The notes under the pieces are model-generated. The model was not told the origin of the DNA, ran no database searches, and worked only from the letters and a program-made list of their open reading frames with translations. Both the position numbers and the translations under genes were made by a program. DNA of 64,000 nucleotides, taken from Octopus vulgaris (lineage: Eukaryota). The stretch lies in contig OX597817.1 of assembly GCA_951406725.2 (NCBI GenBank), positions 126,170,001 through 126,234,000 on the forward strand, in the 5' to 3' direction. Positions 1 to 64,000 of this stretch are shown piece after piece. How positions within the stretch are numbered: position 1 is the stretch's first letter; each line of letters begins with the position of its first letter.

Positions 1-298
1 ATCTTTCTAGAATTTCTATAATAAAATTTCAAATATTTGCTTTCGCGAGGTGATTGTTTGAAACATTTATCTGTGCTTGTTTTTCTTATGCTCTCTCTAC
101 TATTTTATGAATTTCTTTTATAGAGAAACTTAACCTAAAGAAAATCTTCTTCATTGGTTCCTTGCATTTATTCATATTGAAATTTCTTCAACACTGAATA
201 TGTAATGATTCTTTACTGCTTAACATTTTCCACGTCATTGATTCAAAATGAAATCTATAATAACACGACATTTTACTGAAATACACACGCATACACAG

Positions 299-444
<146 letters not shown>

Positions 445-1360
445 GCCCTGTAGAGAAATACAAAAGAGTAATTGTTTCTTTAATTCTAGGAAAGAATTTC
501 ATTGAAATTAGCTATTCTTTTGCATATTTTTTTCAAGTTAATATTTCAATCAGGTTCCGCATTACTAATGTCTTCGAAAATAAGATGTCCATTGTCCAAT
601 TCAAGTAATAGTGAAAACTTGGGCTTTGTTTGGTATCACAAACGGGTTAAAATAGATTTTCCTTTTCAAAGCATATTTAGCTTCAATTTTTTAATGAATC
701 AAGTGAGAAAAACTCAATAGATTTCTAAGTGAAATTAATCACGTGTGATGATGAAATCGTAACCCTAGGATAAACGTGTGCTTTCAATAAAGCATTTGCA
801 ATCTGAGGATAGCGTCCTGAATTATCCGTAATGAATGCCATTATAAATATATAATTCTCTGCTAAATTTTTGTTTGTGGTTCTTTAAACTGGAAGTATAT
901 TCTCAGTGAAATTATATCTAGTTGAGTTTTAATAATATAAGTCATATGTTGACTTAATTCTAAATTCTAAAGTTAACTGAGTTACTACTCAGATTTGAAC
1001 AAAGTGTTGTATAAAATATTCTCTTCCGAAATAAAATTGAGATGCATATTCTTTTATGGGTCAATTAACGAAATGTACCAGATGAAAATCCATTGTACAA
1101 AACGTAATGCATTTTATAAAAATATTGTGCAGCAGTATTTTCCGAAGCTAATATGTTCACAATAATATAAATCTGTCTAGCTATCTACAATAACATTTCT
1201 TTTTTATTTCCCTCATCAATAATGAAAACTGCAAACAGAGTATGCCAGGATATTCCTTATCACAATCAAAGAACATACCACAATCAAACGTGAGTCGTAT
1301 ATGCCGTCATTTCAAGTCACACTCTTTCGTTTTAATTCATTAATTTTTATGATGAAAATA

Positions 1361-2567
1361 GTGGGGGCCGAGAGGACGGACGTTTTTGAAATTACTATTA
1401 CTTAGTTCCAGGGGGAGCAACATATGTCCAACAGGTACCATTCGGTTAGCGGTGTCCTAACATTTGTTTGCCTTTTCAGGTGATGCCATGGCGCTGTGTG
1501 CGATAGAGTATTGCGTGTTTGCGTAGGGCACTTACGTGAAGTCTGGCACAACATGAGCGTGAGGTTCGACGCTACTACAACATTCGTATGCGAGGTACAC
1601 TAATGAATAGGCGGCCGGTGAGGGCGTCATGAATGGTTCAAAATGTGGAACGCGTCAGACAAGCTTTCATATGGTGTCCGAAACGCTCTGCTCGGAGGCA
1701 TCCACTGAATTTGTCATCGGTAATCGATCGGTAATGCGTATTTTGCATGAAGACCTGCATTTCCACACGTACAAATTGGTCATTGGACAACAGTTGAAAC
1801 CTTGGGACTATGAACTGCAGCTTAACTTCGCACATCACATGGAGCAATTTTTGAGGCTAATGATAACCTCATTTTGTTAATGAGTGATGAAGCTTATTTC
1901 CATCTCAGTGGTATGGTGAATCAACAGAACTGTCGTTATTGGGCTCTTGAAAATCTGAGAGAAATGCACGAAAGACCACTGTACAGCCGTCATTGGTCCT
2001 TCTTTTTTTTGAAGATCGTAATGGAAATGCTGTTACTGTGAATCCCGTAGGTTACATGGAGATGATTAACAACTTCATTGTACCTGAATTTCGACGAAAA
2101 CGTGTGCCTATTCGATGTGGCAACAGCCCACACAGTCAGAGCATCGATTGACGTTCTTCGCCCTATTTTCGGTGACCATCTCATTTCCAGGTGTGCTGAC
2201 ATTCCTTGGCCCTCTCTGTCCCCTGATTTGTTCATGTGCGAATATTTCTTGCCAGGAAACCTCAAGGTACGAATGTATGCGCATAATCTCTGTACATTGG
2301 ACGATTTGAAGAAATTTATTGGCGTGGTTGGCGTGGAAATCACGCAAATTGACACAGCAGTGTTAGAGAAAGTGGAGTCTAACTTCTAAGAATGTTTTCA
2401 GGAATACATCAATGAAAATTGACACTACATGATTTATGTTGTTTTCTACAGTTAATTTTGACAAATGCTCATTCAATACAAACATATTGATGGCAATATT
2501 TTTTGGCTGCTAAAATTAATGATTTTGTGAACTTTTTAAAAACGTCCGTCGTCTCTGCCCCAACATG
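1361..2567 (+). mobile_element. Decayed Tc1/mariner DNA transposon (rosa/DD41D-like), ~1.2 kb
   Basis: TIRs: GTGGGGGCCGAGAGGACGGACGTTTTTGAAA (1361) vs reverse complement of TTTTTAAAAACGTCCGTCGTCTCTGCCCCAACATG (2533-2567), with TA at both ends. Broken transposase motifs MSDEAYFHLSGMVNQQNCRYWALEN (~1880), ATAHT and WPSLSPDL..C.YFL.G.LK. Confidence 0.88.
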
Positions 2568-5500
2568 TATAATAAGAATAAAACGATTATTCGAAATCTG
2601 CATATTTTGGCCATACATATAAATAAGATATTATTAAATCTATGTTTATATAGCAAGAGAAGATTTGCTTGAATGTCTCTAGAGAAAGCTATCCTGGAGT
2701 GAGTAGACTCATGATCAAGAAACTTCTAAAAATAAAAAAAAGAGTGATACGCCTCTAATATGGTTTCTAGTTATTCTAGATAGCTGAATAAATATAATTC
2801 TTTTCCTTGGTATGTTCATAACATACTTAAATCAGATATTTTATTATTTACTACTTGATTTTCTTCCAAGTTAACAATGCTTAGTTTTCAATTAGTTATA
2901 AGCTGATTCCTGCAAGTTCAGAGGATACATAGTTAAGAGATACCTAATGCAGTATCATATACCTAATGCAATATCAAATGCTTTCTCGCATATATGACAA
3001 AAAACAGTATTTATCCTTGAACACAGATGTATAGTATACTTGCGGCTGAATGTGTCATGATGTTATTTTGTATTGTTTCTGGTGCAACTACAAGTTGAAA
3101 AACCTTTAAGCTACAGTACACTTACACAATGATGTGATTTATGATATAGAATTTGAAATATATTCGAAATATATGAAGGTTTGGTAATAATGGAACGTCG
3201 ATATAAATACAATCTGCTATTTTTTTATATCTACATAGAGTGTATTCATGGGAGTTAGGAGACACTAATGCAATCGCATGATTGATTTGTCACATGATCG
3301 AATTCACCAACGGCCTGTGCTACGTAAATAAGTACGTATGACATTTTAAAAATTATAACTTATACTGTGGTAAAGTTACGAAATGCCTTATGTTTGCATA
3401 TTGGGTTAAAACTTTTGAAAGGGCATCAGCTTGCCTATATGTTATCTAAATTATAAAAGTAGTTAACATTTTTATAGCGCTCCAAATCAGCAATCTTACT
3501 CCAAATCAGCATAAAAGATGAATCAGCAGTAATTCATTATAATATCAAAAGTTTGGATGGATTCTAGAACTATTTCAAGGGATTGCTAAGTAAATCCTGG
3601 CTTTGGATAAAAGTGCATACAGGAGGATCAGTTATTTATGATTTTTATGCAATAGATTCCCGTCTCAGATACACATGCTGATTGCAATGTCCTTCAGTTT
3701 TTGTAAATCTTGTAAGCTAACTCGGAAGTTTGGGCTTCCAACCAGGCCTTTTGAGATACACTTAAGGCCATGAACTTTTTAGTTCCCTCACATAAATCTA
3801 GATCCTCTTGTCGCAATACAGAATAAACCAATGTCTCGTGAATTTGAAGTGATTTACTGAAAATGATTATATTTAGTCCTGGACAAATCTAATAAGATAA
3901 TGTTCAGGTACTGATCATCAGACTAAATTTCTCAGACTTCTCAATTAATGAGCTAAAAAACAATTAATGAGCTAAAAAAAAGATTCAATAAAGAATTTCA
4001 TACGTAAATTCCATGTTACATATGTTATATAAGAAGTAAGCTTAAGGAATGACGCAAAACTATGATCAACCAGCTTGGACAATGTGTTTATTCTGCTGGT
4101 GTGCAATTTTTGCTATTTGCTTCAGATATGGATGGCAATTATTGCAGGACGATATCATTTCAGCACATTCTGCGGGGAGCAGTCTACCTAATATCACTTA
4201 CAAGATGATCAAAAAATGAAGAAATGGGGGAAAATAAAGTTTTTTTTCGAATCCGTGATCTGCGATACATATTCGGTACTTAGCTTGAAAATTGTTTCGT
4301 ATTAGGTAAAATTTATCGTTTGCAACATTATTTAGAAACTTAGAAGCAAGTACCAAGCGTCATAAAATGTTTAATTATGTTCACTTCAACTTCAAAAGCT
4401 ACCAGTTACATACACCGCTGTAAATCTTTATAAAACTAAACTATACAAACCTCGCAAGAAGCACACTATTTTGTTTTTCTTATTAAGAGATATGGCGTAG
4501 AATCGTGACAAAATATACCATCCCGAAAATACATATAATGATTGAAACACATTAAATCCTGACTATCTGAATACACAATTTCGTTTTCACTACTGTAAAC
4601 TCATTAGACAAGGATTAATAAGAAATACAGTGAAACTTAGATCATAATAACACTTTGCATTCCTTGTTGGTGATGTGCGTTTGTGAGAGATTGAGAGTGC
4701 ATATGAAAGAATGTACATAGATATATAAATACATATAAATAGATAATTATAGAAATTGATAGATAGATAAGTAGATACATATATACATGCATACATACAT
4801 GCATAGAACGAGAGGGAGAGAAAGAAAGAGAGATTATAGAACAAATGATTAAAAAATATAACCATTTCAATTTTCAAATATCTTCTAATTATGATGCAAT
4901 CATCTTGTGAAACTGCTGCTATTGCTGCAGAGGTGGTACGATAACATCAGCGTATGTGAAAAAAATAATCAATAATACATTTCTACCGTTCCAATAAGAA
5001 GATAAGACATTTGCGATTCAACTTCATTTCAAATAATTTCCATAGGGGTTGAAAGAAAGATGCTGGATTTTGAAGAGTATATCGGTATAATGCGTTCCAA
5101 TACAAAGTGACATAATTTACCGCAACTAGGTACGTTAGGCAAACTTTTTGTGACTTACACATGCGTGCATGCAGCTACGTATACGTATATTATCTATAAA
5201 ATGAGAGAAGGTATATATCTATTTGCATATATGTGTATACATACATACAGGCATAAATATACGTACATACACACAGGCATAAATATACGTACACACATAC
5301 TACACACACATATGCACAGGCACATATACACAATCACACTCACACGCGTGCATTAATACCATTTAAACAGGGAGGCAGGTGTAAAATAGCTCAAGATACG
5401 CACAATAATATAAACGTACGTATTTTAGGTTTCATTTCAATGGAAATGGATACTGTTTCTAGTAGGTAATCGTATTTAAAATTACATTGCACTGCTATTT

Positions 5501-6064
5501 GCAAACGGGAGACCGTTCATGATACAACTATGATTAGACATTATACACGCCGAGTTGACATCAATTTTTAAAATGTCCCGGAAATTATCAAAGCCAACAG
5601 AAATTTCAAGATAATGCAAATACTATTTTCTAAGTCTAAAAATCTATACTTTATAAGTTTCCGTATTTAGCCTCAAATCTTAACTATGATGTATATTTTG
5701 CAGATGTAATACAATAGAAATATATGAATGGCATATTCATATCCTGTGTGTCATTTCTCTTAAGATGGTAACAGAGTTTTACTAGAAATATATATCGAAT
5801 TTTAATATAGAATGATTAAATAACTTATAAAATTATATACAATTTATGGATGCTACCGATATTGGTTGTCAGTAATCTTGGTATACGTCATTAAAAAGTT
5901 GAAATAACCGAAAACTAACAAAAGCTCCGAGATGTTTCAAATATAAGCTTAAATACGAATTCAATTTAAAATAATTACTTTCGCATATCAACGTTAGCAT
6001 TACCATTGATAAACTAAGCATAGTATTCAACACAAAGACATAGAAACACACAGATGCACACACA

Positions 6065-6081
6065 TATATGCATGTATACAG

Positions 6082-6152
<71 letters not shown>

Positions 6153-6201
6153 TATATATATATATATATATAGAGGTGTATATATATATATTTATTTTTG
6201 A

Positions 6202-6274
<73 letters not shown>

Positions 6275-6301
6275 TACATATATATATATATACATATATA
6301 T
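6065..6301. repeat. Compound (TA)n/(TG)n microsatellite
   Basis: Directly visible. Confidence 0.95.
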
Positions 6302-6364
6302 AGATGTCAGTAAATGGTGGGGATGTGTTAACCGCACATGGAGAAATGATAGGAGAGGGGAAAA

Positions 6365-6598
6365 TAGTGCCTTTATACTTTTAGAGTTCAATATTAGTCC
6401 ATGGAAAACTTCTTTGGAGGATTAGATACACGTGTTTAAGTGTAGTGTTTTGCTTGAAAAGGTTTGATGTTTCTGTCAAAACAGGAAATGGAGTAAACGT
6501 TATCCAGTTCCTGTGAATAAGGGGAGACAATTCTATGTATTTTATACTCTGTTTCCCCTTATTCACTAATATTGAACTCTAAAAGCATAAAGACACTA
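6365..6598. repeat. Short fold-back with 34-bp inverted arms and a nested hairpin
   Basis: TAGTGCCTTTATACTTTTAGAGTTCAATATTAGT (6365-6398) pairs with 6565-6598 with 2 mismatches; internal hairpin GTGAATAAGGGGAGACA (6513) / TGTTTCCCCTTATTCAC (6550). Confidence 0.8.
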
Positions 6599-6838
6599 CA
6601 ATGTATTGGTATACCTATTTATTAATTTTTGTATATATATAATATTTTTGTGAAAAATACATCGTAAATTTCTGTTTTCCCCTTCCTCAATTTAACAAAA
6701 ATTTCCCTCTTCCAAATCTTGAAAATTTGCCTTGCAATCAAAGTCGGTTTGATTTGTTTTTTTTAATTTTTCATACACCCATTTTTATTAAAATTTACTT
6801 TCAATTTAGCATCCTGCCTTATTATTTTTTCCTCTCCT

Positions 6839-7242
6839 GTGGCTGTGTGGTAAGTAGCTTGCTAACCAACCACATGGTCCCGGGTTCAGTCCCACTGCGT
6901 GGCATCTTGGGCAAGTGTCTTCTGCTATAGCCCCGGGCCGACCAATGCCTTGTGAGTGGATTTGGTAGACGGAAACTGAAAGAAGCCTGTCGTATATATG
7001 TATATGTATATATGTATGTATGTGTGTTTGTTTGTGTGTCTGTGTTTGTCACCCTAGCATTGCTTGACAACCGATGCTGGTGTGTTTATGTCCCCGTTAC
7101 TTGGCGGTTCGGCAAAAGAGACCGATAGAATAAGTACTGGGCTTACAAAAAGAATAAGTCCCGTGGTCGAGTTGCTCGATTAAAGGTGGTGCTCCAGCAT
7201 GGCCGCAGTCAAATGACTGAAACAAGTAAAAGAGTAAAGAAT
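6839..7242 (+). mobile_element. tRNA-derived SINE, family A (octopus-type), near full length
   Basis: A box TGGCTGTGTGG, B box GGTTCAGTCCC, internal TG/TA tract, 3' tail CCAGCATGGCCGCAGTCAAATGACTGAAAC plus GTAAAAGA repeats. Homologous copies at 10132, 20709 and 55728. Confidence 0.9.
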
Positions 7243-10055
7243 AATATACATAAATACTCACATTCTCTTATAACATAAAGCTATATATGTAATGGTACAC
7301 TTATATATGTGGACTGGTTTCTTGTTTGATACTTAGATTGCACCTTCCTCAGCACATCTTAACACATGGACATACTATCCGAATCTGCCATGTTGAAATA
7401 TGCTGGTGTCTTTAATTGCCTAGCGTAAAAATGGGATATGTTGATCGTCGATCTAATCGACTAACCCCATACCCCAAAATATACCTTGTGCATAGAGTAG
7501 AAAAATGTATATCATTGAGCATGTATGCGGGTATGTATACCTGTATAGTAGGTATGTGCATGTGGTAAGAATGTTTATTCATGGATATTGCGATTTTGGT
7601 ATGAATGCTTTTGATTTTAAATTTATTTTGCGAACTGTTGAAATTTCTTTGCGGGATCAGATAATTTAGATTTATATCTATGAAAAAATATAATAGTTTT
7701 TCATTTATGAAAAATAATGTATTAATCGATATCGATTATTTGATTCATTATCATTTGACGTAAATAATGATTTCTATTATGTAGCATTTTGGCGCAGATT
7801 TTTAAGTCATATACTGCCTATTAAATACAAACCAAATGTAAACAGAAATCGCCCTTTTAATCATGCATTTAGAAATGCTATCCCAGCACAGTTCCATCTA
7901 TCGTATGTACACACCTTATCTTGCCAATTATGACATAATGGATTTGGCAAAATTACGGAATGAACGATTCTCAATTAGTCACCTCATACAATACTAAGCC
8001 TTTCTGTTTGATAGAATATAAAATATCAATATGAGTTTAGCAATTATCTGATCTCATTTTTTAACATTTTGTTATTTCCTTTATATAAAACAAGAAAGAC
8101 ACCGAGTTATATATCAGGATTCAATGGTGTTATGTCAAATGGGCTCATATCTGATTAATTAAAGCAAACCCTCAATCAGAAAAGTGAAAAAAGAAATCAG
8201 GAAAACGATAAATATCATGCGTATCACTCGTGACACTGTTTTATGTTTTGTCTTTTTCATATTACAGGTTCAATTTATTACGTAATTTAATATAATATTT
8301 ACAATTATTCAATCATCTTTGCTATCGAAAGCATTGCTTAACGTTCAGGAAACAATGTGAAGGATAGGACGTACCTACATTTTCAGAGAAACCATTTTAC
8401 CTTATATAATTTGAAATTATTGCATGGAAATTGTTGACTTACACACTAATGATCTTATTAATAAACTCAGTTACAAACTTCCCTAAAGTATTCAACAACT
8501 CGATCTGCACGAGCATGCAAATGTGTTTTTGTGTCTGAATATGAATCAAATTAGATCGAGATAGATTAACGAGGGAAGAGTTTGAATAGAGAGAAATTAA
8601 GCACTGTCAAGGATTATAAACATACATTCAGAAACATATCGATGTTTCATTTATTTGGCCAAATTCACCTTTGTCGTTCCACATTGCTAAAGCTCGAAAT
8701 GCAAGGAATTCGCTAACATTTGCAGTTTATAATTACTTCGTAATTTTAAATTGAATATAAACATGTGGGAACGAAAATATTTAAAAGTAGGTGATATTAG
8801 ATATTTTTATAATTATCTAATATTTGCACGAGAATACAAACAATGTTTCTGAAACTGCAATAACTTTTAATTCAATAGTCTCACTCAATTTAAAATGTAT
8901 TCAATATAGAAGTTTAAAAGCATTTCTATTTGTTACTAAGTTATTACAGACTTAACTTTCTCTCATACTTTATAACGAGTCGATAATTTAATTTAAAATT
9001 AATAAAGCAAGAAAGCCTAACACCCTGTCTGCTGTACTCATATTAAATCATAATTTACATTGCAATTATAAATTTAATTACATTTTATATTTTTGTTTCT
9101 CAGTATAACGTTAGAATATCAAGAGTTCTTGGGAGATCTAAATTCAAATTTCATTACTTTCTTTCTTCCGCCCAGAGACTTGAAATTTAATTTTCTGATA
9201 AACATCCGAGACTATTTTATTTTAGATACAAGCGAATATTATGATATATTGGATCGTTTGGGAGTTCACTTTATGTGTGTGCTTCTAAGGAAGAAGTATC
9301 ATTTAACCAGATATTTCAAAGCATACGTACAGGATAATTACGTGCAGTTAACTTTTTGAATGGTTCATGTCAACATTTCTTGCAGTACCAATAACAAGAA
9401 TTTGATTCCATGGACTATAATTCTCTCAGCAATCTGAATAAATCATTAGTTGGTTGGAGTGTTTCATGTCTGATTATTTCATCAGAGTGTAATACTGGAA
9501 GATCCTTTATATTTAACGACTTATCATACAGCAAACTAATTTATTTCCATATACCTATTATTTTGATTTTATGTATGTCTGCGCGTGCGTACACACATAC
9601 ACACACACAAACACAACACACATATATAAATTAAATTCTTCGTCCTTAATAGGCTGTAGCCACTGACTTCCCTGTAAACAACGTGATGGTAATTATATTC
9701 TGTCTTACTAGCTGTTATGGACTATTGCACAGGAAATATTTCTCGAGAAAAAAATGATGTTAAGAATACCCTACTGGAATGTATTTATTTAGTGTATGTT
9801 AACAGCTGGTTTTATGGCACATTCGAGATAAAACACACAACCATTGAATGGGGGTAGTTTTAGGAGTTCAGCACATGATGCATTTGGTAGAGTTAACTGA
9901 TGTAAAATGTCATGAGAAATGGGCCCTATATGAACCAGATTAAAAACTTATGTTACACCATGCTGTATTATACACACGCACATGCTGTTACACCTCATAC
10001 ACACGCGTTTATGTACATGTATAAAAATATATATATATACTTGTGTGTATACCAT

Positions 10056-10129
<74 letters not shown>

Positions 10130-10131
10130 AT

Positions 10132-10521
10132 GCAGGCGTGGTTTTATGGTAAGAAGCTTGCTTCCAAGCCACATGGTTCGGGGTTCAGTTACACTGCGTG
10201 GCACCTTTGGCAAATGTCCTCTACTATAGCCTCGGTCGACCAAAGCCTTGTGAGTAGATTTGGTAGACAGAAACTGAAAGAAGGCCCTCTTATATACACA
10301 CATAACTATATATTTGTCTGTTTGTGTTTGTCCCGCTTCTATCGCTTGACAACCGATGTTGGTGTGTTTGCGTCCACATAAATTAGCAGTTCGACAGAGG
10401 GAATATAATAGAAGTACTAGGCTTACAAAGCATAAGTTCTAGTGTGGGGGTCGATTAGTTCGGCTCCAGTATGGCCGCAGTAAAATTACTGGGAAAGTCA
10501 AAGAGCAAAAGTGCAAAAGAA
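10132..10521 (+). mobile_element. SINE family A, more diverged copy
   Basis: Colinear similarity to 6839-7242; starts immediately after a (TA)n tract. Confidence 0.85.
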
Positions 10522-12941
10522 TAGATATATGTATGTATGTATGTATGTATCTATCTATCTACCTACCTATCAATATACATCTCTATGTATGTGTTTCTGT
10601 CTATAGAGGATATTGCTGACATACCTGTATTTCTGAAATTACTCATGTTTCTTTAATGTAACCAATTAGTGATAGATTATTCTTCTACATTGCCGTTGAA
10701 TCGTGCGATTCGTGGAATTTTATCTTCCATATCAACTGAAGATTGAATACTTCATATCTGTTCTGCTGATTTCCATTCCTTTAACAATTGTTGATGTTCC
10801 CTTTGACTTAAATATTTGCTGCTTCAGATGCATTCCTATTGCTTTGAATGTGCACAGTTCTGTATTTAATCTAAATCTTATAGCAAGCGCTCTGTAAGTT
10901 ATTGATTTCGTTAATATTACCTGCATATAAACATCAGACATGATGCGCATTTCTATCATGTCTGCATATAACACGCTTCTTTACCAAAGTTATTGATATA
11001 TGGGCATTTAAAGAAAATATTCATTCTTTTTCACAATAGTGTATCAGTGTAGGTATAGTTTTAACTCAGAAGCCAATTCTCTCATAGGTTAACTGGAAGT
11101 CCAGTTGTCTAATGCTTGGAAAAAATTATTTGATCAATGCATTATATACTGACGATAGTAGACACGTGAGCCTGTAGATAATTTCCTGTTATTTACTAGA
11201 CTTGTTGTAATTACCTTCGGTTATATTGTAGACGTTTATTAAGTTATATCGACCTTGCCTCGTCTTGACAACTGTGTAACATACTCGAATATTATCGATA
11301 CATGTCCGTAGCATCTAGGAATGAGCCTTAAAACCAGAGAGGTTTCAATTTACAATGTACATATATTGTATAGTGTCCACGAAATTACCAGAAAAAAAAC
11401 TTTCCCTTAAGTTACCTCGCTTGCATTTTTCTACAGATTTTACATTCGCAGGGAAGTATTTGTCCGAATTATATCGATAATTTCGTTTGATAAATATATT
11501 ACAACATACTGTATTTATATTTAGTATGCCAAACAATATCCTCAGGTACTTCCCATCCATATTATTAATATTGAAATAGAGATAGAGTAACAATTCTATG
11601 AATGTATATCCTTATATAAAAACACAAATATTGCTCTTCTTATTTATTCTTATTTTTTCTTTCTATAAGTATATATATTTGGGAACGAATCTATTGTAAA
11701 GAAATATTTATTTCTTGGTCTACTTCTGATATTTCATTTCTAATACGATATCATTCTTCCATTTCAAGCGTGTTTACAATAATAATTGAAACAACTTTTT
11801 GTGGTTGTTTGGTATTTACAATGTTAATAAATCTGGTTTTCCCTTTTATTGTTGCAGACAATAGAGAAACTGTACCATAAAACGCTATATTAATATAAAT
11901 AGTGTCATTGTGAGGCGAATAAAAAAAAATACTATGACACTAATAAAAAAAAGTGTAAACTAAGGCAATATGTAGTTGAGTGGAAAATATATTTTCATAT
12001 TCAGCATACTAAATTTATTTATCTCGCAATCAGTCAAGAAAAGGATTTTCTTGTTGAATTAAAATCGGTTTTCGTTTACATGACTCACATTAATATGTAG
12101 CATCATTACACTTCTTTTAAAGAATTAATGTATTTTCAGAGTAAGATTTTGGTTTATATATTATTCTTGTCAATGTCACTTCCATGTGAATAATAACTGA
12201 TTTAATATTTTTAGAATAGGTATTATTGGTTTCTATTAAATTTCAGATTTTCTATATTTGCTTTTTGTTATTGCCTGCTCAAAAGTAACTGATATGAAAG
12301 TGTTCGTTTAATGTGTTTATTCATTTTTTTTATAAAGCGAGATGATATAGAAACCACTTCTTTAATTGAATATAGTTGCTTTACAAGATCTATAGATTTA
12401 AGTTTTTAGAATTTTGAAAGTCTTACAAGATCATCAAGTTCATGTATATGATTTGAATCTGACAAACATGAAGTCATAGGTGGGCACTTGTCATTCGCTT
12501 ATTTATTTTCTGTCAAAACATTTTTAAAGTTTTTGTTCTTATTTCAGCTAGGATATTTCTGTTGGTTATTTCTTTTTATGTTGTTTTATTACACTAGTAT
12601 ATACTTTTCGTTGTGTTCTTTCTTAGGGATCTATAGTTTTCTATGAAATTACCTTTATCTTATGTCTTTTACACATACTGTAAGAAATATAATAGTATAA
12701 GTATAAAATAACAGAGCTTATTTCACTTTTTAATAGTTGTTACTCATGAGTTTGCGTGTGATAACTGATTAATTCCACTTAAATTACTTTAGTCATAATC
12801 TTTCTACCATATCACTGAACGCCCACATTTAAATTCCATTGTTTTTCCGAGAGTTCCCTCTTACATTTACTTTGATGAACTGTTGTCATATTGATCCTGT
12901 GCAAAAGTGTTTATTGATATATGACAAGAATTAGCAGAAAC

Positions 12942-12942
<1 letters not shown>

Positions 12943-13016
<74 letters not shown>

Positions 13017-13073
13017 CAGCAGCAGTAGGAGGAGACAATGACGAAGAAGAAGAAGAAGAAGAAGAAGAAGAAG
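12943..13073. repeat. (GTA)n and (GAA)n trinucleotide microsatellites
   Basis: Directly visible; explains the poly-T/poly-S ORF 12931-13215. Confidence 0.95.
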
Positions 13074-13927
13074 AGCTGGTGTTTCGAAAACTATTAAAAG
13101 TAATTGCAGTAAAAGAAATTATTTTACAAATACAATAAACAATACCAGCATTGGAAAGAAACCTATATCCAAACGAAAGTACAAGCATTCTAGTACCATT
13201 GTGGAGAAATAACAATAAACAGACACAACACAGGATCCAAGGGAAAAGGTAAAACGCATAATTGCACCGTACGTATGACTAACTGTAGGTAAAACTCAAC
13301 TCAACAACACGCTGAGAAATGCAAGCTAATGGAAACCAAATGGAGGGCATTTTGCATTGATGTACTCTTAGTTCAGAAAAATGCAATGGATCCTAGCTGA
13401 CGAGGATATGGTAAAAATATTCAATATAATGGTACGATCAATCGCAACCTGACAGGTTTCTGGAAACGAAATCAGCCTTACGATACTCTTTCACAAAAAT
13501 ATACATACATATCTGAAACTATAAATAGACAATTTGCTCGGCAGCAACATACAAAGTTCTTTCAACCACAATGTACAATATACTAACTGACCCAGTAACA
13601 GTTATATATTATAAAATATCATAATGAGTTTTTGGAAAGGGTGTATATTTGCAAAACAAATTACAGATTAATCGAACGATTATTGACAATAAAACATAAA
13701 ATGTATCTTGGCATGGTCCAGATTGAGTACGGAAAAATACATGATAGCTTTTTCACACTGGGTAAAAAGACACCCAGCATGGAGCAAGTAACCCAATATC
13801 TATTAAAATAATTTAGTCATATAGGAAATTACAAACATTACAAAACAGATAATTTATGTAAAACCAGCTATGAAATCAAACGCTAGAACATTAACTTTTA
13901 TGGATATATATGTATACATACATACAT

Positions 13928-13930
<3 letters not shown>

Positions 13931-14025
<95 letters not shown>
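13931..14025. repeat. (TA)n microsatellite
   Basis: Directly visible. Confidence 0.95.
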
Positions 14026-14026
<1 letters not shown>

Positions 14027-14590
14027 TAAAATTCAACCAATATTCCATATATTTTATTATTATTCACGGAAAAATACAGTCAAGTTCATAACGTCTTTCG
14101 TTGAAAGTCTCTTTTCATCAAAGATGGATATTGTTTTTATATATTATAAGTTAGATTTCAAAGAGGTGTGTATGAAATCAGTGAAAATAAGAATCGTTAT
14201 AATTTTATCCAAAAAAATATTTCTTTTAAATTGGCAAAGAATACTATTACATTGTGCAATTCTTTCGAAAACATGGAGCAGGCTCATACAATATATGCTT
14301 TTCATAGACATGAGAATTTAAGTCAAGTATTTTCCACTACCGTAATATTTCGTATATATTGTCCATATATTTAGCAAGAACTTTAACATGCTGATTTGAT
14401 TAGAAACATTCAATGAAGAATACTAAGCACTCAGATGCATTTTACAGAACTTCTTAAAGGGTAAAAAAGCGACATACCTGAAACATAACCATGCTAGAAA
14501 TATTTTGTATTAAATAGGAAGTAAAGTGCATGAAATCTATAGGATCGAGAAGGTAAAGTAATTGTTTTAACACAATGTATACTCAACACA

Positions 14591-14736
14591 TTCTGAGTTC
14601 AAATTCCAACGAGGTCTATTTCGCCTTTCATCAATTTGGATTCGATAATTTAAGTACCAGTTGCCTACTGGGGTCGAGCTAATCGACTTGATGCCTCTCC
14701 CAAAATTTTGGGCCCTGTGCCTAGAGTTGAAAAGAA
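14591..14736 (+). mobile_element. SINE family B, 5'-truncated
   Basis: TTCTGAGTTCAAATTCC..GAGGTC..TTTCGCCTTTCATC..TCGATAA..AAGTACCAG matches the 27302 copy. Confidence 0.8.
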
Positions 14737-15399
14737 TATATACTCAACACAGTTCATAAAGGTAATTGCATTCTCAGCCAAAAAGAAGTGATCCTTGTAT
14801 TTATAGTGGGACAAGACAAGTGAAAGTTAGTAAGTATTATTAAATATTTTTAAACGTTGAATTCATAAAATTTGTTAAATATCTTATATAGAGCAGCATT
14901 TTGTTCCCTAGGAATTGGATTGTACTTCGAACAGCTAAGGAATAAGTCTAAATCAGGAACCAAAACAGCTACACGGATAATATGAATGATAGCTGAGGTG
15001 AACCCATAAGAAAGTAGGCCTATATTTTTGCAAGAAGCAATTTCTCTATAAATACAAATTTGGTCTACCATGTAAACTAGCAAAATATGTTTTGGTTCCC
15101 AATGAATAAATTTTCATTTTATCAGCGATCTATACTTTGTCTGGTTTGGAAACAGTATGATTAAATCAAGCTAACTGTGGAATCCCTACATGTCCGCCGC
15201 TACATATACTACAGGTTTACATTAAAATTTATGAACAAAGCAGCATAATTTTCTGTACTCTCTCATTCTGCAAAATCAATAATGAGAAGTCGTTAATTCC
15301 CGATCCTTAAATTTACAGCACACATTCGTCTGTTTAGGTTTAGATATGAATAACGGTGTGAATATTCTATCTCATTTTTTAAATTCTTTAGTGATTTGA

Positions 15400-15819
15400 A
15401 ACCCTCCCAAAAAAGCATTGATTTATTAGCCATGTTTCCTGGATATACAGCTGTAAACGAATGTCAGGTGCTGCACGAGTGAATTGAAAGCATTCTACAT
15501 ATAACCGATGTACTACATGTATGGGTTAAATCAAAGCATTTGTATTGATGATTTCTGTGCAGATTGTATTCAACAAAGATAATAAATATGAGGCCTTTAA
15601 CATTAAATGTCCATTAAAAGTCTCACCTGCTGGCGTTCACTTATATGCCTGAGTGTTAATGCAATTATGCCCTTTCACCATATTACATATAAGGAATAAT
15701 ATTGAATTTATAAACACATTGTATTTGGCCGCGAAGATTGTCCAGGTTAAAGCACGTGTTATTGGGTGTTGTAGGTCAGGAAATACTGCATTGATGATTA
15801 TTAGAACATTTTCTCTCAT
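15400..15819 (-). pseudogene. Possible highly decayed Helitron PIF1-helicase fragment
   Basis: Minus-strand peptides LIIINAVFPDLQH...WTIFAAKYNVFINSIL (resembles VFPD....WL.ERAILAPKN..V..IN) and DL...HRLYVEC (resembles HGQLYVACSR). Weak and frameshifted. Confidence 0.35.
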
Positions 15820-17799
15820 AATATAATCACTGTTGGTCTATTTATGTTGTAGGATGTTTACAAAGTGTTTACATATAATTTATGTACAATGAGACATGTT
15901 AAGTATGATTGGAGTTTCGTTTCACAATGCTATTATTCCAATTCCTGGATGTCCGTAAACATGAATGTGAAATATAAATTTTTCACGGCAATTATGAAAA
16001 CCAAAACATGATTTAAATAACACATTGCATTTTTAGTTTATTTTACGCCCACATAAAAATATTCTTAATACCAGTAGCACATAAATAACATGCTCACAAA
16101 TTTATTCATTCTATATAACAGTAATACATTCTTTTGTACTGTATTAAATAAACTTCATTCATAATGTTTCTTGAAAACAAAGAATACAATGAATAACATT
16201 GTAGAGACACTGTGCGAATATGCTACTATATTACATTCAATATATTTGTTTTGCAAATTCATTATTGTGGTTAAGATAGCACCAAGTAAGACGATGTTTG
16301 ACTCCAATCACAAACCTTTATTAGACTCAAAATTTTTTTTTGAAATTGGACAGACAGGGACTGAAATACAATTAAACCAATGAACTTAATCTTATATAGA
16401 AGATTTTAGCTGTCCGTCAGCTTAATACCGCCTCCGCAGAAAATTTAGTACGGTGCTGTCTGTTGCAGCGATTCTATAAAGGCTTTCAGACACAGCGTAA
16501 CCATGTAATCTCTCTTGGTGCTTTCCAATGCAGCAAATAATATGCTGTAGTTTCTTGTATTTAGGCTACGAGAGTGTCTATAAATGTCATGAGTGCTGCT
16601 TTGCTCGCTTGAGGAATTCATAACAAATTAGCAACAAACTAATAAAAATATTCAAGTCAAAGTCATGATTTAAAGGTAAAGAGGAATTAATATTTAATGT
16701 CTTATTACGTAATACGAAATCAAACGTTATATTAGGATATTGAAAACATTAATAAATGTTACTGAATGCTGTATTCTGCTCCATTACTTATTTCAACTTC
16801 GTGATTATGTCTGTTACTATCCCTGCTGCTACTTCTTTAGTAAATATACGCTGAAATTTCAGATTATCCATTTTATTTCGCTATTGCAACGTCAAGGAAA
16901 CTATAAATTGTTTCTAATACTTTTGAAGTTGCCCATGACATTTTAGTAACCTAGTTAATTACATAATACTTAGATTCTTTACTGTATCAATCAATAGGCA
17001 AATATTTACAAAATGCTCTGTATATTGAAAGATCATGCATTTACAGCAAAAAATTGTTAAGCTGATAAAATCAAACCAGTACCTAAAAGGTGCATTTTTA
17101 CTTCCGTTCTCGGAAGCATTAAATGAAAATTTAACATCAATGGAATTTGTAGATATATTGGAAATGGTTGTTACGAATTACCGCAGGACACGTTCTAAGT
17201 ATTATAATGATACCTTTTCTAGTAACTTCTTCAAAAATAATGTTACAGATACTTAAAACAGTTAGAGAGCCGTAAAACAAACAATTACAAAAACTAATGG
17301 ATTTAACAGCTAATCGGTTGTAGTGGTTGCGATTCAGTAACAGTGATATATTTTACGTTATATTGAGCAAATTTCTTCCCACTGCATAAGTGTTACAAAA
17401 TCTGAAATATAAATAAACTTATGTTTCCACGAATAATTTGCACATACGTTTTTCGGATTCCACTTTCTCAAAATTAAATCAAGTTATAATTAATCTAAAC
17501 CATAATAAATATGTTCACAGAAGCCTCATGCACTGACAATATGATTACTTATTTAAAGATTTAGTATTACGATGTATAGTACAACAAAAACTGGAATTGT
17601 CAGCATTAATTCGTTTTGTATATTATTGCACCATACTGTTTTCATTAAAATTACATTGCTATAAACTTGAAGATGTACAATTAAGGATTTTTGAATTATT
17701 TGGCGTAAAGGGATTGTTATTGTTACTAACACCCACCCCTGCAAGCTTGATATGTTCATTTTGTAATTCTCAACTTACATCTAGAATGCATATATAATA

Positions 17800-19010
17800 C
17801 GTGTGGCTAGTCCTCGGCCACTAGAGTCTGAAGGTAAGTTCGATTGAAGAGAGTCAATGTTCATAACTGCGATAGGTCAAGTAAGGTCACACGGTTTGAT
17901 ATTGGTATCAGATTGATTGGGATTTCATTCATTTAGATCCAGAGACAGACAAAGATACACTTCCCTGCTGCACTTTCTCTGGAGAATTCGTGAACTCCCA
18001 GTACCACGTGGACTATTACTGAGAGGGCGCCACCATATTCACCCGGTGCCCCTCCGCGTTTGCGACGATGAAAAACCGCCACATGTCATCTACCAATCCG
18101 CAATACCCATCAACAAGAAATATTAACTACAGTGTCGCTGTCAACGGAGGTACATTCGTCAGGTAAATTTCAAGCAACTGACTACCGACAACCCGGATAT
18201 ACATACTCAGTCACCCCTAGCACCGGCTGCACCAAGGTCAAAGTCACAATTTGATCCTCATGAACAGCACCGGAAATCAACATTCCTAAAACTTCTCGTA
18301 TTCTGTCTACTCGCACACTCTCACCCCTTGTACATTACACCTTGTGCATGACTACGCGTGTACATGTGCACATATGCATCTGTACTCCCTACGCATGCAT
18401 ACGCATATGTGTACACGGGTGCACATGTATGCGCATGCGTGCTCATATACATGTGCACTCATGCACGTGCACATGTGTGCACGCGTGTCCGTATGTGTGT
18501 ATATGTGTGCGTAAGTGTACCTTCGTGTCTGTGTGTGAGTGCGCACGCGGATGTGTGACTGTACAGTTACGATCACATACACACTTTTATAAGTACCGAT
18601 GCATACACTCAGATATACAGCATATACATATCAATATATACATATATACACCCACATCTACCGCCTCTTACTACTTTCCCTCTGCACCCAGAACCGATTT
18701 GTCCACCACATGGTCCATTTCCTGTTCACCTCGCCGTATTTTTCAAGGAATTGTTGTCGCTGAAATACCAACATCAAACTGCTATACGGCATGAACTTTT
18801 TTCGACCAATCGCACGGTATCGTCAAGTAGTAAACATTGACTCCCTTCAATCGAATTCTAATTCAGATTCCAATGGATGAAGACTAGCCACACGCTTGAG
18901 AAACAGAGGACCAGGGAGTCTGAATCAAACTGCTTTGATCTATAGATGTAACTCCCAATAAATGTGTTGAGTGCCCCTCTTCCCTTTGTCTGCTCACTCG
19001 TCCAGATATT
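17800..19010 (+). mobile_element. Decayed Penelope-like element (GIY-YIG, Naiad-like C-terminus) with inverted partial terminal repeat
   Basis: ~70-bp inverted repeat 17800-17868 vs 18828-18896 (CGTGTGGCTAGTC...TTCGATTGAAG.GAGTCAATGTT). Frameshifted peptides IFTR.PS...KN, NINY/QCRCQRRYIRQ (GIY-YIG-like) and SLCTQNRFVHHMVHF. Interrupted by a TG/CA-rich tract at 18340-18650; AATAAA at ~18957. Confidence 0.55.
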
Positions 19011-19039
19011 ATACACACACACGTACCTACACACATACT

Positions 19040-19111
19040 TATGTATGTATGTATGTATGTATGTATGTATGTATGTATGTATGTATATATGTATGTATGT
19101 ATCAATCTATG

Positions 19112-19185
<74 letters not shown>
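19040..19185. repeat. (TATG)n/(TATC)n tetranucleotide microsatellite
   Basis: Directly visible. Confidence 0.95.
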
Positions 19186-19186
<1 letters not shown>

Positions 19187-19215
19187 GGATATACATATAC
19201 ATACAGACAGACATA

Positions 19216-20490
19216 CGAGGGGCGTTCAATAAGTAATGCCCCTGACACACTTCCCATAGCAGTAGAGCAACGAAACTTGGCACAGTTATTAGTCATTTTC
19301 TACATAGGAACCAACCAGAGTTACGCATTTCTCCCATCGTTTGATGCGGCTCTGGAGACCGTTTTTGTAGAAGAACCCAGCTTGGTCCTCCAACCTCAAC
19401 GTAACTTCAGAAATCAAGGCTGCATCATCTGGGAAACGCCTTTCCTTTCAAAAACAACTTCATGATTGGGAAGAGGTGAAAATCAGAGGGTGCAAGGTCA
19501 GGAAAGTAGGGGGGATGGGGAGGAGTTCATAGTCATACGCCTGTGCTTCTGATCTGGCGACAAGCGAGTTGTGGACCGGAGCGTTGTCCTGCAGGAGGAG
19601 GATGCTTTGCTGATCTTGCCCCGCCTCTTGATTTTGATAACTTCTCTTAATTTCCTCAAAAGTGAAGCATAATAGGCTCCTGCAATTGTGGTACCCTTTG
19701 CCAGGAAATCTGTCATCACTACTCCGTCCTGGTCCCAGAAGTCTGTGAGCATGACCTTGCCAGCGGAGGGCTGCACCCTTGCCTTCTTTGGAGGGGGTGA
19801 GTCACGGTGCTTCCACTGCATTGACTGGGATTTGGTCTCTGGATCATCGTGATGGACCCAGGTTTCATCCTGTGTAATTTTGACTCATCTTCTTGGCACA
19901 TCTCCAAATTCACCCTCGAGCACTCGACGCGTTCTTGCTTCCGGAAAGGCGTGAGCAACCTGGGAATCCATCTGGCAGACACCTTTTGCATATGCAAATG
20001 GTCATGAATGATAGTTTCAACAGACCCGGTACTCATCTTGACCTCATGGGCTATTTGGCGAATAATTATGCGTCGATCTTCCAAAATGGCAGCCTCAACT
20101 TAACGGACAGATGCCTCATCAATGGCAGAAGGGGGCGACCAGATCTGGGAGCTGTTTCCACAGAGTTCTGACCATGTTTGAATTCACGATGCCAGCGTTT
20201 TACAAGGTCATATGATGGGGCATCATCACCATAAGTTACTTTCATTTCATCAAAAGTCTCCCGTTGTGTGCGTCCTTTCAAATACAAAAACCGGATCACT
20301 GCTCGACACTCAACAGGCTCCATTTCACACTTGACTCAGTTCAAACACCTGTAAATCAGAAAGCACAAATAGTTCAGAGCTGTAATTTGCCACTTAATCT
20401 ATAGAACTATGAATAATTGCACATGCAAAATTTCAGCTAGATCAAACAAATGCAAGTGGGTCAGAGGCATTACTTATTGAACATCCCTCG
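19216..20490 (-). mobile_element. Full-length mariner (DD34D) transposon, 1275 bp
   Basis: TIRs CGAGGGGCGTTCAATAAGTAATGCCCCTGAC / GTCAGAGGCATTACTTATTGAACATCCCTCG, flanked by TA at 19214-15 and 20491-92. Confidence 0.95.
19289..20323 (-). pseudogene. Frameshifted mariner transposase
   Basis: MEPVECRAVIRFLYLKG HTH start, WIPRLL, DETWVHH, LLQDNAPVH and PYFPDLAPSDFHLFP motifs spread over several frames (ORFs 20066-20323, 19719-20084, 19498-19821). Confidence 0.92.
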
Positions 20491-20708
20491 TATATAGGTA
20501 TAGACAGAGATAGATAGTTAATTAGTTGACATAGTAAGAATTATATAAAATTTCAAGAGTAGAGCTTTTTCTTTTACATGAATAATAGTTCTCGAAGTAT
20601 CTTTAGGGGAGTTGTGTGCTTGTTTCCCACGGACTGTCCTCCACATTTTCCATTAAAAAAATGTTTTCATTATTTCCTAGCCTTTCTTTATAGCTGTATG
20701 TGAAGTAA

Positions 20709-21105
20709 TACTCTTTTACTCTTTTACCTGTTTCAATCATTTGACTACGGTCATGCTGGAGCACCGCCTTTAGTCGAGCAAATCGACCCCGGGACTTATT
20801 CTTTGTAAGCGCAGTACTTATTCTATCGGTCTCTTTTGCCAAACCGCTAAGTGACGGGGACGTAAACACACCAGCATCGGTTGTCAAGCAATGCTAGGGG
20901 AACAAACACAGACCCACAAACACACACACACATACATATATACGACAGGCTTCCTTCAGTTTCCGTCTACCAAATCCACTCACAAGGCATTGGTCGGCCC
21001 GGGGCTATAGCAGAAGATACTTGACAAGATGCCACGCAGTGGGACTGAACCCGGAACCATGTGGTTGGTTAGCAAGCTACTTACCACACAGCCACTCCTA
21101 CGCCT
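20709..21105 (-). mobile_element. SINE family A, full length
   Basis: Close reverse-complement match to 6839-7242, including the AGGCGTAGGAGTGGCTGTGTGG head. Confidence 0.92.
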
Positions 21106-21121
21106 ATGGAGAACTATTATT

Positions 21122-21157
<36 letters not shown>

Positions 21158-24100
21158 TACACATGCATAATACAAAAACATACACATATACATACGCGTA
21201 AATATATATACATTTGTGTGTATGTGTTTCTATGCATGTGTGTGTGTGTTTATATATTAAATATACATGTTTTAATTGAGATATATTTTGTGCAAGCTTC
21301 TCCTTTGCAGAAGCATGTCTGAGTCCAAGGGGCGCTTGTTCATTGTGATTAACTAAATTTGTTAATGTACGCATATATCTGTGCCTGTTATGTATATATA
21401 TGCGTGTGTTGATAAAATTGTATGGAAGTCATAATACAAATTAAATACATGTTTCATTTCATTTTATATTTGCGGGTGTATATACTTTCTATATGCACAC
21501 ATGATAGTTTGATTATATTTGACCAGGCATTTCAAATGGAGAATTCCTGAAATATTTTACCGATAAAATGTGAAAAATGGGAATCACGCTACTCTGTTCA
21601 CTTTTGGAGAAATGAACAATTCCTCTGCAAATATGTAGTTAGCAATTCATATCTATATATCTATCTATCTACCTACATACCTATCTATCTATGTTATTCA
21701 TAGTTATATATAACATTTGTCACAGCTCGCTGTGAACCATAATTCATTATCGAATGGGCTCTTCAGTTTTTGTAAAATTTCTGTACCTTTGGTTTCAGGT
21801 ACATTTTTACGCATTTCTAACTGCCACATTTGAAACGTAGAAGCTTCATTGTTTCGTTCATACAACTAACACGTATATTGTCTCCACTTTTACGACATAA
21901 ACATCGCGAGTTTCCTCAAATGAATATTCTCAAGCATAAAACTACTGTTTGAGCATGACTACTGATATTATTGTAATAAAATACATGTATTGTTACTTGT
22001 TTCAACCGAAATGAAATACATAACATGCATCTAGAATAACTGATAAGAAATATATTAAACAAATGAAACTGTAGAAAGTGAAATTCATACGTACATATCA
22101 TGTATATTAATAACCATTTACCAGTGAGAAAATATTACAACATGAACGTCGGATATATTAATTTGGAATTTGTTGTATCAGATACTATAATTGCGGAGTT
22201 GTAATTCAATTAATCTCCATTTTTGACTGTTAGCAGAAACTATATCTAACACAATCCATTTTACATTATCGCTATTAACAATGTTGCGCATGTTTGTTTT
22301 GACGGTGAAAAATGATCAAAAATACCATATTAATGGTAATGAATACATATATACCATCACAAAACATATACACTTGCATGGAATTTTACTTACATAAGTA
22401 AGTACACAGCCAATTTATTGTTACAAGATTTTTCTGAGCGTATTGTTTACGGAATAGCCCCGTAAAAATATAGGTCACGGCTTAATTTTGCTTTTCAAAT
22501 ATATTTTTGATAAACATGCTAATATCCATGCACCATGATTATGAAATTTAATCTTAATTGATTAGCATTAAATCATAAGACTTGGTGAGTCTAATACCAA
22601 GTTGCAGATATTTCTACAAGTCTTTGTATATAATGGTCAATTCTATCATCCGAAAGTAGCTTATCGACAAACTGGCCATGAAGACTCTCGCCTGCACACG
22701 TTAGCCTGTATTTGCAGCCTCGGGATTCGCTCCTCTTGTAAAATGTAAAGTAACTCGTGAGGCTTCCATCCTATGAGTAGAATGGTTTTTTCTAGCATGC
22801 GATCCACACTTGTTGTAAAGTGTACTGTAATTACTGGGGCTTCCATCATATAGGGAGAGTGATTTCCTCTATCTATACATAGGTACAAACAACTTCTACA
22901 TTTTCTCTTTTCTCATCACCCATTATGTGTCGTCTAAGCCTATGTACTGATATTCTACTCAGTCCATGCAAATAATTTGCTCATTCACGTATCATTCCTG
23001 CAAACACCAACTTGTGAATAATTAAAAATAACATTACCTACCCTCTCAAGATCATCACGTCGTCATCGCATTGCCTCTAAGATTGACGTTATCCCTTTAG
23101 TAAATTTATGTTGTATTTCTTTTGTTTCAAGGCTATAATGTGTGATTTGTGATATAATTGGCGAGTATCTTCCGTAAGGTCAGCAACTTTGAATCAGTAT
23201 TTTTCCATAGAATTTATTGTGAACGAATAATTTTACGTATACCTAATGCGTGTATACCAATTTCTATTTTTAGCGTCAGATAAGCTATCACAACTAATGG
23301 GCCAGTTGGTTCATTTCTGTGAGAAAGGGAGCACCTTCACAGATGGCATGAGTTTTGCTTTTATTGTTTGCGAGGATATTAAGGGAACAGACAACGGTAC
23401 TTTACCATAATTTCACTAGATGTCAATTTACAATGAATCTTTCACGCTGATAAATTCAATCAAGGAAGTCAAGATAGTATAAGCACTGCAACTGACTCAG
23501 TATACAGATCATGGTACAAAACGACTGAACTTTTATAGGCAGTAGATAACGTTTAAAATAGAAATATTTTTACTGCACAATATAATTCTTGTAAAGATCG
23601 ATGTGTGAATTTTTTTTTCTGTCGGTAGGAACGTAATGTTCCTATTGTTAATAAACCAAGGAAACAAATACATGCATCTTTGAAACATCATTAGTATCGT
23701 TGTATTGTCGGTTGATCAAGCTTTTACTTTGGACGTCTCTTTCGGTGTGTAACACTGAAAGTTGAATTGATTTTGCAATGGTCATTTAGAGATTACTTGA
23801 GAGCCCATATTAATTTTTACATTTAATTTTGTTTAGTAAGTATTTCGTATGTTCTAAACTCGTAGCTATGTATAACTTCTACACGATTCCTGTATTTAAC
23901 AATTATACATATTTCCTCTTGAACTTCATTTCTCTTTCTTTTTGTGGAGGAAGAATTTTCAATCTTGTATTCCCTTTAATAATTCTTACGTTGTGAAGGT
24001 GTGCTGCGTTTTTATTTTTACTAAACTTTCACAAATATTGAACCGTGTCTTGCCTGGTACCAATTATTAGTGTTCTTGTTATAGAATTAGTGCTCTTGTA

Positions 24101-24667
24101 ATAGAAACGACATATGGTACCACTGATACCAAAGGGTACTACGCTTTGCATAAAACTGGATATCCAAACTTCATGTCAATCTGAATTATCTGTATGGATA
24201 TCTATTTGTTTCAAAACCTTAATTTATTTGGTCGCATATAACTGAAAGTTAGCAGCCTACTTTTGTCGTACATATAATCCAAGAAATAATAGAACTTAAT
24301 GCATTTGTATTGGTATTTGCATTCAGAATTTTCAATGGTTCTTGGAAATAATTATTTTCGCCAGGATATTTCAAACACCAGTTGATAAACTATATCTCCA
24401 TGCATTTAGAAGGCACAACCAGTACATATATCTACACAACGTATTTTAAGTATTTTCCTGTACCGTAACGCGAATACAGTTGGCAACAGCTTTTAGCTTC
24501 TGGCTATGGATGAGGCTAAAATATGATATCTTCCAAAGTTAGAATAAGAGTAACATAACTTCGACAGGGAAGAAATAATTCATCACTGACCAGTTTTACT
24601 AATTTGTTTAACTTCTTAATTGTTTCTCTGCCTATCTACATTTGCATTTATCTCTCTCTCCTTCTCT

Positions 24668-24688
24668 GTATATGTATATGTATGTATG

Positions 24689-24722
<34 letters not shown>

Positions 24723-24752
24723 TGTATGTATGTATGTATGTATGTATGTATG

Positions 24753-24795
<43 letters not shown>
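24668..24795. repeat. (TATG)n/(TA)n microsatellite
   Basis: Directly visible. Confidence 0.95.
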
Positions 24796-24801
<6 letters not shown>

Positions 24802-27301
24802 AACATATATATACATATATGTGTATACATATATAATATGTGTGTGTGTGTATGCATGCATACATATACATATAAATTTATTTGGTTGCGTCGTTTGGAA
24901 TATAATACGCATAGCTTTTTGTATTTATATTTTAATGCAAAATTAAATGTGATGTAAGCATTGATATAATATATATGCAGGTATATTTTACAGTTAAATA
25001 TCATAAAATAATTTTTGTCTAGCGTCGCAAGTTTATAAAAATATTATGCAAATATCAGATTTGTATTAATATATAAGGTACATATTTATTTTTATATAAA
25101 TATGCAGATAAAAGAACGACAGTTTACGAAGTTATGTTGAATTTATGAATATTTTTCTAGGTTTTGTTTATTTTCACTTTTAAGGATTTTTATATATAGT
25201 TTTTAGTTGTTTTCACTGTACACTATAGCAAAAACGTTAGCATGTATTTATATATTGTATAAATAAACAATAGTCTGCAATGATTCTCTCTCATGACACT
25301 CAATTTGCATTTTGTGAGATACTGGACAAGTATGCAAATAAAGAAAAAATACCAAAATTTGATGGATTTATATAATTTTGAAGAATATGTCAATGAATGT
25401 TCCAAAAGCTATCTACAATATATGTGATCTATACATATGCAATTCATGGAGAGAATAACATTAAATAATTTCTTTTTAAGAACTGTATGCTTCTGTAGAT
25501 GCAAAAGAAAGAAAATATGAAAAAATGGCTACTTGTTGGGTGTACTCTCTATTCACAATGACTTTTTTGGTATTTGAAATGAACTTTTGGCCACCAATCA
25601 TTATGCACATTGATTATCCATCATCCCTTGCTATAACAGATGATAAGAAATGCGTTGTGTAATAGCAGGTAACGTTACAAATCGGTTTCGATTAGTGTTA
25701 TACTTTCAAATTGAAGTTACTTACAATTTGAAATTCTGAAGAAACGACATCAGGAAACCAGACACACAGTGAAAATTTGGTTGAATAATGTGTATTCTCT
25801 TCAGAATATGCTTACTTTCGAGACGTTTTTTTTTCATTCAAATGTTAACTAATACTGCCTTAATTTTAGAATAATTCAGCTACTAACTCGAATCAGATTT
25901 ATGCATTTACACTTTGAAACGGAATAACAATTGAAGATGTTTCATTCTGTTATTAAGTCAGCGTTAATAGTTCTAACAGAATTTTCAATGCTTGAATTTA
26001 ATTGCTGTTCTTACAAAACACAACTCAGGATTTCTTAAGTCGCTGTCACGTGTACAATTGTCGATATTAAAGTAACCTTTGGTAAATATCCGAAATGAAA
26101 AATGTTTTATTTTACAGTTGCTTTAGCTAAAACAGATACGAGTGGTATCTTAATTCAAATACAAGTGGTCCATTAATCACATCTGTATTACTTTAGAATA
26201 AAAGAATGATCGATTTAATATGCAGACTGGCTTTACTATGCTTCATTTGACTGCCATTAGCGGAGGCTATTTGTTTGAAAATAGGTAGGTTAGAAGTCCT
26301 CTCTAACGGTAATGTCTCCCATCTTACAATAGTTTAATATCAGTTCAGTCTTATACTGTTTGAGATTTATCATACTCATAACCATACGTCATCTGAATAA
26401 ACTAAAAACTTCTATCCGGGAAGCCAACAGAAATCAGAAAGAATAGACCTCAGGATATATTCCAATGCAGTAAGGTATTTAGGTTGGTTATAAAATAACA
26501 TTTGATTTATTTATATCTGTGATTTTTTAAAAACATATTTGTGTGCTTTCATATACATATTTATGCTTCTGGCCATGGCACAATAAAATATGTTTTACAA
26601 AGTAATTGCACAAAGGTTACTAATCATACACTAAATGAATTATATGTGTTTTTTTCAATTTGCTCATTGTGCTTTTTGTTCCGTTGTAACATTCTTCTTA
26701 CTCGGCTAATTAGGCTATGCATGATTTATAGAAGACGAATAATGAGTGTTTCCAATTAAGTTTGAAGATCTGAAAGAAAAACAAAAACTGTTTCTCGAAA
26801 GAATAAACGTAGTGTAGCCAAATTTCTTGAGAATTTTCTGTAAAGAAACTTCTGGAAAATGCATGAATATAACAAGCAAAAAGAAAGCAACAAGAAGACA
26901 TACAGTAATATGGAGTTAAAAGAACAAACTCTGATGTGATTGGAACAAAGTTTAAGTGAAGTATTTCTCTTTTAAGTCTTATGCACATGTCTGTCTGTGT
27001 GTTGTGTGTACGTGAGTGGTTGTGTATGTACGTGCCTCTATGTGTGTGTACATGTGTGTGCGTATGTGTGCGTTTAAACACTGATAAACATTTAGATAAT
27101 AAAATAGTTTTGTAAGCATGACAAACATTCTACGATTGCACCAAAACATCCATTTTACTATGTTTATTGTCACCAGCAAGTATTGAACGTTGCTGATGTC
27201 ATAGAATATTAGAAACTTAGAGATATAAGTCAGTTTCAAAGAATGAGCACGAAGTAGAAAATATATCATAATAACCTATACATACACAGAATATATGAGT
27301 A

Positions 27302-27534
27302 AAGGCGGCGAGCGGGCAGAAACATTAGCGCATCGGGCGAAATGACTAGCGGTATTTCGTCTGCCGTTACGTTCTTAGTTCTAATTTCGCCGAGGTCGAC
27401 TTTGCTTTTTATCCTTTCGGGGTCGATAAATTCAGTACCAGTTACGCACAGGGGTAGATATAATCGACTTAATCCCTTTGTCTGTCCTTGTTTGTCCCCT
27501 CCATATTTAGCCACTTTTGAGCAATAAAGAAATA
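27302..27534 (+). mobile_element. SINE family B, full length (central domain resembles the MetaSINE core)
   Basis: Head AAGGCGGCGAGCGGGCAGAAACATTAGC, core GAGGTCGACTTTGCTTTTTATCCTTTCGGGGTCGATAAATTCAGTACCAG, tail ending GCAATAAAGAAATA. At least six further copies in the window. Confidence 0.87.
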
Positions 27535-27722
27535 GATATGAGTGCATTTGAGTGTATATTTATGAATATATCTGCGTGTGTGCATGTGTATAGATATATG
27601 CGTGTAGATATTCATATGCCTGTAGATATGTATACTTACATATATAATATATATGTATACACACATATATATACACACACATACATTTATAGGCATGTAT
27701 ATATGTATACATATAGGTGTTA

Positions 27723-27789
<67 letters not shown>

Positions 27790-28003
27790 AAGAAAGAAAG
27801 AAAGAGGTAATTGTGTCAATAAGACACAAAGGTGTCAGGCAATGCTGAGTAAGTGCTATCGACAGACTATAGTTAAGCTCCAGGTGATTATGCGAATGAG
27901 GAGTCCAATGTAGGTCATATATCAGCACGTGTATATATGAAAACACTTTTTAGAATGAGATAAAAATCCATGGCTGTGAAAGATTTTAGAGCATTTATAA
28001 ATA

Positions 28004-28053
28004 GGTCTTACATCTGTTTCTGGGATATTTTATATATCCCTTCATCGGTGACC
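28004..28053 (-). ncRNA. Minimal type I hammerhead-ribozyme-like motif
   Basis: Minus strand reads GGTCA-CCGATGA-A-GGGATAT-ATAAA-ATATCCC-A-GAAA-CAGATG-TA-AGACC: stem I GGTC/GACC, 7-bp stem II, GUA triplet; core is CCGAUGA rather than CUGAUGA. Confidence 0.7.
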
Positions 28054-28391
28054 GTGTGGGGAAAATCGTTAAGCAATAGTTATTTTAGATAAGATATGAA
28101 ATTGAGAGTAAAGTGGAGGAATGACAATAGACGTGAGATATGCAGGGATATTGCATCAGTAGATCTATTATTTAGGCTGAATGGTATACGTATAAGATTC
28201 CAGTGCCTTGTAAGCTCCAGTATCATTTAAAATTGGTCATTCCAAGTATAGAGTTTGTACACGGTATTATAGAATCAAGGGTTTTACTTTAAATAAAACC
28301 CTGCGTAACTCACGTCTATTTTCATTCCTCCACTTCACTCACCATTCCATATCTTATCTAAAATAAGTATTGCTTAACCATTTTCTCACAC

Positions 28392-28441
28392 CATCTCCGA
28401 TGACGGGATATATAAAATATCCTGGAAACATCTGTAATACC
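28392..28441 (+). ncRNA. Minimal hammerhead-like motif (mirror copy, decayed stem I)
   Basis: CATCT-CCGATGA-C-GGGATAT-ATAAA-ATATCCT-G-GAAA-CATCTG-TA-ATACC. Confidence 0.6.
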
Positions 28442-30316
28442 TTCTATTTATAAATGTTTTATAATCTTTCATAGCCTTGGATTTTTATCTCATTCTAAAC
28501 ATTTATGTACATATATATAGTTCAAAACATAGGAATGAACACATGCAAAAACAGAACACGAAATACGATTATAACGGCATTTTCGCAAAAGGAACCAGAA
28601 GAAATTGAAATATTGAGTGGGAGAGATTTGGCAATGTTGTTAGACAACAACATATTTCTAGTGTGACAAGAGAAAATCTCACTCTGAGGAATTTCAACTT
28701 ATTTACTAGCTTAGTCACCAGCGTGAAAAATATAAAATGAACACGTAAACACTATTTCTGTGTTTCAAGTAATTTCACCTCTAAGCAGGAATTGAAATTT
28801 AAACAATTTCAAAATATTTGAGGTTGAATAATTTGCGTTGAGAAAAATTACTCAATAAATGACTAAGAGAGAATAACAGAAATTCAGTAAATAACTAAAA
28901 GAGAATAACAGAAAATGTTCCGTATATCAGATAACTGTTCCAAATATTCGTTCATGCTTTCGATCTGCTTAAACTTTCACAGCAAAGCATTGTCGAAGCG
29001 ATGTCATCTAAAGATTAGTAAATTTCATTGACTTGCCAAATGATGAAATAATGCATTAAAAAGTTTTCAGAAGTTTCCTCATGCCTAATTTGTAATTTTA
29101 GCTCATGATCCTAACGTGTTGCAGCGATGTAATTTTTTAATGAGTCAAAATTCGCATCATTGCATGAAGAAAATTAGTTATAGTATAGATTTGCAGTGCG
29201 CCGGTTGGGCAAGAGCAATGAATTCTTCTGTCTTACATACATATTAATGAGTCAACCCCAATCTCGTATAAAATATATCTTCACATAATTTGAAATCCCT
29301 GTGTGATTCCAATATGTAATTTAACAGCAGTTATATTTCAGATTATCGGTTGGCGCACATTTAATTTATGTCGATGAATGCCGACTTTGTTGTTAGCCTC
29401 TCTCCAAACTACATACTCTCTTGTAAATTTATTGGTTTATTCATTAGTAGTGGCTTGCACAGAGACACCATTTAAATATTTTCATCGTTCATATTAAATC
29501 TAGTAATTATCAGCGACTGGAACATATTGTAACGTTTGACAAATCTTTCAAACATACGCTCAAAGCAACTGAACCGTATAACCTGGAAATAAAACATCTG
29601 AAGCGCATACAGATACAAAAAATGTTCGACATGTTTGTACTCAAATACAGACACAACCACACGTCCACATGCAACACGCACTCAAAAGCATGTCTGCATA
29701 GGTTCTATCAATCATGCACTAATTAGCAATATTTGCCGTAAAGGAAACGTCTCAAAAGTCAATTTCTAAAATCAGAATTCGTACTAAGCCATTGCGTTGT
29801 TGCAAGAAAACTTTGGAATAGAATGTCTGTGACTATCGACGTCTTGTTTTTAAACATTATATTTTATATATAAGTTTGCTGATAATTAATTGCGAATAAT
29901 TGTAAGGTAGGCATACATCAAAGCAAATATGTTTATTATTTCCTATAACACTACTAAATTTCGCCTTGCAAATTTAAGATATCAAAGAAGGAAAACAATA
30001 ATATTAGATCTCTTTCAAATCATTTGGTCTTTCCCAGATTTACTCTAGCCAAAGTAACATATCATACGGTCGGATAATATGAAATCGATATATTCTACCA
30101 ATATTAATTTACACGACAGCGGACGATGTTGCGGCTACAGCATATGAAGCTATAAACTCTATGTTATGAATCTATCACATATATTTGAATGAAAACATAA
30201 AAGTGCAGCATACTTAAGCAAATACATTCCACACAAATTACGTAGATTGACACCCGGACAGAAGACATATACGTGTATTTGTATTTGTGTCTGTGTGATA
30301 TATATATATATATTAT

Positions 30317-30456
<140 letters not shown>

Positions 30457-30607
30457 TTGTTGAAATGGAAAGATGAATTATCTTGTTACGGATTATTCAA
30501 AAGTTTAACCGATACCTGGGTAGCAAAAATCACAGCAGAAAAAACACGGTTAGAGTTATGACCATAGGGTGTTGCAACCGTGCGTTGGCGCGGATAATTG
30601 AAGTTTA

Positions 30608-31053
30608 ATATAATTAGTGAATGGAACAAATAGAGCTGAACGAAGATTCTACAGAATTCCTTTTATTACATTCTACACATGTTTCAAAGGCCACAAATTT
30701 CCAAATTCTGATTGAATAAAGATACCATATTGCAGCTTTCTCTTCAGGAAAATCCAGGAATTACGATGTCCAAACAAAACAAAGGCGCAGCAAGCAACTC
30801 GAACAAGAACGCTCCCTAGGAGCCCATGAAGTGGGGTAAACTGTTTCTCAATGTCTTGTTCGAGTTGCTTGCTGCGCCTTTGTTTTGTTTGGACAACGTA
30901 ATTCCTGGATTTTCCTGAGAGAAGGCTGCAATATGGTATCCTTATTCAATCAGAATTTGGAAATTTGTGGCCTTTGAAACATGTGTAGAATGTAATAAAA
31001 GGAATTCTGTAGAATCTTCGTTCAGCTCCATTTCTTCCATTCACTAATTATAT
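30608..31053. mobile_element. Fold-back element 2: ~200-bp near-perfect inverted arms
   Basis: 30608-30808 vs 30854-31053, 45-bp spacer, runs into (TA)n. Outer end GAGCTGAACGA...CAGAATT..TTTATT is homologous to the element at 38822. Confidence 0.92.
30655..30762 (-). ncRNA. Type I hammerhead-like motif (mirror copy at 30900-31006 on +)
   Basis: Minus strand: AATTCCTGGATTTTC-CTGAAGA-GAAAGCTGCAA...TTGTGGCCTTT-GAAA-CATGTG-TA-GAATGT..AGGAATT. The + copy lacks one core base (CTGAGA). Confidence 0.68.
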
Positions 31054-31071
31054 ATATATATATATATATAT

Positions 31072-31376
31072 GAGGCGCAATGGCCCAGTTGTTAGGGCAG
31101 CGGAGTCGCGGTCGTAGGATCGTGGTTTCGATTCCCAGACCGGGCGTTGTGAGTGTTTATTGAGCGAAAACTCCTAAAGCTCCACGAGGCTCTGGCAGGG
31201 GGTGGTGGCGATCCCTGCTGTACTCTTTCGCCACAACTTTCTCTCACGCTTTCTTCTGTCGGCCTGCTCGCTTAGCCAGCGGGGTGGCGTCACTTGAAGG
31301 CTAAAACAATTCAAAGCGCACTGTGACCAGCAATGTGTAACAACATCTGATAGCTTGGTCGGTCACAGTGATCACG

Positions 31377-31380
<4 letters not shown>
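31072..31380 (+). mobile_element. tRNA-derived SINE family C, full length, inserted in (TA)n
   Basis: A box TGGCCCAGTTGTTAG, B box GGTTTCGATTCCC, 3' hairpin GTGACCAG...TGGTCGGTCAC, (TA)n on both sides; second copy at 39213. Confidence 0.85.
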
Positions 31381-31421
<41 letters not shown>

Positions 31422-32667
31422 GTATATGTATGTATAAATATTATCGGTCGCATGTTCATAGTGTATATATTTTGTTTGAACGGCCATTTGCTGAGAGACA
31501 GCGTCCCGCGAAATCTTCCTACACGTATTAAAGAACTCCGAGATAAGTCGCCCAGAAGTGATCGTGTATGAGAGGTACCAATCATTAAAGCCATTACTAA
31601 TCAACTTACTCAGATCAACTTGAGAAGAAATGAATCACTAGTTTGGAACTTTTATGCGGTGATTCATTCCCTTTCTGTGTAATAAATCACCGTATCCTAA
31701 TATTAACCAATGCCTTAGGAAACATATAGTGCATAAGTACTCGGTCACTTCTCATGGTTCATAACATTTTTACATTGGTGCGTCGTCTTACCTCATTAGA
31801 TATTTGCTAGAATAACCACACATCTATATTTAAGCATAAGTAATAGCCTAACAGTACATCTCTACCTAAATTTATACTTTCTATCACTGATAATAATACT
31901 GAATTTAAATTGCTTCGATTGTTTTATATAATGCACAATCATATAATGGTGGCGGTGTCTGGTGTGGGTTCTGCGTATGCGAAGCATTTAATATTAGTAA
32001 AATTAAATCAATTATTATTAATATGGATAGATTGTAAGTTACCAGCACCTTATATATAAATCTTTCCTATATTCTAACTATACATTATTATATTTACACT
32101 AATAAATTTCACAAAACTATTATGTATATACACTAATAAATTCTGCTTCACCTTAGAAATAGATAATGTATTAGACTGTATTCAGAGCAATTTGTAAGAA
32201 TACTTATAACCCATTAATACCGGCAACTAGATACAAATCGTTCATATATGCTAGTTAATTTCATTCATTCATTTACCATAAATTGGTCTTACCGCAATAA
32301 CAGATAAGGTATTAAAACGTATCCAGATATTCTGCTCCCTTTATGAATACAAGTAAATAATCTCCTACGTGTTATATTTTCATGTTAGGGAGAGATAAAT
32401 TATTAGACTATATTCAAACAATTTACTATTTTCAAAAACACTTATCTGCCATACATGTTAGCACCTGAAAGATAATTCCCATCTGATAACTACTATAAAT
32501 AGTAAATTGATTATCAAACATACAAAAATAAATTTTAACGTAGACCAATGCAAAGGAAAAATTCTCACTTCAGTTAGCCACAATTTAGCCTCAACCTTCT
32601 GATAATGTATTAAACTATATTCAGATATTCAACTAATGTAAGATACATATTCTTCTCTGTGCTATGC

Positions 32668-32790
32668 ACAAGAGACGAAGTTTTTGGAGAGGCAGCCAGT
32701 CGATTAGATCGATCCCAGTACGCAACTGGAATTTAATTTATCGACGACGAAAGGATGAAGGGCAAAGTCGACCTCGGCGGAATTTGAACG
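32668..32790 (-). mobile_element. SINE family B fragment
   Basis: Reverse complement of the core (AAAGGATGAAGGGCAAAGTCGACCTCGGCGGAATTTGAAC). Confidence 0.8.
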
Positions 32791-32922
32791 GCTTGCTAAC
32801 ATTTCCGCCAGGTCACCACATATTACCAGTTGACATAATATTCCAGTGTAAGTTGTTTAACGCGTGGACAATTTGTTTATTTATTATTGAAGTTGCTATC
32901 ATTATTTTGAAACTCTGCACAA

Positions 32923-32989
<67 letters not shown>

Positions 32990-33272
32990 GTATATATATA
33001 TATATATATATAGTAAAGTTTATTTGCCAACGTAAAGTGAGAGTCCTGTACAAGGAAGATTTTGAAGTTACTGCTTCAGTATATGCGAGGGAGATAACAC
33101 ACATAGATCTTGGTTTCTGAATAATTATCCGTCATAAGTGTGAAACAATCACCGGCTAATTATGGGGCTTACTCCACTTACAGATACTACATATATGTTC
33201 AAGCGACACAGTCGCTGATCTCGTTACGAGAAAAAAAAAACTTGTTTTAAATCTCTGAGCGAAGGATGTGCA

Positions 33273-33310
<38 letters not shown>

Positions 33311-33435
33311 ATGTATGTATGTATATATGTATGTATGTATATGTGCGTGTGTATGCCTTTAATCTAATATCTGTATGAACACACACACACACATGCACAC
33401 ACACACACACACACGCATATATATATATATATATA

Positions 33436-34417
33436 TATAAGAAAAAGGGACAGGCAAAACAGGTTGCTTGACCGCATACCGAAAAAATAGAAATAGCAGT
33501 CAAGAATGCTTATTTCTATCAAAGTTGGACTCCGGGCATGACAGACCCTGTAATTCACATATGCAAAACAGAAGGAATAGATAACGAATACGAAGTCTGG
33601 CGGTTATCTGTGAACATCATGTTTCTGGATTATAAACATATTGAATATATATTCCATATATTTTTGATATATATTTCATATACATTGCAAATATATTTCA
33701 CATCCTTCTTCAGCACAGCTTTCCATTGAAAAAGATTTATCATAGATTTATCAAATGCTACGTACCTCAAACCTTCTGACCATGCGACATCAAAATATTT
33801 GAAGAAAGTGAGCAAAGGCTAAAACTACATAGACGTTTGAATTCATAAATCTTCCCTCCAAAATTTTGCCATGCGCATTACAGTTAGGTTGTCAAAGGGA
33901 GTGAAAAATCCAAATAGTAATATAATGATAAGAGTAAATAATTTCTATAAAGGCTTTTAAAAAAACCCAATTATTTACTGGTAGAATTCGGTATGTAAAT
34001 ATAGCCGATTACCGACAGGAACTTCTGTAAAGTTCAGTATATATATTGTATATAAGAAAAAGGGACAGGCAAAAATATATGGAATATATATTCAATATGT
34101 TTATAATCCAGAAACATGATGTTCACAGATAACCGCCAGACTTCGTATTCGTTATCTATTCCTTCTGTTTTGCATATGTGAATTACAGGGTCTGTCATGC
34201 CCGAGTCCAACTTTGATAGAAATAAGCATTCTTGACTGCTATTTCTATTTTTTCGTATGCGGTCAAGCAACCTGTTTTGCCTGTCCTTTTTCTTATATAC
34301 AATATATATACTGAACTTTACAGAAGTTCCTGCCGGTAATCGGCTATATTACATACCGAATTCTACCAGTAAATAATTGGGGTTTTTTAAAAGCCTTTAT
34401 AGAAATTATTTACTCTT

Positions 34418-34422
<5 letters not shown>
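33436..34422. mobile_element. Fold-back element 3: permuted double inversion between (TA)n tracts
   Basis: A (33436-33666) pairs with A' (34070-34299); B (33925-34074) pairs with B' (34275-34422); ~24-bp direct repeat TATAAGAAAAAGGGACAGGCAAAA at ~33436 and ~34051. Confidence 0.9.
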
Positions 34423-34463
<41 letters not shown>

Positions 34464-35455
34464 TATGTCCATATACAGTTGTATGGTTGTTTTCTTAACT
34501 TCTATATAAATGGGTATTTCTTAGCATTTGTACTATATATATATATAGTCTATAAATATATTAGCTTATATGAATACATGCATATATATATATAATTACA
34601 TTGTATGTATATATATATGCATTAGTGTGTGTGTTTATGAGTATGCGCATGTGTGTATATATAACTGTATATAATTGTACAAGAATTTCCCGTATATGAT
34701 TGTGTCTGTAGGTGCATATGTTCATGTATTTATATTCATGTATATTTATACTTACATTATTTGTATATGCATATGCTTTTGCTTGTATTTGGATATATGA
34801 GTGTTTTTATGTAGGTGTGAAAGTTGTTCTGTTCTCAATACAGTTCATTTTGAGAGAAATATATTTTGAGGTATTTGCCCTTTTAACCCAGTTTGAAAAT
34901 AATAGTTCACACTATTTCGTTGGTTTAATCTTTACACCTCCAGGTGTCTGTTCCCTGCTGAATTCATTACATTAACATATAATATTTTTTATATGTCCAT
35001 TTATATAAATTCAAGAACTCTATATTTAGTAAAACTCCTTTGCTTTCTCTCCAATCACTTCCTGTCTTTTGTGAAAATTCACGCCGCTCATTTCCCTGAA
35101 GTTAGAAAATGAAACAAAATATATTTATTACTCATATTCAATTTAATGGCCATACCAAGCTAAATATAACTTGTGTCGGTCTACCATATAAAGGGTAAAT
35201 TTTGCATGTATACTTTGTTTTGAAGAAGTAGTATCGCAAATGTTTCTGGTGATCTGATGAGCTAACTTTTCTGATCTGCACTAATGTCTTTATATACAAT
35301 TGTAAATTGTGCACTAAGCATATTTGCTGAGACGTATGAAATAATTTACTATAACGTGAAATTATTATTATATGATAAAGGCTGCGAAATGGGCATAGTC
35401 TTAAAGATAAATGGTTTAATATATATGTGGGTGTATACACACACACACACACATG

Positions 35456-35488
<33 letters not shown>

Positions 35489-35497
35489 ATATATTTT

Positions 35498-35532
<35 letters not shown>

Positions 35533-35599
35533 GTATTATATCTACTAAATATTGGGTGTGTGTTGCATCACAACAACAAAAGTAATTTTTTCTGAGAGA

Positions 35600-36508
35600 C
35601 ATTACTGCATGGAATGAAGCACTCTGACATGGGGGATGCAGAAGTACACGTATCAAAGGATACCATAGTGCGAAAAGACAGAAGGGAAAGGAGACGTGGT
35701 GGAGTTGCAGCATGTGTCCGTGAAGACCTCACACCCCAGGTGTTACTGTCATATTCAAATTCTGTATGTGCCATTCTAATTGTATACACAAGACAACACA
35801 ATATTGTAATATGCTACAAATATCGCCCACTGTATGCTTCAAACCACATAGGCAAGCTTAGAGATTGCCTCAAAAGAATCAAAGAAATCCTCGTGAAACT
35901 GGAAAACCATGCGAGCGTATACGTATGGGTGATATCAACTTCCCCAATGTCTAATCCCGAAGGCCTCATGCTCTCAGGAATGCCTCATTGCAAACAAGCA
36001 CAGGTGAGGTCTCTGCTCAACCTCACTAATGCCCAATTCATGGAGCAGGTTCTGCTCATACTAACTTGGGTGAATAACATTTTGGATCTGTGCTTCTCGA
36101 ATACTACGTTATGTAGTAATATATACCTGGAAGATCCTGGAAGAAATAGTGCCAAATTTTAGCATTGAAAGCTATACAACTGGTGAAATGGTTCGACACT
36201 GCAAAGAGCCAAAGATCTCAGCAATGCCATCACGCTTCAAGACCAGTCAGAGCAACTACCTATGTTTCAGAGGACCACAACTATCTAATATTCTCCTAAA
36301 GGGCCTGGGATATAGGTGTTTCAAAACAAAATATGACATCTTGTTGAGAGCCTCACATGAACCTAACTGCGGCAAGAGGTGCAAATGAAAGCAGCGACAT
36401 CAAACGCTCTTATTCACCGAATGACACATATTAGAGGACGCTCTCAATACTAGTAGTGTAGCAAAACGACAGTAGCCCAGCATGGTCACGGCTTATGAGC
36501 TGAAACTA
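35600..36508 (+). mobile_element. CR1-group LINE remnant: APE endonuclease joined directly to the ORF2 C-terminus and 3' UTR
   Basis: RKDRRERRRGGVA, YRP and NNILDLCF endonuclease motifs, then at ~36100 RYVVIYTWKILEEIVPNF...FRGPQL.NIL and tail CCCAGCATGGTCACGGCTTATGAGCTGAAACTA. Confidence 0.85.
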
Positions 36509-36509
36509 G

Positions 36510-36592
<83 letters not shown>

Positions 36593-36746
36593 TGTATGTA
36601 TACAAATAATCGATTTTTGAGTTCGATTCTTACTGAGGTTAGTTCCTCAATTTTCACTCAATATTTTAAAATTAGTCACTTCAAATCGGAAAATAGATAT
36701 CATTATAATATATATTACATATATCGTTATCACACACGCATATATA

Positions 36747-36789
<43 letters not shown>

Positions 36790-38335
36790 TATGCCAAAAT
36801 ATAGACATGCATGCACACATTCAGACGCGTGCGCGCACGCACACATACTCACACTCATTTACAAACACAAATGTGTGTTTTTGTATTTAAACAAAATTTT
36901 GTCTAACATCCTTGGTATACAGAGAAATTAAGTAAGTGATCCCTGCAGCGTGGTGATATCAAGGAATAAAAACAAAAATATTTCTTGTATCACCTTTCAT
37001 AAATGTTTATCTACTATGTAATATTTTCGGAAAAATGTCATGTTTCTCATATAAATATGATAATAAAGAGCTCGTAGGAATATTTTGTTATCTCCAGGCC
37101 ATACTTGCGTATACACACACACACACACAGACAGAGTTGATATTAGCTTCTATTACAGATGTATTAGTACGGACTGTTGTATTATATGACAAGTGACTGC
37201 AGGTGCTATTAACTAAATCCACGCTACCAACATTACTGTATATTCAGCAAACATTGATAACACAGCATACATTTTTTAAGATTGATAGAAATAAACGATG
37301 TACAGTGAGCAAGGAAATACATGGAGCACTACCCATCAGTCATGAAACACATGCAAGCCAACTATAATATTGTCTCACAAATGAAATGATTTATGTTCAC
37401 CTATAAAATATTGTCCAGTCTATCGTTTCCGCCTTTCTAATTCTTTAACTCTCTAGGTTATTGTTTCCCTTTTGGCCTCACACATCTTTTCATTTCTTCG
37501 CTTTTGTATTACTCCCATTCTCCCTTTCTCCAAATTTCATAGACTATTGTTGTTTTCCACTTATTCTGTTTTGTTTATTATTCATCAAGTATTATACTAG
37601 GTTACACTCCTGTAAATCAGTCATATTTATAATATGAAGAAAATATTGTTTGCTATTTCTGTAAACTTTCTATTTGTGCTATTTTTGCTAGCAGTCTCTG
37701 CATTTCGTAATTTCTTTTTAGTTCCGTCATCTTTACCAGGGTGACTTATGTGAGAATCAAACAAGTAGTGTGAGACACATGACAGGGTTTAAACTCTATT
37801 TCATGAAGGTGTTTTATGACCAAAGTGTAACTTGAACTGAAGTGTTATATTTCTATTTCAATTTGCTTTTGATTATATTAACTACGATTTTCAGAAGCCT
37901 GACAGTAATGAATCTTCGTCGTATAGATCGAAAGGAAGGACCAAAGAATTAATTTCCTCGTCAAAGATAATACAAAGAAAGACAAACAGCAAAACAAAAC
38001 AAAAAAACGTGGGCATGTGACTTAAGGAGATTCAATTCCATACACAGAGCGAAAATTGTTTCTTGACTCTATTGCTAAAGAACACCTTATGAATTCTTAA
38101 AGTAAGCATTGTCTGATAGGAGAGTGATATAAATTCATATTAAAATTGTTAAATCCGTACGAATATAACCACTATGGCATAGGGTAATGTGCAAAGAATG
38201 AAAAAAAAAAACACCCCCAAAATATTAGAAGCTAAAAATAATTTTATTACCGTGCGTATAGATTGAAACTATAACCTCCGACTGACCAAATTTGCGATAT
38301 AACCTTTTACCAAATAAAAAAACAAACACACACAT

Positions 38336-38371
<36 letters not shown>

Positions 38372-38821
38372 GCATACACATACATACATACATACATACA
38401 CGTACAAAAAAGATATTACACGCAGACATAAATATAAATGAATCCCTGAATGATAATCACGTGTATTACGTTACTTTTGTAACGTATATGCTAAGTATGC
38501 CATTTTCCCATCACCAACGACACTGATCAAAAATGAGTTAAATGGTATTTGATCAATCAACACAATTATTTGCATCTGAATTTAAGTGGTAGTGCCGTAA
38601 CAATCTACAGCTGTATTAGCCTCAGACATATCTTCAGGCAAAATCAATGTGTCATATTGTGTGCTTGCGCGTCTATTATGTATATGACAATGATGTATAT
38701 CTTGTATTAAATGTTCATTCCAACCGACTGTCTTTGGTAAGTTTCTATTGATATCCTCTCCCGATAAACAATATATATATATATATATATATAATTGTTT
38801 CAAAAATATAAAGATATGCAG

Positions 38822-39194
38822 GAATGGAGCTGAACGACGAATTAGCAGAATTTCTTTATTTTCGACATATGTTTCGAAGGATGCATATTCCTAATTGCGA
38901 AGGAATAAGGTGTACATTATGCCGCTTTCATCAGGAAAAGCAAGGAACTTATGTCAACATCAAAATGCACAAAAAACTTTTAGATGATTGCTCACATGGA
39001 GCCCATCGCTATAGGCTCCGTGTGAGCAATCATCAAAAAGTTTTTGTGCATTTTGATGTTGACATAAGTTCCTTGATTTTCCTGATGAAAGCGGCATAAT
39101 GTACTCCTTATTCCTTCGCAATTAGGAATATGCACCCTTCGAAACACATGTCGAAAATAAAGAAATTTTGCTAATTCGTCGTTCGGCTCCATTC
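38822..39194. mobile_element. Fold-back element 4: ~182-bp arms around a 10-nt loop
   Basis: 38822-39003 vs 39014-39194, about 9 differences by eye; the mirror ORFs 38824-39099 and 38992-39192 in the track reflect this palindrome. Confidence 0.95.
39066..39168 (+). ncRNA. Type I hammerhead ribozyme motif (mirror copy at 38848-38950 on -)
   Basis: ATTTTC-CTGATGA(39082-88)-AAGCGGCATA...TATGCACCCTTC-GAAA(39141-44)-CACATG-TC-GAAAAT. Perfect 6-bp stem I with imperfect extension, GUC triplet, predicted cut after 39152; the minus copy has palindromic CATATG in stem III. Confidence 0.78.
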
Positions 39195-39212
39195 TTTCAT
39201 ATATTTATATTT

Positions 39213-39386
39213 CAGCAGGGATCCCTGCTGTACTCTTTCACCACTCTTTCTTCCACTCTTTCTTCTGTTGGCCTGCTCGCTTAGCCAGCGGGTTGGCGTC
39301 ATTCGAATGCTAAAACAATGCGAACGCATTGTGACCAGTGATGTGTAACTACATCTGATGCACTGGTCGGTCACGTGATCACGTGA
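39213..39386 (+). mobile_element. SINE family C, 5'-truncated
   Basis: Matches 31210-31380 (GATCCCTGCTGTACTCTTTC...GGCCTGCTCGCTTAGCCAGCGGG...GGTCGGTCAC). Confidence 0.85.
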
Positions 39387-39540
39387 TATATGAATATATA
39401 TATGTATATATATATATATACATACATATACATATATGAATATATATACATAAATATATATATATATATGAATATATATATATATATTTATAAATAAAAT
39501 TATACAAATATATATATAAAAATATAAATAAATACATATA

Positions 39541-39571
<31 letters not shown>

Positions 39572-39594
39572 CTTTATTTATTTATTTATTTATT

Positions 39595-40340
39595 ATAGTT
39601 TCAGCTCAGAGCTGTGGCCATGCTGGGTCAACGCCGTTTTACCTACACTGTTATTACTAAGAGCCTCCTCTAATATGTGGTACTTGGTGAAGAATAGTGT
39701 TTGATGTCGCTACCGTCATTTGCACCTCTTGCACGATACCCTAGTCATAACGATGTTGTGAAGATTAATTACAAGTAAATATAGAAACGTTAAATATGTG
39801 ACTATGAAAGATACAAAGATACAGAACGAAACAAATGTAATTGCCGAGTTCATATGGCACACTCGACAGGAAGAGATCCAGGTCTGATTTCAAAGCATCT
39901 ACATCCCCTTTATGTTGGTCTTTCAGGCTCTTTAGGAGAATATTAAAAAGCTGTGGGACCCTGAAACCTAAGCTGTTGCAATAACTGGTACTGAAGCGTG
40001 ATGGAATTGCTGGGATATTTTGCACTGTGCAGCATCGACCCGTTCTGGCATTGGTGTAGATTTCAATGCCAAAATTTGGCTCAATTTGTTCCAGGATCTT
40101 CCAGATATATAGTACTGCATACATCTGCCGCCTTCGCTCCAGGGAGTAGGGTATTACCTGCTTCAGCCTTTCCCATTAGCTGAGCTGTTGCAATGAGACA
40201 ATCTTCTTTGTGAAGCTTCGCTGGGTTCCTTTAAGGTTTCTCCGTTAATGTTACGCTCTTGGGTGAGCATAGCTGGGGACAGTAATCCAGGCGGCTGATG
40301 ACGAATGTTCTCCAGAGGACCAACATCGTTGCCTTGTTGG
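39595..40340 (-). mobile_element. CR1-group LINE 3' fragment, same family as 35600-36508
   Basis: LWRTFVISRLDYC, QRSFTKKI, WERL...YSLERRR, IWKILEQIEPNFG, PQLFNIL; tail CCCAGCATGGCCACAGCTCTGAGCTGAAACTA followed by (AAAT)n. Confidence 0.88.
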
Positions 40341-40344
40341 CAAT

Positions 40345-41930
40345 TGTCAGAACAATATTACCGGGTTAATTCAAATGCTGGATACTGCAACTTGGACTGT
40401 ACCCAAGGATAATGTGGTCTTTGCAAATGTACGAAGTAGCCTGGTGTAGAGTAGAAAGGATGGAACAAATATGTTGTGTGTTTATCAGAAAATGGCTTGT
40501 TCTTCCAAAACCACTGAATACAACTGCACTATATGGAAAACCCGAGCTGCAACTACCAAGGGCATCGATTGAATATAAGGCAAGGAAAGCAAGAACAGTA
40601 ATGATGCTAATGTATTCGAAAGATCGGAACATCCGAGAAAACCCTCCAAAGGTACGAACAGAGGGAGGAATGGAATGCGGAAGAAGCAATAAACAGCGCA
40701 ATCAGAAAGGTAATGCATGCCGATATAGACGGAGCGGCGCAAGAAGTAAGAGCCGGCCTAGGGTTTCACAATTTCAAGCCATTTTTCATAAACAGTGTAA
40801 AAGAGATGAAAGAGGCAGTGGTACAGGAAGTGAGAAAGGAGGAAGAAAGAAGGCGAAATGTACATTTGGTACAATGTAGTCAACAGGGACAGTGGCTGAG
40901 ATGGGAGGAATCCGTGGTCAGTCGCAGAATCTCATGGAAGGAACAAGCATGGACATCTTTACTGATCAAGCCTACCTTCGACGTTTTATCTTCATCGGCC
41001 AATTTAGTCCGGTAGAACATACAAATGACTGATAGATGCGGAGAGAAAGCTACTGTGAGATATGGACTGTCAAACTGCAGATATACAGATATACATGACG
41101 TCACAATCAAATCCTCGATGTCTTAAGGGAGCACTCAAGAATAAAGATCGAGGTGTATAACAGGGGAGCGTACCAAAAAATGGGAAAGTGCGGGAAGATA
41201 CATCTCCAGGAGGTAAAAGGACATAATACCAGGCCTTCAAATAAATAATACGAGGCAGACGAAAGATGGAAGGGGTAGTGGGAGCTGGCCGTGGATTTAG
41301 AATGACCGCTAATATTTCCACTCATAAAAATAACAAAAAGACCGAACTTAATCGTACAGAACACAGAACGGAAGATTAGAATTTTGCTAGAGCTGACAGT
41401 GCTATGGGAAGAGCAGATCGCTAATGCAGAACAACGGAAAGAGGAGAGGTATCTAAGTTTAATCGAAGAGCGCGGAGAACAGGGATGGATTGTCGAGCAT
41501 TACCACATGGTAGTTGTGGCTAGAGGCTTAAGTGAAAGGAAAATGGGGACGTTATTCAAAAGATTTGCATTTTCGAGCTCAGAGCTGAGAAAGCTAATGA
41601 GGATACAGGAGGCTGTCGACAAAGCCAGTTTCTATTTATGGCTGAATGGAGAAGACACAAAACCCATAACACGCCGACTGAGAAATAGCGTCGCTAGGCA
41701 AGGCTGGCTGGCACTTATGCAGCATTGCTGATTGACATGTGGACCAAGTTAGCGATCTCGTTCATTGCGCCTCCTCCTCCTGGTTCGAAGGCGTGTACCA
41801 ACAAACAGCTGGTCGGCTCTGGTTGCTGGAACTGAAACGAACATAACAGTGTTGTTGAAAGGTAGTGTTAGAGAGGGCGCGGAACAAAACTACGCGTCCT
41901 TCCCATTCATTGGACAGTTGAAGCTTATAT
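40345..41930 (+). mobile_element. 5'-truncated HERO-like (R2 superfamily) non-LTR retrotransposon with restriction-like endonuclease
   Basis: FKCWILQLGLYPRIMWSLQMYEV...IRKWL.LP..L...ALYG..LQLP, SQQGQWLRWE, FDVLSS.ANLVR, decayed CCHC, RP(N)LI and ELTVLWEE...A..RK..RY; multiple frameshifts. 3' boundary approximate. Confidence 0.85.
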
Positions 41931-42648
41931 AGTGTCACGTGACAGTTAGTTGGTGCTGGCAGCTGGAGCCTACCGGTGAGTATTTAAAAGGAAATTTGGC
42001 AGGTCTCTCGTTCTCCCACTGACATTCCTTAACGCTGCATTGAAGAAAGCGAAGAACAAAAGAAAAAAATGGAGAAAGAAATATCACACTCAACACCAAA
42101 GGATTGGGGTCACATGTCGGAAACGGTAGAGGAATAGAGGCCGAAACCAGACTTGATCCTATGTAGGATCTGTTGAGGTAGCGAACCATGAAACGTTGTT
42201 TGAATTCCTTCATATTGTCTAAATAATTGACGACGTTTATGAATTGGTACATTGTCAATTGTTATAGGTTTACAAATATTAGATGTTTTTAGTCCAAACA
42301 TATTTAGTAAGTGGCGCCTTGAACCTTGAGCCTATACTTTCTTGTATACTGATGGGTGTGGACATGTGATTTCAAAGATTGATAAGCTTGACATTTATCT
42401 ATTGACTTTATATCAGTGGAAATATCACTTATTACTTTTATCTGTGTTATTTCAGTCACCTCTTCTTAGTTATGAGAAACCCGCGCTATCCTCTTCACTA
42501 TAGGCATTTAACTTCAATATTGATATATATGTTGTTTAAGCCAGTAATCCTTCACAATACAGGCTATGACCCAGGTGTGGCTGTACATAATTAACCATAA
42601 CTGAAATCTGATATAGGATATTTCTATGATACACTGGCGAAGAGTATT

Positions 42649-42765
42649 CACGATATACTTGTCATAACGATGTTGTTAAGATTAATTACAAGTAAATATA
42701 GAAACATAAAATGTGTGACTATGAAAGATGCAAAGATAAAGAACGAAACAAATATAATTACCGAG
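42649..42765 (+). repeat. ~117-bp segment directly duplicated at 39732-39848
   Basis: GTCATAACGATGTTGT.AAGATTAATTACAAGTAAATATAGAAAC...GAACGAAACAAAT.TAATT.CCGAG is present at both sites. Confidence 0.9.
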
Positions 42766-43181
42766 AGTTGAGCGTGGAAATAAAACAGATACACTGAAAG
42801 ATAAACTTTTTCTATGCTTACAGCTGACAAACAATTTAATAATTTAGATCTGTGCAAAATTTTGTGACAATGCATCTTAGATTTAATATATATATTCGAG
42901 TGGCGTTTTGTTTCGTTCTTAATCTGTTAAGAATAATTCAAGTGTTGTATATATAGAGGCTGAAGTGAGATAAGCAAAATAAACAGCGTACCCAAGATAC
43001 ATAGATAAGAAAGCGCATAGATAATTCGAGAGAAACAGAAGGAAATGGAGTCAGTTGTAAACAAATTAGCGTCTAATTTTTTTCAGTTTTGATATTTGTC
43101 TTATATTTGAACTATACCATTTAATGTGCATTTGAATTAAGAATCACCACTAATGATAATAACAATATATATGAACACATG

Positions 43182-43213
<32 letters not shown>

Positions 43214-43215
43214 TA

Positions 43216-43265
<50 letters not shown>

Positions 43266-44107
43266 TAAAGCAAACAAATACCACACCCGCGTGTATGTAT
43301 ATATATATATATATATATGGTAGGGTATGTTAGTGCATGCGTGTTTACAGGCAGACACACCTACACATGTTGATAATGAAAAATTATCGATTACGATAAA
43401 TTAGTAATTGTGGTAAAATTATTTGAAAAGTTATAGAGAACAAAACCAATAAGATAAAATATTTAATGAAGACTACAATTGAAATTAAGCGAAATATCTT
43501 AGCAAAAGAAGACCACGAAATCTGGACAGTTTCCAGGAAATAAGTAGTTTGTTTGATTGGCTGGCATTGTGTAGTAGCAATGTAATGTAATATAACGTGT
43601 ACTTAGATATATGCAAATGTATAAATATTTATACTTTGCAGCTGATTATTTTGTATAAATGAAGTGTTGTCTTGCTGCACCATCAATGTCTTTCTTAATA
43701 CGAAGGAAATATAACAAAAAAAAAATAGAAGAATGAGGAATGAGAGAAAGAATGAACTGCGTATAGGAAATAGTCTATATTAATAAGTAGTTTGTGCCCG
43801 AGAGAGAAAGTAAGAGAAACAAAAGTGTCAGATAATTAACAATCGGTAAAGCGATATGCATGAAAAAAAAATCCCCAACAAAATACTGAAATTTTTTTCT
43901 TATTGATATTAGTATTATATGTTTGCTTTATGCGAAGTGCTTTAAATCATTTTAGGTACATTTCGTACTACCTATTTTTTTAATTCTAATTTCGCTCCGT
44001 CTACACCTTTAACTTCAAAAGGGATTTCTTATCTCAGTCAAACCGATTTTCATAATAAGAATATGAAACAGTGCAAATCAGTAAACATTCCAGTATTAAG
44101 AATTGCG

Positions 44108-44322
44108 AAGGCAGCAAGCAAGCTGGGAGAATCGTTAGCACGCCGTGCGTAATACTTTGCCGAATTTTCTCCTTTTATTTTCTGAGTGAAAATTCCGCTG
44201 ATATTGACTTTGCCTTCCATCCTTTCTTGCTTCATAAAATAAGAACCAGTTGAAAACGAGTCAAAGTAATCGGCTGGCCCCTCTCCTGAAAATGTTGGCC
44301 TAGTACCAAAATTTGAAACCAA
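44108..44322 (+). mobile_element. SINE family B, diverged
   Basis: AAGGCAGCAAGC..GCTGGGAGAATCGTTAGCACGCCG head and GACTTTGCCTTCCATCCTT core. Confidence 0.75.
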
Positions 44323-45678
44323 TTCTGGGAATTTATAGTAATTTATTGGAAACATATTCTCACATACATTCTTCCACCTCATGTATATAATTTGAAATTA
44401 GTATAGTGAGACAAATATATTCAATGAACAAAAAGGGTTTGAGTATGAATTAAGTGTCTGACATGCAAAAGCAGTAACAATTTCGAAGAAAACGTATCTA
44501 ATAATCCATCAAACGTGTCGGTAGCGTAATATCAAAGACCCCTGAAATCCTGAAGCTCAGTGTTGCCAAAACTTGTTTTATTATCTGTTGTTAAAAGCAA
44601 AGCATGCCATAAAATGGTTATTACCCTCTCAGACAAAGAGATTAGCCTGAGAATTCAAAAATAATGTTGTCATAGTGTATATGAAATCATCCAACTCATT
44701 GTTCTTCACAACACCATTGCACTTGGACTTGGAAAACAAACATAGGCATAATGAAAGAAGTATTAAACACGTTGAGAATACTATACATTAAATGACAGGC
44801 TTCATTTACAGGAATTGCCGTTGCACGCAAACGGATGACATATCTAGGAATATCGCAAGTTTGATTTTCAATTATACGTGGGAAGACAAGGCTAAATTAT
44901 CACTAATTGGACGATGATGCAATAAACGTGTTTGCTTATCACAAGAAATTATAACTTCTAGGGACACGCGTCGAGAAATTCTTGATTTCGATTTTAAATA
45001 TCTTTACATAACTTACTTTTAATGGATAATATTCCGGTCATATATAAAAAGGAACAACGAATACATTTATTAGATTTGAACCTTAATAAATGAGACGGAA
45101 TTGAGGACGTATACTTGCTGAACACCATGTATTATAAGTAAGGACTTAGAATTACAGTCAACAGTTGTAATTTATCAATTTGTTGAGCACTATACCTATA
45201 ATGCCAACATTTCTACTTTCTTTGCTCTGTCTCTCGTTAATGTAGGACTCTTTCTGGAAATTTCATTGTAATTGACATGTTTATGTATTTGTCACTATAA
45301 ACTTACATTTTGGTCTATTTTTCCGCATATTTTATTCTCTTTCTCTCTTAACGTGCATATATATTCCAACCTCTAAGTATTTTGCATACCAAGAGTTTTA
45401 CGATATCTGATGGAGAGCTTGTGATTACCCTTGCACTAAAATAATGTCTCTAAGTATTTAACAATTATATTGGGTTTTTTTTCCCTTTTAATCACTCAGC
45501 CTGGATGAATTCTTTGTAATTCATTTTGCAGACACTTCAGAGAAGATTTCCCACACCTGAAAATGTCTCTAATCTGAAAAATGAAACTATCTGACATCAA
45601 TGTTCTTTGTATAATGTATATGATTGTAACATATCATTACATATTTATAAATGTGTGTGTTTATAATAAATATATATT

Positions 45679-45893
45679 CAAGGCGGTAAGCAGGAAGAAT
45701 GGTTAGCATGCCCGGTAAAATGTTTGCAGACATTTCGTTTGTCTTTACTTTTAAAGCTCAATTTCCACCGAGCTCTACTTTGCATTTAATCCATTCTGGG
45801 GAAATAGAATAAGTACCAGTTGAGCACTGGGGTCGATGCGATCGTCTTAACACCCCCTCTGAAATTGATGGGATTTTGCCAAAATTTGAAACG
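45679..45893 (+). mobile_element. SINE family B, diverged
   Basis: AAGGCGGTAAGC head; ACTTTGCATTTAATCC..AATAAGTACCAGTTGAGCACTGGGGTCGAT core. Confidence 0.75.
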
Positions 45894-45925
45894 AATAATT
45901 ATGTGTTTAATTAATATATATTTGT

Positions 45926-46003
<78 letters not shown>

Positions 46004-46007
<4 letters not shown>

Positions 46008-47261
46008 GTCATAAAGTATGAAATTTATAGAAAAGAATAAACAATTACTAATATTTATAAACAAAGGCATAGTTTTATTCATCAAATTATCAACCCATAT
46101 TGTCAATACACTTTTTAGCAGTAGCTTGTCAAGTCCAGTGCGATACTGTAAAAGCTGGGCAATATAGAGTCAATAGGATCTTGGAAGGCCAGTTTTACAG
46201 CATCGTTGGAAATGAATTTTTTCCTATCAAAACGTTATCCAAATTCTGGAAGAAGTGGTAGTCAGTGGGGCGAGATCAGCTGAGTATGGTGGATGATGGA
46301 GAACTTCCAACTCCAAACCATGTAGTTTCGTCAATGTTAATTTTTCGATGTGTGGTCTGGCGATGTCTTGCAATAAAATAGGAGTGGATCCGTTGACTAA
46401 TCTTGGCGGTTTGTTTTGTAAGTTTCTGCATCATGTGTTCCAGTTGGTTGCAATATATTTCGGCCGTGACTGATAAGCCAGGTTTGATGAAATCATAATA
46501 GATTGCACTTGTGCTAGACCACCAAACACACACCATCAGCTTCTTTTGATGAATTTTGCTTTTTGGACAGTATTTTGTTGGCTCGTCTTTGTTCAACCAT
46601 TGTGCTGAACGTTTACGTTTGTTGTATTGCATCCATTTCGTATCACATGTTACAATTTGATTAAAAAATTATTTATCTTTTTGAGGAGAAAGCAGCAAAA
46701 TGCAGGCTTCCAAGCGTCGCTGTTTCTGATTTTCATTGAGTTCATGTGGAACCCACTTACCCAAATTTTCCCTTTATCTATTTGAACTACGTCAGTCAAT
46801 ATTGTTTACTTGCTAACACCAAACAACAACGATCATTCACGGGCACTTTAAAATGGATCTGACCTCGACGGTGGCCTTCCGTTCGTCATTGTCCACCTTT
46901 CTGAGGTCAAAGTTACCAGAACGAAAATTTGCAAAACAATTTGATACTGTCTGCTGTTTAATAACATTAGAACAAAATACTCCATTAATATTCCGAGCTG
47001 TCTGTGATGCTGTATTTCCAAGAAAGAACTCATATTTCGAAACTGTATGAATTTCCGACTTATCCAACTCTAAACAAAAATAGCAAAAAAAAAACCCCAT
47101 TTATAAATACTTTATAAATCGCAAAATCAGTTAGAATAAAGAAATAGATGTGTCAGCTTTCTAACAAAACAAATTATTGTCCAAACATAATAGCAGCGCA
47201 AAATGAGCAGCTAAAACATTTACGATATACCTTAGTACAAATTTCATACTTTACGACTTTA
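46004..47261 (-). mobile_element. Decayed mariner (cecropia-subfamily-like), ~1.26 kb, inserted in (TA)n
   Basis: TIRs TTAGGTCATAAAGTATGAAATT / AATTTCATACTTTACGACTTTA; transposase motifs YEF..G.TASQTARNIN.VF, WVPHEL, TCDTKW.QY.KRKRSAQWL and PYSADLAPTDYHFF. Confidence 0.92.
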
Positions 47262-47300
47262 TATATACATACATACATACACGCACACGCACACACACAT

Positions 47301-47333
<33 letters not shown>

Positions 47334-49750
47334 CATATATATGTCATGATTCTGATTATGTACTTCCACATGTTTAGCTACGAGATAAGATAATATCACC
47401 GATCAAGTACTCTTCGGTATATGTTTGATGACAATCCACTAATGGAGTTAAAGGAACACGCTGTCAGTTTATATGTGAACGTTTCCTTCCTTGTTGACGT
47501 ACGTGTGTATCTCTTCAATTCCTTGTTTGTCAGCATACAGATGTATGTGTGCAAGTTAGATACAAAAACGGTGAATCTAAAATAAATCAAAGCGAAATTT
47601 CTTCTTTCATGTTTTATGACACTGAATTCTTTTCGTCCTCTTTTTTTATCTGGTTTCAATTATGAGCTAAAATATTTCATTAAGTATATTGCTTGAATAG
47701 TTATTTTGTGTAGTATAGATTTGCATAAATTGCCAACAAATAATACAAAGACACGGCAACTTAATATAAATACATTTGAACAAACCTATCCTTGTGTAAA
47801 AACAATTGAGATATTAACTTCCATTGTGATTTTAAAATATTTTAAAAACTCATTAATATTTATATTTTGTTTAAATTTTCAGCATTATGCTTTAATATCT
47901 TTAGTTAATTTCATATTTTATTTTAGAATATAATAACATACTTTTATTTTCATATTAGTTTTAAATAATATTTTATTTATGATTACTATCATCATTATCA
48001 TCATCATCTTCAATATTGTTATTATTATTATTGTTATTATTATTATTATTATTATCAATATTAGTATTGTTAGTACTATCAGCGTCATCTCACACCGTAA
48101 CGCATTTTTAAACTTTACAAAATGTTCTCTATCTTTTATTCTGTCACCCATAGAAGTTGTCTACTGTAACAAATGTATTATTTTAACGAGTCGTTAATAA
48201 TTTTTTCGACTAGACGGACAGAGCTTATAGATGTCATCATGAGTCATTAGTTAACACTTCAATGTTTTGATCTCTGATTATTATTCGCCGAGTCAAGTTA
48301 AAATGCATGAGTGCATACTTTAGCATCTCTTATACGGAATGGGAGTTCATATCCCACCACTGGTCATAAAAGACGGAAGAAATGAACTCAAATAAAAGAG
48401 ACTATAAGAGACACATTCTCTAAAATAGAAAGTAAACATCCTTTTGGCAGGAATAGAGAATAATCTTTTTTTCTTAAAGGCAAATGCGGAATAAATTGTT
48501 CTGTGTTTATTTATACATTTGTGAGGTATCAGGAATTACAATATTTCTTTGAAAAACCTTGTATCTTTCCGCTAGAAAGATCATTCTAGATTTGTAGATT
48601 TGTTCCAAATCATAGTTTAATCACTCTATAATTCCTATCACTATTAATGTGGAGAATGACACTTTGACAAGAACGCAGCATTTGCGACGTAGCTACCATT
48701 GGGAGCGCAAGGTTCTGATATCTCCAGTGCCTTTGTTTAGTTGTATTTTACCCGGCTGCATATAGATAGACAGATACAGACAAGATTGTACCATATACGT
48801 GCGAACTCAAAGCGTAAAGATGGAGAACAATTACTCTATCAAATTTTGTTATATTTGACAATTTATCCACAGATCGGGTTATCTTATTTCTTCTAATTTG
48901 GTAAAGGATAATGTCATATTAGCAGCAACAGGTCTTGAACTGAGAAGGGAAATACAGATATATATTTTGCGTAACGCTCTAACATTCAAATTTTACTCGA
49001 CTAAATTCAAAACGGAAGAAACATTTAGTATAATCAAAAAGATATAACTTGTTCAACGTCTTTAGATGTAGCTCCGTTCTATCTACAAAAGCGTACCTGA
49101 AGAAAAAACACAAGCATTTATCAAATAGTGGATATAATATTCTATTGAATTAACTGCTGTTGTTTTGTGTGTATAATCGTCATCATATATGATGCGCTTC
49201 GACTATACATAGTATTTGCATAGCCAAATATAAAGACAGAAATGTTCAGAAGATACTTCAAAAATTTGAATACTGGCAAGGCGACAGTTGCCTACTTGCA
49301 ACGGAGGAGTCGCTTCATAGCTTTTCCAACCACGTAAAGGTTTACGGACTAATGATTTCCTAAAAAATGTTGCAAATTTTTACAAAATCTCCAAGAAAAG
49401 CTTCTTGATATTAGCTAATATGCTATGATTACAGTCTATTAGAAACAGACTGTAATTAAAAGTTATTACACTGCTATTTTGAGCATTTCAAGCTACTGAT
49501 AAGAGAAAATCACGTCTCGAATTCTCCCATATAGAAAAATAAAGGAACAATAGGTCAATACTGAGTGAGCAAAGAGTAATGATGAGAGTCTTTCGTGTGA
49601 TTAATATGTCTCATTAGCATGGACATTCTTGTGAGACTAAGCGAAGGCATATTTGCACCTCTACAATTTACATCACATTTATCACCTTGTTAATTAATAT
49701 TTCTTGTAAACAAGGTGGTGATCTGACAGGAACGTTGCCGCTTTCGTTGT

Positions 49751-50069
49751 TTTTCAAGGTCTACGTGAGTCATTTTTGGCGGTATTTTTCAAGTTGTACG
49801 TGAGTCATTTTTGGTGGTATTTTTCAAGGTGTACGTGAGTCATTTTTGACGGTATTTTTCAGGATGAATGTGAGTCATTTTTGACGGTACTTTTCAAGGT
49901 GTACGTGAGTCATTTTTGGCGGTACTTTTCAAGGTGTACGTGAGTCATTTTTGGCGGTACTTTTCAAGGTGTACGTGAGTCATTTTTGGCGGTACTTTTC
50001 AAGGTGTACGTGAGTAATCTTTGGCGGTATATTTCAAGGTGTACGTGAGTCATTTTTGGCCGTATTTTC
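49751..50069. repeat. 35-bp minisatellite, ~9 copies
   Basis: Unit TTTTCAAGGTGTACGTGAGTCATTTTTGGCGGTA(T/C) recurs at an exact 35-bp period (C of CAAG at 49755, 49790 ... 50035) with no spacers. Confidence 0.97.
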
Positions 50070-50195
50070 ATAGCGTTAACATCATTTTGTTTTTGTATCA
50101 GTGTTTCAGACACTTTGTTAATTGTTCTTGTACTGCTTAGTAGCAATTTGTTTGTACTTCCCTTCCTGATAGAGGTGGGTCGGTTAGTGAAAAAG

Positions 50196-51667
50196 ATGTC
50201 TGAAGAAGACTTCAGCTTTTCAGATATGTTGCCTTCAGAGGAAGAATTTTTGAAAACGGTCAATAGAAAAGACGAATAATTAAATGAAGAAAAGAGAAAT
50301 TTGCCGACGTGGCAAAGTGCCAGGAAAATGATATTAATATCGATGAATTTGAAAATTACAAACATTTATTACGTCGGGATGAATTTGACTTTAAATTATC
50401 ACTGCCCCCGCAAGAGAGGCTTAATAATATCAAAAATGTACAATTTGATACAGAACATCTCCAATAATTAAAGGGAAAATTGACGTCAAGACCACAGGTC
50501 AAATAGAGAAAGCTTTAAGACTAATATGGCATGAAATAGTGTACCTTGCGAGAGGTACTATGTTCGGAGTAGTGGAGGTGAAATTCAAGGACGCGGCAAC
50601 AGCAAAAAAGCACGCAGCGACTACCATCAAGAGTGAGAAAGTGTGCGTCAAGAGTTAGGGTGGAGGGAAAGCAGCCAGAGACAGATGTAACTTGGATAGC
50701 AGCCGCTGTCTTTCTGGGAAAGAAGGACAACATAGCGGTTCTCCAGGCCACAAAAATTCCAAAGCGTTATATAGAAGGGACAGATTATTCAAGGTTCAAC
50801 CGAAGCCCTAGAAAATATTAAAGAAACAATAATTATGGACGACGTGATAATGAGGGTCAGGGTAGAGCGCAGAATCCCTCGATGCTTTAAATGTGTCGTG
50901 AAGGGCCACATCAGAGTGGACTGCCTTTCACTAACCAAAAAGACGAATGAGATACAAGAGGAAGAGCCTCAGAAAGAGCAAGAAAATAAAGAGGAATACA
51001 AAATATTAACAGAAGTAGAGAAGAAACAGACAATGAATGGGAATTAATAGGAAAATGGAACAAGAAAAAAAAGAGAAAATTAAGCCCCATAACGACCCAC
51101 ACCCTCCTCGATCCACCCTTCCTCTACAGATACCAAGCCCACCTCTCCCCCTCTTACACAGAAAAATGTACAAACGTGCAAGAACTCCCAAACTCTCCCC
51201 AGACAAAAGAAGAAGAAAAAAGTGCCACACAGTAATGTATGATTACTCAAATGAAAAACTGTGTAAAGAAGTGTTATCTTGGGAAGACTTTACAACAGTT
51301 GGAACAACTGGTTTTGACAACATAAAGTGGACGGCACTGTTGTGTGTTGTTCTCGGATGAACAACAAGATTTAAAAGTGGATATATGTGTTGGGAGGCGA
51401 AATTGGATTGGAACGTATTACCACATTATATGACATATAAGGAAATGGTGGAAGAATTTGGGATCGATATTCTAGCGAATACGAAGTTTAAAAGGTATAA
51501 ATGAAGATGCTATGAAGTGGTGCAGAGTGGTTTTATTCCATTTTTTCCTTTCAATTTTCTTGTCAGTTTTCCATTCGTTTGTTCTAATTTTTTTCTCAGT
51601 TTGTAAGTCTTCATATGTTATGTATTGTCCCTTCTATGTTCGCCCCGTAGTGGGTAATAAAAAAAAT
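50196..51667 (+). mobile_element. Decayed LINE ORF1-like (L1/Tx1-type) element with a CCHC zinc knuckle and no ORF2
   Basis: ATG at 50196 (MSEEDFSFSD...), RRM-like EVKFKDAATAKKHA and RVRVEG segments, C-x2-C-x4-H-x4-C knuckle CFKCVVKGHIRVDC, pyrimidine-rich 3' region ending GTGGGTAATAAAAAAAA. Confidence 0.65.
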
Positions 51668-51679
51668 TAGAAACACTCG

Positions 51680-52052
51680 TGCGTATTTCTTTCGACTTGA
51701 TGTTCTGAGTTCAAATGTTACCGTGTTGGACTTCGCCTATCATCATTTCGAGCTCGATAAGATAATTACCAGTCGAGTACTTCGGTCGATGTAATCGTCA
51801 TACCCCGCCCTTAGATTGCTAGGTTTGTGCCAACATTTTAAATTAGTAATTCTTGTAATGTAGGTAGTAAGCTGGCAGAAACGTTAGTGGCATTTCTTCC
51901 TCCTTTACGTTCTTAGTTCAAATTCCACCAAGTTCCCACTGCTTTTCATCCCTCCGGGATCGATGAATTAAGTAACGGTTGAGCGCAGCTCAATGAAATC
52001 GGCTTACACCCACCCAACAACATTTGTGGCCCTGTGCCAACATTTGGAACCC
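51680..52052 (+). mobile_element. Two adjacent diverged SINE family B copies
   Basis: GTTCTGAGTTCAAAT..GACTTCGCCTATCATC (51700) and AGCTGGCAGAAACGTTAG..GCTTTTCATCC (51870). Confidence 0.72.
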
Positions 52053-54424
52053 GCATTTTTTTCTAAGATAGTCCGCAATCTTAGGGAAAACGAATATTAT
52101 CTTAAAGTAGTCGAGTGGTCAAGTATTGGATGTATTCCAGAGAACCTCCAAAAACTTAGCACTAATATCTAAGCATTTCCTAATCCAAATTAGATTACCT
52201 AAGCCGAAAATCACAGATTACCAAACTATGAATCCACAAACGCCTATCCCTTTACATTTTGAAGTTTACAAGAATGCCGAACAACTCAAAATAATGAGGT
52301 TAAGATTCAAGTAATTCACAATCGAGTATAAAACTGTGCACTATCAACATTAGTTACCAATGTATAAAGAATTTCTTACTCGTTTTTCTTCAAAAGACAA
52401 AATACGTTTATACTCAGAAACATAGCTGCGAGGGAGAGGACTCCTCTCTTCACTTAGCATGCGCATGGCAAAATGTCATTTTCTTCTCATGTAGTCTCTC
52501 TTGAACAAGCGCAAGAGATCCAATCTGCTTTGCGAGTTTCTTACCTTAATGACAACCGAAATATTTTGGTATATTTGAAAAATATACTAGAATATTATGA
52601 TATAGTGTGTGAATTTTACACAAGCAGAAACTCTCGCTACAAGAACGACATTCGCAAGGCTTGGTAATTAAATATCAAACGTCTTAATAAATATGAAAAT
52701 ACAACATATTTGAAATATAGATATAAAAACAATTATTAGTTCCAATTCTAATAAGAAAAAACTGTTCAGCTATAAAACTGATGCCAGGTTTGAAATCAGC
52801 ATAAAGTCTTTCTCGTCCACCCGAAGCAACTCCGATCAAAATGTTTTGTTGACCAGTGATATTATCGCTGAAAAATAAGATTTTATCGTGATGGTTAGAG
52901 TAAAGTTTAATAGTTTAATGGAATTATTTCAGATTTGATATCAACATTTCGCTTCGAATTAAAATCGATGTGTTATGAGGTCTCTCAGATATTTATCTAT
53001 AACTTCTAAAATTTATTTTAAATTGTTTGACTCTTCATATCTCATAAAAATAGGAAATACATTTTTCATTCATACACACACATATGTATACACACACACA
53101 TGCACACATACTTAGATTTATTTTAGCTGGAAATTGTATGTTATTTCTAATGCATACACATTCATCCACAGAAGAATAAGTAGACAGTTTTAAGTATTTA
53201 AAAAGCAACATTTATTTTATATTTATTCTGCCGCATTTGCATATTATAAATGTGTGATGGGGAGGGAAGAATTATTAGAGTGTTAGACTGAATATATATG
53301 GTGTGCATAGTTATGATTTTTGTTATGAGTTCAACACCAACCAGCATTTATTTTGCCTTATAACGTTTCATAGATGACTAGAATAATTGCCTCTGAATTT
53401 CTACCTCGTATTTGTTCGACAAAACTTCTTTTGTCCAAATGTTCAGCTCTGCATCTTTCCTACTAAATTTTACCTGTTATAAGTAATAGTGGCACAAGGC
53501 CGAATATATTAATTTCTATACAGTATTCGATGTGACATAAGTATCTAAATTCAATAGTAAATTCAAATCACGCTGTTTCAAATTTCATCTCGTATTTTTG
53601 CCAAACGATCGGATATTAGAGGAAAATTAAATTTACAAGTTTCACCAGCTCGGATTTTGTGAACTTTAAATTACTAACAATTACCAGTACTGAAACTATA
53701 TGGAAATCTATGAAAAGGCGAGTGAATGAAAAATGAATAGTCAAGTCTATTTTCGTTCTGGCTTTAGATGCAACAGACGTTAACTTTTGTTTATCCATTC
53801 CCCGGGGAAGTATTAACTGGCAATAATTAGAATTTGATTCCAGCCCTTAAGAGGTCGTGTAAATTTTATCTAAATCGGATTTCATTCTAATCAGCCAGTT
53901 ATTCTCTGTCAGAATCTCGCTCTAAAATATCTGAGACACCTGGAGGTGTGCTTGATTTATATGTGAGTAAATAATTTTGATATGTAATATTATGGGTTAT
54001 CTTTTCTACTTGTAACTTGCTTTAATTTAGGTACACGTAAGATGAATGTGATTGCTTTATACTTGTTTCATCATCCTCTAAAATTCCCATTAATATCGAG
54101 ATACATTTATATCCCCAAATTGCTTGGCAAAGTGTTATCGGTTATTTCTTCCTTTCTGGATTGTAGGTATGCTGCGGCATACCTGCGTTTAGAATTATTT
54201 CGTGGAACAAATCAATTCTATTTTTTGGCCTGGTAAATATTCTATCGGATGCTTTAAACACATCGGTCGTCAACTGTGGGTGGGAGAAATAGAGATGCGC
54301 AAATACAGACCCATATGTATTTTAATCATCAGCGACAGATGCAGTATTAATGATAAAAGATTATCTTTATATCCAACTTGACGTGGATGTCGTCGTAGAA
54401 TATATATACATAATATATATATAT

Positions 54425-55660
54425 AGGGAGAAAACACACAAAAAAGACGAAGACATGTTGTGTAGACAACAAATAGATGTATTAGTTTAACGCTCGGGAA
54501 GTTAAAGAGTCTTTGACGTTTCGAGCCTACTCTCCTTCACAGAAAGGAAGGAAACAAGGAGAGAAAATAAAGAATGTGTAGTGGCAAGCGATCTGTCAGG
54601 GCGAATGCCAGAGAGAAGGGTCACATGGGAGAGCTAGGTGGAAGAGGTCTGGTGTATGTGTGTGTATGTGTAGGTGTGAAGATGTGGGGCTGGGAAGGGC
54701 TCAGTGCTAGTGTGTGCGTGGTGCTGTGATGGTGTTGGAATTTGGGGAGGCTAGAGTCGGGAAAGCAAGGTGGGGTGTAGTTTAGGTTGAGGATGGAGGT
54801 AGAGGTGGCGTATATGGTTAGGCAGTGGGTGGGGGTAGAAGTGGGATATGTGGGAGTGGGTTTAATCGGTGGGGTAGATGGGATGGTAAGGATAGGGAAG
54901 ATGTTGCTGGAATGTGCAGGGGTGGGTAGGGATAACGAAGGAGGGGGACGATGAAGGGGAGGTGAAGATGGGTATGAGTGAAGAGAAGAGAGATAGTAGG
55001 AGTTAAGTGAAGAAGTAGGAGTCGGAGCAAGAGAGGAGAGGTGGGTGGTAGGAAGTAAGTTTGAGGGGGAAAGAGGCGAAGGGAGTAGGTTAGATGAAGA
55101 CGGGAGAATAGTTGAGCCCACGTGGCGCAATGGAGCGAAGAGAGAATATTATTCCTTTTTCATGGCAGAAACGGGAGTCTGTGCAAGGACAATCCGAACA
55201 CGGACATGTTTTGCGAAGAGTGACCAGTAGAGCGGAAATGGCGGGAGACCGGGGTGTCGTTGCCGAGTCGGATGTCTCGGAGGTGTTCCGCAAACCTGTC
55301 AGCCAAGTGGCGTCCCATTTGCCCGATGTATAGGGATGGGCAGAGAGAGAGAGAGCGAGCAAGAGAGGCAGTAGATGACATTGGTAGAAGTGCAGATGAA
55401 GGAGTGAGTGATGTGATAGTGTCGATGATGGGTGCCGGTGAGGAGGTTGGAGAGGTAAGGGCAAGTGCGGCGGCGTGGGCGAGAGATGGGGAAAGAGCCG
55501 GGTTGGGAGGTTGGGTTAGGGAAGAGACTGTGGACCAAGAGGTCTCATAGCTTTTGGGCTCGTTTGAAGGATGGGAGGTGTCGATTAGAGAAGATGTGTG
55601 AAGTGGTGGGGTCGGACTGGAGTCGCCAGAAGGCTCGAAGAATGGTGCGTTGGAGAGGTA
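54425..55660 (-). mobile_element. Penelope-like element 3' part: GIY-YIG endonuclease remnant, CT-rich 3' UTR and pLTR
   Basis: PRRRTCPY..., CTSTNVIYCLSC/CPSLYIGQMGRHLADRFAEHLRDIR...PVSRHF...GHS and EKGIIFSLRSIAPRGLN (Neptune-like motifs); bounded by (TA)n on both sides. Confidence 0.9.
54509..54548 (-). ncRNA. Degenerate minimal hammerhead motif in the Penelope pLTR
   Basis: Minus strand TCCTTT-CTGTGA-AGGAGAGTAGGCTC-GAAA-CG-TC-AAAGAC: CTTT/AAAG stem I, GAG/CTC stem II, ACGT palindrome in place of stem III; core one base short. Confidence 0.55.
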
Positions 55661-55673
55661 TGTATATATATAC

Positions 55674-55713
<40 letters not shown>

Positions 55714-55727
55714 TCATACATACATAA

Positions 55728-55884
55728 AGGGCTACGTTTAGTTTCCTTCTACTAAATCAACTCAAGAGAACTTTGTCGACTTGTAGTTATTGAAAAACAC
55801 GCTTGCCCAGCGTCCAATGTGGTGGGAGAGACCCCGGGAAAATGAGGCTGACGATCAAACGTTTTACCACATAGCCACGCCTGC
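55728..55884 (-). mobile_element. SINE family A 5' half, old copy
   Basis: Reverse complement of GCAGGCGTGGCTATGTGGTAA...GGGCAAG...AGGAAACTAAA. Confidence 0.65.
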
Positions 55885-56659
55885 ATGAATAATTTGTTTT
55901 AGACAAGATATTCCGAATATCTTGTGTAACTCCTTTTCATTATCATGTTTTGATACTCATTTATTCCATTTAGAAATGTTGTGTTCGAATTTTGCTCATT
56001 GAATATAACAATTTACTCGCGTTGTGTTTACAGAATTCAATGAAGATATAACGATTTTGTTTACTTTCTTTTTGGGTTTAAGTGAATTGTTTCTGCTTAC
56101 TGAGTTGCACATTATTGATTGTATACTTTTGGTGTTATCTACTTGATAACATCTGAAATTTAACGTATTTTCTCTTAAAACTTTAGACACTCAGATGTAA
56201 GCGATGCTTTGGTTCCATTGAAATTTATTTTAGTCGAGAATTGCCAAATATTAACAAATATATTGATTTCTGTTCTAACTCGATGTTGGTCATCTATGCT
56301 ATTCTTTGTTTCATGCTGCAACTTATTGTCTTTGCTCTCTCAGAATATCTGGCGTTCTTATCTTCAGCTGCCACTATATTTACAATATACATTCTGTATC
56401 TAATTGGCGTATTATCTATAGAAAACATCTTTCTTTTGATTTCGGTGTTCCTTAATTAATTTCTATTATGAACTTTCTTCCTAGATATCATATTTATTTT
56501 GACATAATCGTGTAATTCATGTCGTTCATTATAGATTTTGAAAATAAACGACGCCTATTTACGTGTATGGCTAGTGCAGTCAGAATCCTTACAGAAATTC
56601 TGTTTTTGTTTTATATCTTGTACTTATTTGTGAACTCTATAAATTTCTATATTATTATT

Positions 56660-56998
56660 GTGTAAAGGGTAAAGTTCCTCTTCATCATGAACGATCGTGA
56701 CTTTGCACCTAGAAAGACCCCCCTCCGAGGACCAAAATCCGGCGAGGTTGTGTGTAGAAGACCAGCAGTTACCCATGCATACCAGTCCACGTCCTCCACA
56801 CCAAATATGTTGTCCATGAGAAAAAGCAAAATCTGATACAACGTGGCACCAGTGGCGTCGCAACTCATTTCTAGAGCTGCGAGATCTGGAACAACGTGAA
56901 ATAAAACGTCTGTCTTGCTCAAGAACACAATACACACCCAATCCAGGAATTGAGCTCACAAGCTCATGATTCTAAGCCCAACACACTTACCCTTAAGC
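56660..56998 (-). mobile_element. tRNA-derived SINE family D (CORE-like segment)
   Basis: Minus strand B-box-like GAGCTCAATTCC followed by TTGTGTTCTTGAGCAAGACA...TTTATTTCAC; single copy in the window, recognised by resemblance only. Confidence 0.6.
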
Positions 56999-58335
56999 TT
57001 TCTTTATTATTGTGTATGCAGCTAATTTTAGGTTTATCCAGGATTTGTAAACAAATATTTTCTTCTTGTTATTGAGTGGGAGAAAGAGTTATAATACATT
57101 AAAATATATGTGTTTATTATGACAAAATGTTTAGTAATTCCATAAAAATGTATGTGTATAATTAACTACAATCCGTGTTTTTCGTAAGATATAACTGAAA
57201 ACAAAAACTGAGTACAGAGGGAAATGAAAATCTTTGAATATGATTTGTTGTTCTACGAATGCGACGGTGGAGAGGCAACTAGTGATATAAAGACATGATT
57301 AATAAACACATTTTAAATATTCACAAAATTTATTAATAAAGCAAAACCTTAGAAAATCTAATCCTATGGGTTCATTATGTATCAACTGTGGGGATATTTA
57401 CACTCACAAACTAGTTTTTGGTTTTTTAACTAACAAAAAATATTACTGCAGTTCAGTATCATCAATACATTTTAGAAACAAATAAACTGAGAAAACATGA
57501 AAATCATTAAAATAAAATTTTGATTTGCATAGATTTTCGGTGAAATTCATTCCCACTGTGATAACTCTAAACTGAATAAGTTATTGTTTACAACTGTTGT
57601 AGTCTTCATTGAAAATTATAGCATACATTTATTCAGATTCGTTCCAAGGAGATCGAGTATAACGAAAGTTTGACGAAATAAAATTTTGACTTATTACTGA
57701 AATAAAGTAAATAACGATATACTTGCGTTTAATGGTATTGGAATTTGCCTCAACCGATAGTCACATTCATTGGTCGTCTCCGCAATGTTACCTAAAAAGT
57801 AATTTGAAAAATTTTATATTAATATGCAATTTTTTGTAATAGGTAGTAAAAGTGAGGTTTTGAAAATAATATTAAATAGTATTTCTGAAACAGAGGAATA
57901 AAGAACTTTTTAAATGAGAAATTCTTCCTAAATCATTTTTGCCGTCATTTTTGTTACGATATAAAATTTTGCGGGCTGAAATTACGGATAATGAAAATTG
58001 TTGTTACAATTTTACATTTTCTAGTTATGTTACTTGATAGCCAAATGACTTTTTTCATATACATACGCACACGCACACACGCACACACACACATATGTAT
58101 GTTTTTGTGTGTAAAGAATCATTGCGATGTATTAAGCAGTACATAGCCATTCATTAGCAAAAGCTGCAGAATATATGAAACGTTATATATATATATTGAG
58201 TTTATTTGAAAGATTTAGTTGTGGGTTTTAATATAATCATGAATTACCAAGCTGCGTGAAAATAACACGATTGTGTAAAGTTTGAAATATACTTCAATTG
58301 TTATGAAAGCAAATTTTTTGAGTATAGGCTAATTA

Positions 58336-59885
58336 TCTTCTCTCACTGAACATCCGGCAGTATAGGCAAACGTTATTACACATCGATATCAAGAAAAGCA
58401 GTGTGTGTGTGGTGCGTATTTTTTTCAAGGATTCGAAAATCAGGTTGCCGATTTTCACGTATGAAGAATCAAAAGATTCAGTAATCTTTCGGCTAGCATA
58501 TAAAGTTTTTTTTGCACAACTCTTTTTTACTACGAAAATAACCTCGTAAACCAGGTCTGGTTACGCAATTTTGAAGTCATTTTCGGGCAATATTCTGATT
58601 TATTTATAATCTACGTTGCCAATTTCAATGTTTTTGGTGTAAAAAATGCAGTAATATACAAAGAGTGTTTAGTGCATTTTTGATGCACAAAACTGTATTT
58701 GTCAACGGGAAATTACAAAAACTATGTTTTTTGGATTCGTTTTCCGTGCCACACACTTCGGTTTTTTTATATTTTTCCAAAGTTTCTTCGGATTTCTATG
58801 ATTCTGATATGGAAAACATGACATTTTTATACTTTTAATTTCCCCACTTCTCAACCCAACTTCTTAATTTTTAACTTTTTCCCTATTTTTTAAAAATTCA
58901 CGTAGAAAATTCAGAGATTACAAATCTGGGGAATTCTTTGTTTTTATTTTTCTTAAAGAAACACTCAATGCCCCTTCCTCAACCTCGCCTTACCTCCCCG
59001 ATTTCAAAAGCTAAAAACTCAGAATGTTTTACTTTCGTTTGTTCCACGCATGCATAGAATTCTACTGCAATAGCAGACGTCAAAAATATCAGCCCAACAC
59101 CAGAAAACCTGACATGTTAGAAACAACAGCTAAACAACATTATTTCTGAAAAAACTTCCCCGCTTCCAAAAATGCTAAAAATGAAACATTCGAAGTTTTA
59201 TCTTTTTGAATATGGGGAGGTGATGGGTGGATGCTGGAGAAGGGGACGTGAGTGTTTGTTTAAGAAAGAGCTTTTAAAAATATTCATAGGGATCCGTGAT
59301 CTCTGTATTTTTCGACGTGGTTTACAGAAAAAATCCCAAAGACGAGGTGGGAGGAAGTAAACATTGTGAAAACGTGTTTTGGGGGCAAAATCTTAATCTC
59401 CTATAACGAAACCATAGGAACCAGAAGTAATTTTGAAACAAAAAAGGGCTGGGCGCAAATACCACCTCCGACATGATAGAAACAACAGTTTAACTGTATG
59501 ATTTCTAAAACAGATTCTTCTAAAATTTATATCGAAGATCCCTTTTTTAAATACGCTCATCACAAACACGAATTGCGAAATAAAGTGTTCGCGGAGTTTT
59601 GATCGTAACACGTACTAAACCCTTCATAACTTCTTTTATTTTTAATAATTTTCATGAATTGTTTTCGATTCTGTCTTCTGCATAACGGAATTAATACAAT
59701 TGTCCAATAAATAAATTTATTTTTTTACATATTCTACCCCTACCCACCTAATTCCAAAACTTACACTCTTATTCGATTGTGTACTTCATACTCCTCGTGT
59801 GCCGATTTTGCCCATAGGAAAGGAGCAAATAATACAATTTGAATGTAGGTTATAACACGCAGGCAACGCCGGGGTGCATTGCTAG
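58336..59885 (+). mobile_element. Probable non-autonomous Helitron
   Basis: 3' end GGCAACGCC hairpin followed by CTAG then T (59882-59886); candidate 5' A|TC at 58335-58337 (uncertain); internal degenerate inverted repeat 58899-59030 vs 59184-59319. Confidence 0.6.
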
Positions 59886-60654
59886 TCCTAAGTATTTATA
59901 ACCCCAGTACGATATTTATCACACCCTTTAATGTTCACATCCAATGAGATATAGAGAATTTCCTTTTATCCAAAAAATTATTATTACGACATGGATGTTT
60001 TCCTTCAGCGAAATGAAATGAAATGTGGAGAGCAAAATAGGTGAAAATGATTTAACAAAAGCAAATGTCATTATGGCGAACCCTCTCGTTTATGTTACTT
60101 ATATTAAACGTACATCTATTAAGAACATCTTGCTTAAAACACTAATTATATCTCAATTGATCTGCTTACGTCTATTTATGTTGATAGAATTGATTTCACT
60201 ATCATCTTCATAAACGCTAGCGTTAAGTGTATTAATACAGATTTCAATTTATCACTGATGAATGAAATAATTACATACAATTCGTATGGTCCGAAAAATC
60301 ATCTTGTCGCATTATTACAATATCGAAATGCAGCCACTCTCTAACATGCACAGTTATATCCATCCAAATCAGCATGTATCATTATAGATTATATTACCTT
60401 CTTGCGTATGGCTTTTGGCAGTTACGAATATGATACAAAGAAAGTGAAACAGTATCTGTTTTTATTACGATATACTGTTACAACAATAAACGAATTTGTT
60501 TTATTCGAATATCAATATTATTTTTATTTCTAATTTTAGTTTACCCTATATTTAAATGTTACACATTTTACCAGCTGACATATATCAGATTTTGTCATCA
60601 TGAATTTAGGGTTTTGTTACAAATTCCCATTCGTTCTCTCTCTCTCTCTCTCTC

Positions 60655-60717
<63 letters not shown>

Positions 60718-63700
60718 TGCGATGTGAGCGTTTGCACATTTGTGTGTGTCTGCATATATGTATGGACGTTATGTTTTCGTGTATGGTGGTACCGCTCCGT
60801 ATGCTGTATTTCATGTGCTGCACAATGAGGATAATTCGTAAGACACCACTGGAAGTATTTACATATTCACCATAAGAACTTTAAAAATCCTATTTGTGGG
60901 ACATACATTATTCATAGCATTACTTCTATTGGTAATTCAAATCATCTCTTGTTAAGGATTCATCTGACTTTATAATAAAAATAGCATCCATTTTCAACCA
61001 CATAAATATAGAACTTCATTAAACCGAAGAACAAATTCACAAGTGTATGTACATATGTACCTGCAGGTAGCTATAAATGCGTGCATGTTGAGGATGCAAA
61101 CAGGGTTAGTTTACAAGTCTTGCACAGGAAACTCTATCGAAGCCTAATAAAGATGTTCTGCGCGAAAATTCATTTGCTATTTTAGTAGCAACATCTGAGC
61201 TCTTTATTCAAAAAACAACAAAACAAAAACTTGATTAGCGTTGGTTCATTGAGCTGAGCACAAGATAACTGAACGTGTGAACGTCAAATTCATTCTTATC
61301 CACTACACAACCTTTTTCTTCAAAACTACTAGACATGTTAAAGATCTCCTGTCCACTCCGGGCAAAATATTTCAGAGTGATAGGCTTCCAATTGACTTAG
61401 TTAATAGCTATAGCCATCCTATCTCTGATAATGCCTGTTTGAAATTAATTTATTTGTGAGAGATACTTAGGCATTAGACGAGTTCGTGTAGAGTGTCGCG
61501 GCAATCATTTGTAGTAGATGTAGAAATATATCCTACAATTCAGCCCATCGCACACTCACCAAAACAATGTTTATGAATCATACATGTCTTCTTCGATTCG
61601 TGTAGTACTCATTGACACTCTTATTCAGGTTGCTGTTCATAGTTTGATGGTGTTAGTCTTCTATTGTTTAAAGATATATCACGTTCTTTCAGTGCTTTCA
61701 TAACTTTTGCTGACGTATGTCGTTCTTTATCCCTGTTGTGGGACAGTTTAGATTCTTTTACGTCAGTTTCGTTAGCTATATTACGTTCATTTGCTTTGAA
61801 AAGGTAAGGTGGGGTGGACATTTTGTGCTTCGGCTGTTAATTTAGGCGTTGATTTAGAATTTTCTGCTGCTGTTATTTACACGCATACAAATGATGTTCT
61901 AGCGTTTGTGGATTTGAGACTTTGACATGAATTTTTATGTTTGTTTCAGCGCTAATGCTGTTGTTATTATGGCTGTAGTTACTGCTACTATTTTTGCAGC
62001 TGTCACTTCCATCACATTAGCTGAAACTGCAATCGCTTTAGACATTGTAACAACAAGTATATTAGTAACAGGTGATCCCCTTCAGTCATACTAGAAGGAA
62101 GCAATGACGTCGTCATCAACAAAGGTCACAGAAACATCAGCAAGAGTGCAAACCAATCAATTTGCATATTTGCTAACATTTTAAAACTATTCGATTATGC
62201 GTCGTTGGACAAAAACGTGTATTCATTGGCAGAGCTGAGGAGCATATCAATAGATACGAGAACAAGTTCATACTGAAGAAAACACAGCACTTTCTTGCGG
62301 ACACGATCTTAACAAAACCGACAAAAGGCAAATATTCAACACTAATTTGAATTGCAATTGCTCCGTTGCTGTGTTAACTTTGATGTTCCTGCTTTTCTTT
62401 ATCCATTATGTAACTGAAATGGTTCCTTTGCTATTACTATATTTGGTGCTACAGTGTTTCAGGCAGCGATAAATGAATTTGGCGACGGCCGCGTTGCGCT
62501 GCAACTATGTTGAAAATATATTTACTATGGCTCTGGTAGATTGTGTTGCTCTTACTTCTGTTAACGTTGTTTTATTTTATTATTACTGTTGACACTATTG
62601 ATTTTGCTGTTACTGTGCATGGCTTTTTTCTATTGCTCTTGAGTGAGTAGTATCGAAACAGAAATTTCACCATATAATTTCCTGCCATCTCGTTCTCTTG
62701 CTAGTTGGCCATCCAAAGCAACAGTCTTAGAGGCATAATCACAATGTATATTTGAAAACAAATATTTGTTTACTTTGGAAGCCTTGTCCAGTGCGTCAAT
62801 TTACAAAACAATCAAGTTAGTTCCCTATTATCCTGGTTGATTAGCAACAAGATAAAGCATTGAAATTACTAGATCGAATCTCATAGAGACCTACACTTGA
62901 CGTATGCTTAAAGAGTTCCTAACACGTCTTCATCTAACGTGATGAAAACAGCGAAAACTGCATCAATAATTGCACTAGTGATGCATTTGCTCTTCAAGTG
63001 TTTTAAATTTTCAAATTACTTTATTAAAATTATACAAAAGATTTACACGGTACAATGTAAGTAGAGATAGGATTTCACTCATAAAACTTCTTTACCCGTC
63101 GCATATTTTTTAACTTAAAAGTTACTACATTTTATCATTCACTCACAGAACAAAAAGGATTGATATTTTCGCGTTAATAGATACGTGAAATATTTAACAT
63201 TAATATTAAATAGGTTCCTACGAACCCTTCTGTTTATCATAGTTTTTCATGTATATCTGACTCTTTGGATATGCATACGTATATTGACATACATACATGG
63301 ATATATACACATACATAAATACATACATATATACATTCATACATAGACACACGTTTCATTCTGAATATGAGGATATCTGAGTAGTTCACTGTATGGATTA
63401 ATGTAAATATGCGGATCTTTAGTTACCTACGTATATACATACGCACACACAAACTGATGCAGGCACAATAACCTTATACGCATCCATCTCTCCAAGACAA
63501 ATAATATACACAGCATATGCACATACACTGCTTACCCAGACGTATTTGGATGATATTCATTTTGTAATTATTTTTTATTTCTTTCTTCGTAAACATTCCT
63601 ATAAGCCATAACGTCAACAATGAAAATAAGAAAACGTCTATAAAATCATTTTCTTTTAATAATATTCATATCAAAGGATATATTTCTATATTATATGCAC

Positions 63701-64000
63701 CTACTCACAGACATAAACACAAACTACACATTGATCATTTTTAATATTTACATACGTGTGTACGCATATTTATGTATATATGTGTGTATGTCTGTGTGTA
63801 TGTGTGTGCGTGTGTGTGCATAGAACATACACATATATATATAATTTATATATATGTAGATAAATATTAGTACATGGCTATGTGTAATACATATAAATAT
63901 GCATATGTATATAGATACACATATTTATATTTACATACATATGCATGTATGTATCCACACATAGGCATCGATGTATGCTAATATACACACACATATATAT

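Follow-up and report, generated by a model that had tools for sequence, protein, structure and literature searches.

Two copies of an abundant octopus repeat, each with a hammerhead ribozyme motif, lie head to head at positions 38804-39212 of the window, the 64,000-nucleotide stretch of Octopus vulgaris DNA that was analyzed here. We consider it likely that this locus is an inverted pseudo-LTR (pLTR) scar of a Penelope-like element (PLE), in which the ribozyme has probably been weakened by the loss of two letters. To judge by its letters, the motif is a genuine one of the hammerhead type; membership among the PLEs we infer from the architecture of the locus.

On the plus strand, the type I hammerhead motif occupies positions 39076-39158 and consists of stem I (39076-39081/39153-39158), the CUGAUGA part of the core (39082-39088), a 52-nt stem II region (39089-39140), GAAA (39141-39144), stem III ACACAUGU (39144-39151), and C17 (39152), after which the cut is predicted; a candidate poly(A) signal, AATAAA (39156-39161, plus strand), lies just 3' of this site. 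The mirror motif on the minus strand spans 38858-38940, with the core at 38934-38928, GAAA at 38875-38872, the self-complementary stem III ACAUAUGU at 38872-38865, and C17 at 38864. Both copies contain the complete type I core (C3-U4-G5-A6-N7-G8-A9, G12-A13-A14, A15.1-U16.1, and an NUH triplet), a stem I of 5-6 bp with an extension, and a dimer-type stem III of 3 bp with a 2-nt loop. Several features that an earlier, sequence-only reading of this DNA had reported were recovered, namely, the canonical CUGAUGA/GAAA/GUC core, a CAUAUG stem III in the minus copy (CACAUG in the plus copy), a stem II of ~50 nt, and an inner hairpin, UAUUCCU/AGGAAUA, which is present in the MFE folds of both arms as a nested 7-bp hairpin capping stem II (39109-39130, plus strand; mirror at about 38886-38907). 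The 6-bp stem I (AUUUUC/GAAAAU) described there exists in the plus copy, whereas that of the minus copy has 5 bp. For the stem III self-duplex, we obtained -7.0 kcal/mol in the minus copy vs -5.2 kcal/mol in the plus copy.

A descriptor that specified the core, stem I, and stem III, with no requirement on stem II, matched the window twice, and these matches are the two mirror copies, that is, one event; in 200 shuffles, the mean was 0.03 matches per 64 kb, with at least one match in 6 of the 200. The Rfam hammerhead models produced no match at the gathering score and were not represented among the 26 matches at E ≤ 10, a miss that is probably explained by the long stem II. The Rfam miRNA and snoRNA matches, all below their gathering scores, were discarded as merely reflecting the hairpin. 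Taken in isolation, the hammerhead regions fold no better than shuffled sequences (z of -0.01 and -1.07). A candidate pseudoknot connects the stem II bulge (39098-39104) with an upstream segment (39049-39055), with 7 of 7 pairs here and 5 of 7 in a second, related palindrome of the window (counted by hand); the pseudoknot-related positions 38915 and 38964 vary in contigs from DNA sequencing runs without listed changes in their partners.

The sequence-only reading had ranked this motif as the best preserved and its core as intact, an assessment that does not hold: in both arms, two letters that the rest of the repeat family carries directly after A9 of CUGAUGA are absent (39088-39089, plus strand; mirror 38927/38928). 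The loss removes G10.1 and leaves an A-C apposition. The A-C closure of stem II noted in that reading is thus present in both arms, but it stems from a copy-specific deletion and marks damage rather than a well-preserved ribozyme: at the 10.1-11.1 position, which is usually a G-C pair, the family majority has G10.1-C11.1 and the second palindrome has G-U. In the catalytic register, the window copy forms 6 of the 12 stem II pairs, with the A-C at the base; its best register forms 9 of 12, starts at G8, and uses G8-A9 of the core. Because stem II pairs well only by recruiting these two core nucleotides, cleavage by the window copy is predicted to be very weak, and the copy is probably a weakened ribozyme.

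The family was delineated using contigs from 4 of the 24 listed sequencing runs, namely, the DNA runs X1, X2, and X5 and a run guessed to be RNA (X9), that were aligned on the unique flank and the left arm. Rare variants are dropped from such contigs, and none spans the locus, so that the palindrome and the deletion lack an independent sample. The summed arm depth peaks at 691,874, 835,949, and 76,616 in X1, X2, and X5, respectively, compared with unique-flank depths of 32.8, 18.9, and 7.07, which suggests a family of ~10^4 arms, the depth ratio being a rough measure rather than a copy number. Where contigs span the site, the two letters are inserted behind 38927 in 99% or more of the depth (31,315 of 31,369.5, 21,613.5 of 21,812.2, and 3,556.1 of 3,576.5 in the same order); relative to the wider depth column, the fractions are 43%, 48%, and 65%, and the loose ends of the contigs clipped there hold both letters. 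Both arms also depart from the family at 38845, 38853, and 38881. The A>C difference at 38881, present at 99.7% or more, restores pair 10.6-11.6, and with the letters that the family has at 38845 and 38853, the stem I extension regains pairs. In the family majority, stem II opens with G10.1-C11.1 and follows a 12-bp register with 10 of 12 positions paired (assigned by hand from unphased letters). The paired positions of the nested hairpin are not listed as variable in the DNA runs, and its loop position 38897 shows three alleles. Within the core, the three DNA runs show no variant that reaches 5%; the family consensus keeps the core, the absence of which, according to the sequence-only reading, would speak against a ribozyme. 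CAUAUG is the majority form of stem III in the family, and therefore CACAUG in the plus arm is a mutation.

The window copy might nevertheless still be an active ribozyme that tolerates the A-C pair and the shifted stem II and cleaves as a dimer, although we regard this as unlikely. All core nucleotides are present, stem III of the minus copy is fully self-complementary, and some natural hammerheads tolerate a stem II with a weak or mismatched base; variants with a U-U mismatch at 10.1-11.1 or with a 1-bp stem II can be active according to PMC3088659, so that some residual activity of the window copy is possible. Against this stands, besides the register that consumes G8-A9, the hammerhead-compatible fold lying 4.5 and 9.4 kcal/mol above the MFE, with ensemble shares of about 4e-4 and 4e-8; these values come from a monomer model in which the intact-register arms of the second palindrome also reach only ~1e-5 and hence are weak evidence. 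Among the 47 family contigs in the RNA-guess run, none is at 99% identity or above and none extends over the flank, which is not evidence of silence. Likewise, no RNA run is recorded as containing the sequence, which says nothing about expression. Finally, the whole palindrome folds at -311 kcal/mol with 192 pairs, and RNA reading through both arms would form a single 192-bp hairpin that hides both ribozyme motifs, and would act as a double-stranded substrate and not as a ribozyme; in this model, the ribozyme fold would be accessible only to RNA that starts near the join. The two hammerhead copies, being on opposite strands, allow no dimerization in cis.

The inverted repeat consists of arms at 38804-38981 and 39035-39212, and the palindrome is 93% self-complementary over 410 columns, in agreement with its earlier description as near-perfect. 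Within 38822-39194, the arms are separated by 8 substitutions and a single indel, matching the roughly nine differences counted in the sequence-only reading, and by 2 further positions at the join; over the full arms, 14 of 205 columns differ. The left arm (38804-39006, minus strand) is a 5'-truncated repeat unit, a putative PLE pLTR, with its sense directed outward (leftward); the right arm (39005-39212, plus strand) is a second copy, with its sense outward (rightward) and its right end lost at the junction with a SINE fragment. The two are joined head to head without a spacer at 39005-39010, as located by comparing the palindrome center with the loose-end consensuses behind 39006 and 39013. 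Family contigs cover the left arm to about 39006-39013 and then continue with other letters; past 39006, the family letters match the start of the right arm and not the mirror of the left arm, so that the join is a staggered inverted one rather than a perfect fold-back. The arm starts appear to lie ~6 nt apart in the unit and to share ~2 nt, which would represent microhomology. In X9, a contig end behind 39006 belongs to a different inverted join of the same family.

Farther out, the loose ends of the copies vary before 38822-38823, and upstream of the unit the copies have 7 nt in common and then soon diverge. We dropped the possibility that a TATA-defined transcription start sets the beginning of the arms in view of a misfit in spacing and an upstream consensus agreement of only 0.65-0.69. 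Beside the left end lies a (TA)n microsatellite (38772-38793), the likely insertion target. The right arm is abutted by the 3' part of a SINE-like repeat (39220-39382, plus strand; 86% like 31210-31375); ARAGORN found no tRNA gene. The 95-aa and 70-aa stop-to-stop frames of the arms have no Pfam match.

An inverted, 5'-truncated copy is a frequent part of PLE insertions, which favor (TA)n (PMC8557442), and head-to-head joins with overlap are reported in Adineta (PMC3846280). The locus shows the same combination, that is, pLTR-like, hammerhead-bearing units with a head-to-head, 5'-truncated copy. A (TA)n tract adjoins the left end of this palindrome and the right end of the second one, a weak sign given that such tracts are common in the window, which is AT-rich (~33% GC) and contains many (TA)n and (CA)n tracts, in keeping with repeat-rich animal DNA. 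Neither of the protein domains that characterize EN+ PLEs, a telomerase-like RT and a GIY-YIG endonuclease, was detected in the 150 longest of the 205 filtered ORFs of the window, and the flagged copy contains neither. At the locus, where the right end is cut by the SINE fragment, we could define neither a target-site duplication nor a clear example of the 30-40 bp tail that such elements have at one end. Of the 6 motifs taken from the window, none had a match in an animal PLE consensus of the PMC8557442 supplement; a single 10-mer match, in the green-algal Chlamys file, is due to chance.

Under the PLE reading, a PLE reverse transcriptase-endonuclease, provided in trans, would nick AT-rich DNA where a (TA)n tract lies and copy one pLTR RNA twice, each time in truncated form, with the two copies meeting head to head; purified PLE protein is described as cutting and extending both strands of AT-rich DNA and as assisting its hammerhead (PMC11167929). 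The two arms share four departures from the family majority, which implies one template or later homogenization. The template RNA was probably already devoid of the two letters before both arms were written, the alternative being later conversion between the arms; in vitro, RNA with a dead hammerhead is still inserted by the PLE protein (PMC11167929). The family hammerhead itself would cut after the NUH triplet as a dimer that pairs via the self-complementary stem III; the reaction would be slow and might depend on protein assistance. Because the sequence upstream differs among the copies, a short non-autonomous unit fits as well as a truncated long element.

Such a unit could be a retrozyme- or SINE-like element of ~200-250 nt that moves via its own, possibly circular, RNA, depends on PLE enzymes, and was never attached to an ORF, an account that overlaps with the PLE reading in mechanism and that we consider rather improbable. 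Its size falls within the retrozyme range, the upstream flanks of the family diverge as described above, animal retrozymes are derived from PLE pLTRs according to 10.64898/2026.07.22.740005, and the 47 family contigs were found in the RNA-guess run. Non-LTR retrozymes resemble the octopus unit in being short, non-coding repeats with type I hammerheads and in their relationship to PLE pLTRs (PMC7229834; 10.64898/2026.07.22.740005). In contrast to the octopus unit, which is head to head with a long stem II, they form head-to-tail arrays and have a short, canonical 4-bp helix II and loop 1-loop 2 contacts. At the flagged locus, the units are not in head-to-tail tandem, all three hammerhead repeats in the window are arranged head to head, and no go-back joint is listed among the family contigs.

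The other two of these repeats bear on the PLE reading as well. The second palindrome (30613-31048), also head to head, belongs to a related subfamily that is 72-73% like the first over about 135 nt. It has a CUGAAGA core on the left, a right core that is 1 nt short, a GUA triplet, and a 55-nt stem II with 10-11 of 12 pairs in the catalytic register; its left arm extends past its partner into letters that also occur in an X9 loose end. The third one (27932-28517) is an older head-to-head palindrome of another family, with 76% self-identity, and each of its arms contains a decayed minimal hammerhead (cores at 28397 on the plus strand and 28048 on the minus strand), in which U4 is replaced by C, an extra base follows A9, stem II has 7 bp, and the triplet is UA. 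The presence of three hammerhead palindromes within 64 kb points to a common insertion mechanism.

A SINE-like repeat is located to the right of both related palindromes in the same orientation, in its entirety at 31070-31375 and as the 3' part at 39220-39382 (86% alike), reflecting either shared (TA)n targeting or chance. The window includes additional repeats. A young tandem-plus-inverted repeat at 33440-34420, with parts 97-98% identical, lies beside (TA)n in a PLE-like layout and contains no clear hammerhead and no meaningful Pfam match. A weak inverted pair (72%, 90 nt) at 58949-59267 shows no hammerhead. Broken copies of a mariner (Mos1-type) transposase, with Transposase_1 and HTH_48 in separate frames, were identified at 19501-20335 and 46279-47100, both on the minus strand, and a 35-bp minisatellite with copies 76-89% alike occupies 49716-50138. 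The broken coding fragments at 40370-41731 and 35596-36385/39765-40175, presumably LINE-like judging by eye, have no Pfam match at E ≤ 0.01.

The palindrome is very unlikely to be a MITE or a fold-back DNA transposon in which the hammerhead look is a passenger or chance. It is short and non-coding, with long inverted arms, TA-rich ends, and a high copy number, and mariner fragments are present in the window; however, fixed terminal inverted repeats with a constant TSD were not found, the outer ends differing among the copies and between the two related palindromes, and the joins differ between copies as well. Moreover, the core, the stem II pairing, and the palindromic stem III are kept between subfamilies that are only 72% alike, and a different family shows the same layout. 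An assembly fold-back artefact, in favor of which one can note that no independent contig crosses the locus, is highly implausible, as the sequence-only reading had already argued in rejecting a simple assembly mirror: the arm differences are 8 substitutions vs 1 indel, the join is staggered with each side matching the family sequence, and the other two palindromes of the window carry arms that differ in age (overall self-identity of 90% and 76%).

The locus itself, then, is best regarded as a decayed transposon scar, and the family is of modest interest, as a high-copy candidate ribozyme that goes undetected by Rfam. Its modestly new feature is a stem II of ~54 nt, which exceeds that of the published animal PLE hammerheads and is equalled in a spike-moss PLE. 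In the accessible literature on octopus hammerheads, cephalopod Penelope hammerheads, and long stem II, the family is not described, and Repbase or Dfam may already hold it; the word "ribozyme" is absent from the main text of the Octopus vulgaris repeat paper (PMC13282606). Metagenome searches yielded 0 matches to a first pattern and 11 loci for a second one, 0 of the 11 being homologous (the best was a 16-nt match, E of 0.008). An unrelated metagenome contig (L007:415-880) contains a ~120-bp tandem repeat with a minimal hammerhead-like core.

Speculatively, and with doubts on our part, the family could represent an undescribed type of animal hammerhead, with ~10^4 copies, in which the conserved 54-nt stem II domain, composed of a 12-bp helix, an internal bulge, and the nested hairpin, either docks on the extended stem I or provides a binding site for the PLE protein and makes the ribozyme much faster or protein-switched. 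If so, neither Rfam nor standard descriptors would pick up such long-stem hammerheads, which may be hidden in PLE families scored as hammerhead-less. The role of the hammerhead in PLEs is considered open (PMC8557442, discussion), and its cleavage is dispensable in vitro (PMC11167929); at this locus, a template without G10.1 was seemingly mobilized anyway, as would be expected if cleavage is dispensable in cis. For the study of what a long stem II does, the family provides a natural series that includes the intact majority, the window deletion, and core-deleted and decayed copies. Thousands of such palindromes might also supply editing or silencing pathways with long double-stranded RNA.

Among the known hammerhead systems, the closest layout is that of the type I hammerheads in the pLTRs of Hydra-clade PLEs, such as Penelope-1_SK and Penelope-1_NV (PMC8557442, File S2). 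The shared features include CUGANGA followed directly by G10.1-C11.1, a palindromic stem III of 3-4 bp, a GUC or GUA triplet, (TA)n targets, and inverted 5'-truncated copies (PMC8557442). Unlike these elements, the octopus unit has no linked ORF, and its stem II, which measures 54-55 nt and includes a nested hairpin, has about twice the length of theirs (~12-26 nt including the loop). Compared by eye with the Hydra-1_Obim motif row and with the 3' ends of Naiad_Obim and Naiad_Ovul, the unit shows no match. Craig et al. (PMC8557442) reported long-spaced half cores in eight Naiads; a Naiad link was rejected after inspection of the Naiad_Ovul entry (HHR_half_core), in which GAAA precedes CUGAUGA at the 3' end and no likeness is seen by eye. 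In both Naiad_Obim and Naiad_Ovul, the 3' ends given in the supplement of that work have GAAA upstream of CUGAUGA, that is, by eye, a permuted (type II-like) order.

Long stem II loops in PLE hammerheads are found in the spike-moss elements PLE-X1_sMoe and PLE-X1_sTam (PMC8557442, File S2). With 9+34+9 = 52 nt, stem II of PLE-X1_sMoe equals that of the window copy in size, the comparison being one of size and not of sequence. These PLEs differ in being plant, EN-less, and rDNA-targeted, with no palindromic (TA)n insertions described for them in the available sections of PMC8557442. In most metazoan min-HHRs, A9 is followed by an unpaired nucleotide, and the helix II loop measures 3-9 nt (PMC4209133). 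The flagged family differs in both respects; the extra nucleotide is absent from this family and often absent from Hydra-clade PLEs (PMC8557442). The third palindrome (27932-28517) fits the min-HHR type, whereas the flagged family does not. What this family has in common with the min-HHRs, as these are described in PMC4209133, is a large helix II with the conserved G10.1-C11.1, a palindromic helix III that requires a dimer, in which form the min-HHRs show low activity, thousands of dispersed copies, and dual motifs on opposite strands, 100-700 bp apart.
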